NCBI RefSeq assembly: GCF_004010195.1
Contig: NC_057751.1
Coordinates: 9,367,611 to 9,431,610 of the forward strand
From: Chiloscyllium plagiosum
Lineage: Eukaryota
DNA length: 64,000 nt
Direction of reading: 5' to 3'
In this document: piece after piece, positions 1-64,000 of the stretch
How the letters are laid out: the number at the start of each line of letters is the position of its first letter
Numbering within the stretch: position 1 is the stretch's first letter
Position numbers and translations under genes: made by a program
Notes under the pieces: model-generated
Databases searched by the model: none
What the model saw: the letters and a program-made list of their open reading frames with translations, nothing else
Told to the model about the DNA's origin: nothing

Positions 1-1440
1 ACTGATGCCAAATACTTGTCTAGCATCTCTCCCATCTCCTGCAGTTCCACACATAGGACCCTTTAAACATCAGCAAGGCATCCTATGCTTTCCCTAGGAC
101 CCATGAAAAAAAAATGCCTTTCGATTCTCCTTAACCCTATTTGCCCAAGGTATGAACCCTTTTGCCCTCCAGATTTCCCTACAGCCTTTATACCTCATCA
201 AGGGATTCACTCCATCTCTGCTGTCTGTATCTGGCAGATGCTTCCTTTTTTGTCCCCCCACCAAAACTTCAATTTCCTCTAATCACCCACCATTCACTAC
301 ATCTCCCAGCCTTGCCTTCCATCTTAACAGGTACGTAGTGTCTCTTGATTCTGGTTCTCACATTTTTGAACGCTTCTCATTTTCCAGCCATCACATGACC
401 TGCAAATATCCGCCCCTCTTGAACTTTTGAAAGTTCTTCCTTAATACTGTCAAAATTGGCATTCACCCAATTTAGAACTTTGACTTTTAGATCCAGTCTA
501 TCCTTTTCCACCACTATTTTAAAACCAATACAATTATTGTCGCGGGCCCAAAGTGCTCCCTCACTGACACCTCAGTCACCTGCCTGCCTTTTTCCTCCTG
601 CCTTATTTCCTAAGGGTAAGTCACATTTTGCACCTTCTCCAGTAGGTACATTAACATCCTGAATCAGAAATTTTTCTATGTAGACTGAAAAAAATTCTCT
701 CCATCTGAACCCTTTACACTTTGACAGTCCTAACTTGGTCTCGGCTTTGTTCCTGTCTGCCCTGAGTGTTTGCCTCACTCCTTTTCCCAACTTTACCAGT
801 TTTAGCCTGATCTCTTTCCTCTATATCTCCCTGGGTCCCACCCCACCAGCTTAATAGGTTGAATCCTCCCAAGCAAATTTCTCTGCTGGTATGTTCGTTC
901 CCTTCCAATTTAGGTACAATCTATCCTTCTTGTAGGCCAGTTCAACTCCAGAAAAAATTCCAATGATCCAAAATGACAACCCATCTCCCCGCACCAACTC
1001 CTCAACAACACATTCATCTGCTTTATCCTCCTATTCCTACACCCAGCAGCTCATATCAGCAGTAATCCAGACATTACTAGTCAAGGATCTCCTTTTTGAA
1101 TTCCTGCCTAACTTCCTATATTCTCCCTTCAGAATCTCAACTGTTTGCCTTTCCATATCGTTAGTTTCAATGTGTATAACGACCTCCTGCTGGTCACACT
1201 CCCTTCTGAAAGCATTCTGCACCACCTCGGAGATATCCTTGATCCCGGCACCAAGGAGGCAACACACCATTTTGATTTCCACTATCGGCCGCAGAAACAA
1301 GTGTCTGTGCCTCTGACCAGAGAATCCCCAAATACAATCCATCACTTGGATCCTGACATACTCTTCATTATACGAGAGCCAGTCTTGGTACCAAAAACTT
1401 GGCTGTCCATGATACATTCCCCTGAGAGTCAATCACACCC
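1..1440 (-). mobile_element. Degenerate CR1/HER1-type LINE, 5' part (ORF1 esterase region and ORF2 endonuclease region)
   Basis: ORF 1037..1432 contains VVIHIETNDMERQTVEILKGEYRKLGR, typical of the CR1 ORF1 SGNH-esterase; frames are broken; boundaries approximate. Confidence 0.75.
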
Positions 1441-1876
1441 TACATTTCAACTTGGCCCATTTAGTTTACTGACAGTGTCAACATAGGAATGGTCCATGAA
1501 ATAAAAGGCAACACAATCCCCATTGACTGATTTTCTGATTCAGTAAATTGCACAAGATGATGCAAAATTAGAAACAGTGTAGGCAAGATGATGCAGAGTA
1601 TCTTGAGTGTTGTATCCCTGGCTTGTGTGTTGGCTGTTGGCTCAATTTGCATTCAAGAGGCAAATGGATCAATGTGCAGCACAGACAAATTTCCAGTTGA
1701 ACAGCTTAACGCTTTGTCCACATAATCTCTGATTGATTTATGGGGTCTGATAGAGTTTTTACAGAGTATTTTCTCATCATTAGCTCAAGAATATCAACAA
1801 ATTAGATGCTCTTTATCATTGCTTGCAGAATGCTCTTTGTACATGAGCACATCAATTTACTTAGTTACTCGGTAGC

Positions 1877-1918
1877 TTAGAACTTTGTTTCAACTTGAAT
1901 GCAGCTGCTCGAATTTCT
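1877..1918 (-). CDS. CDCA2: Candidate terminal coding exon of the CDCA2-like gene (RNSSSCIQVETKF*)
   Basis: Acceptor tattttgtcttcag, phase 0 matches the preceding exon; the true last exon could lie outside the window. Confidence 0.35.
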   Translation of the reverse strand, partial: RNSSSCIQVETKF

Positions 1919-2133
1919 CTGAAGACAAAATACCGAATACTCGATTGACAGAATAGCAGCAAAAAAATTGGACTTAACATAATTGATCAAAGAAAACATT
2001 ACCTCAACTTAGGCAGCACAAGGGTTAACAACTAAGCTACATTCCATGTGCTTGGCTCACAAAAATTCCTAACTTGACAATTGATCAATAAGCTCATCTT
2101 AACTCTTCTCAATATAAACAGAATTTTGCATAC

Positions 2134-2858
2134 CATCGTGGAATTCTTTGAAGTGGTGTTAATCTTGTTCTTCATCCGAGAAGATCTGCGGGGTTCCTCA
2201 ATTTTGGGCTTTTCTGACAGGTATTCAAGTTGGACCTCTTGCTTAAATTTTGGGCTTACCTCCACACTTAAGCAGAGAGATGGCACTGAAAACATATTAA
2301 GACACACTGCATCAGTAGTGACATTCTGAATCCCCAGGCACGCACCTTCACCACAAGACCAGTTTTGCTCCCGTTCATTGGTAGATTCTTGAATGGACAC
2401 ATCGGTGATCTGAAGGTCACCATTTTCGTACTTTTCATCAAGTATACAAGTCACTTGTTGCACATCAGGCTGAACAGAGGATGCTGCTTTAATTCCACAA
2501 GACCCCAAGTCACTAATTGTACGAGAACACTTTGACTCATCCATTACCCTTGACAATTTTGACTCATTCACAGAATTGGTTTTCTTTCCACTAAGCACAT
2601 TTCGGCAAATGACATTGTTATCCCCAACTTGATTCTCTTTGCTATTGTGCTTCGATGAATGATCCACTACAACTTCTTTCACTTCTTCAACATTCATTTC
2701 CAAAACATCACAAGGATATTCATCATTTTTCATGGGCTTCTTCTGAAGGTTTACATTGCGTTCTGACATCGGAGACGACAGTTCAAGGTTGTTGGGTGCT
2801 GAACAATCTCTCTCTTCATTACCAAGCTTAGTTTCAGCAGTTCCATTTTCCATGTAAT
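2134..2858 (-). CDS. CDCA2: CDCA2-like large exon (725 bp, disordered Ser/Glu/Lys/Asn-rich region)
   Basis: Within the 300-aa ORF 2032..2934; acceptor tttttatgtag, donor ATG|gtatgc; phase 1 to 0. Confidence 0.75.
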
Positions 2859-3179
2859 CTACATAAAAACAAAATGTGAACGATTGACAAGTAATTTTCA
2901 TGCAAATTTCCCCCTTAGTTATGACTGCCCACATGGCTCACAATCAAGCCTGGAGATGAAGTGCACAATAAATATCAGCAAGTCATTCGATCTTGAATCA
3001 AGTCACAGTTCAGCACGAACTTACCTCACTTCTGGTCATGAACTCACCAGATATCAATGAACAATGAATTACTCCCAAATTCAGTGCTCTTCAAATCACT
3101 TATCAAAACTCAACCAATGCCATGGCTGAACTGAAGTGAATCCTCCATGACACAGTGTAGCTGCAAAAGTAGGTCAGAG

Positions 3180-3700
3180 GCTAAAAAACCTGCAGCAAAC
3201 AAGGTTCTCACTCCTGAAAGCCTCTCCATTATTTGCAAGGTACACATCAGGAAGGTGCTGAAATAATCTCCATTTGCCTGAATGGGTCCAGGTACATCAC
3301 CTGAAGAAGCTTGACACCAGGCAGAACAGCCTGCTTGAACGGCACAACACAAACACTTCCAACACCCCACCGTACCTCAGCAACGCTAAGTCCCACGTAC
3401 AAAATACACCACAGCAATTCACCAAACATCCTGCCTCACATAGCACATTCCAAATTCACGCCCATTACCACACAAAGACAAAGCAGCAAATACATGGGAA
3501 GATCTCCACCCCAATTTATGATTCAAACTACTCACCATCCACCTTGAAACCCATCCCTCCTCTTCCACTATCACTGGTTTAAAATCCTCCAACTCCCTCC
3601 CTCACAGAATTGCAAGCCCACCGACACCAAACAGACTGCAACAGTTCACATATGGACATTAAGTGCTGGTCTGGCCAGTGATGCCCACACCCAATCACAA
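3180..3700 (+). mobile_element. Ancient LINE 3' end (CR1/L2-like RT C-terminus and tail)
   Basis: Decayed coding for a ...SPFAWM...LKKLDT... segment, then tail ctggccagtgatgcccacaccc; family naming tentative. Confidence 0.5.
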
Positions 3701-5267
3701 AAAGAAAAAGGGCTTATATGCACTTATACCATGCTATGTGGTCCAAACTAAATGAAAAGGTACAAGACAAAAAACACAATTTTATTCCATTATTGTCATT
3801 TGCAGCTCTCTGACGACAAAAATTTCACTCCAGACATGGAAAAAAATTCAATTTCTGCTTATTTAAAAACAGATCATCCGAATTAATTTGTAGTTTCGTT
3901 ATGTGCAAAGATCAAGCAGGATAGTTAAAAGTAATGCACTATGATACCTTACTTAATCGCAGTCAAATTTGTTGTTATCGCCAATTGTTGTTTCCACATC
4001 ACTTTTGTTTCTGTGAAATAGGAACAGAATCTTCACTTTAAGGGCAAAGTACTCCATTTACCTGCAGACCATTGCTCTGACACAAGAGATGGTTGAACAA
4101 AACCATGTCTGAAACTGGATTGAAGGGTCACTTCCCATGATCCAAGACTCAAAGAGAGGAGGGGGGGGGGGGGAAAATAGCTGCCACGTTTAGATCATTC
4201 GGCCCATCATCGACCAAATTAATTGTGTTTCTATACTTACCATGTTGAAAAGCAGATTTTTAATTTTTAATTAATATATCAAGTCAATGAACTGCTTTGG
4301 GTCTCTGAGAATTCAGAACTTCCCAATTACTAAGATGCAACTGACTTTGTACACCTTGCTACCTCATGTTTACACAATGATACACTGGGTTGATCTTTTC
4401 CTAAGTTTTAAGACCCACATGCCTCTTCATAGTATTTGTTTGTATGAACTTGTACTAAACACCAACAATCTTGACAAAAATACAGAGCTGCCAAACAAAA
4501 TACACCAATACGCACCACCTTCTTCAAATTCTACACGATATGCAATATTTATTTTGTAACACCCATCTGGCAATTGACACCATGAGCCCACAGGTTTATG
4601 AGTGGAATTTGACATCACAAACTCTTCTCAAACACTGGAAATGTAAAAATCATCATAAAGATAACCTGTTCTATAGGTGCAACGTCAGAGAATTCGAAAC
4701 AAAATAACCTAAAGACACTGTATAACAGACACCTTCGAAGAACCTGTCAAGAGCAAACCGGGAATAATATCTATACGTGACTGCCATCTTTCAGAAATCA
4801 GAGGTGGATGATGCACTACCTCAACCAGAAACTAAACCAGGAACAACACCAACTACAAGTAGTCAGGGTTGAAATCAGTCTTTTCAATCCACTCTGTCAT
4901 AATAAACATTGAAAAAGGTCTCAGAGAATGAAGAATCTCAGGTTGCAACAAATCAGCACATGAACTGGAGGTCAGAACTCCACAGACTTTTTAAACCACA
5001 AGGAAAATCCACCCCCACCAAGTCTCGTTTAATAAATAATTGCACCACATACCACAGTGGTGAGCAACACAGACCAGATTTCACTTGTTCTGTAACTGTT
5101 TCAAATTTCAAACTTATGTGGGTCAGGAACATCTGGGATACTACAAATGATCTACATCTACACAGTTTGTTGTTCTTGCTCCAGTGACCCCTACTGAACA
5201 GTCATGAATTTTAAACATCCATTTGATGATATTTCAAGGTCACTTTTATTGCCTTCATCTGACTTAC

Positions 5268-5358
5268 CTGTTAATTTTGGCACCAATTTCAGTGATGCGT
5301 CGTTGCATTTTTCGTGAACAGCAGGGCTGCTATTGTCAGCCATCTTACTGACCAGGTT
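5268..5358 (-). CDS. CDCA2: CDCA2-like exon (NLVSKMADNSSPAVHEKCNDASLKLVPKLT)
   Basis: Acceptor ctatttgttag, donor CAG|gtaagt; phase 0 to 1 bridges both neighbours. Confidence 0.65.
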
Positions 5359-5862
5359 CTAACAAATAGAGTTCAAAGTGGAAGCATTACATTGTTGCAT
5401 CTTTTTAATTAGTTGAGACTATCACAAGCATTTATCAAAAATCTGGATACCTGCATTATATTTACAATCTATCTAGGTCAATAAAAAGTAAGGTTGAAAG
5501 CATGAGCAGTAGTGTTTAACTTCAAAACAACAACCACGAGATGAAACACTCGAACACTGGTTCAATTGAATTGCAGCAAATTTGTGGATAACAGATCGAA
5601 TGTGAAACCAAAACCCAGTATGTCCCTTTCCATGGCAATATTTGATGACCCCCCCCAAAATGAAAATGTAATATCTCACCAGAAAGCTTTCAACTCAAAT
5701 CACAAACATGAGTTTCTCAAGAAGTATTTCTAAACTTAAACCAAAACATGACAAACATTTGAACACAAACATATTACAGTAAAATCATACTCTGCAAGGA
5801 GTTACAGTGGTAGCAGTCATGCAGACCAGTTTTATCCACCAGCAAAAACAGTACATAGTAAC

Positions 5863-6570
5863 TGTTGTGGTTCTGTTCGCCGAGCTGGAAATTTTTGTTG
5901 CAAACGTTCCGTCCCCTGTCTAGGTGACATCCTCAGTGCTTGGGAGCCTCCTGTGAAGCTTCCTCCGGCATTTATAGTGGCCTGTCCCTGCCGCTTCCCG
6001 GTTGTCAGTTTCAGCTGTCTGCTGTCGTGGCCGGTCTTTTGGGTCCAGGTCGATGTTTTTGTTGATGGAGTTTGTGGATAAGTGCCATGCTTCTAGGAAT
6101 TCCCTGGCTGTTCTTTGTTTGGCTTGCCCTATAATGGTAGTGTTGTCCCAGTCAAATTCATGTTGCTTGTCGTCTGCGTCTACCAAGGATGTTGCTAGGG
6201 TTGGAGGATTTGAGCTAGAAGGAGAGGCTGAATAGTCTGGGGCTGTTTTCCCTGGAGCATCAGAGGCTGAGGGGTGACCTTACAGAGTTTTATAAAATGT
6301 ACATCGACAAACTCCATCAACAAACACATTGACCTGGACCCAATATCCCGGCCACGACAGCGGACAGCTGAAACTGACAACCGGAAGCGGCAGGGACAGG
6401 CCACTATAAATGCCGGAGGAAACACCACAGAAGCGCTTCATAGGAGGCTCCCAAGCGCTGAGGATGTCACCTAGACAGGGGACGAAACGTTTGCAACAAA
6501 AATTTCCAGCTCGGCGAACAGAACCACAACAACGAGCATCTGAGCTACAAATATCTTCTCCCAAACTTTG
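5863..6570. mobile_element. Penelope-like element insertion: inverted pLTR pair around a CR1 fragment
   Basis: GIY-YIG C-terminus HEFDWDNTTIIGQAKQRTAREFLEAWH; arms 5863-6181 (-) and ~6299-6570 (+); exact 13-bp TSD agtacatagtaac at 5850-5862 and 6571-6583. Confidence 0.88.
6455..6494 (+). ncRNA. Minimal type I hammerhead ribozyme motif (Penelope pLTR)
   Basis: gcg-CTGAGGA-t-GTCacctagacagggGAC-GAAA-c-GTT-tgc. Confidence 0.7.
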
Positions 6571-7090
6571 AGTACATAGTAACCTCTTGCAGCCAATTGT
6601 TGCTGGTCACCACCGTCATCTTCCTACCGGTCAGCTGACTGTACATTTTCATCTGTCAGGAAACAAAGAACTTCCTTCACGTCACTCAACTTTTCCTTTG
6701 GTGATTTTTTGCCAGTTTCTTTTATTGTATTTCTGATTAATGAAGTACTTGAGTGTATTTTTTTATTATTATTAACTGGACTGAACTTCACTGCCATCTA
6801 CCTGCTTTGTGGGCTTTCAGATTTAGCAAGCCCTACTTTGAATTAACCTACCTCATTAAAATTCCCCACCAAGAGCTCTTTTCCCCTTCACTTTCACTAC
6901 TTCACATTGTTCCCACAGCATGTGGTATGATCTGTTTTTACTTAAACATGTAAATCATACACACTTCAAAATATGCTCTCATTTCAGATGAACTTCGCAG
7001 TTTGCCACTCTGGTTGCACAACAAAACTTCAAACCCTACAAACTTAATCTCTCAACTTAAACAGGCCCTCGTCAACCAACAGAAATTTAC

Positions 7091-7326
7091 CATTCGCGCT
7101 CCCAAACCGAATTGGACCAATGACACTTGCTTCTGAGCAGAAAGAGGACCTTCCCTTGACAACATCTTCTGACACATGAACGTTTCTCCCGCACGCAAAG
7201 GAGTGTTGGATAGGAGCCTTTTGTCAAACACTTCAGGACTCAGTTCTCCAAAAGTCACCTTTTTCTTCAGTGGTGGTTTACTTCCACTCAAGGAGAGGAT
7301 ATCACGTTGTTCTGAACAAGTTGGAC
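7091..7326 (-). CDS. CDCA2: CDCA2-like exon with the PP1-binding domain (RVxF and Ki-67/Repo-Man SLiM)
   Basis: KKKVTFGELSPEVFDKRLLSNTPLRAGETF; acceptor tttgtatttcag, donor ATG|gtaaat. Confidence 0.88.
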
Positions 7327-7679
7327 CTGAAATACAAAAATCTTTTTTTTGGGTGGATTTATGTAATCTTATTAACTGCTCACATAAAACTAAAATTTCA
7401 CTGGAAATGCAATGATGCCTTTCTCTTACAAAAAGTAATGACACCGACTCAAGATCACCAAACTAAAAACCAATCACTTGTCTCCCCTGTTGCCTGCTGA
7501 ACATCAACACTGTTTTAATGTTTATAAACCATTGTTGAATAACAGATTACTTGGTCCTTTTCATGATTAAGAATAACTTGTCCAATACATTGGCTACACC
7601 TTCAACCCAAATTAACACTGCTCTATGAAACATGCCTTTTGATTGATACAAATTTAATACAGCCTCCACTGCAAAACAT

Positions 7680-8440
7680 GACCTCGGAATGCAATGGGAC
7701 GTTTTCAAAGAGGGAACAAGATAATGGAGTACTCAATGCAGGCTAAGTCACAAGAAAGCTCAGAGGAATAGAGGGGATCTTGGGATGCTTGTCCACAAAT
7801 CACTGAAAGAGTGATAGTATTGGTTAATATAGTACTTATTGCATTACATGGGACACTTGTCTTCATCAGTCATTTCGTAGGCTATGAGAGCATTAAGATC
7901 ATGCTGGAGTTTCACTTAACTTTGGTTAGACTACAGCTGGTTTACTGTATGCAATTTTGGTCACCATACAAATCGGAGGGGATGCAAAGAAGATTCACCA
8001 GGACGTTGCCTGCAATGCAGCGTTTCAGTTATCAAGACTGACTGGATTGGGTTGGGTTACTTCCCTTGGAACAGCTAACGGAGAGAGGGGCAGCTCATAA
8101 AAGGTGCATTAGATTATTGAAGGCACAGAGTGTATAGAAAGCAATTTTCATCCAAGGCTTAATAACAGGGAGCATAATTTTCACGAAAAAGGCAGGACGT
8201 TTGGAGGCAATTTGGGGAAAACCTCTTCTCACCCAGGAGGGTGAGAGGACCCAGGAATGCACTGCCTGGAGTAGCTGAGACAGGAAACCTTACAAACTTT
8301 TAAAGAAATACTTGCATGAACTCAAAATGTCATAAGACCAGGCTATGGGCTTCGTGTTCAAACATGAGACTCGTAGGTTGTTGGACATTTTTAGTGGTGC
8401 AGACTTCATGGACCTCTTCTGTAACTGAATGATTCTATGA
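7680..8440 (+). mobile_element. Degenerate CR1 LINE 3' fragment
   Basis: LVRLQLVYCMQFWSPY...MQRRFTRTLP, the CR1 ORF2 C-terminus. Confidence 0.75.
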
Positions 8441-9821
8441 CATTGCTAGTTTGTTTTTTGTTTGTGGGATGGTTCAATTCAAATCAAGAATGAAGTCCTC
8501 TGACATTCAGGTCAGAAACTGATCTCAGTAAATGATAATGTATAAGCAGATGATTAAGAAAACAAAACATGAAAACCATATCCTGCAAGAGTGAAACTTG
8601 TCAGCTTCAAAGTGAAATTATTTTGTAAAATAGTTGTAATTTAACACTTCTGGTACATGTTAACAGCTCAGTCAAGAAAATTAATTGTACTCTTCAAAAA
8701 ACAAGACTGAAGTCGCAAGAAACCAATTTCTACGAGATCTATTTTTACTGCAAAAGAATCAACCAAACAAACATAAACAGAAAATATATAACCTACAGTT
8801 TAACATCTAGAATTGACATGAATAAACAGGCAAATTACAGTTGAATGTAAACCTCAAATTGCAACTTCAATTGCCAGAGCAGATTAGACAGGTCATACAG
8901 GCTGATTCCAATTGCATCCAGTTACATTTTGTCATCTTACAGAGTCCAAGTTCTTCAAAACTTGGTCTCCTGCTAACTTCAGCAAATCTGTTCACATTTG
9001 CTTTTATGTTAAATTTCGACCAACCAACATGTCTATTCCATTGAAATTGAGTGTAGCGCATACAATATATTTGACAGACTACCTGTTCAGTTTCCATTTA
9101 TAAAAAGATCTGCCAAAGCAGAGTGCCAAAGGCATAATCTAAAACACAAATGACTGCACAGCCTGCTTAACTTTACCGGCATGCAGTATGGAGTTTGACA
9201 GCCTTCTTCAGCTTCCAATGGACACATCAGCTGCTCGCATCCAGCTTGGTCTGATCAACATTTTTGTTGTAATTATGGACAGGATCAGTTATTCCTCAAA
9301 TTTTGGTTTACCAACCTCAGCTGGTTTCAAAGACAAGAGGGTCAGTTTCATTGCTGTTTACATGGTCTGTTTCTCTTTGCAATTCAGCTTCTGTTTGGTT
9401 TTGCATTGGCCTCAAAAAAATGAAAGTTAAATTTGAAAACTCAAATTTCCTCTGCAAGGGAAAAGGTTGTGACATTCAGGTCAATGATTGCTCAGGGAAT
9501 GGTGGCAATGGTGAATTTGGGTGCCAGACTCTTTGCTGTTCATTTCACATTTGCACAGACAATGCATAGTGAAAGTTTTCTCTGCCTCACTCAGATGTGT
9601 TGAGATCAACAATACTCAATGTGCCATACATACAACTCAACAGTAAAGCATAATCCAAAACATAACCCTCACTTGGTTTATCTTTATGCATCAGTCCTCC
9701 AGCTAAATAAGACAGCAGCCAACATGACTATGTTATTTCCACATCATCCAAGCCTTCATTCAGACCAACACAACATTCATTGGAAACTATGCTTAGGTCA
9801 TGGTATGAATTCCATACCTAC

Positions 9822-9942
9822 CATTATGCTGTACAGCAGAGGGATCTGGGGTGGATATACTCCTCTCATCATGTTCTGAATTTTGAAACACATCCACAAA
9901 TCCAGTCATCTTGCTCTTCAGCATCGCACCTTTATGGGATTC
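9822..9942 (-). CDS. CDCA2: CDCA2-like exon (ESHKGAMLKSKMTGFVDVFQNSEHDERS...)
   Basis: Acceptor tttttaatag, donor G|gtaggt; phase 0 to 1; resembles human LRERISAFQSAFHSIKENE. Confidence 0.7.
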
Positions 9943-10029
9943 CTATTAAAAAATACAGGTATTCCATGAGTTATGGATGTTTGTCAGGTTAATGAAAATG
10001 TTAAGGTCATTAAAAGTAGACAACATGCA

Positions 10030-10362
10030 TGTATTGGACAACGTTCCCATGAATGTTTATATCTGGAAAAGAGTATATCAGCTGGAAAAGTCTCCAGTTC
10101 GGTGAGTCTGCTCCGGGGTTACGTTTAACCGCCGAGCGTGGGTTGTTGGCAACCGCTCTACGAGAACTGACGGCTCCCAGTTCCGGTTACATGTAGAGTG
10201 AGTATAAGCCAGACCCGTTGTTTGGACCTGGTTGTGGCGACGCTGCGGGGAATAAAATGCCCATAAAATGCCCATATTCTAGCAGACTCGCCTCTTGGTC
10301 GTTTGTTCTGTGTCAGACTACTCTCCTACGAACCTGACCTTGAGAATTTTTTAAAACAACAA
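10030..10362 (+). mobile_element. Young CpG-rich interspersed repeat (solo-LTR-like or retroposon 3' end); left boundary uncertain
   Basis: CpG-rich island in an AT-rich intron; TATAAG 10203, AATAAA 10251; bases 10295-10360 recur identically at 43316-43381. Confidence 0.55.
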
Positions 10363-10965
10363 CCAAGTATCACAAGTTATTGATTCTGTTTACTGTTAGA
10401 ATGTAATCAAGACTAGTCAGTTTCACTTGCATCGTGAAACCTTTTTCAGGATTGATTTTGGAGTTGCATGCAAAAAAAAAGGAGGGTTGATTCAACATGG
10501 ATTTCGAAAAGGTGAAATTATGTTTTAACTCGACTGCTGGCGACTTTTGAAGATGGAACAGAAAAGCTTGATATGTGCAACATTTATCTTGTATAGTCTT
10601 CTCGAAGGCGTTTTGCACAACATGGGGTAGGGGAGCTTTCAATTCCACAACATGGAACAACCATGCCATAATGAACACAAGGTTAATAATTTCACTCCAT
10701 GCTTAAATGCATATTACCATTTCAACCATTAAAACTGAGCAAAGCAGCACATTTTACCCCATCAACATCTATTGCAGTCAAGTTATCCCAGAGGTCAACT
10801 GCAACACCAAACCATTTTAGCAACGAAATTCTGTTCTACCCTGGTCAGTTAAACAAGTAGAGGCTACTGTTTAAAAATGTTCTCGGGTACATTTTATCTG
10901 TCAAACATTCAGGACAAACACAATTGTCAAGATACATTGCGTCATTTCAGCAGTATCAGTTATAC

Positions 10966-11084
10966 CTGTAACTGCATTCTCCGTTTGGCAATGTAGCAGA
11001 TAAGACTATTGGTCTCTGGAGATCCTCTGGCTCCAACAGAAGATGTGCGCCGAGAAAACCGCTTTCTCTCTGCTAAAAACGTCT
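10966..11084 (-). CDS. CDCA2: CDCA2-like exon (RRTSSVGARGSPETNSLICYIAKRR)
   Basis: Matches the CDCA2 motif RRRSAVGARGSPETNHLIRFIA; acceptor tattccag, donor CAG|gtataa. Confidence 0.88.
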
Positions 11085-11182
11085 CTGGAATACAGGTTTA
11101 ATGCAATTTTAAAGATATGTCATATATCTCAGACAGCTAAAGGCAAAATCACTAACATAACTGGCACAGAAATTAAGGTCAG

Positions 11183-11578
11183 AAGTTGAGGGGTGACCTT
11201 ATAGAGGTTTATAAAACAGTGAGGGACACGGATAGGGTGAATAGCAAAGATCTTGTCCCAAAGAGTAGGGGAGTCTGAAACTAGAGAGAATACGTTTAAG
11301 GTGAGAGGGGAAAGATTTGCAAAGAGACCCAAGGGGCAATTTGTTTTCACAGAGGATGATGCATGTATGGAATAAGCTGCCTGAAGAGGTTGTGGAGGTG
11401 GGTACAATTACAACAGCACTTAAAAGACACCCGGATAGGTGTACCAATAGGAAGGATTTAGAGGGATATGGGCCAAATGCTGGCAAAAGGAAACTAGATT
11501 AATTTAGGATATCAGTCAGCATGGACAAGTTGGACCAAAGAGTCAGTTTCCATGCTGTGCAGCTCTCGGATTCAATGA
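11183..11578 (+). mobile_element. CR1/HER1 LINE 3' end
   Basis: RGDLIEVYK...NLFSQRMMHVWNKLPEEVVE plus HER1-type 3' tail. Confidence 0.8.
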
Positions 11579-12649
11579 TTGCCAAAGCTCAATTATTCAA
11601 TTGCCACTTAGTGACCAGCCTTCTTTGCTCCACCATCTGATGGGCATTGTCTCGAGGAAAAAAGGAAATGAAAGCCTTTTGCCTCAGATTTGCTGCTATT
11701 ATCCTGTCCTAATATCAAGCCTGTTTTGCATGGGGAAAAGGTATGGCCAATTTACATTTCCTTTCGTTTCATCTGTAAAAGCCATAATCTGACCGAGTTC
11801 TTTGCAAATCAAAACAACATAGAATCAAAGAAAAACACTAAAACATTGACTTGCCTTTCTTTGTAGTCTTAAAAAACTCTTAATCTTCACATCATCATGC
11901 AATTCTCTTTTGAAAAGGTCAAATTCAGGTATTGACACTGGTTGTGAAAGAAAATGCTTTTCTTCACATTGATTCAGCTATTTTGCCCCTTAGTTCAAGT
12001 TTTGTCTTTTCTGGTTCTTCAGCATTCCAGGATGGAGAACAATTTCTCTCTGTCCACACTTCTCCAAGCTTTTAAACACAGCTCAATCAGAATAGTTCAG
12101 TGCCTCTTATAGAGGGCTGATGCAGATGTCATGATTTTATTAACTACATTCTGTTTTGTAACCATGATGATTGTGCCTGATTTGCTGTCATATTTCCTAG
12201 TGGAAATAGTTATAGTTACTGAGCTCAAATTTCTTTACAAGTGTTTTTTATATTGCATTATTTTGCAAACCACTCCATCAGATGACTTTTCCTCTTAACT
12301 TAAACAAAGGCAATTAGAATCGGCTAAAGTAGACTAGGCAGATAGATTAGCATGAAGTAAGCATTTACCAAGCAGACATTTCAGGGAATTAATGACTTGC
12401 AGCAAAATTATATCCCATTACGGAGGTAAGATTTTATGATAAGGATAAACCAATCATGGCTAACCAAAATAGTCAGACTATTAAATTTAAAGAAAAAGTC
12501 TATAAGGAGGAAAACGTCAGTGATGGTGCTGAACAATGATACAAAAACCAAAAGGAGAAGATTAAAGAAGCTACAAAAACAAACAAAGGAGGAATACAAT
12601 AAGTAACAACAAGACCTTCATTCAAAGATACAAAAAAGAAAACTGTGCT

Positions 12650-15600
12650 CGAAACACAAAGTAGGAGTGGGAGGTAGCTTTTCAGCCCTTGGAGCCTGCT
12701 CCACCATTCAGCCGATCATGGCTGATCATCCAACTCAATAGCTTAATCCTGTTTGCTCCCCCCATAGCCTTTAATCCCATTCACCCACGTGCGATACCTG
12801 GCCACCTCTTGAATACATTCAATATTTTGGCATTACCAATTTTCTGTAGTAATGTTTCATTAAGAACAGAGAAGGTGGTAAAAGAGGGGGGAGATGTGGC
12901 ATTGTTAGTGAAGTAATGTAATACGGTGGCAGAATGGACATTTGATGAGGACTTGTCTTTTAAGGTAGTATGGGAGAGGTTAGAAACAGGAAAGGAGAGG
13001 TAATCCTGTTGGAGGTTTTCCACGGGCCTCCAAAACGATCCAGAGATGTAGAGGAAAGGATTGCAAAGATGACCCAGGATAGAAGCCAAATTAATAGGGT
13101 AGTTGTTATAGGGGCCTTTAACTTTCAAAATATTGACTGGGAACCAGATTGTTCAAGTTTTTTAGATGAGTCAGTTTTCGCCCATGTGTGCAGAAGGGTT
13201 TCCTGATATATTAATTAGATACGCCAACAACAGGCAAGGCCACATTGAATTTGGTACTGAGTAATGAACCAGGCCAGGTGTTAGAATTGGAGGTAGGTGA
13301 TCACTTTGATGATAGCGACTGCAATTTTGTACGATGGAAAGAGATAGGGCAAGAGTTATAGCCGGGGGAAAGGCAATGATGATGCAATTACGCAAGATTT
13401 AGGTTGCTTCGGGTGGGCACGATTGAAATGTGCAGCTTGTTCAAGAAACAGCTACTGCGTGTCCTTGATAAGTATGTACCTGTCAAGCAGGGAGGGCAAG
13501 GGAGCCTTGCTTTACTGAAGAAGTTGAATCTCTTGTCAAGAAAAAGGTGGCAGCTTAGGGCGTTGGAGAGTTACAAGATAACCAGGAAAGACCCAAAAAA
13601 AGAGCTCAAAAGAACCAGGATGGGACATGAGAAGTCTTTGACAGGTAGGATCAAGGAAACCCTAAAGCCTCCTATAGGTACGTCAGGAATAAAAGAATGA
13701 CGAGAGTAAGATTAGGGCCAGTCAAGGACTGTAGTGCGAAGTTATGCATGGAGACCAATGAGATAGGAAGAGGCGCTAAATAAATATTTTTCATTCACAT
13801 TCACACAGGAAAAAGACAATGTTGTCAAGGAGAATACCGAGATTCAGGCTATTAGACGAGACAGAATTGAGGTTCACAAGGGGGTGGTGTTAGCAATTCT
13901 GCAAAGTGTGAAAATATCCCCTGGGATGGACGTGATTTATCGTAGGATTCTCTGGGAAGCTGGAGGGGAGATTGCCAAACCTTTGGCTTTGATCTTTATG
14001 TCTTCCTAGTCTGTAGGAATAATACCAGAAATGTTGTCCCCTTGTCCAAGAAGGAGAATAGAGACAATCCTTGTAATTATAGACCAGTCAGCCTTACTTC
14101 GGTTGTGGATAAAGTGTTAGAAAAGGTTTTAAGAGATAGAATTTATAATCATCGAGAAAGGAAGAAGTTGATTAGGAATAGTCAAGGCGGTTTTGTGAAG
14201 GGTAGGTCGTGCCTCAAAAACCTTACTGAGTTCTTTGAGAAGGTGGACAAACAGGTGGATGAGGGTAAAGCAGTTGATTTGGTGCATAGGGATTTCAGTA
14301 AGGCGTTTGATAAAGTTCTCACAGTAGGCCACTGCACAAAATACGCAAGCATTGGATTGAGGGTGATTTAGCGGTTTAGATCAAAAATTGGCTCGCTGAA
14401 AGAAGACAGAGAGTGGTGGTGGATTGGAAATGTTCACTCTGGACTAACGCAAGGATCTGTTTTGGGTCCATTACTCTGACATTTTTATAATTGACCTGGA
14501 TGAGAACGTAGAAGGGTGGATTAGGATATTTGCAGATGATACTTTAGGTCGGTAGAGTTGTGGATATTGCTGAAGGATGTTGTAGGTTACAGAGGGACAT
14601 AGATAAGCTGCAGAGCTTGGCTGAGAGGTGGCAAATCGAGTTTATGCGGAAAAGTGTGAAGTGATGCAAAGTACTGGGCTAATGGTAAGATCCTTGGTAA
14701 TATCGATGAGCAGAAAGATCTCAGTGTCCAAGACCATAGAACCCTGAAGGTTGCCACCCAGGTTGATAGGGTTGTTAAGAAGGCATCCAATGTGTTAGCT
14801 TTTATTGGTCGAGGGATTAAGTTTCAGAACCATGAGATCATGCTGCAGCTGTTCAAAACTCTGGTGTGGCCTCACTTGGAGTATTGCGTACAGTTCTGGT
14901 AACCGAATTATCAGAAGGATGTGGAAGCTTTGGAAAGGGTTCACATGAGAATTAGCAGGATGTTGCCTGGTATAGAGGGAAGGTCTTACAAGGAAAGGCT
15001 AAGGGACTTGGGGACTCTCAAACCTTATTTCTGGTCACTGGAAGGATGTGGAAGCATTGGAAAGGGTGCAGAGGAGATTTACCAGAATGTTGCCTGGTAT
15101 GGAGGAAAGGTTGAAAGACTTCAGGCTGTTTTCGTTAGACAGAAGGTTGAGAGGTGACCAAAGGGAGACATACAAGACGACCAGAGGAATAGATAGAATG
15201 GGCAGTGAAGGCCTTTTTCCCTCAGATTGTGATGTCAAACATGAAGGGGCAGAGCTTTAAATTGAGGGATGATAGATAATCGGATAGATATCAGAAGTAG
15301 GTTTTATTCAGATAGTAGTTAGGGCGTGGAACATCCTGTCTGCAACAGTAGTAGACTTGCCAACTTTAAGGGCATTGAAATGGTCATTGGATAATGGAAT
15401 AGTGTAGGTTTGATGGGCTTCAGATTGGTTTCACACATTGTCACACTGCTGGGGGCCAAAAGGCCCTGTACTGCACGGTAATGCTCTATAATAAATTCCA
15501 GGCTCACCACTCTTTGGGTGAACACAAGGTCTCATCGCCTTCCTAAATGGTTTCCCAATTCCTCAAACTGTGACCCCTGGTTCTGGATGTACGCACCATC

Positions 15601-16190
15601 AGGAACATCCTTCCTGTAAATCAACCCTGTCTCATCCTGTTACAATTTGGCAAGGCTGAGGAGATCCCCCCTCACTGGTCTGAACTCCAGTGAAAACAAT
15701 CCTAACCCAGTTAAATCTCTCCTCATACGTCAGTCCTGCTATTCCCGGAATCAGCCTGATGAATCTTTGCTGCACTCCCATGAGAGCAAGAGCAACTGTC
15801 CTCAAAAGGCGGCCAAAATGGCACACAAAAACTGATATTCTTGCTGTGGCCTCACAATAGCCCTGTATAACTGCAATAACACATCCCTGCTCCAAGACTC
15901 GAATTCCTCTCATTAAAGGCCAACATATCATCTGCCTTCTTGACCACCTGGTGTCACCTTCAGCGGATGGTGCACAGGACACCCGGGTCCTGCTGTACAC
16001 TCCCCTTTCTTAATTTCTCAATGTCCTAGACTGCCTTCTTGTTTTGGTAAAAGTGAATAACCTCACATTTATCAAATTGTGCTGCATCTGCCACTCATTT
16101 ACCCACTTATCAAACTTGTCCAGGTCATTGCTGAAGGATCCTCATCACAGTTCGCCCTCCCACCCACCTTGGGATCATCTGCAAACTTCG
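12650..16190 (-). mobile_element. Older minus-strand CR1 3' region (12650-12855 and 15495-16190) split by a plus-strand CR1
   Basis: Both pieces continue the same CR1 3' sequence (VQQRFIRLIPGIAGLTYEER). Confidence 0.65.
12865..15490 (+). mobile_element. CR1/HER1 LINE, most of ORF2 (endonuclease and RT), frameshifted
   Basis: VVVIGAFNFQNIDW, NYRPVSLTSVVDKVLE, GFVKGRSCLKNLTEFFE, DFSKAFDKV, FADDT motifs. Confidence 0.92.
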
Positions 16191-16199
16191 ACATCAAGA

Positions 16200-16965
16200 T
16201 GAACACAGGACCCTCAGCTCAATCAATCTGTTCAATTTTATGGAACAAGGGAATGGGAGCAGAGTTAAGCAGGTAGTTACAGTGAAGGATATTTCAAAAT
16301 ATTCCATTAAATCTGAAGACTACAGAGCAGAAATGAAATTCCAACATCAGAACAGACGTAGAATTAAACAAACTAATGGGGCTAAAACCAGTTCAGTCCT
16401 CTGGTCCTGATGGCTTGCATTCCAACATACTAGAAGTAGCAACAGAGATGGTGGATTCTGTACTGGTATTAGAGGATTGCTCAAAAGTGGCAACATTAAT
16501 CCCACACGCTAAAAAGAATTATGGAATCAATTATTAAATAACTAATACCAGCATTTTAAGAAAATATCAATCTAAAGCAGAAACAGCATGGCTACATAGG
16601 CAAATTTTGTCTGAGAATTTATTGTATTTCAAGGAAGTGACAACCAGTGTGGATAAAGAGGATCCAGCAGATGTGTTCTGTTTGGACTTTCTGAAGGTGT
16701 TCAAGGACAAACAGATCGAGATGTAATGGGCAGGAAACAGCAATTGTTAAAGGGCTCTTGTTCAGGGTGGTAGGGTACCACAGGGATTGGTAGAGAGATT
16801 GCACAAGGTTCACAAGGCTAAGAGGGAGGAACCGAATGTATTGCAATCAGATTTGCAGACCACACAAAAACAGGTGGAAAGGCCAAGTGGGAGACAAACA
16901 ATTTACTGAGAAAAGGTGATATGATAATTAAGTGGGCAAAGGATTGCCAGAGTATAATGTGGATG
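16200..16965 (+). mobile_element. Highly decayed CR1 RT fragment
   Basis: Remnants of SSGPDGLHS, FQGSDNQCG and FADHTK segments. Confidence 0.55.
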
Positions 16966-17790
16966 GACTAACTCAAGAAGCCTGTCTGGACTTCTTACTG
17001 AACACTACAATAGAATCACTGGTCATGGCATACACAGGTTACTCCCAGCTTGGGAGTTCTGCAGACCTCTTCCTGGATCTGCTGAATTTAACTTCGATCC
17101 AGAAGTGCTCTTATGTACAACTGAACGGCTTTCCCACTATCAAATCACCATGACAACTAAGTTTATCCGACTGCTGACACCAACACACCTTGTCTGACAC
17201 TCCAGAACACAATTCCTGCGAAAGTTGGATTATTCCACCTGTGCCACCTTTAATTCCAGTTCTGGGTCAGCTATACTTTCTTTTGATTGGGAGTATCCTA
17301 AAAGGGCCACATGACCTTATCCCTGTGCTGTACACCTGCACAAGCACCAGTGAAACACAAGAGCCCTACAATCAGAGTTTAAGATATTTCCCTTGTCAAC
17401 CTGTTCAAGCTTGGTAATACATGCTGTGATGACACAATGGCTTTAAAAGCTGTATTCTGTCCTGGTTTTTTAATCACAAAGAGGTTGAGACAGAGGTGAG
17501 AGCTGTCTGTTCTGCTCCAAGCCAATAAACAGCTGTGACACTTTGGGTTTTTTTTGGAAGTGGGAGTTGTAGAAGCAGCCTGAATGGGTGGAGTGAGGTG
17601 CTCAGAGTACCAAGTTTTAGTCTCGCTTGAAGTAGTTGTTGGGGTTTTGAAGCTGCTACATCTTTGTCACAGCCAAAAGATTGGGTTCTCTTCATGCTGC
17701 CAGAATTGTGTGAGAGACAGTCTCTTTTACTGTGGCTTAGCCAAGGTTGCATCTAAGGGATGTTACTTTATGAGAAGAGTTGCTGTTTAG

Positions 17791-18141
17791 ATTAAATTAG
17801 ACCTACACTGTGGAAACAGGCCCTTCGGCCCAACAAGTCCACACCGCCCCGCCAAAGCGCAACCCACCCATTCCCCTACATTTACCTCTTTACCTAACAC
17901 TACGGGCAATTTAGCATGGCCAATTCACCTGACCTGAACATCTTTGGACTGTGGGAGGAAACCGGAGCACCCGAAGAAAACCCACGCAGACACGGGGAGA
18001 ATGTGCAAACTCCACACAGTCAGTCGCCTGAGTTGGGAATTGAACCCGGGTCTCTGGTGCTGGATCGTGTGAGTTGGGAATTGAACCCGGGTCTCTGGTG
18101 CTGTGAGGCAGCAGTGCTAACCACTGTTCCACCGTGCCACC
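17791..18141 (-). mobile_element. HE1-type tRNA-derived V-SINE
   Basis: Reverse strand GGGTGGCACGGTGG...TGGTTAGCACTGCTGCCTCAC, B box GGTTCAATTCC, V-domain GTGTGGAGTTTGCACATTCTCCCCGTG, HER1-like tail. Confidence 0.9.
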
Positions 18142-18347
18142 CTAGTTTAGTCATTAGATAATCTGTTGCTGTGTTAAGTTTGTCAATAAAGTTTAAGTTA
18201 GACCAATTCCTTCTTGCATTTCTATTTTAACTGTAGATTGACAATGCAGTGTGTAACCAATTGAATTACATTTGGATCAAGCACCTTATACTTGCCTTAA
18301 AAAAACAAAACATTAGGATTTGGCCGTCTCCTTGCTATGCTTGCTTG

Positions 18348-18642
18348 GGGCGGCACAGTGGTTGAATGGTTAGCACTGCTGCCTCAGACCTTCAAAGACC
18401 CGGGTTAGAGTTCAGCCTCAGATGTCTGTGCAAACTCCATAGAGACATTCTCCCCGAGTCTGCATAGGTTTCCTACAGGTGCTCCAGCTTCCTCCCCCCC
18501 ACCCCCAAACAGAGTCCAAAGAAGTGCAGTTTAGGTGAGTTAGGGGAGTAATGAGGTTGGGGAATGTGTCAGGGTGGGATACTCTGAGTGTCATTGTGGA
18601 CTTGTTGGGTTGAATGGCCTGTTTCCACACTGGAGGGATTCT
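18348..18642 (+). mobile_element. HE1-type V-SINE (diverged)
   Basis: gggcggcacagtgg...ttagcactgctgcctca head and HER1-like tail. Confidence 0.8.
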
Positions 18643-19119
18643 TAAAAAAAAATTTTGAAGAGCATTTGGTCTAGTCCATTGCAGTACCTCTGGAGCATGT
18701 GAGTCTCTAATCCAGCCTCCACAATCCTGAGCGAGGAACAACAACACAACATCACAACAGTTCTTTTCTATGTCTGCTTTATGATCTTTTTGAGCTAAAT
18801 GTTTATTCAACTTCTGGTAGCTATGCTGATATTTTTAATCAGCTAGCTCAAAAGTATTATGATGCATCTGTGAAGCAAGTGGGACTTCAACCAGGGCCTT
18901 CTGACCCAGACATGGGATGCCATGACTTTAAAAACAAAAGCTCTTGTTTTTAAATTAGTAATTTTATTTTACATCAACTTATTCAGATCTATTATTACAC
19001 ACCTCAGGGGCAGGTGGGAATTGAATCCAGGCCTCCATGTCTTGGGGTATATGCACTACCAATGCATCACAAGAGGATCTCTTGAGGAGCCCCACAAGAG
19101 TTCCAGCTCGGTAGACAAG

Positions 19120-20530
19120 TTGGCCTCATGGGCATTGCAGGGGTAGGAAAATGTGAAGGTGGGTACTTTGGAAGGGTGAACAAAAGAACAGAGTATTAGT
19201 TAAAAGGGGAGAAAATTTGCAAAATACTGCAACACCCAGAACTTGGGAGTACTTGCACAGTAAACACAGAAAGCTTACATGCAAGCACAGCAGGAATGTC
19301 AATAGAATGCTGTCCTTTATTTCGGGGGGTCCGTATCCAAGTAGGATAGCGTTGCTGCAACTGTACAAAAGTGCTGGTGAAACAACATCTGCAGTACTTG
19401 GTCCCATTATTTAAGCAAAAATAATAATTTCCTTGGAAGCAGTCACTAAAGATTCATTAGGTTGATTCCTGGTGTGGATAGACTTGTCTTTAGATCAAAG
19501 GCTAAAAAGCTTGGGACTCCAATCACTGGAATTGAGAAAAATGAGAGGGGATCTCATTAAAACATATTGAATCAATCAAGGGCTGGACAGCATAAATGCT
19601 GACAGGCAGAGGCTCAGACCAAGGGCATAATCTCTCAAACGAGGTATGTCAACTCAGAACTAAAAGTCAATTCAAACTAAGATGAAAAGGGACTACTTCT
19701 CTCAGACAGTTCAGTGTCTTTGGAACTTCTTTGCACATCGTGTTCTAGGGTGGAGTCCTAGAGTTTACTTAAGGCTAAAAAAAAATTCAATCAGTTGGGA
19801 ATCAAGGAAAGCACAAAATAATATGAAGAATGGTGGTTTGAAATGGTGGAGCAGGCATCTATTCCACTTTATGATCTTAGGAAATAATCGTGTGCCATCT
19901 CCCAAGAGAACACAGGTTCTTCAGAACTGGAGTGCTTTAGCAAGTCATGACCTTGACTATGCCCTCTCCAATCTCTTGCTCCTTTCGAAAGTGTGGCACT
20001 GAATATTGACAGTACTCCATAACTTGTTCGCTTTGCAACTCTATGCTGCCAATTACAAAGCCCAGGATCCCAAACGCATTCTTAAACACGTTATGATTGT
20101 GTTCTATTGCTGACAACCATTTGTGCATATAAACTCCAAGGTCTCTGTTCAGACACCTGCTTTAAAACTGTACACTTGATATGGTGTTCCCCTACTACTT
20201 CTAATTGAAAACAATCACCTGACCCTTCTCTGCATCACTTTATGTCTGCCCATTCCACATGCCTGGCTATGACAAATTTCACGTCTACATTTTGGACCAT
20301 CGCGAAACTCTGCAATCTGTCTCATCAAAATACATCAACACATAATTGATTCCCAAAACCAATCCATGGAGCTATTTCCTCAGTCTTTGCCATCACCAAC
20401 AAACCATACAATATTATCACTTACCCATAAATTTTGCCCAACTGAACAATTTCAGCCACAACATCTCTCAGAACGAGATTCAGCACATCCTGCTCAAATA
20501 TTATTTTGATTTATTGTTTAAACCCAATGG
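19120..20530. mobile_element. Two decayed CR1 3' fragments tail to tail (+ 19120-19860; - 19870-20530)
   Basis: NRMLSFIS...LLQLYK and NAFGILGFV segments. Confidence 0.6.
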
Positions 20531-20733
20531 TTCAATTACCTGCTATTGAAGCCAATTCATTTCTCCTAACTGTACAGACAGATTTCCAAAGGCTGACAAT
20601 ATTGGATGAACAAGTACCCAAGTTGATTTTTTTGTTCTTGAGATCAGAGAAAGCAGAGCCAAGTGTGGCAATTCAATTAACACCAGTAACAGCCAGACAT
20701 ATGACATTCCACCACTTCGCTCAGTTCCATTAC

Positions 20734-20994
20734 CTGCTGACTTAAGGTTTAATATGTCTGCTGTGACTCCCAGTTGATTTTCAGTGACCACTGAAAAATG
20801 CATTGGAGTGGAGGGTGTTTTTGTACAAATTGAAACCAGAGCAGGGGATTGTGCCTTGTCCTGTTTCATCAGACCATGGAATTGTTTATTTGCATTATTT
20901 TCTGTTTTCTGCACAGCAGCCCTGATGCCATCATTCGGCGTTATTCGAAAAGAATTGTTCTTGCCAATGCTCTCAAGTGTTTCAACTGTTGGTC
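20734..20994 (-). CDS. CDCA2: CDCA2-like exon (…TPSTPMHFSVVTENQLGVTADILNLKSA)
   Basis: Matches CDCA2 SPLNFSTVTVEQLGITPESF; acceptor tgtgttgcag, donor CAG|gtaatg. Confidence 0.8.
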
Positions 20995-22298
20995 CTGCAA
21001 CACAAAATAATCAATCAATTTCTAAGAAGCAATGCAAATTTAGACAACATCCAAGTTTGGATCCACATGCTCGCAATGCTTGCTCACAGCTTTGAAGCAG
21101 ATGCAAGTTTCAACTGCCCTGAATGCACTGGGCTTGGGATGATCAACGTTTCTGGTTTTAAACATTCTTGCTACTCCTACTGTTAAGTGTGTCAATTTCA
21201 GAGAGGACAGGTTTATATTCAACTGTGTCTTAGTTCAATTGGATGTGTTGCTAATTTACTGGAAGGGTGAGGAAGGACAGAGATGCAAACTGCAAAGAAT
21301 AAAGATAAGCAAAATTATTACTTTTTTTAGAAAAAGATAGCAATGAATTTTCCCATCACTTTGTTTTAATTCATTCTCATACTTTGCACTTTGGGTTACT
21401 TGCACCTGTACATGATGGCACTGTTTTGGAAACAGGTTGGAGTCCACAATGTCCTCATTTAAAATATGGTGTTGTATTCCTGAATGACAAGTTTGAGTGA
21501 AACAAACTACAATGTCCACAGGTATGCATGTAGCCATACAGGTTCCTACAGACATTTGACCATCAGAACAAACAATGTACAAAATAGATTGAAGTACAGT
21601 ACCTTTTGTCTGTACGCTTACCCAAAATAGCTTACAAAAAACATATCAAAATAAAATAAATACAGTGCACCAAGGAAATCCATGACATTTTGATCAAAGC
21701 TTCAAAATCTTGAAACACAAAGTTAAAAGTACACGGATTCCTCACTATTTAAATACTTAAGAAAAAAAACTTTGAAAATATAAAGATCTTCACAAAGAGA
21801 AAAAAACTAAACACGTTTTCTTACAAACCTGTTCAGACATTCGAACACTCCTTTGAAACAGCACTTCAGGAGATAGAGACACTATCACTGTGCCAAATCA
21901 TGTTAAAATTACATTCACTTGATCAGGTTTGATGAACCAGGCTCCATCTTGTGGCAATGGCTGCCGCATGCAAGCAAATTTACCTCTGCCATGCAGTTGA
22001 GCCAATAACTTAATTACAAGTGCAAAGTTGGAGCCAAAATAAAAATTACACCGAGCCTTTAAAGGAGAGATCAGGCTTAGAGGTTGTGCAGAGAGACTCA
22101 AGCACAGATAAAAACTGGCCCGGATAACAAGAGTGGGAGCAGAAACAGAAACAGAGAAAACATCAGAAAAGCAGGCATTCCAGAGAACAAAAAAAATGAC
22201 AATGTTAAACCAAATACACATTTTCATGAACAGCACCGAAGCGATAAAGTTAACCAAATTAATTCAAAACAGAAACTTAGTATATGCCCACACATTAC

Positions 22299-22643
22299 CT
22301 GGAGTTTCTGGACCAACATGTCTCCGGTGTAAGCCATCAGATTGAATTAAGTCTTCGGTCTGGAGGTCTAATTCTAATGACTTTTTGGTCGAATAATCTG
22401 AGGCACTTGGACAGGTTGCGTGTGATCCTTCAGAAACAATCGCTAGTTGCCCATTTCGGGGATGACACTTTGTTAAATCGCCAACTTTTACCTTTTCTTT
22501 TTCTTGTAAATTTAATGGTGAACACAGTACATTGTTGGCTTGTAATGGTCTTGCACAAAACTGTTGCCTGGTGCTTTGATGTTGATTTTCAACTATTGAC
22601 ATTGTTATTTCACGCAAAGGATCATGCCTCAATTTCCTTTTGC
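22299..22643 (-). CDS. CDCA2: CDCA2-like N-terminal exon (KRKLRHDPLREITMS...HVGPETP)
   Basis: Open 345-bp exon, acceptor ttctgattaacag, donor CAG|gtaatg, phase 1 to 1. Confidence 0.65.
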
Positions 22644-22719
22644 CTGTTAATCAGAAACAAAATATTTTTTCATGTCACCAACTGCAATCCCAAAATTAGC
22701 CCCATTTAAAACAACACAG

Positions 22720-24900
22720 AACCATGCAGCTAAAAAAAAAAACTTTTCAGCCACCATGTCTTTGTAAATCATGTCATTCTGAACTAATCCTATCTGCCTA
22801 TACTTGGTGCATATCCCCTTATTCACTACCTGTTCATGTGTCTAAATGACTCTTAAATGTTCCTACCCGACCAGTTTGTTCCACCTCCCTTGGCAGCACA
22901 TTCTTGTCATCCATCATCATCTGCATAATAAACTTACCCCTCACATGTTCTTTAAAACTTTACCCCTCTCACTTCCAACATAAGCCCCCTACTTGACATT
23001 TCCAACCGAACGAAAGGAATGTCAACTAGCCACCATATCCAAGCCATTTAAACATTTCACATACTTCGATCATCGCTCCTCAGCCTTTGAACACATTTGG
23101 ATTGTATTCATTGGAGCGTCAATCTCTCATTATTGCTAAAGCACTCCAGTCCAGGCAACATCCTGGTAAATCTCTTCTGCATCCTCTCTCCAGCCTTCAC
23201 ATTCATCCTATATTGTGATGACCAGATGTGCACACAATACATCAAATTTAGCCGAAGATTTTATATTGCTCCAAAATGACTTGCCAACTTACAAACTTGA
23301 TGCATCAAGTGAAGACAAGCACACTGTTTGCCTTCTTTGACGCTTTATCCCTTTCAGGAAAGTGTGGACTCTGATTACATTCCATCTGTCTTTTGTTCCA
23401 TGTTTTCCTCTTATATTTCATCTCCTCACTTGCCCAGATTCTACTCCACCTGCTATTTTTCCACCCAACCTTCTGCTGTATTGTTTTCAACCTTCCTTGC
23501 TACCAACAGGTCCGATTTTGTCATCAGCAACTGACTGATCAGACCACCAACATTCCAAGTCCTTAATGTATAATACAAGCGCCAGCACTGATCCTTGGAG
23601 AAAACCAGTGGTGACAGACATCCAAACAGAAAAACAGATCTCCACAATGACCCTATGTATGAACAATGCCTGCACAGCAACTCACCATGGATCCGAAGTG
23701 ACTTCCGGACCTGCCTGCCATGAAGAACCTCATCAAACACTTCAGGAAAGTTCAGATCGAAAACATTCATTGCCTGACCCACAGTCATCTTCGTCACTTC
23801 CTTAAAAAAATTCAAGTTTCCAAGATCTCCCCCACAAAAAAAAATGCTGGTTTGCCAACAGGTCTATTCTTTTGTATGTGACAAAATCCTGTCACTAATC
23901 AGCCTCCGCAATAATTTCCCTTCTTAAACGTAACAAACAACTTGGGCTGTTTCCAGTCAATTGGATTTTTGCCTGGGGTTGAAGAGGATTCAAAGATCTC
24001 TGTCAGGACCCAAACAATCTCCTCCCTCACATGTCTCAGTATTGTGGCCTAAATCCATCAGCCCTTGTGGACTTGTTGAAGTTAACGTTTATCAATGCAC
24101 CCAGAACAACTACCTTCTTAATATCAGCATACTGCAGAGCATCAATTTCCCTTCCCTCAACTTAGCACCATCCATGTCCTTCTCCTTGGTGAAAACCAAT
24201 GCAAAGTGCTCATTGAGCACTGCACCCATCTCCTCTGGCTCCATGCATGAATTCCCTTTTATCCCACATAATGCTCTTAATATGATTATGAAACGCCTTG
24301 GGAGTCTCCTTAATCTTACTTGCCAAAGATATCTTGTAGACTCTTTTAGCTTTCCTCATTCCTTGTTTGAGCTCTTCCCTGCTTCCTTCATTTTCCTTAA
24401 GGATATCAGTTTCCTAAACATTAAACAAGCTTTCTTTTTGTCTGAATAAACTTTCAATACCGCTCATCATCCAGGGTTCCTGAATCTTACCATCATTATC
24501 CTTCATCTCCACAAGACTTTGCATGCCCTGAACTCTCCTCAACTGACCTCGAAAAAAGTGTCCCACTATCCTCAAACTGCACCCTCACAACCTAATTTCT
24601 CCAGTCCCTGCACAGTATTTTAACGAGCCTTCTCCCTGTTTAGCAATCTTACCCAAGAACCAGTCATATCCTTATCCATAACTATCTTAAACTTTAAATC
24701 CAACTATAACCACTGTTCACAATAGGCTACCTGCACTGAATCTTCAATCACCTGGCCACAGTCATTCCCCAAGTTCTTGTGTGACCTTTGCCTCATTGCA
24801 ATATCTACATAAACTTTCAAAAAAACCCTCTTGGAGTCATTTAAAAGACTCTATCCCATTGCAATGCTTGTTCAAGTTTTAGGCTTCCTCAAATGCTCCT
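22720..24900 (-). mobile_element. Decayed CR1 LINE ORF2
   Basis: FFKEVTK, QGSVL, ADDKIG and KKANSVLVF remnants in several frames. Confidence 0.75.
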
Positions 24901-24959
24901 AAAGGTCGAACAACCCATGCTTATGTAAAACATTTAACTTCCTAAAATTTGAGGAGGTG

Positions 24960-25110
24960 CCACTGGTGTTGGATTGGGGTGGATGAAGTTAAAAATCACA
25001 CATCAGGTTATAGACCAACAGGTATATTTGGAAGTACTCGCTTTTGGAGTGCTGCTTAAGTTCCTGCCCCACGAGCTACCTGATGAAGGAGCTAGTATTG
25101 TGCAATTTTT
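24960..25110. mobile_element. Degenerate Penelope-derived pLTR fragment
   Basis: gttaaaaatcacacatcaggttatag...cctgatgaaggagc (truncated hammerhead core). Confidence 0.45.
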
Positions 25111-25712
25111 AACTTGCTAAAATATACCAAATTTGACACCACCACTGACATGGTGAAAGTTTATATGAATTGAAGGTGGGGTGGAGTCAGGCAAAGTACA
25201 TTCCTGTTCCCTCAGGTGCAGCACATGATTTCCCACACATCCTCCTTGCGTGACTAACTGCAGGTGAGATCCAAAATGGAAACAGACAATTTAGTTATTT
25301 TCTGTACGTAAAACCCACACAACATGAACTTCTCTTTCAAATTACCACACATCGAGATGACCAATTCCCAAACGTGTTTCCTTCTGAAACGTCCACATTG
25401 CTGAACTTCAATACTGTGACGACAAGGTATCTTTCTGATAATGGCATCAACATGAAGACAAAAGTTTCTCCCATCCCAGTTCAATACTGAAGAAACACAG
25501 CATCTCAGCAATATCACATTTCAGATAAAAAGAAAATAAATACCTGACCTCCTCCGGAGGCATTTGGCACTATCCGAGCAAACATAATGAAGTAAACTGG
25601 CTACATCAGCACTGTGATCCAAAATAACCCACTACATTGGACGTTTCACAGAGCACTGTATAAACAAGTTATTAAAATCATTAAGCAATATGGGCAAACT
25701 TTTGTACTCTAC

Positions 25713-25767
25713 CAGATGCATTCCTTGTTGCTTTCTTCAGTCGATGACTGTTCGATGAAAGATTCTC
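25713..25767 (-). CDS. Candidate small upstream exon of the CDCA2-like gene
   Basis: catag|GAGAATC...GCATCTG|gtagag; open in two frames, one of which joins exon 22643 in phase. Confidence 0.35.
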
Positions 25768-27139
25768 CTATGACAGTAATATACATGTAAAAACATACAC
25801 CAAAACAAACAAACAAACATTCAGAATAAAATCAACCTTATGTTTCAATGAATATGGTTGGATTTTATTTATCTCAGGAATGTTACATAACACTTTTGGA
25901 CCAGGTGAGAGTTGATCTGGTCTTCCTGGTTCATTAGCACTGTGCCACAGAACCGTCAATTGTTGGGCTTCCCATGTTTTGCAACCGACCTGTCCAGAGT
26001 TGTTCTGGCATACCTTTGAAGCAGGTGACATTTCAACTGACATGGCTTAGTCCAAAAGAAGGACACTACCACTGCATCACAAGAGGCCTTGACTACAGAG
26101 TTTAACTTAGCCTTTCTTCAAAAAAAAGCAACCACTTCAGTGTTCACACGTGTTAAATGACTCCCATTCATCTTTCGAAGAAACTCAAATTTATATTTCC
26201 CCCAGGAACCTGGCCAAATATGGCATGGATGCAGTGAGGTGGGATTTGAACCTGGGTCCGCAGGCTCAGAGATAGAGACCATTACCACTGAACCAATGGT
26301 TATCTGCTTCGATCCGAAAAGGATGCAAGATGCACAGAAACCAAATGGTCCAGTGGGTTTCACCTGAAATTTACTTAACTATAAACCTAGTTTCAATCAC
26401 AACTATAGGACTCCATTTGTTGTCAACAAGGCTATTGCAGCAAATTAGTTTGCCTTTGAGAAGTAAAGTTTCTATGGAGCACCGCACAGGACGAGAAATA
26501 ATTCTTTCCAAAAAAAAACCAAAATCAAAAATGTCACCCTTAGATAACTGTGTGGACGAAGAACATATTTCGCCTTGAAGCCGTCTCCAGGATAAAATCA
26601 AGGCATAGTACTTCAATATTGACTTTGGGCTTGATCTTTATTGCAGCTCAGAATTTATTCAATTCAGTACTGAATTGAAACCGGATACAATTCAAGCAAA
26701 AACCTATTGAGGCAGCTAAGTCAGTGAAATGGCCTGAAATTCAGTTTGAATTCAAGGGGATTGTTCCTGTTGACACCTTGGTTTCCCAAGCAACATTGGC
26801 ATATCTGAAGTCAACAGTAAACTCACAAAAACATTGCAAGACAGAACCTTTTAAGATTTAAGCAGGAGTGAGTGAGGGGAGAGTTCAACAACTCACAATT
26901 GTTGTACACCAATAACTGCACTGAAACAAAACTTGATGGACAATACAGAATACGGAATGGGTGGTAACCTCCAAAACAGCCACGGGTCATTCAAAAAAGA
27001 AAAATGGGCGGACAAACCCTGGGCAGCTCATAAGAGGTCATGTGTTTTCAACTCTTTTAGGATTTGAGGAGGATGCAGATTGATCGTGAAACCATGACAT
27101 AATAATAATTCAAAAGTTATCCTAACTCCAAATATAGTT

Positions 27140-27303
27140 ACGTAATTGCTCCCTCAATTATCTAGCATTTGATTATCCAAATATCGGATTCTCCTGCAAG
27201 ATCGCAAGGTCCCAATGCTTGGGTAAACTATGTTACCCAGCATTCAATTAACCAAATGAATAACTCCTTACCCATGTCCTCAGATAATCAAGGTTGCTCT
27301 GTA
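27140..27303. mobile_element. Tc1/mariner(Tigger)-like MITE remnant
   Basis: Right end reads TA-CAGAGCAACCTTGATTATC on the reverse strand; repeated (c/g)attatc subterminal motifs at the left end. Confidence 0.4.
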
Positions 27304-29965
27304 TTTCTATTGCAAAGATCATTCTGTTTCTTAACGACTTTAAATTAAAGCAGACCAGCACAAGTGGCAGTGCTTAATGACCACACTGAATACAACTAAC
27401 ATGTAGTAGGATGACAAGGACATACAACATTAATTAGTCACAACCACATTCCCAATTCATTTCATTTTAGCACCACAGGAACACAAAGGCCTATCAAACC
27501 AAATCTCCTCCTTCCAGTTAAGTACAAAACAATCAGATTGGTGACTGCACAACTTACAGCAGCACACTTGAGGCCCTTATGTTCATAGCCCAGCAGGAAA
27601 CACACTTCTCACCAACCTCTCTTTTTAGGATCTCACACTCACTGCACCTGGCCCAGTCTTGGTCATCATCTGACAGCTCACTCTCCATTATCCACTTGTT
27701 CCTCCTCTCCCAAGGTTTGCATATCATAACTCAGATACCATATGCAAGTCAGCAGAAAGCAATTGCCTCTGTTTGGTGCCAAGAACTACAGTGATTGCAT
27801 CATCCACCCTGCCCTCGGAGGAGGCTGTTACAGTCAAGGGACAAAACGGAGGTCTCTTGGAGGTGCAGTGACAGTCTTCCTGCTTGGTTCAAATCTCACC
27901 TGCTTTCGAAAAGTGTACAATGACATCACTGAATGAAACTCCAAACCTTATACCCATGGTCAATTAAATCACAAAAGTAGGTTTTAACCAGAAGTTACCT
28001 GTCAGGAGCATAACTAATGCTTGTTACATGTTTTCGAAATCAAAGTAATTTTCATTTAACACACGTTCAGTCAGCATAAGAACTTTAAAGAACATATTAG
28101 AAGTGTAAAAACAATAGATGCAACTGCTCGTACAACATTTTCTAATTTGAGTGCAAACAGATTTTCAGGTTGTCTCTTGTCATGTCTCGCAAAACAAGTA
28201 ACATGGTAATTGCCCCTGCACAACGTCTATGTATCGCTTCTGTTGGAACTGACTCTTAATGAAGCGATGCAGTGACAAGTTATGAGCATTATGAACAGGA
28301 TCGGACTGTTTGACAAGTGAAAAAATATCAAAGCCAAGCTAAAACATTAATTAAAAGCCTAATTAGGTATCACTTTCTCCTTTTTATAAACCTATTCAAA
28401 AAGCGGTCAATGATCAAATTATTTGTGGCCCACAGGCCATTGTGTCATAAACCTATCAGAACATCTCATCAACTGCCTTGGCTGAAATAGTTGGCTCACC
28501 AAGCACAAGTATTTGGTTTTATACCAGCTCTTATTGCTCTCTCTGTTACAGTTAAATGCTGGGAATTGTACGTGAGGCAATCCATTTCAGTGAATTTGGT
28601 TTCATACTATGACTGTTGCGTAGCTATTACATCTCAAATCTTATTCAGAATAAAGAACTATTGCCAGTATTAAATGACATACTTGTGTTTTTGCATCCAT
28701 GACAAACCCTGAAGTGAAGGCTTCTAAATCTTGGTTCTCAACTCTGTGGATGAAGTACACAGAGTTATTAGTCAAATCAGGAAAGTACAATCACGAACCT
28801 GAATTCCACAACAAAAGGATAACTTCTTGAATTATCTGAAAGTTGTTGCGTTCCACAAAAAGACCCCATCAATACAGGCATTTCAATGATTCAAAAGTAA
28901 TGACTCTAGATCATTTTTAAATCTTTGTCAACTCACCTTAAACTTATGCCATCTAGTGTTGGACTCCACTACCCCAGGGAAAAGACCTTGCCTATTTAAA
29001 CTTTCCATGCCTTACAAGTTTCACAACATATTCGATACTATGGCTATAAGAGGTGAACACAACACCTTATGCTTACTACTAAACTAAGAAAGAGTTAGGG
29101 TCCAGATTACACTCTTAACATACTTTGAGAGTTTGATGTGCCCATAACACAAGCAATCATGCATCATTTGTTGAAAATTTATGAACCTTCCAAATAATGG
29201 TTTTGACTCAAATGCAGAGACAAACAAATGCTGATAAACTTTCGATCAAACTTGAACACCCATTATTATCCATATCTGCCTCGACTCCTAAAAGCAAACA
29301 CTCAATTTTGATATATAAAAATGAATTACAGTTACAGTAGGGACTGTCAACAGCAATCAATGCATTGGCCATTAATGCCCTCTGAAACATTAGCCCAATC
29401 TAAAAGAACCACCAGCTCTGACAACTGTTCCATCCAACATCATTAACCTTTTAATGTGGCAAACTGGTATCAAGGGTAAAATTTGCAACTGATACAATTG
29501 ATTGGAAATTTGTTTCATCTTCATTAACAGGACAGAGACATCTTTGGCCAAACGAGCATTTAATGCCCATAGTTAACTGCAAGAGCCATCAACAGTGCAG
29601 TGAGACTGCAGTCACATATAGACCAGACCAGGAAAGTACTGCCTTCCACAAAAAGGAGTGAATCAGATCTTTTTTTCTGAAAATGAATTATGGCTTCATG
29701 GTCTTTGGAATTCTTGATTTTTAAACCAGATTCAAATTCATTTCAGATTCGAACCCAGGTCCCCGAGAACATGACCTGGGTCAGTGGATCAATCATCTGA
29801 CGATGCTATCAGTCGGTCATTGCCTTCCTTTAATTCATACTCCAGAAACTGATGCATCAAGTAACATAACTTCAACCTCAGCGAGGACCTTTAAACCATT
29901 TGGTGATACATGCGGTTTCTTCCTGTGTTTCACAATCTGAGGAGATGGGAAATACCAGGACTTAC

Positions 29966-30029
29966 CAGCTTGAAACTTCAACCAGGCACTCAGCGATCAA
30001 AACAAACATCTGGATAAATTCAGCAGCGT
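29966..30029 (-). other. Candidate 5' exon 2 of the CDCA2-like gene
   Basis: Acceptor tttctcttgatag and donor CTG|gtaagt just downstream of the promoter. Confidence 0.35.
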
Positions 30030-30269
30030 CTATCAAGAGAAACAAAATCAAGGTTTAACATTACGACTTCCATTATCACTCTTGCAGAGTACCATCACCA
30101 TCGGAACACTGAACAAACTCGGAGGAAAACAGCTTCAGTGTGAATCGAACCCAAGGCTGGAATTAAGCAGCCGGTCTGATGCGGGCAAAATTCACTTTCG
30201 GAAACTCTCATCGTTAACTCTTAAGTTTTCTAGCTGTCAGACCTGCTAAATTACTCGTTAAATATCATG

Positions 30270-30760
30270 TCAGATGTCCGCATCGCGCAGTATTTGGAAG
30301 ATTGGAAACAACCCCTTCAATCGATACAAACTGCGCTCAATGGCGCACATCCCCAGCCCGCCCGTTAAATCAGCATTAAAACTCCACCAGCAAACAAACA
30401 CCCACCCACCGTCAATCACCAATATCGTTTCCAATACCAGACAAAGATAATTATTTCTGCGACGTGAGGTAGATGTTTGAGACACCTTACTGCTCCACTA
30501 CCCTCATGCCTCCAGAAAGGAAAATATTGGAAACGAGACCGGCGGGATTCGAATCGGGCCAATTGGAAGGGAGTTCAGGGGCCACGTGGGGACGGTTCCA
30601 ACCAGCTTGAGGAGGGCGACCGTTGGCGAGCCTGATCACGTGCTGCAGTTTGAAGTTTTGGGGGCGCGCGGTGCGGGAACGTCAATAACTGTCACTCAAC
30701 CGCTGCTCTCACTGCCACGTCTCTTCCGTCACGGTTTAAACTTATTTATTCTGCCTTCTC
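30270..30760 (-). promoter_or_regulatory. CpG-rich promoter and first exon of the CDCA2-like gene with cell-cycle elements
   Basis: CCAAT boxes at 30526 and 30559-30566; GGCGGG-A-TTCGAA (E2F/CDE plus CHR-like) at 30541-30553; CACGTG at 30583 and 30637; TTTGAA at 30649; GGCGCG at 30663; donor GCA|gtaagg at 30490. Confidence 0.7.
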
Positions 30761-31349
30761 TGGGCTTTGAAGCCTTCCACTGCTTCCCAGCATGACTCGA
30801 CCTACGAAAACGAAAAAAAACAACTGCGGATTATGCTGTCAATCTTGAAAAAAATATTGTTAGAGAAACTCAGCAGCCCTGACGGCACGATGAAAGCAGA
30901 ATTCATATTTCGGCTCCTGCGACCTTCATTTCAGAACGTATCCAGTTTTCTGCTCACTGGTTAGGACTGCAGATCAGTCAAAAAGCGCAGCATCCGTGGA
31001 GCAGAAGAGTCGTCGTTTCACGCATAAGCCCTTCAACAGGGCAGACGAACACTTGCCATGCATACTCCTTGCCCTGCCACGCCACACCCCCACCTCAAAT
31101 ATGAAACACTGCGATCTTTTAACTGTTCCTTGCCCAGACTATGGTTTGTAAGGTCTACGACCAATGTGGCCAAGTCTTCAAACCGAACATGATGTTTTTC
31201 TTCACTGTCGATTGCCAGAGTTTGGTGCACTTCCAGCTTCTCACCATCTGTGGACTTTGCTTTTACAGAGAGATGTCTGGACGAAGCTGATTTCTGGAAC
31301 GTCACTGAACTAAATTCGCGGTGCAGTTCACAGTGAACGTTATCTGAGT

Positions 31350-32420
31350 ATAACAGTACCTTGATTACATGGGCCAATGGGCTGAGATGGGGCAGGGAGA
31401 GTTTAATTTAGGTAAGTGTTGCATTTTGGTAAAGCAAAACGCGACAGGATTTTTCCACGTGAGGAGAGCCATGGTAAGTGTTAACCAATACTGAACTAAA
31501 AAAATGGAATTGCTTGTAGACAAATGATGAAGAAAGCATATTGCACACTTGCCTTAATTGGTCAGTGGATGGACCATGGGAGTTCAGATCTCATATTGAG
31601 GCTGAATAGTACGAGTTAGGCCACTTTTAGAGTACTGCATTCAGTTCTGGTATCCCTGTTCCAAGAAAGTTGTTCAGAGAATCCCAAGTGTGGAAATCGT
31701 CTATTTGGTCCAACAAGGCCACACTAATCCGCCAAGAAATCTACTACCCCCGACCCATTCCCCTACCTTAGTAGTCTACATTTACCCATGCCTAATGCAC
31801 TCAACCCATACATCCCTTAACACTTTGGTGAATTGGCCCTGCTAAATTGCCCAATTCTTTGGATGGAGGGAGGAAACCAAGGCACCCAGTGCAATCCCAC
31901 GCAGACACAGGGTAAAATGTACAAACTCTACATAGACAATTGCATGAGGATGGAATGGAATCTGGGTTCTTGGGGGTGAGGCGCAAAAGTGCTAACTACT
32001 GAGCCACTATGCAACCCATGAAAGGATTCAAAAAGGATTGCTTAGGTTGGAGGATTTTGAGTTAAATGGAGAGTCTGAAACTCTTTCCTCTGGATCATCA
32101 GAGGCTCATGGTAACCCAATCGAGGTTTACAAAATCATGAGGGACATAGTCCAAAATAAGAGGGTAAAAGGTTGAAGGTGAGAGGGGAAAGATGTAAAAT
32201 GGAGCTGAAGGGCAAATTTTTCACACAGAGGGTGATGCTTGTATGGAATTAAATGCCAGAGGAAGTGTTGGAGATACAAGAACATTTAGAAGGCACCTGG
32301 ATAGGTTCGTGAAAAGCATTTCAAGGGATACAAGCTCATTGCTGGCCCATAAAACAAACTCGCGAAGAATCAATTCAGTTTAGGACATCAGAACAGATTT
32401 ACAAGTTGGACCGATAGTTA
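31350..32420 (+). mobile_element. Decayed CR1 3' region with nested HE1 SINE
   Basis: RPLLEYCIQFWYP and KFFTQRVMLVWN remnants. Confidence 0.7.
31679..32015 (-). mobile_element. HE1-type V-SINE (diverged)
   Basis: V-domain and tRNA-like head on the reverse strand. Confidence 0.75.
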
Positions 32421-33530
32421 GACAACACAGAAATCAACCTATAACTTCTGGCAGACGCTCTAACATCTGCTAATATCTTGAAACAGAAGAGGCTGTTCAT
32501 TTATGCTGAATGAGCTATTGCCCTTAGCACTTGTCTTGCAAGCGAATCACAATTTTACAATGAACTGCTGACTAACAGCAAACCTCCAATTGCAGGTAAG
32601 AGATAGAGAATACAATAGCTCATTCAGAATAATGTTCATCACAAGATCACAGGATACTTTGAAATATATGTATGAGATATGCAGTGCCAGCTGTTGCACA
32701 GAACTGGAAGAAAAACATTCTTGTCTCTCTGGTATTATAATCTTTTATCAACGGAGGTAGACATGGCTCTACATTAAAAGACTAATCACTTCACAAATGA
32801 ACACAACCAGCCATGGCTTATGCAAAACATGACAGAGCAATACTTACTCACAATTTACAACTCAATTTTTGTTAAAGGTCATTCATAAAATAAAAAGGGA
32901 ACTGTGAATTTTAAATGGAGACGGTCTCATCTGACCTCACTGAAGATCATTCCTTTTGTCATGAAAGGGTAATAACCACTTCTTTGATACTGATTACAAT
33001 TTCACATTACTTTAAACTTACAATTTATCTCTTCACATGTTAAAAACCACCTTACACACAGTCCAGTGTTTGAAATTTCAAACATCTTTACAAAAAGAAT
33101 CTCACATACTATTGAGTCTTTTTGAAGGTAAAATTACAAAATGTTAGAAAATTTCATTTGTTTGAAATGTGGAGAACATCTGTAAATTGCAAAACATATT
33201 CTGAGTCGGAAGATCCAGAACAGATAAAGAAACCAAAATATTTCAAATGTGTTAGATTACAAAAATATGAATATTTGGCACTGTGACTGTCCATTCATTC
33301 ATATTGCACTGAACACAACTCCATGAGTTCCCATCCACCAGGAGACAAGAAATCATCCAACATAATACAAATATTTGTCATTGAGAGCAGGATGATGAAA
33401 GATAGGTCAGCCTGCGATAATCATCAAGCAAGGGGACAAATCCAGTCACAAAATTACACCTTTTTGTCAAGATCCTCACTTGTTGGGCCTCTTTATCTAA
33501 ATCAGCCAAAGCACTCATCTTTGCTTTGGT

Positions 33531-33536
33531 TTTATT
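33531..33536 (-). terminator. Candidate DDX56 polyadenylation signal
   Basis: AATAAA on the minus strand ~575 nt downstream of the stop. Confidence 0.35.
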
Positions 33537-34109
33537 ATACACTTGTGCCATCATATTGACATGTTTGTACATCTATATGTGAAAACCAGGAGAGAGTGTT
33601 GTGGTCTCTTTTGGCATCAAGAGAGGAACTGCTTCTTCTTTGCAGAGTAGAACACACCTGATTATATTGTGCACTAATGCAGTATGTCATGATGTGTGCA
33701 CACAGTGGTGGGTTTGGTGGCACTGCAGAGAACAGGAGAGAGATTCATGCAATTGGTATTGATAGCCAATTGCGCCTTCACAGGGCAACATTTCGAAGAA
33801 AGTGAATAAGGCTTAAAATTAAGTGCAACAACATTTTCATTTTATAAATGCCTTGCCAAAAGTAAAATTTTAAGCATTCATGATACATGGAAAGGTTGTA
33901 GCTCCACCAATTGACAAACAATTCAATCAAAGGCAATGTCTAATGGTGTTTTCAAACTAGAAATCCACATACTGTGCTATCACCACCTAGACAACATTGG
34001 TCTCAATTTTAGATTCGTCCATTCAACTGGGCCTAAATTGAAGGCACACAGACAACAGTTTCACATTCTGCCAAGCCACATCTTCTTAATGGATTCTGCA
34101 AGTTCTGCT

Positions 34110-34184
34110 TTAACTCGCACTTTTTGCCTTTCGCTTCTTCCCTTGGGAGGTGAAATGCTTGAGCGGGTTGCGCTTCATGTTTGG
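34110..34184 (-). CDS. DDX56: DDX56 exon 14 (last coding exon)
   Basis: PNMKRNPLKHFTSQGKKRKAKSAS*. Confidence 0.9.
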   Translation of the reverse strand, partial: PNMKRNPLKHFTSQGKKRKAKSAS

Positions 34185-34746
34185 CTTAAAAAAAAGGGAA
34201 AAACAGCCAACATTATTACTCATCTTACACAACACCAAAAGCAAAGCCACCATAACAGAATTTAAGAGGGTAGATAAATGAATGCAGATCTGTTGAAAAC
34301 ACAGCTGAAACACTGGTGACTGGCAAGTTAAATATAACATGTCTTCCAAATGCATCAAAGAATTATTTTGGACCAGACCAACTGAACATCTTCTTGCTGT
34401 TTGTTTCAGATTTCATTGGCAGTGGTCCCTGAAGAATGCATCCTCAAGCTCTCCACACTTCTTTCTCAAACCCACCCACTTCACCTGCATCACGCATAAC
34501 AATGCCTGAAGAGCATCAAAGCACCGTGGACAATTCCAAAATTTGTTACAGTAAAATCACAACACAGCAATACTGTCCTTCCATCCACCACACTTCAGCC
34601 ACATTTTACTGATAATAGTTGTGACAATGAATTTTGATTGGTACAGCCTTAATATACATATATAGCCAACAGCAAAATAATCTTTTGCTCAGCAAGTAAA
34701 AAAATAGGTCACACAATGTTTCTTCGGTTCGACTGTAGTCTCCCAC

Positions 34747-34844
34747 CTTTCTGTTTTTCTGAGTTGATTTTCCTGTGACCTTTCTTCGCCATCTTTTTCT
34801 TTTACTGATGAGGGGCTTCGTGATTCCTTTGAGGGTTTGGGGAA
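34747..34844 (-). CDS. DDX56: DDX56 exon 13 (basic, NLS/NoLS-like)
   Basis: PQTLKGITKPLISKRKRWRRK. Confidence 0.9.
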
Positions 34845-36570
34845 CTGGCAGGATTAAAATACAAGTTACTTGAACTGCCAAAAACAAACAACTGGAATTT
34901 ATTGAAGGAAAACAAAACAGTTCAGATGCTGAGAAGCTGAAATAGTAACCAAGTGCTGGAGAAACTCATCAGATCAGCAGCATGTGGAGAAAGAAACAGA
35001 GTTAGAGGCCAGGATGACTCTTATTGAGAACGATCAACGTCAAACATGAACTCGGTTTCTCACTGCACAGATGCTACCAAACTGGTTGAATTTCTCCAAC
35101 ACTGTTTGTATTCCATTAAAATATTACTTGCCCGCTTCACTGCTACAATGTCAGGGGCAAATTCAGAAGCTATGGGGACAACACTTTTTAAAGCAGGAGT
35201 GAATTAACTTCAGGTAGCGTGGTACTGATGTGCTGAGTTTATCAGCATTGCCAACTGAGAGGTAAAAGATGAGAGACCTGGCCATTTTTGCGACCAAGGC
35301 AAGTTCAGGTCAAACTTGACAGTTCAGGGAGGTACAAGTTTGCCGACCAAGAACTATGACTCAGTACAAACTCATTCTTTTCCTGCATTACCAATGACTT
35401 AGATTAAACTATACATTGTCAATGGAACAAACAGTTTAAAAAGTGGTTCATTCTCCTTCTCAACAACCAAGAAACAACTGAACTCAAAACTTCCTCCGAC
35501 ACTTTCCTGCATGTTCTAGTTATTTGAAATCTTCTTACTTTATGTAAATTTGATTTACATTTGTCTAAGCAACTAATGACTAATACTTCTTTTGCCAATT
35601 AAATTATTGAAGTTTTTCTGCAATTCCATTTCTTGCCATCCTTTTTAAATTGTATATTCCAAACTATCACGGAAAATAATTCCATGATATAATCTAGTGA
35701 TCTGGAGAAGGAGACAAAGCATGTTTGACTGAGTACAAGTCGTGTACTCATAAGTGCAAATTAATACTGCAACTACCTAGGTTTTGCTAGTTTTTGAGAA
35801 GTATATGAGATGTGATGGATGAATAGCACCAAGATTATCTCTTTCTTTCTTACCACCTGCATTCTTTTTCTATGTTATTTGAATTTCATCTTGACTTCTC
35901 TTGTAAGCAACTTCTTGCACTTGCTTTCTATTCGTACATTTTTCTCTTTGAGATGAGTCCGTGCACTCTCAATGTTCAGAGTCACCCTGAGGCTAATCTT
36001 GTACAAAACTGGAGTTTGATTAGGAATGATCAGCAAAGGTCATGTCATGATTATGAACACCAGGTCGGCTGTTGAAATGATTGCAATAATCTCCCTGCTA
36101 TTTAAGTGTTGCAACTGTACTCTGGCCAAATAAACTCTGTCTTGGCATCAGTGGAGCAAAGTGGACTCAAACAGTTTTCTGACTTTCAACAGTTTCCCCA
36201 CTACTTCTGCCCTATTAAAATTTTGGGAACCCTTCTGGCCAAGATTTCATTAATTAAAAATCAATCACCATCTCCTTGTAGTTTTACAGTCTACATCACC
36301 AGTATACGTTCATCTCAGATAGGGAGAACATCTGTTCTTAAAATACTCTCATAATCCTTTTTGCTGGTCATCTGAATATTGAAGCTCCTGTACCTTTTAT
36401 TTCAAATCACCTGATTAACAAATAGCATCTATACACTACAGCAGCAAATGATATTCTCCCAGCACAGATCATTTGAACCAGGTCTCTGTGTTGGAGTGAC
36501 AATGTCTTTCTTCCAGTGGATCACACAGGTAGGACTGGGCACATTTGCATCCACTGGGCAGGCTACTCAC

Positions 36571-36676
36571 TCAAGTAATCCGGTACATTCTTCAAATGTG
36601 GCTTCACAATAGCAGGATGCAGAGGTTTATCATGTCGCAACAAATTAAAGTCTCGAGGATTGTCCTCAAAATAGGT
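36571..36676 (-). CDS. DDX56: DDX56 exon 12
   Basis: [35 protein letters not shown]. Confidence 0.95.
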
Positions 36677-36842
36677 CTGCAAGAAAAGAACATGCTCACT
36701 GCAGAACATTACTTTGACATGGAGTTTTATTAAACTACCTTAACACTCATTTTTAATTTTCCTGGAGCTACCTCTCTATGATCAGACTGCTACTGCAAAT
36801 ATCTCAGCGCATAAGAAGAGCAATAGAGTTCCACTTTCTCAC

Positions 36843-36932
36843 CTTCAGTTTCTCAGAGTTGAGCAGTTCCTGTTTGATTTCCTTGATGCGAGCCTCTTTG
36901 ATTGATTGTTTTGTAACTGAACGCATGGCATC
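36843..36932 (-). CDS. DDX56: DDX56 exon 11
   Basis: DAMRSVTKQSIKEARIKEIKQELLNSEKLK. Confidence 0.95.
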
Positions 36933-37477
36933 CTACCAAGAAATAAAAATATACCTCAATTAACTGCCAGGACAAACGCAATACTCTGGAAACATCTCAA
37001 CATGAACAGTAGCATCACCTTCTCAAGAACGACTTGGTTATTTGCACAATGTATTTAACCCAAAAATCCGCATGAATTATTAGCATTTTAGATCAAACAA
37101 CATGTGTAAATTTCAAAAACTATGCTTCCATTCTGTGATAATGCTTTTATCATGAATGGTGATGGTACTTTGCACTCAGTATTTTCTTCATTGATGAGAA
37201 ATGCCTTTCACGTCATGGCAGCACCATATCCATGTGCATACTGCTTCATAATACCATCTTCATTTTCATGTCTAAATGCTTATAGATGACTTCATAGTAG
37301 TGAAATGCATAATGATCAAAATAAAAGTCCTGGGACAAGGCACTGCAGACAGCAGATAAAGACAAAACTGATTAAATGGCTGACTTGTATGCAGTCAGCA
37401 ACAGAACCCCCCCAAGAGTCTGGGAGAGGCAGCACAACAATGAACAGCAAATTTCACATCGTCTGTGTCGACCATAC

Positions 37478-37551
37478 CTTACACCGATAGCGGAAGCCCT
37501 CAATCTCCTCAATGCGAAACTGATATGGTTTCAAAGCACAGTCCAAATTCT
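37478..37551 (-). CDS. DDX56: DDX56 exon 10
   Basis: LKPYQFRIEEIEGFRYRCK. Confidence 0.94.
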
Positions 37552-37780
37552 CTGTCAACACAAAGCAATGAACATTAATACAATTACAGGACATGAAACA
37601 TTTCACACACTCATGTTGCTGAAAACAGAAGCTTTTCTCAATGACTGAGGATGAAAGATGAAATGGGTTTCTGGGGACAGCAGAAACATGGAAGATATTG
37701 CATCATTGGTACAACATGCACCACAATTTCTGCATATCTTGCTCTGCTGCCATCGTCCAGGGTGGTGAATAGGCTTTTAA

Positions 37781-38253
37781 CAAAGTTTGGGAGAAGATTT
37801 GTAACTCTGGTGCTCGTTGTTGTGGTTCTGTTCGCTGAGCTGGGAATTTGTGTTACAGACGTTTCGTCCCCTGTCTAGGTGAAATCCTCAGTGCTTGGGA
37901 GCCTCCTGTGAAGCGCTTTTGTGACGTTTCCTCCGGCAATTATAATGATTTGTATCTGCCGCTTCCGGTTGTCAGTTCCAGCTGTCCGCTGCAGTGGCCG
38001 ATATATTGGGTCCAGTTCGAGGCATGGCACTCATCCACAGATTTTATCAATAAGCACATCGACCTGGACCCAATATACCGGCCACTGGAGCGGACAGCTG
38101 GAACCGGCAGCGGCAGATACAAATCACTATAAATGCCGAAGGAAACGTCACAGAAGCGCTTCACAAGAGGCTCCCAAGCACTGAGGATGTCACCTAGACA
38201 GGGGACAAAACGTCTGCAACACAATTTCCCAGCTTGACGAACAGAACCACAAC
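37781..38253. mobile_element. Penelope-like inverted pLTR pair in DDX56 intron 9
   Basis: Same family as 5863-6570 (FEAWHSSTDFINKHIDLDPIY); arms ~37781-38015 (-) and ~38016-38253 (+); imperfect TSD aggcttt(t)a. Confidence 0.85.
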
Positions 38254-39329
38254 AGGCTTTACAATTAGATACCCAGCAACATGTTTGTGCCACATGTCCT
38301 CATCCCTTGACTGTCAGATTGACTGCTGTGCAGAGAGATACATTTTCAAGGAACACTTGAAATACTTCTGATGTGATGCAAATATCACTTTCTATGCTAC
38401 GATTTGTTGATCAGCCGTAAAGGTAATGGCAAGCTGCCTTTCTGAGCCTCTGCAGTCCACACAGTGCCCACACAGCATTCACCTAGAATTATATTAGACA
38501 GGAAGTTCTAGGATTTTAATCCTTCAGCACTGAAGCGAAGTTGATCTCATTCCAACTCAGGATTGGGGTGTGCAGCTTAAATGGAAATTGCAACCTGTAT
38601 ATGTTGCCATGCACCTGCTACTCATTCATGTCGGCAGATGGCACAAATTTGTCCTGTCCAGAAGATGCTGTAGATGCAGACACACAGAGTCGCTGCAGTG
38701 TATCTCGCACATTGTGATGCCACAGTGTACCTATCCTGGAGGGAGTGAGTATTGAAGGTGGCAGGAATGCCACTTAAAAGGGCAAGCTGACCCGTGAGCA
38801 GGGAAGACTTTGCAAGATTGTGCTGAAAGCATTTACTGCCCATAACATTTCTCCCCTCTCGAACTCACATTTAACTCTTTTAAGCACTTATTGAACCTAA
38901 ATCGCACATGTTGCCTGGTAACACATTAACTTGGTCCCGAGCATTTGAACTCTGGTCTCCAAAGCATGTGTGCCTCTAGATTTCTTGTCAACAGGTAACA
39001 CCAGTACGTTACCCATCCCAGCATAAGGTAATTCCTTTCAACTTCATGAATCAACTGATCTGCAAATGTAAAACAGTTCTCTCGTTGAAATACTCAAACT
39101 AAGAAATCAGCAACTGCACTTAACAAATCTCTCCTTGTGAAGGTCTTGTAGTTTCGCTTAAGCCTTTTCACTGGATTTCAATGATCTTTCATTAGAAAAC
39201 CTCACAAAAGAATTCTCAATACAGACTCACACTACAACTCTCCAGTTGACAAACTAAACCAAGAAAACAAGACCAGACAGCATTCAAAGCATCTAAAGGC
39301 AGCAACACAGAACAGAGAAAGGATAAATA

Positions 39330-39418
39330 TTAGTCAAAAAGTGTAGCCCTGGAAAATGTCAGGCAGCATCCAAGGTGCAGGAGAGTCGATGTTTTGGGCA
39401 TAAGCCCTTCATCAGGAA
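39330..39418 (-). mobile_element. Penelope-derived pLTR fragment with mutated hammerhead
   Basis: Reverse strand CTGATGAagggcttatgccc-AAAA-c-ATC. Confidence 0.65.
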
Positions 39419-39435
39419 CGTTACTTGGAACAAAC

Positions 39436-39530
39436 CTCCAGCAAGTGCATCCTCCACATTCTGTAGTAGTGGCAATTCTGTGTGGGATACAAACGTCAAT
39501 GCCGTCCCCTGGTTATTTGCACGGGCAGTC
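39436..39530 (-). CDS. DDX56: DDX56 exon 9
   Basis: TARANNQGTALTFV. Confidence 0.93.
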
Positions 39531-39796
39531 CTATGGAAAACAATTAGAGTCAGAATTTAACTATCAAATATGTAACTCATTTCCCATTTCAGTATTCATA
39601 AAATAAACAATGCCAGCATGATACCAGTAAGATTGATGCAGCCAGGTGAATTATGTGTATGATACCAAACAGTGACTCAACAGCATCTAAAAGAGAAGCT
39701 GCCAGTACGTGAGACAACAGTGCAGCAAGGACGGAACAAACATGAAAATGACATGTGGGAAAGCTGCTTGATGTACAGGTGCACATTATATCTCAC

Positions 39797-39910
39797 CTGC
39801 CAACACGATGTATATAGGACTCCACTGAGCGTGGGAAGTCAAAGTTAATAACATTCGAAACATTATAAAAATCCACTCCTCTGGAGACCCCATATTCATG
39901 ATCCTTGGCT
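39797..39910 (-). CDS. DDX56: DDX56 exon 8
   Basis: [24 protein letters not shown]...YIHRVGR. Confidence 0.95.
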
Positions 39911-40258
39911 CTGAAAGAGGAGCAGAAAGACTGGTCAACAGCAAATCATAAATATTCTAACCATTTGAACACATTGAATGAACTCTACCAGAAGGAAAGT
40001 ACAGAGTGTTTTTATTTATGAAGTTGTAGACCAGAGTATGCTAGCCCAATAATTTCATTCCCCAGAATACAGAGCATACTGACATAGTTCCAGGATTAGG
40101 TTAGGGCCAGCCAGATATTTTATGTTGATGTTGGAGAGAAAGTAAGTTTATTTTTCAGCACTCTGATATGTAACATGGCGGAGTTAACTGCAAATTAGAG
40201 CTATAGATGCCCAGAAGATGGCCAAATTCACAGAAGCACAAAATCCCAAACTCAGAGA

Positions 40259-40351
40259 TTTCTGATGAAGGGCTTCTGCCCGAAACGTCGATTTTCCTGC
40301 TCCTTGGATGTTGCCTGTTCTGTTGTGCTTTTCCAGCACACTCTAATCTTG
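40259..40351 (+). mobile_element. Short Penelope-derived insert with an intact minimal hammerhead motif
   Basis: CTGATGA-a-GGGCttctGCCC-GAAA-c-GTC at 40262-40289; 9-bp TSD actcagaga at 40250 and 40352. Confidence 0.78.
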
Positions 40352-40502
40352 ACTCAGAGAAAAACTAAGCTAATTGAGACTCAAACATCAAGCAAATTCA
40401 AAACAACAAAGCAAGAAATCCAGACTTGTAAATAACAATTTCAGGTAATTTAGAAGACAGAATTTTTTATTCATAGGGCTAAACGAAATTGATCATGCTT
40501 AC

Positions 40503-40631
40503 CTTGCTTTTTTACACCATTTCTTTTTTGTCTTTTGCTCTTCTGAGCCACTTAAATTTGTCAAAACATGTTCATCTGTGGCAATGATATAATCATACAA
40601 ACTCTGATTGAACTGATTGATGATATGACAC
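40503..40631 (-). CDS. DDX56: DDX56 exon 7
   Basis: CHIINQFNQSLYDYIIATDE. Confidence 0.94.
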
Positions 40632-41074
40632 CTGATGGAAAAATACAGGAAATAAGGTACACCAAAGATGCAATTTATTTGCCCAACTCTCCACATCATA
40701 GCACAAGTTTTCCACTAAATCTACAGCTAATAGGAAAGAGGTTATTCCAATCTCATCGTCCATATTGTCCTAAATATATTCATACAGAAACTTTCTGCAG
40801 TGGTGTGCCACATCTTGTGCATGTACAACCTAAAATGCTTGATTGCCCAGCTCAACAGAAGAAATAATTGTGGCACTGACGAGTTTCCCTTTTAAAACAG
40901 ATTTCTTATAATATTTCACAAGTGCGAGCAAGTGTTTTTTATCCGCTATTTGATAGTTCTTTTTGTGATCTCTGATAGGAACATGCGAGTATGAGGGCTT
41001 TGCGGGGTTTGGGGCAAAGAGCATGTGTACGCGAGAGAAATCAAGCAGACAGCAGTTACCAACCAAGATTCTAC

Positions 41075-41316
41075 CTGGAATGTACCGGTAATTCTGAGTT
41101 TAGGACACATGCCAAAATGCTGAATTGTTCCAAGAATAGTTTCAGCCGGTAGCATCTATCAATGGAATTCACAAAGATTATGGTCTTGCCACGGACAAGG
41201 GAGAGTTTGAAAAATGTGTAAATCAGAAGGAATTTCTCCTCCTCCTCGCATTTAATGTGGTACTGGATCAGCTGTGAGCTATCCGGAAGCTGAGACTCGG
41301 TGAGCTTCAGAATCAT
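41075..41316 (-). CDS. DDX56: DDX56 exon 6
   Basis: [10 protein letters not shown]...[18 protein letters not shown]...ELPVHSR. Confidence 0.96.
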
Positions 41317-42100
41317 CTGAAAGGGTAAAGGAGATCAGGTTACAGTGGACACACCAAAACATAAAACAGGACATGTACCAGTCTGTTTGTCTGGCAATGC
41401 CCTATTCCAGAATCAAGCACTTCCATCTACCTTAAGTTCAGTAACACGAAAATGCAGGAAATAGATGCATTAACCCCTCATGCCTTCTCCACATTTCAAC
41501 AAGATAATGGCTGGCATTACATCTCCCTGAATGTAAAAACAATAAAATACTATCCATAATAATTATTTTTATCATGTCTGTCTCACTGCTCATAGGAATG
41601 AAATACCAATTGCATTTACAATACATTTGCTTTAGTGCTCATGGACAAACTGTCTTTGCACAAATTGAATATCATACAATTGACCAGACAAAGAAAGAAA
41701 TTGGAGTCATACATGACCTTTTGTATCCTCAAGAGACCACGCAGCTCATGTAAAATGAATTACTTTGTGAGAAATAGTCACCGTTTTCAGGGAAGACATA
41801 GCTCTCTGTGACTAACACATGCTAACCTGTCAAAATTCATTGTACACGAAAGACAATGCTGACCAAAACACAGGCAGAAATCCCCATTTGACTTCCACAA
41901 AATGAAATTGAACCTTTTCATACACATGGTGTATAGATAAATACATCTTCAGATTAAAGTGTCATCTAGAGCTATGAACACTCTTATCTCCTGTGTGGTG
42001 CACAGATTATGTGCTCAGTATCGAGACTGAGGACGGAAACAACAATTTCCTGTTTGAGACACAGGGAGAGGCCTCTGTCGCATTTGAGAAGATTTCTTAC

Positions 42101-42191
42101 CGGGTTATGAAGCACCAGTTCCTTCAATGTCTGAACATCCTCATTAAATGTGGCTGACATCAAGAATGCTTGGTAAATCTTTGGAAGGTGT
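42101..42191 (-). CDS. DDX56: DDX56 exon 5 (SAT motif)
   Basis: HLPKIYQAFLMSATFNEDVQ. Confidence 0.96.
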
Positions 42192-42746
42192 CTGCAAAGA
42201 GACAGAATAAGCCTTGAAGACAAGCAATCCGTTTAGCACAACCATAACCAAAGGGCCTCAATGTTACAGATACTGTAACAATCAAAAATATAATTACAGG
42301 CCAGGGGGTGAGGTCATGAGACTCCAGTAAAACAGCAGTGAAAGTAGCAATATTAGCACAGCGCCATCACTCAGTACACCTGACACACTGGTTTAAAATA
42401 AAAACATGGAGGTGCCACTTGGGACATCACACTCTTGTGAGCAGTTTGCAGGACCAACTTGACGAATCCCACAATCCACCTTTTCTCCACTTACTCTTTG
42501 CCCCTCTTGAACTTTCCATAATTCTGAAAGCCCCAATTGTACTTACTCTCAGACAATGCATTTCAGAGCCCAGCCATACATCTAAAAGAAATTCCACATG
42601 TTGTCTTTGCTTCTTTTGCAAATTGCTTTAAATTGGTGCCCTCTGGCAAAAACCTTTGCAATAACTCGAACAGTGTATCAATCTTCACTTTCTCCAGTTC
42701 TGTGATGACACTGAACCAACAGGAGTTTTGAGAAAAAGAAACTTAC

Positions 42747-42917
42747 CCCAGCAGGTTTTTTAGATCATTTTCAAATCCAAATGAGAAGAGTAGATCAGCC
42801 TCATCAATGACAAGCATCTCCAGTGAGGTGCTGAGGTTCAGGGTGTGCTGTTCCAAATGTAGCAGAATTCGAGAAGGCGTACCAATAACAATGTCAGGTT
42901 TCTCCATTAATATAGGC
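42747..42917 (-). CDS. DDX56: DDX56 exon 4 (DEAD box)
   Basis: [16 protein letters not shown]...[14 protein letters not shown]. Confidence 0.96.
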
Positions 42918-43001
42918 CTGAAAGAATGTCGTAAGTGAGAACTTACTCAAGTTGTGATACTGAAGACAAGTGCCCCAAAATCATGCACTCATATTTTATA
43001 C

Positions 43002-43156
43002 CTTTGTGCTGATACATCCACCTGTCCCGAAACATCAGCCACTCGAACATCCCGAGCACAACACAATGTGAGTTGTCGGACCATCTGCTGCACTTGTTGA
43101 CCTAGTTCCTTTGTGGGAACCAATATGAGAGCTCGCACTGCTTGCTCGCAGACTGA
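43002..43156 (-). CDS. DDX56: DDX56 exon 3
   Basis: EQAVRALILVPTKELGQQ. Confidence 0.95.
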
Positions 43157-43315
43157 CTAAACAAAGACAGAAAATTAAAGCTTAATTATAACTTTGTTCT
43201 GCAATGTTGACAACTCATGCAGCCTGTGCCGTGTGGTAGCAAAAAGATACTTCCCTGACCTAAGAGCGAGCTCTTCATAACACAGAATGAATGAAGGCAG
43301 ATGCAAACTCGATCA

Positions 43316-43381
43316 TTGGTCGTTTGTTCTGTGTCAGACTACTCTCCTACGAACCTGACCTTGAGAATTTTTTAAAACAAC
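43316..43381 (+). repeat. 66-bp exact copy of 10295-10360
   Basis: Base-by-base identical. Confidence 0.9.
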
Positions 43382-43394
43382 GGGCAACGTAAAG

Positions 43395-43700
43395 TCACAG
43401 TCATACAGCACGAAAGCAGATCCTTCGGTCCTGTCAGTCCATGCTGACCACAATCCCAAACTAAACTATTTCCAACTGCCTTCAGTGGGTCCTAATACCT
43501 GCAAATATTTCTTATTCATGTACTTATCTAAATGTCTTTTAAAATGTTCTAACTGTACCTGCCTCCACCACGTCCTCTGAAAGTTCATTCCAAACACAAA
43601 CTACTCACTGTGAAAAAAACAAATTACCCAAGTCTTTTTAAATCTTTATCCTTTCACCTTAGAAATAGGCCCCTCCAAGCTTTGAAATCCTCCACCGTTG
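43395..43700 (-). mobile_element. CR1/HER1 3' end fragment
   Basis: HER1-like tail and ...WNELSEDVVEAGT remnant. Confidence 0.65.
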
Positions 43701-44006
43701 GAATTCTGAAGTACTGTTGAGACATGGAGCATAACAGCAATTTCCAAGACAACTTGTTGATCTCGATGCCAAGTAGAGGCTCAAGACTTTTCAAGAGAAG
43801 GAAGGAATCAAAAGATGATCTTGGCGCAAGTACAGTGTGAAGTTACGTTTATGTCATCACCGAAATCATCTGAACTCTGCATGTGTAAATATCACATGAA
43901 CCTGTCCCAGTACTGATCCCAAAAAGATATATCAAACTCATCACATTTATAAATTTAGCATGATTAAAAATGAAGACAAATAAAGTCAATCTAATAATTT
44001 GATTAC

Positions 44007-44168
44007 CTTTTTGGTGTTAAGAAGATGTTCTATGATGGGGATAGCATATGCTGCAGTTTTTCCTGATCCTGTACGTGCTCTGGCAAGGAGATCCTTTCCC
44101 TCCAGTGCCAAAGGAATGGCTTTTTCCTGGATCAAAGTCGGTTCAGCCCAACTGAGGCTTGCAATTGC
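44007..44168 (-). CDS. DDX56: DDX56 exon 2 (Q motif, Walker A)
   Basis: [32 protein letters not shown]. Confidence 0.96.
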
Positions 44169-44834
44169 CTAAGCAACGTAAAATTTATATTTGCATCTTC
44201 AGTCAAAATTTCAAGAAGTTGACATCATCTTTGCTCCACCCAAAGCCCCCCCCCCCCCCCCCCGAGTCCAACTCCAACCCCACATTCCATCACTCTTCTT
44301 CCATATATGGATTCTGCATATTATTTTGTACAAGTCTTATTGTTTTAATCTTCCTAGCATATTGTTCTTCATCAGTACACAAGATGAACCATACTGAGTA
44401 TTGCTAATGGTAACAAGAGCCTCAAAATTCTGGAATATCTGCCACAACAGTATTGTAGAACTACCATTACATGGCAGCAGTGATTCAAAAAGACAGCTCA
44501 GCACCACCTTCTCCAGGAGAAAGTGAGGACTGCGGATGCTGGAGATCAGAGCTGAAAATGTTGCACTTTTCCAGCAACACATTTTCACCACCTTCTCTGG
44601 GGCAACTAGAAATGAGTAGTAAGTGGCGGTGCAGCCAGCAATGCCAACATCCCAGACATGATCTGTGAAAAATACTATCCTGTCTTTGGGCATTTGCAGT
44701 GATTGATAATGCTTTGCTACACTTGTAAGCTTTCATGACCCAGAATGATTCCTTGCTTAACCTGTTCTCCCCACACACCTTGAACTTCAGGTTTGCCATT
44801 CAAGTCATTTGGGTTGACTGCTGGTTGTCCAACC

Positions 44835-45045
44835 CTACCTGTCCCCACCTTTCCCCCCTCCCCCATAACCTCTCCTCACCCTCCATCTACCCATACCCTA
44901 AGCTCCCACCCTTCCCACTCCCTCACCCACCTTCTTCCTCTCCTCCTGTCCCCAATCGTCTTCCCCCATCCCACCCTCCTTCCCTATCTCCCTTATCCCC
45001 ATCCCCTACCCTCCTCTTCCAATCCACCTTCCCTCTTTCTCCCCA
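44835..45045. repeat. C/T-rich low-complexity tract (G-rich on the DDX56 sense strand) in intron 1
   Basis: Dense CCC runs, almost no G on the plus strand. Confidence 0.75.
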
Positions 45046-45266
45046 GCAGACACACAGACAGTAAATTTCCAGACCTTCTTCCAAACCCCTCTCGGGCTCT
45101 ATGACTGACGAAGTGAGTGACTCACTCACCACTTTCCCCTCTCCATCCTGTCGTACATCATACTCACTCGATCTGACCCAGAACAAACATAATATCCCGT
45201 CCTTTGTCACACTCGCATTTCCCTTTCCCAACCCTATTTTTATTTTTATCTCTATCCCTCTCCAAC

Positions 45267-45323
45267 CTGTAAAACTCTCTCATCAAGTCCCATCTCGTGG
45301 AACCTCAACTTCTCCGCTGCCAT
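45267..45323 (-). CDS. DDX56: DDX56 exon 1 (MAAEKLRFHEMGLDERVLQ)
   Basis: aagATGG start context, donor CAG|gttgga. Confidence 0.92.
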
Positions 45324-45480
45324 CTTGAGTCCCGGTGATATGACGTCAGTGCACCGGTGCTCGCGGCTGCTGACTGTGGTGGCGCCGGGTAACTGCAGCT
45401 CAATCCCCCTGCCACCCCACGACTGCAACGGAGGAGTTGGGTCTGTAACATTAAATCAGTCGCCCTCCCAACAAAGCTCT
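45324..45480 (-). promoter_or_regulatory. DDX56 proximal promoter / 5' UTR
   Basis: CpG cluster; perfect CRE palindrome TGACGTCA at 45341-45348; YY1-like AAGATGGC over the start codon. Confidence 0.6.
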
Positions 45481-46109
45481 AATCTCAGAGAAACACTTCA
45501 GTTAGCATCTCAAAATCCGAAAACAAGAGGCAACTTTAACTTCAAGTTGAACACCTCGGTCAGAACTGTAATAGAAACGGAAATTGCTTGACAAGTTGAG
45601 CAAGTCTGGCACCATGTGTGGAGTGAAGCTTTTCAGTGGATTCGAAATGTTAACTCTACTTTCTCCACACATGCTGCCAGACCTGCCGAATTTCTCTTGG
45701 AATTTTGATTCAGATCTTCAGCATCGCAGTTCATTGCTTTATTTTGATCAGAACTGTGTTACTTGCCAACCTCATTGTCAAGTCAGCCAAAGCATTTTAC
45801 AACTCATATCCAGATGGAAATCAAATCCATCTTCTTCTGCACTGCATATTAATTTCAGAGCAAAATAGCTAAATTTACTGAAAACACTAAACAGCCCAAG
45901 TAAGAACTGAGAAATTCCAGAGCATGTTGAATAGTATGTGCAGTGCACACATGTCAAATACTGACATCAAAGAGAGCATGTAAAATGAATTGTTTTATTA
46001 TCATATGTATTTTAAAGTGAGAAAAATAGTAAAATACAGTGAAAAGCTTTTCCACTAATGCCGCAATCCAGCATAATTTTGAACAGTTATAACAGGAAAA
46101 AAAAGACAA

Positions 46110-47220
46110 GGTGCCGCACAAAAGGCTGCTACATCAGATAAATATGAAAGGCATTACAGGCAAAGTATTAGCTTGGATAGAGGACTGCTTAACTAACAAG
46201 AAGCAAAGAGTGGTGATAAATTAATGCTTTTCTGGTTGCAAATCAGTGACTGGTGGTGTGTCTCAGGGATCAGTGCTGGGACCGCAATTATTCACAATTT
46301 CCGTAGATGACTTAGAGTTGAGGACCATGTGTAGTGTGTCAAAGTTTGCGGAACACAATAAGATGAGTGGTGGAGCAAGGTATGTAGAGGACTGTGAAAC
46401 TTTGCAAGGGGACATCATTGGTTTAAGTGAGTGAGCAAAGGTATGGCAGATGGAGTACAATGTTACTGAATGTGAAGTCATCCATTTTGATAGGAATAAC
46501 AGGAGAAAAGATAATTATTTGAATAGTAAATTGAACTGGCTGTCCACAGGATCTGGGTGTCCTTGCGCATGAATCACAAAAGGTTGGTCGGCAGATGCAA
46601 CAGGTAATTAAGAAGGCAAATTGAATTTTGTCCTTCATTGCTAAAGGGGTTGAATTTTAAAGCAGAGACATTATCTTGCAGCTGTATAGGGTGCTGGTGA
46701 GGCCACACCCAAAGTATTGCATGCAGTTTTTGTCTCCTTACTTGAGAAAGGATGTACTGAGATGAGAGGGGGTGCAGAGGAGTTTCCATAGGTTGATTCC
46801 AAAGTTGAGGGGGTTGACTTATGAGGTGAGACTGAGTAGACTGGGATTATATTCGTTGTAATTTAGAAGAATGAGAGGATATCTTACAGAAACATAAAAT
46901 TATGAAGGGAACAGATAAGATTGAAGTAGAGAGGATGTTTTCACTGGTGGGTGAAACTAGGACAAAAGGGCATAGCCTCAAAATTAGGGGGAGCAGATTT
47001 AGGACTGAATTGAGAAAGAACTTCTTCACCCTAAGGGTGGGGAATCTATGGAATTCCCTGCCCAGTGAAGTAGTTGAGGCTTCTTCAGTAAATGCTTTTA
47101 ATGCGAATATAGATCATTTACTGAACAGTAAAGGAAATAAGGGTTATGGTGAGAGGGTGGGGAAGTGGAGTTGGGCCATGAAAATATCAGCCATGATTTT
47201 ATTGATCGAAGGGTCAGATG
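46110..47220 (+). mobile_element. CR1 LINE 3' third (RT to 3' UTR)
   Basis: GVSQGSVLGPQLFTI, KFAEHNK, TKGHSLKIRGSRFRTELRKNFFT. Confidence 0.9.
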
Positions 47221-48129
47221 TTTAAAAATGTGTTACTGGAAAAACACAGCAGGTCAGGCAGCATCAAAGGAGAAGGAGAATGTTCTGTGTACAGCTTTGA
47301 GACAATCCATCAATCCTGAGCCAGTTCATCAACAATGACACCTGTACTGCCACTTACACTGCACCCAACCAATGTTGAAGTAGACACTCTTCAGGTGCCA
47401 TCTTTCACCACTGGACTGATTCCTATCCACCACTGCCTCGTCCCACCTTGTCGTACCCACAATTTCTCAGTGCTGGGCCCATCTCAACATCACTGTGATG
47501 CCCTTCCACCACCACCAGTGCTGGCTCCAACCAACGATGAAGTTGCTGTTCTTCAGATGCCATCCTTCGCTGTTTGGCCTGCGTCGCCAATGTAGCAGCC
47601 ATCGATTCTGATGCCAGGTCCCATACCTACCTACTCTGGGATCAGAGGGTTTTTTATACAATAAGAAGCTGAGTAAGTTAAGTCTTCATTCCCTCGAAAT
47701 GGGAAGAATGAGAGGCGATTTCATTCAATCTGAAGGAACTTACAGTGTAGATATTAAGAGGTGTTTGACCTAGTGGATATGAAGAACATGCCTTAGGAGA
47801 AAGCGGGGGGACTGAAATAAGGAACTACTTATTCATTCAAAGAGCTGTGAATCTTTGAAATTCTCTCTCCAAGAACATTGTGAATCATCCATCATTGAAT
47901 GCATTTAAGGCTGCAACTGACATATTTTTGGTCTTTTGAGAGACTTGGGATGTACGTAGCAGGCAGGAAAGTGGACTTGAAGCTGAACAACAGCCATCAT
48001 CATATTGCATGGCTGTACAGAACTGAGCAGTCATGTTGTCTATTCTTTTGTTGTTTCTTACATTCTTATATTTGGGAATTTCTGAGTTGCTGTATGACTC
48101 AACAGCTTAGAGGAACACTGAAATGACCA

Positions 48130-48370
48130 TCAGGTGTTAAATGGAGAGTCCCGTCTGCTCATTCAGTAGTATTGTTTTCAAGAAGACGAGAAGAGTCTCA
48201 GTCAGTATTTATCCCTCTGTCAACATCACAAAAAATAAACTGCTGGTTGAGAAGCTTGCTGTGCATAAATTATGTTTCATTTCCAACAATACAACAATAA
48301 CACCTTCAAGGAATGTTGTTGTGAAGCTGTTGGAATGTCCTGAGGTTTTTAAAGATGATTTATGCATGAT
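48130..48370 (+). mobile_element. Ancient DeuSINE-like (SacSINE/AmnSINE-type) remnant
   Basis: tatttatccctc...aacatcac...gcttgctgtgcataaatt...gtcctgagg resembles the Deu domain as recalled. Confidence 0.5.
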
Positions 48371-48487
48371 TTGTGATTTGTTATTAAGATATAGGGGGCA
48401 GTGTTGTCAAAGGCGTTTAAAACCCAGCTCATGAACTCAGTTAGGAGAAAAGTCAAAACACAGCGAAGGTAAAACTAATTCTAAACA

Positions 48488-48493
48488 TTTATT
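48488..48493 (-). terminator. Candidate poly(A) signal of the astacin-MAM gene
   Basis: AATAAA on the minus strand ~250 nt after the stop. Confidence 0.55.
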
Positions 48494-48739
48494 GCATCTG
48501 GTCCTGACTATATAATCTCAGAAGAAAGAAGTTTTGGCAAGAAAGTTAGTTGTTGAAAAAAGCTCCAATCTCTCAAGGTGACACTTCATGTCTTTAATAC
48601 TCCCTGGCAGGGTCCTCTCCTGAATACAACACATCGCTTAATCTCTTGGTGTGTAGAATTGCCAATCCAAGAACACTGCCCTCGGCAGTCAACACACCCC
48701 TTGTCGGACTGGAGAGAAGCAATTTGCTGTCACAACACT

Positions 48740-48895
48740 CTAACCCAAATGCGATTTGTTCCTTTTCTTCAGGCCTCGATTGCAGGTTGGGTTCCAGTGC
48801 TTCCAGCTTGAGTCACAGTTATTTCTGTAGATCTGTACGTCATCAATTGCAGCATCGCTCTGATAGCTTGGTCCCAGCACACCTTCGATAATCAC
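48740..48895 (-). CDS. Last coding exon (end of MAM, basic tail)
   Basis: VIIEGVLGPSYQSDAAIDDVQIYRNNC...GLKKRNKSHLG*. Confidence 0.9.
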   Translation of the reverse strand: MIIEGVLGPSYQSDAAIDDVQIYRNNCDSSWKHWNPTCNRGLKKRNKSHLG

Positions 48896-49898
48896 CTGAA
48901 AAGGTAAAAACAAGTCAGATCTGCCACGAGAAAAATATCAATTATTGGTAACAGATGTTAATGGCTCATTGAGACAACTACTTCACCTCAGCAAATGAAC
49001 AGAGAACAAACACAAGAGGGATTCAAGCCACTTGGCTCAACCAGTCCATGGTTATCCTCAATGTGAACACAGCCCTCTTCAGTTACACAGCCTGGTCCAA
49101 CATTTACTTCAAGCAACTTTCCAATTTACATGAAGTGAAGGATGCTAATTGCCCCATTTGGGGGTAATCAGAGACATGGATGGGTATGGGTCAAGGAGCT
49201 AGCCTCTGAAAGCTACCTTTTGCACCTCCCTCCAAAGATGATCTGTTGCTGGTCATTTTGCTGCATCATGAGCAGCCAGGCTGATGAGCGTAAAGTCCTT
49301 CTGGATTAATCAGTATCCAGGATATTTTGGACCAATCTGTTCAAAAAGAGGCAGCTAAGAATTTTTTGTAAGGTAAGCGTTTAAACTGCCTTTGCCTGCC
49401 CCAGAGGCTTATTGCCATTCTGTAAGGAATGCAAACTCTTGCAACCCCATCAGGTTGGTACCCTTGGCGTTGACCCGTAGCAGTGCAGAGAAGGACAGAG
49501 ATGTTTCAGAGTCAGTAACTCAAGCTTAAATTTGGTTCACAGCCAGGGAAATATTAAACGGTTTGCCCAACCCCATATCAGTGTGTTGTAAAATGCCTTG
49601 CATTCATGGGTACCTAGAATTCCACTCTCAAAAGCTAGAGTCTCAATCCACAAACAGCAATCACATCAATATCCAGTGAGCAGATGGATGCTTCAGGATA
49701 CATGAAAATACTCACTCAGCCTTCATTGCACCCACATCACCCACCTGGTCACTGCATGGCACAGTCCTCAGATGATAAAAAAAAACAAAGCATGCTGGTT
49801 GGTTTAACTACTTCTTACTTTTGGATTGGTTTATTTCTTCAACAGCTTGTACTTAGACACTTTTCCCACAACAAAACACAAATCATATTTTGACTTAC

Positions 49899-50029
49899 TC
49901 GGAACTTGTCTCCATTAGTGAAAATATCAATCTCAGCATTTAGCCATTTCCGACCTTGGTTTCCAGAGACAGACCACAGCTTGTGCCAGGAAGTCGTGTG
50001 TTCATATTTCAGGAATACATTTAAGGAAC
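49899..50029 (-). CDS. MAM domain exon
   Basis: SLNVFLK...LWSVSGNQGRKWLNAEIDI. Confidence 0.92.
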
Positions 50030-50564
50030 CTGCAGGAAAATGGATTCAAGCAGTCCATCAGCAGGTCCAACCTTCACCTGTATTTTTAACTTAGTAATTC
50101 CCTCATGGTGCCCTGATTAAAAGGCTTCCAGAAAGAGAAAGCAATTTGTAGCTGAATAGATGGGATCGAAAGTAAATCTAAGATTACACTGCTGTTTCCC
50201 CAAAATTCAGCAGCATCTATCTGCCTTTAGTGATCTTTCCTCATGTTCAGTCCTGTTCTGACACCCTCACAGAGCAATCTGGGCCAAACCATAATAGAAA
50301 CCAGGAGTACCTGCTGTTGCAACACACTCCAACCCCTCCACAATGCCCTTGACACATCATAAGCACTATCTAGATACATGCACTGCTTCTCATCCTCCCT
50401 GCTCTGCTTTCTCCATGCATTTGCCTATCGCCAAATGTCACAGAGTTATAAACAGCAGTTTTGTTACGTCACTGTTCTATTCTGGCAAGATATGAAATCA
50501 AATTGTTTCCATGAATTATTACAGGTTATGACCAGAGTTTGCTGCTCGGAGCCTCACAACTCAC

Positions 50565-50690
50565 CCATGTGTTTCCCAAACATATTGTACCAGAAGGTCA
50601 GGCACTTCTGTTCTCTCAGTGGAGGGCTGATGAGTGCTGCCTGTTCCCCACTCAGCTGAGAATATGAACCTTTCAGGTACAGATAATGAC
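50565..50690 (-). CDS. MAM domain exon
   Basis: HYLYLKGS...ALISPPL..KCLTFWYNMFGKHM. Confidence 0.92.
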
Positions 50691-51895
50691 CTGCAGTGAA
50701 GAAAAATTAATCAAACACACCATGGAGATAAGGCAGGAACAGGATACTGATAAGGAATGATCAGCCATGATTATATTGAATGGCGGTGCAGGCTCGAAGG
50801 GCTGAATGGCCTACTCCTGCACCTATTGTCTGTTGTCTAACTACTGTCAAAATATCAGAAATATGTAGCCAAAAATCTATTAGAATTGAGACTGTTTATC
50901 TAATTCTTGACACTTCTGAATTTACATGTTCTTGTTATGAATTCTGAATGTACACTTTCAAATCACAAAGAATTTTGAGCCCCACCATCATAAATTCCCC
51001 TTTCGTTACTTTGTTCCACTGAGCATATCCCACACCAGTCATCATCACCAAATCCTTCCGTTCCTACTTTCAAGTTTGTGAATCCACAAAGACATTTTCC
51101 CAGTGGTTCCGAACGCTACTATAAACAGGGACTCAGACTGCCCACTGCCTAACAATCAACAATTCCAGTACAGAAGTACAGCTGTCACATCACTGGACTC
51201 TGAATGCAGAGGCTGGACGACTAAGTTGTAGCTATGAGTTCCATCATTTTGAGAAATGAAGTCAAAGCAGAGAAATTGCTGGAGAAACTCAGCAGGTCTG
51301 TCAATGTCTGTGAAGACAGAAATAGATGTGACATTTCAAGTCCAGTGTCACTTTCCTTCAGATGCTGCCAGACCTACTGCATTTCTCCAGAATCTTTTCT
51401 GTTTGTTTAAGACGTCCAGCATTATCAGTATCTGCTTTTATGTGAATTGAAACCCACTTAATTCAATATTACAATCGCAAATTACCATCAGCAAAAATAA
51501 TCACAACTGGATTGACCTCAAATCCATTGGTTCACTCATTCTTGATTGGAGGGGAAATCTACCAACCATTCCTAACTGGACCAACACATAACTACTGACC
51601 CACAGGGCTGAAAAAATGTTGGGAAGGCTGCACACATAAATGATCATGGTAGCAACATCCACATCCTTTGAATGGTGAACTAATTTTTAGTCTCTTCGAC
51701 AGGAGAATAAACACCTCAAATACAAATGTGAGGTTTCTATTTCTAAACATTAATTAACCTTATTTCAGATTTACATACTCAGATCCTTTCATTTCTTTCT
51801 CTAGTCTCTGTCTGTTTTGGAAAAAAAAACACTGTTCCACACTTCCCTCTGTGCTGTCATGTTAATGGCTCCAAACTCATCAGATTTTTACTTAC

Positions 51896-54475
51896 CTCCT
51901 TGGCGTTTGCACTGGCCTTTCGTATGGTCACGTTTTGGTCCTGTTTCTCTTGAGAATGTTTGGTACCGATGAAGCACCCAATCAAAATCATCTGTTGTGG
52001 ATTGTTCCCAATCACACAGACCATGTTCAAAGTCACAAAACAGTTCCACAGGAAGGTTGTCAGGCAACACTGACTGAGTGGGAGAAATCAAAGGCACATT
52101 ATATAAGGGATTAATTGTCACAGGATTGTTGCGTGTCGTCAAAGTAAATGGAGAAATTATTGACTGGATGGTTGCTGCACTGTTGGCCACAAAGGAGAAA
52201 GATGCCAGGAGTATCTTTGGAGAAGAGGTGGATGCTAATACGGTCTCATTGGGGAGAATTGCTGTTGGCAGAATGTCTGTTGAGGGATTGGACACTGGCA
52301 AAGTGTCTGTAGGGGAAGTAGACACTGGCAGAGTCTCCACTGAGAGGGTAGACCCTGGCAGACTCTCCGCTGAGAGAATGGACACTGGCAGAGTCTCGGC
52401 AAGGGGAGTGGACACTGGCAGAGTTTCTGCAGGAGGAGTGGACACTGGCAGAGAGTCTGTGGGAGGAGTGGACACTGGCAGATCACCTGTGGGGGGATTG
52501 GATACTGGCAGAGCCTCTGCAGGGAAAGTGGACATGTGCAGAGTCTCTGCTGGAGTGGACACTGGAAGAACGAATGTGAGGGGAGTGGACACTGGCAGAA
52601 TCTCTGCGGGGGGAGTGGACACTGGCAGACTGTCCGCAGGGGGAGTGGACACTGTCAGATCATCTGTGGGGGGACTGGATACTGGCAGAGCTTCTGCAGT
52701 GGGAATGGACACTGGAAGAGTGTCTGTAGGAGGGATGGACACTGGAAGAGTCTCTGCAAAGGGGATGGACACTGACAGAGTGTCGACAGGAAGAGTGGAC
52801 ATTGGCAGAGTATCTCCAGCGAGAGTGGACACTGGCAGAGAGTCTGCACGGGGAGTGGACACTGGCAGAATCTCTGCTGGGGGAGTGGACACTGGCAGAG
52901 AGTCTGTGGGAGGAGTGGATACTGGAAGAGTCTCTGCATGGGTAGTGGACACTGGCAGAGTGTCTGCAGAAGGAATGGACACTGGCAGTGAGTCTGCAGG
53001 GGGAGTGGACACTGGCAGAATCTCTGTGTGGGGAGTGGACACTGGAAGAATCTCTGCGGGGGAAGTAGACACTGGCAGAGAGTCTGTGGGAGGAGTGGAC
53101 ACTGGCAGAGTCTCCACAGGGGGAATGGACACTGTCAGAGTCTTTGCAGAGTGGGTGGACACTGGCAGAATGTCCGCAGGGGGAGTGGACACTGGCAGAG
53201 TATCTGCGGGAGGAGTGGACAGTAGCAGAGAGCCTGTGGGAGGAGTGGACACTGGCAGAGTCTCCGATGGGGGAGTGGACAACAACAGGTTATCACCAGG
53301 TCGAGTGGATGCCCCCACTGTGGTTGGGGTGGACACCAGTAGGGTGCCCACAGGGTTAGGTATGGCTGTCAACAAAAGGTCACGTGAATTAAATGCCTTG
53401 TACCAATGAGCAGGGCTTCCAGTTTTCAGAAGAAAAGGCAGCTTTTTTTTATACGAGGACCCTGTCAGTGCCTTTCTCTGTGTCACCATTCTGTTATGAA
53501 ACTCTCTGAAAAGAATCTCAGGTGCTCCCATGGTTTCCTTTATTGAGATGCTGGCCTGCAGAGGCCTGGGTGGCATTTCAAACTGACTGGCTGGATTCAT
53601 TGATTTCAAGTGACCAGTCTTCTGTGTGTGACTGATCAGAGAATGAAAAGGTATTTTTTGTTGATGGCTCTGGTTTAGAATTAGGTCAGGAATAATCAAT
53701 GGATAAGTCAAATTGGTCAAAGTTGAAACCAGCCCAACTGACAGCACTGCTTGGTGAGCAACATTGCTGGTTTGTGCATGAGTGTCTGGAAGATCAGACC
53801 AACTGACTGGTCGAGGATCTTGCTGACCAGTGGTCAATAAGTCAGCCAGAAACCCCACTGTCGCTTGAGTTTGGGTGTCAGATTTAACTGTGTGCGGAGT
53901 TCCTGCCAATGATTCAATATGATCCGTTAGATTTTGGCTGTTTGGATGCAAAACATGCTCCTTGGTACAACATCTGACACATGCTTTGGGGCGGAGTGCA
54001 GGTCCTCGAGTCAGAGACCTCTGCGCCAATGTCGGGGTCATTACATGTAGAGGTGAGTGAGTGGTCAGTGAGTTTGTCATCGGACTCTGAGCAAAGGGCA
54101 AAAGCAGAAATGTCTTAGCTTTTCCTTTATGGATCTGTGCACTAATAGGCCTGCTCTGGCCCTCTGAGGCTTCAGTTGCTGATTCCTTGAATGCTGTGAT
54201 GATAGAAGTGTTGTAGACTTCAGGCCTTGACTTAATCAATTGGCTAATAGGTGCACATTTGCGTAGGAGAATGCACTTGGGATATTCATGCACAATGGCG
54301 ATGGTTTGATTCAATGTGGACGCATTCCCACGCAAACTCACCACCAGCTGTGCTGGTGTGTGAACTCTTGCTTTAGCTGTTTCAGGAGAAATATCTAAAA
54401 GAGGTTTTAATCTCTCTGCTTCTTTGGTTCTTCCAAGTTCACGCAAGGAACCACTTTCATTCAGCAAGGGAAGAC
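51896..54475 (-). CDS. Giant exon (2580 bp): linker, PTS mucin-like repeats and start of MAM domain
   Basis: 859-aa ORF; acceptor cccttag, donor GAG|gtaagt; ends FCDFEHGLCDWEQSTTDDFDW...GPKRDHTKG. Confidence 0.93.
52290..53345 (-). repeat. Coding minisatellite, ~35 x 30 bp (LPVSTPPAET)
   Basis: Plus-strand unit gtggacactggcagagtctctgcaggggga. Confidence 0.95.
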
Positions 54476-56203
54476 CTAAGGGTGTTTTGGGTGGGATGAG
54501 ATGGAAGGAAACGGAATAGTTAAAATCAGGATTTACAACTTCAAAATTCAGCTTATGTATTGAGATAATATAGAACGAAACAACTCAGTCTGCAATACCC
54601 ATGATGGAGCTATCTATTAGCAGTCCCTCAACTTGAGGAGGATGCTTGCCACAGAGTATGACGTGTAAAACACCATCACGTTGCAGGTGGGATGGTTGCT
54701 GCACAGCAACCACCACACAGTTCTGGCTGGTCAGGAAACATTTCCACTCCTCTTGCTAGCTATACATGTTTTAGAAGGATTTTTAGTTGACAATCAACCT
54801 ACTTCAGCCACCTTTTCAACTGAGCTTCGGACCTGATGGCCATGGAGGTTACCTGATTTGTTCTCAGCTCATTCTCCATAGCTCAGCAATATTCTGCCCA
54901 TCCAAATATTTCTCCAGCTCTCTTTTGAATGTGATCCTTGGATCTGCTTCCACCACTCTTTAGGCAAACAATTCAAGATACCACACAATGCATTTAAAAG
55001 AAAAACAAAACTGTTCCTCATGTTATTTCTTCATCACCTTCACTGTGTGTTCTTTGGTCATCAATCAGCCACTTTAACAACTTATCTACATTTATACCGT
55101 CAAGACCCTCGCCAGTATTGAACACTTAATCAAGTTTCTTTTGCTCAAAAGGCACAATCCTGAATGCAGATGAGTGGAACAAGTTAACAATTGAAAATGA
55201 TTATGTCCAAATGCATAGAAGAAAGAGAAACATGAACAATGCAGATAGAAAGCTGTGACTCAAGGCTGTTATGTGAAGGACATGGATTGGAATTGAAGAG
55301 AATGTGCTTAGACATGGCTCCTGCTATGTCACTGATATTGAACAGTTAAAACCAAATCAGAAGAGATCCAGGCATTTAAATCATAAGACAAAGTTTTCTA
55401 CTATTTGTGTTTGAACACAAACATTTGTTATGGGATCACGACCTTCTTATGCACAAAGACTTCCGTATCTGAAAGCTAGAAACATACACAAGCAGCAGAC
55501 TGTACCAACACTGAGATATATCGACATACCATTCTCCTTGTCCAATGTCATTCTTTATCAGACAGATAAAAGGATTCACTGTTCATTGAAGAACAGATGG
55601 ACACTATCCCGCATATCTAGCTAGAATAAGAGACATCTTCAAACCGCAAACCAACAATTATGTGTTTTCTATCCCTGATCACGTCAGGGGCAATGAATGT
55701 GAACCTAGTTTTATAGATTCTGGACATAGCTCTGGATTGAACCCTCCTCTCCTGCACATAATGGCAAAACAATCACCACCTGAAGGTGCAACTCCAGAAT
55801 CTTTTAATAAAACTGGAATAAGCTCCCACAAAAGCCTTTTAAAAATCTTAGGACAACACACCTACTTATCAGAGGCAAGACAGGTCAAGGAATTCTAATT
55901 CAGGAACGCTTCAAGCAACATCAGATTTTGGTTGGCAAAACCTAAATAACCATCAGCATTGTTTTAAAAAAAAAAGTTTTAATTCCCACCATCCCAAATA
56001 AAGGATTCAGGTACAAGAAGAAAGCCAGTGTTAGGTGAGAAAAATCACTGGAAACATATGACATGAAGTGGGATCTGAACAGAAAAATCCCAAAAAATAC
56101 AAATTTGTTCTGGTCACAAACAAAAACCAGCAGAAACTTTGAGTGACTTCTTCTTTGTTTCTCACACACGTTAAATAAGATTGATAACCATTTGCAGTCT
56201 TAC

Positions 56204-56364
56204 GTTTCAATACATTGGCCTTATCTTTGAGATGCATGGTGCAGTTGTATAGTCGATTAACCTTCAACAAGTCGAGCTCACTCAGGCGGTTTCGCTGGCC
56301 AATCACAGTATCTGTATCTATTAGTGGTCTCAGGGTTGGCTGTCCATTCTTGGAAAATGCAGTC
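56204..56364 (-). CDS. Astacin-like exon, end of catalytic domain
   Basis: TAFSKNGQPTLRP...IGQRNRLSELDLLKVNRLYNC. Confidence 0.93.
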
Positions 56365-56519
56365 CTACAATTGAACAAAAATTTTCATGTATATTAAGTC
56401 ATGTCTTGTGACTGAAAACTTGCATCTTATCACATCAATGGCATAACAAGTCCCAAGGAGCTTCACTGTTGCGTTAGCAAATAAATTTTGAAACCAAGAC
56501 ACATCATAAGCTCTAAGAG

Positions 56520-58200
56520 TAGATAGAGTCATAGCCATAAAGGTCCACAGCAGAGGAAAATGCCTTTCATTCCACTCAGCCAATGTGGGTCAAAAACAAC
56601 CAGCTAACTATTCTCATTCCATTTTCCATCATTTAGCCCAGAGGCTTGCATGTCTCTGCATCACAAGTGTACCTCTGAATACGTCTTTAATGTTTCGAGG
56701 GTTTCTGCCTCAACCACCCTGACATGCAGGAGGTTCGAGATTCCCACCATCCTCTGGGTGAAATCATTTTTCCTCACACCCTCTGAAATGCCCCTAACCT
56801 TAAATTGATGCTCCCAGTCATTGATCCTCTCCATGACAGGGAGAAGTTTCTTTCGTCAACTCTGTCCATGCCCCTCCTAATTTTATATTCCTCAATCATG
56901 TCCGCCTCAGTCTCCTCTGCTCTAAGGAAAACCACCCCAGTCTGTTCAATCTCTCTTCCTAAGTAAACGTCTCCAGCCCAGGCAACATGCTAGTCAATCT
57001 CCTCTGGACCCTCTCCACTGCAATCACTTCACCCTCTAACTTGTATTCCACAACTGTACACAATACACTAATGCAGCCTAACTAATCTTTGATACATTTC
57101 CTGTGTCATCTCCCTGCTGTTAAATCCTATGCCTAAGCTAATAAAAGGCGAGTATCCCACATGCTTTCTTAACCATTTTATATTCCTGTCCTTCTACTTG
57201 AAGGGACCACTGGGCATGGACACCACGGTCCCTCTGATTGTTGGTGCTTCCCAGGGTTCCACCGTTAGTCATGTATTCCTTTGCCTTTTTTTGACCCACC
57301 AAAGTGCATCACCTCACGATTATCTCGATTGAATTCCATTTGTCAATGATCACCCATCTGACCAGCCTATTTATATTCTCTGTAATCTAAGGCTATCCTC
57401 CGCATGATTTACCAGCATACCAACTTTCATATCGTCCACAACCTTAGTGATAAACCCTCCGACATTCAATCTAGATCAAGTATATTTACAACACACAACA
57501 AGGGCATCAACACGAATCCCTGGAATAGGCTTCCAGCCACTTGGCTATTTGTAGTTCCAAGGAGCCAAATTTCCTTGGATTCCATGCTATAGGTTTCCCA
57601 TGTGGGATTTTGTCAAAGGCCTTGTTGACATGTTGGACCACATGCAGTTTGATTCTGATCTGCAGAATTGCTTCCAATAGTTTCCTCATCACACATTAGA
57701 TTAACTGGCCTGGAGTTTAGTTTCTCCCTTGCTCCCTTCTTTAATGACAGTACCACAATGGCTGTCCACCAGCCATCTAGTACCTCTTCTGTGGCCAGAC
57801 AGAAACTCAAAATTATTTCCTGCTATTTCCTCACTTGCTTCACTCAACAGCCTGGGTTACATTTCATCAGGCCCAAGAGATATGTCTACTTTAAAGTCGA
57901 TCCAAACCTCCTCTCTGCATCAATTCCTTGAGGTAAATCACAGTTCTTCTCCCGCATTGCTCTTCCCACACTGTCTCTCTCATGAGTGAATACGGACACA
58001 AAACATTCATATGGAACTATGCCCGCGTCCTCTTGCCCCATGCACAAATTATTAGCATAATCCTGAATGGTTCGACTCTTTCCCTAAGTAACTTTGCAAT
58101 CTTAATGTACTTGTAAAATATCTACATTCTTTCCTTTATTTTACATTCCATTATTTTCTAATGCCCCCTTTTGGTCTCTTAATTTCCTTTTTAATTTTAT
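56520..58200 (-). mobile_element. Decayed CR1 ORF2 3' half
   Basis: KKGAREKLNSRPVNL, KAFDKIPHG remnants. Confidence 0.75.
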
Positions 58201-58336
58201 CTCTTGTACATATATGCTCCTCCACAGTTTCGCCAAAAGCTTGCTCAGAGGAGGAGATTTAAAGAATTACTTTATAAATAAGCAGAAAAGTAGATATTTA
58301 GGGAAGAAATTCAAAAACACAGGGCACAAGTTTATT

Positions 58337-58630
58337 CACAGAATCCCTGCAGTGTGGAAGCAGGCCATTTGGCCCATCAAGTCCACACACACCCTCCAAA
58401 GAGTATCCCATGCAGACCCACCCCTTCCTACCCTGTCCAATCTCTGTAACCCTGCATTTCCCATGGCCAATCCACCTGAGCTGCACATCAATGGACTGTG
58501 AGAGGAAACCAGAGCACCCACAGGAAACCCAAGCAGACACGAGGAGAACTGTAAACTCCATACAGACAGTGCCTGAGGGTGGAATTGAACCCGGGTCCCT
58601 GGCGCTAACCACTGAGCAGCCATGCTGCCC
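58337..58630 (-). mobile_element. HE1-type V-SINE
   Basis: tRNA head GGTTCAATTCC, V-domain, HER1-like tail. Confidence 0.85.
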
Positions 58631-59093
58631 ACAAGCAACAAGAAATCGTGCAGCAATGAAAATCAAGGAGGCCCAAGATGCAGAATTAGTGTGGAGCAGA
58701 CAGTTTGGAGAGTTTTTGGGTGGGAGAAAGTATCAGAGATAAGGAGGGGGTACAGGAAAGCAACAATCAAGAATCTTTGTCAACAGCGTGCTGGATTGTG
58801 GGCTAATGTCAGCCAGCTAACACAAGGGTGATGAGTGAATGGATTTGATGTAATTTAAAATCTTAACATAAGTTTTGGATACGTTCAAGTTAACAGTGAA
58901 TGCAAAGTTGTGGCTAACATGCAGATTAAGAATCGCAGGAACTGCAAAAACTGCATCTCATTTCAAGGTGTTGCAGCAGACGTGAACGCATTACAAGTCC
59001 CACTGTTCAGACTGCTGCTCCTCCACATAAAGGTATAAAGAGAGAGAGAAGTGGCTTACCATCTCCCATATACCACCTCGGCACTATTCTCAC

Positions 59094-59175
59094 CTGCTGT
59101 AGTGTAAAATGGAGCCATAATCATATTTGGTCTCGAGATTGTTCGTGTTTTGTTTCAAGAAATTATGTTCATAAC
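59094..59175 (-). CDS. Astacin-like exon with the Met-turn region
   Basis: YEHNFLKQNTNNLETKYDYGSILHYS. Confidence 0.93.
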
Positions 59176-60031
59176 CTGAAACAGAAGCCAGGAAGTCACT
59201 GGTACACACGAGCGAAACACAATTATACTTCATTGAGATATTTTTGTCCTTCAGCATGTTCTGATCAACTAAAGAAAAACTCTACTAAAAATCAAAGGGC
59301 ATCCAACAAGTCAACAGATTTATTCCAGTTTAGTAGCTTGAACTTTAATCACTCTTCTCTTTCAACAGAACCAATGGACAGTGGTTAATCCAGTTTATAG
59401 CAGCTTTTTTCTCAGATTCACACACCTTGAAGAAATGTTTGATTGGTACAAAGCTGCTTTGCCCTTCTCTGGCAACACTTCCAAAGAAGGGTGTGTAAGT
59501 AAATATTACAGTACTGGGGCAGATCTTGGCTTAATGAGTGCTTCTTTCAGGAACTGGAGGGATTGATCAGATGGAAGTCCTCATGATAATTAAATGGTTT
59601 AATGGGGCAGCAGTGGAAAAGACATATCTACTTGTTATTAGCACCAGAACTAAGGGACATAAATGCAAGATAGTCAAAATATTTCCAATGTGGAATTCAG
59701 GAAAACTTTCAGTGTCCAACCAGAGCAACCAGAGGTATCATTCAAGCAAATACTTTAGATGCATTTCTGGGAATCTAGATAAAAAGGGAAAAAAGAACAT
59801 GTAGATATATTAGTAGTATTCGACAGCGAAGGGCAGCAGAAGGCTCACAGATGGCATATCATAGACTTCGACCTCTTGGGCCAAATGCCTATTTGTGTAC
59901 TGTGAATATTTTTCATAGTCCCTGGCACAGAAAACCCATGAGCTTACCTTAAGCTTCAATTTGCTGCTGACAGGTTGATAATGCACATTTGTATAAAGGG
60001 GCAAGGAATTAAGGGGAAGAAAACACTTTAC

Positions 60032-60213
60032 CAGGCCATACATTCTTCCACTCAATCTTGATGTATTTGCCCCGGTCACTCCTCGCATGCTCATGCCAGA
60101 AGCCAAGTGCATGCATAATCTCGTGTTCAACAACACCCTTCCCCTTCTTCAGGCACTGGTGATTCAGTGACATGAGCTGCATTCCACCAACACGGCCTAC
60201 AGATGAGTAACAC
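60032..60213 (-). CDS. Astacin-like exon with the zinc-binding motif
   Basis: [10 protein letters not shown]...[31 protein letters not shown]. Confidence 0.95.
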
Positions 60214-60583
60214 CTAATTGACAGAAGTAAATGGTCATTAAACATATTGACAAAAACTGAAACAAGAATTAATATCCAGGGCAAAGAACATTTCACTTGC
60301 TTTAAAGCAATTTGGGACAAACAAAGTTCACGTAAAGCATTCGATAAATCTAATACTTCACCTTTAATAAATTATTCCAAGGCTTTTACCTAACCAGCTA
60401 CCTTTCTCATTTGTCTGATGTCATATGGTGGGAGGCACTGAAATCACATCTAGAAATAAAACTACAGACTATATGATATCAGAATGGACTGAGGTCATTT
60501 AGCTCATCTATTCTGCTTACCATTTGATTGGGATTGCTATGTTTCTCAACACCATTCGCCTGCCTCTCCCATAACATTTGATC

Positions 60584-60866
60584 TAGATTAGAGTGGTGCT
60601 GGAAAAGCACAGCAGTTCAGGCAACATCCGAGGAGCAGGAAAATCGATGTTTCGGGCAAAAGCCCTTCATCAGGAATAGAGGCAGACTGCCTGCAGGGTG
60701 GCCTGCATCTCTCCACCTTGCAGGCACTCTGCCTCTATTCCTGATGAAGGGCTTTTGCCCGAAACGTCGATTTTCCTGCTCCTCAGATGCTGCCTGAACA
60801 GCTGTGCTTTTCCAGCACCACTCTAATCTAGAATCTGGTTTCCAGCATCTGCAGTCCTTGTTTTTA
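60584..60866. mobile_element. Palindromic Penelope-derived insert with two opposed hammerhead motifs
   Basis: Arms ~60582-60700 and ~60712-60832 are near-perfect reverse complements; 16-bp TSD cccataacatttgatc at 60568 and 60867. Confidence 0.88.
60737..60772 (+). ncRNA. Minimal type I hammerhead ribozyme motif
   Basis: CTGATGA-a-GGGCttttGCCC-GAAA-c-GTC. Confidence 0.75.
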
Positions 60867-62078
60867 CCCATAACATTTGATCACCTTGCTTATCAAGAAC
60901 CTATCTATCTCTGTTTTAAAGATACTCAATGACTTGGAATCCACATACTTCTGAGGCAATGAGTCCTACAGATTCACCAGTCTCTGGCTGAAGAAATTCC
61001 TCCTCATCTCAGTTCTGAAGGGTCATTCCTTTCACTCTGAAGCTGTGTCTTCAGGTCCTAGTCTGCTCTCCTCATGAAAACATTTTCTATGTGCCTATTT
61101 GAGGGCCTCTCAGTATTTTGTAAGTTTTGATGAGATCTCTCCTCATCCTTCTAAACTCCATTGACGACAGACCCAGAGTTGTCAACCACTCTTCCTCTGA
61201 CAAGCCCTTCATTCTCAGGATAATTCTTGAAAACCTCTGCTGGACCACTCCCAAGACTAACACTTCCTTCCATAGATACACGGCCCAAAGCCATTCACAA
61301 TGTTACAAATGCAGTCTCACCACAGCCTTATACAGCCTCAGCACCAAATCTCTGCTCTTCTGTTCGAGCCCTCTCAAAATAAATGCAAACATTGCATTTG
61401 TCTTCCTAACTCCCAAGTGAAGCTGCATGTTAGCCTTAAGCGAATCCTGAACTCGGACCTACCCATTTAGAAAATAGTCTATGCCTCTATCCATCCTATC
61501 ACAAGTGCCTAAGCTCAATGCTTCCCACATTGTATGCCATCTGCCACATCTTTATCCACTGTCCTAGCCTGTCCGAGTCCTTCTGCATCCTCCCTGCCTC
61601 CTCAACACAAACCTCTTGTCATCTGCAAACCTTACAATAATCCCCTCAGTTCCTTCATTCAGATTGTTCATGTATCACGTGAATAGTTGTGGTACCAACA
61701 CACACCCTTGTGGAACTCCACTTGTCACCAGATGCCATCCTCTTGGTCCCCATTATCTGTCTTTTGCCAGTCTGCCAATCCTCTATCCATTAGAGTACCT
61801 CACCTGTAACACCATGGGCTCTTATCTTAATTTGCAGCCTCCTGTGCGGCATCTTGTCAAAGGCCTTCTAGAAATCCAAACAGATCAGGTTCACTGGCCC
61901 TCCTTTGTTGAATTTGCTTGTTACCTCCACAAAGAATTCTGATAGATTTGTCAAGCATGACCTCCATTCTCTGAAGCCATGTACTTCCAAGTACTCCACA
62001 AACTCATTCTTCATAATGAACTCTGAAATCTTATCAACAACCAATGTCAGGGCAACTGGCAGATAATTTCTTGTCTTG

Positions 62079-62446
62079 TGTGAAACAACTCCATAGAGGC
62101 TGGTATCCATCATCAAGTCACCCTGTATTTACACATGGGGAATCCTTGACACTGCTCCAGCTTCCACAGAGCCAGCTCTCAAAGCGAGGAGAACCCCTGA
62201 CACTCCTGTTTTTATTTTTTTTTATCTACCCCTGTTTTTTTTCAGGAGACTTTTTTTCTTTTTTTTTTCTTTTTTTTCTTTTTTTTTATTTAACCCCCAC
62301 ACTACCATCTAAGTGCGGTCGTGCTTATTTACTTCTGTTTTTATATCTGTTAGCCAGGGCTTCCTGATTGGACCAGGTTAACGGTCCCAATCAGGAAATT
62401 CAGGTTCCATGAGGTTCAACTGGCTGACCTTATTACAAACACTACA
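62079..62446 (-). mobile_element. Solo LTR inserted in CR1
   Basis: TG...CA termini, 5-bp TSD tcttg at 62074 and 62447. Confidence 0.8.
62216..62334 (-). mobile_element. Poly(A)-tailed retroposon 3' end inside the solo LTR
   Basis: T-rich tail, AATAAA on the reverse strand, 10-bp TSD ctgtttttat at 62206 and 62335. Confidence 0.75.
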
Positions 62447-63710
62447 TCTTGCCTCCCTCCCATCTTAAACAGAGGTGTGACATGAGTCATTTTTCAGTAC
62501 TCGGACCCTTCCTGATTTTAGTGATTCCTGAAAGATCAGCACCAATGCCTCCATAATCTCCTCAGAACTGTGCGGTGCAGTCTAACTGATCGAGATGATT
62601 TAATCACCTTCAGACTTTTTAGCTTCTCCAGCACCTTCTCTTTAGCGATGGCCACCACTCTCACCTCTGCCCTGACTCTCTTGAAGTTTTGGTCTGCTAT
62701 TGGTGTCTTCGACCATGCAGAATCCCTATTCAGTTGCTCTGACATTTCTTTGTAACCCATTATAACCTTTACTTAATTGTAATAGCTTTACATCTGATTA
62801 AATCTTGTCCCTCTCAAACTGCAAGGTGAATTCTATAATACTGTGGTCACTACCCCCAAGAGGTTCCTTCACCTGAATGTCCCTAAGAGAGTTGCCTCAC
62901 TACACATCACTAAATGCAGAAATGCTTGCTCCCAAGTGAGCCCAACCATAATCTGCTCCAAAACAAATCTTCTAGACGGTCCACAAATTTCTTTACTTGG
63001 AATCCTCCACCAACCTGATTTTCCCAATCAACCTGCATATTGAAGTACCCCATGATTCTTCTGATTACATCTTTCATACATGCCTTTTCAATCTCAGAAT
63101 TTATTTTCTGCTTCACATCCTGACGACTGTTCGGAAGGCTACGCCAAAGTCACATCAGGATTCCTTTCCTTTGCAATTCCTCAACTTGACCCACACAGAC
63201 TCCACAGTTCTGATGCTAGATCACTTCTTGCTATCAATTTAATTGTACTTCTGATTAACAAGGCAACCTATCCCCTTTGACCACCTTCCTGTCCCATTGA
63301 CAAACGCATATTGTTGGATATTTAATTCCCAGTCCAATCCCCTTGAAGCCATGTCTCTGATGTCCACAACATGCTACTCGCCAACTTCCATCTGTGCTAT
63401 GACTCCATTTATCATCCTTGGTGTATTTAAGAACAACATCCTCAGTCCTATGTTGACCATCTCCCTTCTTATTGTTGCCCATTATCTGCTGAGCCTGTAG
63501 TTAGATTCTTGACCATTTCCACATTGTCTTATTACTTGTTCTGGAAACTTCAGTCACCACTACTCAGCCCTCCCCAATTTTAATGAGTCCTTGTGACCAC
63601 CCCATTCAGCCTTTCCATTGGCATCCTGGTCCCAGGTTCAGGTGGAACCTGTCCTGATAATACAGTCCCCTCCTGTCTCGATAGTGATACCAGTACTCCT
63701 CAGGGCAGTT

Positions 63711-64000
63711 TGGTCATTCAGTTAGCACTGCTGCTTCACAGTGCCATGGACCCGAGTGTGAATCCACACTCGGGTAATTGTCTGTGTGGAGATTGCACAT
63801 TCTCCCTATGTCTGCGTGGGTTTCCTCTGGATACTCCGATTTCCTCCCACAGTCTAAAAATGGGCAGATTAGGTGAATTGGCTATGCTACATTGCCCACA
63901 GTGTCATGGGATGTGAAGGCTAGGTAGATTAGCCATGGGAAAAGTGGAATACAGGAATAGGGTGGAGGGGTGAGATGCTCTTTGGAAGGTCAGGGTGGAC
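63711..64000 (+). mobile_element. HE1-type V-SINE (runs off the window)
   Basis: gttagcactgctgcttcacag head and V-domain gtgtggagattgcacattctcccc. Confidence 0.8.

Follow-up and report, generated by a model that had tools for sequence, protein, structure and literature searches.

The 64-kb stretch of shark DNA that we analyzed (the window) contains a gene that, judging from sequence comparisons, is likely an orthologue of ovastacin (ASTL) in its ancestral full-length form. In mammals, ovastacin hardens the egg coat. The encoded protein has an astacin protease domain, followed by an 825-amino-acid (aa) stalk, a single MAM domain, and a short stretch of basic tail. A preliminary description of the locus proposed a search for this architecture across vertebrates, and gene models with this layout are present in lamprey, chimaera, sharks, bichir, frogs, lizards, turtles, and a marsupial. 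The same description held that the protein fits none of the known classes of astacins; that view does not stand. The gene does not form a separate class and is best read as a member of the ovastacin family.

Exon chain, stalk, and MAM domain

Seven minus-strand exons, predicted from the genomic sequence and lying within the window, join in frame to encode 1138 aa followed by TAG, with no internal stop codons (Table 1). AG is present at all seven acceptors and GT at all six donors, and the phases agree. The spliced astacin-stalk-MAM frame of the preliminary description is thus real, and its start and end (60213 and 48740) are exact. The dipeptide KR arises where the exon that ends the catalytic domain joins the next exon; chimaera, lamprey, and tetrapod rows do not have it at this site. 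Over its whole length, the chain can be aligned with a Heterodontus model (55.5% identity in 1203 columns), and its identity to a Rhincodon model is 82% over 654; the product of its first exon in the window is 98% identical to the Stegostoma model. We rejected acceptors that lie farther upstream in this exon's open frame (54589-54538): the junction at 54475 is that of the orthologues, and a 2-base insertion at 54560, found in contigs of two sequencing runs, counts against them. A plus-strand open reading frame of 443 aa at 52078-53409 was also rejected, being without a Pfam match and the antisense shadow of the repeat. The neighboring genes are a CDCA2-like gene and a DEAD-box helicase; the genes flanking alveolin (PMC12186722) are different.

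TABLE 1 Features of the stalk-MAM gene, in positions of the window
Feature	Position	Strand	Basis
Exon: catalytic domain, Cys pair and zinc motif (model aa 1-60)	60032..60213	-	Pfam Astacin, E 3.7e-23
Exon: Met-turn region SILHY with zinc-binding Tyr	59094..59175	-	Exon chain, motif alignment
Exon: last part of catalytic domain (GQR, closing Cys) and 12 further aa	56204..56364	-	Pfam Astacin, E 9e-07
2580-nt exon, whole	51896..54475	-	Carries linker, repeat, spacer, and MAM start
2580-nt exon, 5' part: nonrepetitive linker, predicted unfolded	53282..54475	-	AlphaFold
2580-nt exon: 34 x 30-nt repeat	52266..53281	-	Repeat search, translation
2580-nt exon: spacer of about 76-80 aa, repeat to MAM	52038..52265	-	Exon chain
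2580-nt exon: first part of MAM, same open frame as stalk	51896..52037	-	Pfam MAM, E 1e-06
MAM exon 2	50565..50690	-	Exon chain, alignment with shark models
MAM exon 3	49899..50029	-	Exon chain, alignment with shark models
Last exon: MAM end, tail Cys, basic tail, TAG	48740..48895	-	Exon chain
AATAAA, candidate polyadenylation signal, ~250 nt past stop	48488..48493	-	Sequence

An astacin catalytic domain, as had been described, is present according to Pfam, but the window holds only its C-terminal 130 aa. The signal, propeptide, and first catalytic exons were not found in the window by tblastn (best E, 0.71), which places the 5' exons outside it; a signal peptide and propeptide, seen in the shark orthologues, would lie upstream. 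Because these exons are absent from the window, secretion was inferred from the orthologues. The secreted protein with an extended, glycosylated stalk that was first described is likely.

The 34 copies of the repeat (76% matches) encode 340 aa in 10-aa units like ETLPVSTPPA; their composition (P, 0.21; T, 0.16; S, 0.15; two basic residues) is mucin-like and acidic. The nonrepetitive linker, of about 395 to 405 aa, is only moderately rich in Pro, Thr, and Ser (0.22-0.40 per 50 aa versus 0.50-0.56 in the repeat), and AlphaFold found no fold in 397 aa of it (mean pLDDT, 35.8, from a shallow alignment of 8 rows). The preliminary description had the order of linker and repeat right, but its linker of ~360 aa is ~405 aa long, and ~80 aa separate the repeat from the MAM domain. 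There is no transmembrane segment and no GPI-type tail because the highest 19-residue hydropathy, 1.58, falls inside the linker; the stop codon follows 24 aa beyond the closing Cys of the MAM domain, with no hydrophobic segment. The protein thus has no membrane anchor, as had been noted, and it is also correct that it is no tolloid. Pfam found no CUB domain in it; a stalk and MAM domain are present.

Alternatively, the astacin and MAM exons might belong to separate genes, or the main transcript might end before the MAM domain. Several public models that are incomplete or divided in two (those of Cetorhinus, Callorhinchus RefSeq, Antechinus, and an older pair from Xenopus tropicalis), the Stegostoma and Rhincodon models that end within the stalk, and the presence of MAM in 0 of 10 batoid proteins would be consistent with this. 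However, one 898-codon open frame spans the stalk and the MAM start, the junctions are all canonical and in phase, and single models run from protease to MAM in Heterodontus (four isoforms), Pristiophorus, Callorhinchus, lamprey, frogs, reptiles, and a marsupial; a catshark isoform likewise joins the protease to the MAM exons across the stalk. We consider separate genes or an early transcript end very improbable. Pfam recognized MAM in a 1915-aa protein of Sminthopsis (E 5.6e-19) and in a 972-aa protein of X. tropicalis (E 2.3e-17), and the lamprey proteins that we analyzed have a 270-aa Ser/Thr stalk. The astacin rows examined also included a fish-like astacin with two MAM domains (P0195).

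Catalytic-domain signatures and phylogeny

The HExxHxxGxxHE zinc motif, with the family Glu, is intact in the window protein. At the position of the astacin xxRxDRD motif, the window and Stegostoma proteins have RSDRG and most other chondrichthyans have RSDRD. The Met-turn SxMHY is not matched: the Tyr of SILHY is kept, and Leu stands for Met. All chondrichthyan (25/25), lamprey (6/6), and amphibian (17/17) rows have this Leu, which is, across these alignments, a conservative, clade-wide change.

The published positions in mouse ovastacin, C153-C172-H182-M236-C281 (PMC12281054), give a spacing of 19/10/54/45, which is exactly that of the window domain. With 12 incomplete domains dropped, isoforms and near-identical rows counted, and unnamed rows grouped by resemblance, this spacing occurred in all mammal domains (16/16), in most of those from chondrichthyans (21/25) and sauropsids (21/23), in fewer from amphibians (3/17) and ray-finned fishes (1/5), and in no hatching-enzyme-type (0/4), meprin (0/18), lamprey (0/6), or other (0/66) domain. 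The 19/10 pair alone was present in all chondrichthyan (25/25), mammal (16/16), and sauropsid (23/23) domains, in 12/17 amphibian and 1/5 ray-finned domains, and elsewhere in a single domain (0/4 hatching-enzyme-type, 0/18 meprin, 0/6 lamprey, and 1/66 other). A two-residue insertion before the zinc motif is shared by sharks and tetrapods and is absent from hatching enzymes and lamprey.

Our main tree was built from the propeptide, catalytic, and MAM regions of 34 rows, with groups named after the first trees had been inspected and with only three hatching-enzyme-type outgroups, none from a shark and all without MAM data. Ovastacin, the hatching enzymes, and the shark and lamprey proteins formed one clade (100/100) that excluded meprins and the astacin-MAM proteins of invertebrates. 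The amphibian, sauropsid, marsupial, and eutherian rows also formed one clade (100/100), in species order, and the best tree had a shark-plus-tetrapod clade, although that branch was unsupported (52/42). AU tests rejected the joining of shark with meprin (P = 0.0031) and with hatching enzyme (P = 0.0147). With the propeptide and catalytic domain alone, nothing was rejected (shark plus meprin, P = 0.052; shark plus hatching enzyme, P = 0.10), and forcing the shark, tetrapod, and ray-finned rows together cost 8.8 lnL (P = 0.07). The comparison of catalytic domains with meprins, ASTL, and hatching enzymes that was initially suggested gave rejections when MAM was added, but trees and AU tests of the catalytic domain alone did not settle where the shark protein belongs. 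In a tree of MAM domains, the shark MAM was sister to the tetrapod stalk-MAM proteins (SH-aLRT, 81), with the meprin MAM far off.

Bit scores of the catshark catalytic domain were 242 against lamprey (the best match outside the chondrichthyans), 236 against marsupial, 235 against rodent, 217 against dog, 191-195 against the hatching-enzyme type, and 144-155 against meprins. The closest solved structure is the zebrafish hatching enzyme 3LQB (E 6.6e-56). Shark proteins are the best match of a teleost hatching enzyme because they evolve slowly. The ray-finned members did not make up one group; Polypterus was placed with rows of the hatching-enzyme type, and the hatching enzyme of Xenopus lay among ovastacin-type rows.

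A meprin-like protease that has lost its TRAF, EGF, and transmembrane domains would match the database name "meprin A subunit beta-like," and it would account for the combination of astacin and MAM, for the MAM loop Cys that aligns with the meprin loop Cys, and for a 2023 review that places lamprey and hagfish S-PRO-CD-MAM proteins with meprins (PMC9848320). We find this reading scarcely credible. The AU test on all three regions rejected a clade with meprins, catalytic identity is 37-45% to meprins versus 48-55% to mammal ovastacins, and true meprins are present in rays. The preliminary description, which also pointed to the missing domains and the distant MAM, was right that this is no meprin, and these comparisons suggest that the "meprin beta-like" labels on shark stalk-MAM proteins are wrong.

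Alternatively, the gene could be a paralogue, the survivor of an ancestral vertebrate astacin-stalk-MAM gene behind both ovastacin and hatching enzymes, rather than a one-to-one ASTL orthologue. The unsupported shark-tetrapod node and the scattered ray-finned members would agree with this, as would lamprey, the best outside match, which shares the Met-turn Leu yet is without the two-residue insertion. However, the insertion and the full spacing join sharks to tetrapods and exclude hatching enzymes and lamprey, the MAM tree places shark beside tetrapods, and sharks have a separate C6astacin with CUB (PMC8812170). A paralogue therefore seems quite unlikely to us, and we prefer orthology with ovastacin.

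A possible egg role and a probable shortening in placentals

As an ovastacin, the shark zymogen would be stored in egg secretory granules and would clip the ZP proteins of the egg envelope at fertilization. Activation would occur at a basic site ahead of the mature N terminus. O-glycosylation would turn the stalk into an extended spacer, the MAM domain would bind or oligomerize and so tether the enzyme, and a cut just after the ~200-aa catalytic domain would free that domain. Mouse ovastacin offers a parallel, its C-terminal region being cut off and staying at the egg membrane. Orthology and an egg role in sharks, taken jointly, are in our judgment somewhat probable. Sharks are physiologically polyspermic, and for that reason a block to polyspermy is an unlikely purpose of the gene. 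Our results gave no indication of the sites first suggested (mucus, egg case, and hatching gland); the family relationship points to the egg's own secretory granules.

The mouse propeptide motif DKDIPAINQ directs granule storage (PMC12281054). In shark orthologues, the stretch AEDAIVRINQ..P..SFLIEGDIIKP aligns with mammal DKDIPAINQ..PESSFLLEGDILRP. The EGD of a putative Asp switch is present in these orthologues; the D, I, and INQ of the granule motif are kept, but a similar motif occurs in other astacins.

An ovastacin orthologue might instead be a secreted, mucin-tethered protease that works outside the shark egg, in mucosa, oviducal gland, or skin; its egg-granule role would then have come later, in bony vertebrates or tetrapods. 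The acidic, mucin-like repeat would suit mucus, a function has been shown in this family for mammals only, and the mouse granule motif is kept only in part, with D-x-x-x-IN found in meprin propeptides too. Nevertheless, the propeptide stretch is well kept from sharks to mammals, and a 2020 review describes a frog cortical-granule astacin-like ZP2 protease and medaka alveolin (PMC7155028), which suggests that this astacin branch has long had an egg role. We regard work outside the egg as unlikely and retain the egg-granule role as the more probable one in sharks.

The earlier statement that ovastacin has no MAM domain is true of placental mammals only. MAM was absent from 6/6 eutherian models, and Pfam found none in two canid models, but the long-stalk MAM proteins of frog, lizard, turtle, and marsupial share the fully supported clade with eutherian ASTL; therefore, the ovastacin of placentals has likely been truncated. 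The MAM domain and the greater part of the stalk would have been lost on the placental stem, leaving the C-terminal region, and the shortening likely dates to after the marsupial split. BLAST of stalk against stalk (13 rows) gave matches within groups only, with no stalk similarity between classes, and none was detected between eutherian and marsupial tails, so the descent of the ovastacin tail is traced only by position. A 2025 review describes the origin of this region as unknown (PMC12281054), and stalk-MAM ancestry would offer an origin for the puzzling tail.

The same review considers ovastacin not orthologous to astacin-like proteins outside mammals and the frog ZPA protease probably no orthologue (PMC12281054); the 2020 review calls the frog ZP2 enzyme unidentified (PMC7155028). 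Our candidate for the frog egg-coat protease is the X. tropicalis stalk-MAM gene (XP_031755136.1, XENTR_v10009510). The novelty is tempered by the ASTL product name that tetrapod stalk-MAM proteins already have in NCBI; databases may thus already imply the orthology. We give an even chance to a broader proposal, in which ovastacin would be a pan-vertebrate egg-granule protease, ancestrally with a mucin-like stalk and MAM and shortened in placentals, the Xenopus orthologue would be the ZPA/ZP2-cleaving enzyme, and a lamprey-type ancestor would also have given the hatching enzymes; the enzymes that harden and dissolve the egg coat would then be sisters.

Comparison with known astacins

Mouse and human ovastacin (ASTL/SAS1B) share with the shark protein a four-Cys astacin domain (the first Cys, outside the window, was seen in shark orthologues only), identical motif spacing, a similar propeptide stretch in the orthologues, and an S1' Arg located 28 residues past the Met-turn position, a residue that is common to other astacins too. 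Both have a low-complexity or disordered region after the catalytic domain and no anchor, but this region is ~150 aa in ovastacin and far longer in shark, where it ends in MAM; the tandem repeat, the terminal MAM, and the Met-turn Leu distinguish the shark protein.

The hatching enzymes and C6astacins (HE, C6ast4/5, nephrosin, pactacin, and patristacin) belong to the same vertebrate clade. Unlike the shark protein, C6astacins are defined by six catalytic-domain Cys (PMC8812170), do not have the two-residue insertion, and carry CUB domains or no C-terminal domain. Meprins alpha and beta resemble the shark protein in having astacin, MAM, and a Cys in the same MAM loop, but their MAM lies 11-26 aa from the protease, and TRAF (MATH), EGF, and transmembrane domains follow.

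Alveolin and the frog ZP2 protease are astacin-type proteases of egg granules and set off the hardening of the envelope (PMC7155028); alveolin is listed as S-PRO-CD only (PMC9848320), and both are likened to the shark gene by its putative role, not by sequence. MAM has been gained many times by astacins (PMC4545420). The lamprey and hagfish "meprin-like" proteins, for which no stalk was noted (PMC9848320), have the same domain list as the shark protein and are equated by description only with the lamprey proteins that fall inside the ovastacin and hatching enzyme clade.

Gene structure and product

Seven minus-strand exons with AG/GT sites join in phase to encode 1138 amino acids (aa) and a stop codon. 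This bears out the order given in a preliminary description (astacin domain, linker, Pro/Thr/Ser repeat, MAM domain, basic tail, stop), as well as the lack of a membrane anchor, as the 1138-aa chain has no hydrophobic segment. The layout stands, but the linker is longer than the ~360 aa claimed, and only the last 130 aa of the astacin domain are encoded in the 64-kb window, from which the gene's 5' exons are absent. Structure prediction gave no fold for the linker. A single 2580-nt exon, within an 898-codon open frame, carries the stalk and the start of the MAM domain. Carpet sharks supply the closest proteins, with 98% identity over the exon that carries the zinc motif.

Features of the window and of the encoded chain
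Feature	Position	Strand	Size or remark
Exons of the shark gene	60213 to 48740	minus	
Met-turn	59094-59175	minus	SILHY
Linker, astacin domain to repeat			about 405 aa
Stalk repeat	52266-53281		34 ten-residue units
Spacer, repeat to MAM			about 80 aa
MAM domain	aa 956-1114 of 1138		
Basic C-terminal tail			24 aa
DEAD-box helicase exons	41071-42232	minus	directly downstream, same strand
CDCA2/Repo-Man-like PP1-binding exon	7052-7462 and 2032-2937	minus	downstream
Open frame	52078-53409	plus	443 codons
Very high-copy interspersed repeats (introns, flanks)	47084-47667, 50720-50840, 58340-58640, 60590-60870		read depth 1e5-1e6

The plus-strand frame was rejected as a gene; it has no Pfam match and is an antisense shadow of the coding repeat. 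Repeat unit length varies among sharks (10 aa in the window, 9 aa in Pristiophorus, mixed in Heterodontus) and the flanks still align; judged from these sequences, the array appears to turn over fast and independently between shark lineages.

Protease-stalk-MAM proteins across vertebrates

Relatives were sought with the zinc-motif exon and shark orthologues as queries, and domains were mapped by profiles built from the matches and spot-checked against Pfam. All proteins surveyed are predicted models. A single model unites protease, stalk, and MAM in Heterodontus (stalk, 873 aa), Pristiophorus (998 aa), Callorhinchus (800 aa), Lampetra (271 aa), Polypterus (536 aa, two MAMs), six frogs, among them X. 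tropicalis (250 to 552 aa), Podarcis, Pogona, and Mauremys (1172 to 2342 aa), and the marsupial Sminthopsis (1445 aa). The architecture had been said to fit no known class, which is contradicted by the same layout from lamprey to marsupial, the tetrapod models grouping with ovastacin (ASTL). Amia and Polyodon have MAM with a short linker.

No MAM was detected in the models of Stegostoma, Rhincodon, Chiloscyllium, Rhinatrema, Anolis, Paroedura, and Trichosurus; in Cetorhinus it sits in a model separate from the protease. Some MAM-less models are plainly annotation breaks. None of 10 batoid (ray, skate) proteins (P0006, P0009-P0016, and P0099; 197 to 435 aa) and none of six eutherian proteins (two partial) has a MAM. 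The batoid absence is possibly a second loss, parallel to that in placentals, or else reflects annotation breaks. Short ovastacin is established for human and mouse (431 and 435 aa; PMC12281054), and both are listed as S-PRO-CD-LC (PMC9848320 supplement).

Among other forms, Scyliorhinus isoform X3 (P0003) skips most of the stalk exon, joining the protease to MAM exon 2, and a turtle-like protein (P0166) is similarly short. Three fish-like proteins (P0195, P0140, and P0135) have two or three tandem MAMs that cluster with those of Polypterus (99, MAM tree); the astacin domain of P0195 is divergent and could connect the shark-type family to alveolin-like genes.

Relationship to ovastacin

In the pro-plus-catalytic tree (39 rows), tetrapod proteins and eutherian ASTL formed one clade (100/99), and AU tests on these data rejected no shark placement (P = 0.052, 0.10, 0.07, and 0.07). 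With MAM added (34 rows), ovastacin, hatching enzyme, shark, and lamprey formed a clade (100/100), as did the tetrapods (100/100). The latter clade, shared by stalk-MAM proteins and eutherian ASTL, limits to placental mammals the statement that ovastacin has no MAM. A shark-meprin clade was then rejected (AU P = 0.0031), in agreement with the earlier view that the protein is not a meprin; a shark-hatching enzyme clade was also rejected (P = 0.0147), with three hatching-enzyme-type outgroups, none from a shark. The best tree joins sharks with tetrapods, but support for that node is no higher than 52/42; the MAM-only tree pairs them with an SH-aLRT of 81. Several observations count against this reading: Polypterus groups with hatching-enzyme-type rows, the hatching enzyme of Xenopus falls on a long branch within the ovastacin-type rows, similarity scores are inflated because sharks evolve slowly, and no stalk similarity was found between vertebrate classes.

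The downstream helicase is presumably DDX56. The 7052-7462 exon matches Repo-Man with an E value of 7.7e-08, versus 0.005 for Ki-67; its frame reads KVTFGELSPEVF and has one residue fewer than the human sequence, and a 301-codon frame lies nearby. In birds, CDCA2, DDX56, and the neighbours of human ASTL presumably lie together on a single microchromosome, and the hatching-enzyme locus lies elsewhere, which offers a synteny lead.

Mouse numbering published in PMC12281054 gives spacings of 19/10/54/45 for Cys2, Cys3, first His, Met-turn, and Cys4. The window protein matches these, as do 21 of 25 chondrichthyan, 16 of 16 mammal, 21 of 23 sauropsid, 3 of 17 amphibian, and 1 of 5 ray-finned domains, and none of the hatching-enzyme-type (0/4), meprin (0/18), lamprey (0/6), or other (0/66) domains (counts include isoforms; 12 incomplete domains were dropped).

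Orthology of the tetrapod stalk-MAM proteins to ovastacin is well supported, and their NCBI product name is already "astacin-like metalloendopeptidase." The shark gene is probably an ovastacin orthologue, and likely represents the ancestral full-length form.

Proposed function and comparison with known astacins

Literature searches returned no description of a MAM-bearing ovastacin; they also took in passages of PMC7155028, PMC6400186, PMC6385490, PMC12186722, PMC13079451, PMC9855834, and bioRxiv 2023.06.21.544075; a term search of bioRxiv 2022.12.06.519252 gave no match. A supplementary tree with ovastacin in PMC8812170, outside the search, may bear on novelty. As far as the accessible portions go, PMC4545420 gives non-meprin astacins with MAM from invertebrate species only, the PMC9848320 supplement terms S-PRO-CD-MAM proteins of lamprey and hagfish meprin-like, and PMC8812170 has a separate shark astacin with six Cys and a CUB domain. 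Section 9 of PMC12281054 holds the claims on the ovastacin tail and on non-orthology that are challenged here; the non-orthology remark may be limited to hatching enzymes named astl. The finding matters mainly because it opens two questions to testing, the identity of the frog ZP2 protease and the source of ovastacin's tail.

The zinc ligands, catalytic Glu, Tyr ligand, and S1' Arg are all intact in the shark sequence. The Met-turn has Leu in place of Met, as in every chondrichthyan, lamprey, and amphibian member examined; amniote and ray-finned members nearly always have Met. Leu at this position is unusual for metzincins.

The shark enzyme would follow the cycle of mouse ovastacin: a granule-stored zymogen cleaves ZP at fertilisation, and its C-terminal region is cut off and stays at the egg membrane. 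An O-glycosylated stalk would act as a spacer, and the MAM as a binding or oligomer module holding the tail. KR directly follows the catalytic domain in several sharks (it is absent in chimaera, lamprey, and tetrapods) and is a possible release site for that domain. Because sharks tolerate polyspermy, envelope conditioning is a more likely purpose than a sperm block. Meprins dimerise via one MAM-MAM disulfide (PMC3573791); in the shark MAM, one Cys occupies the loop that aligns with the meprin one and another lies in the tail, and both are candidates for disulfide pairing.
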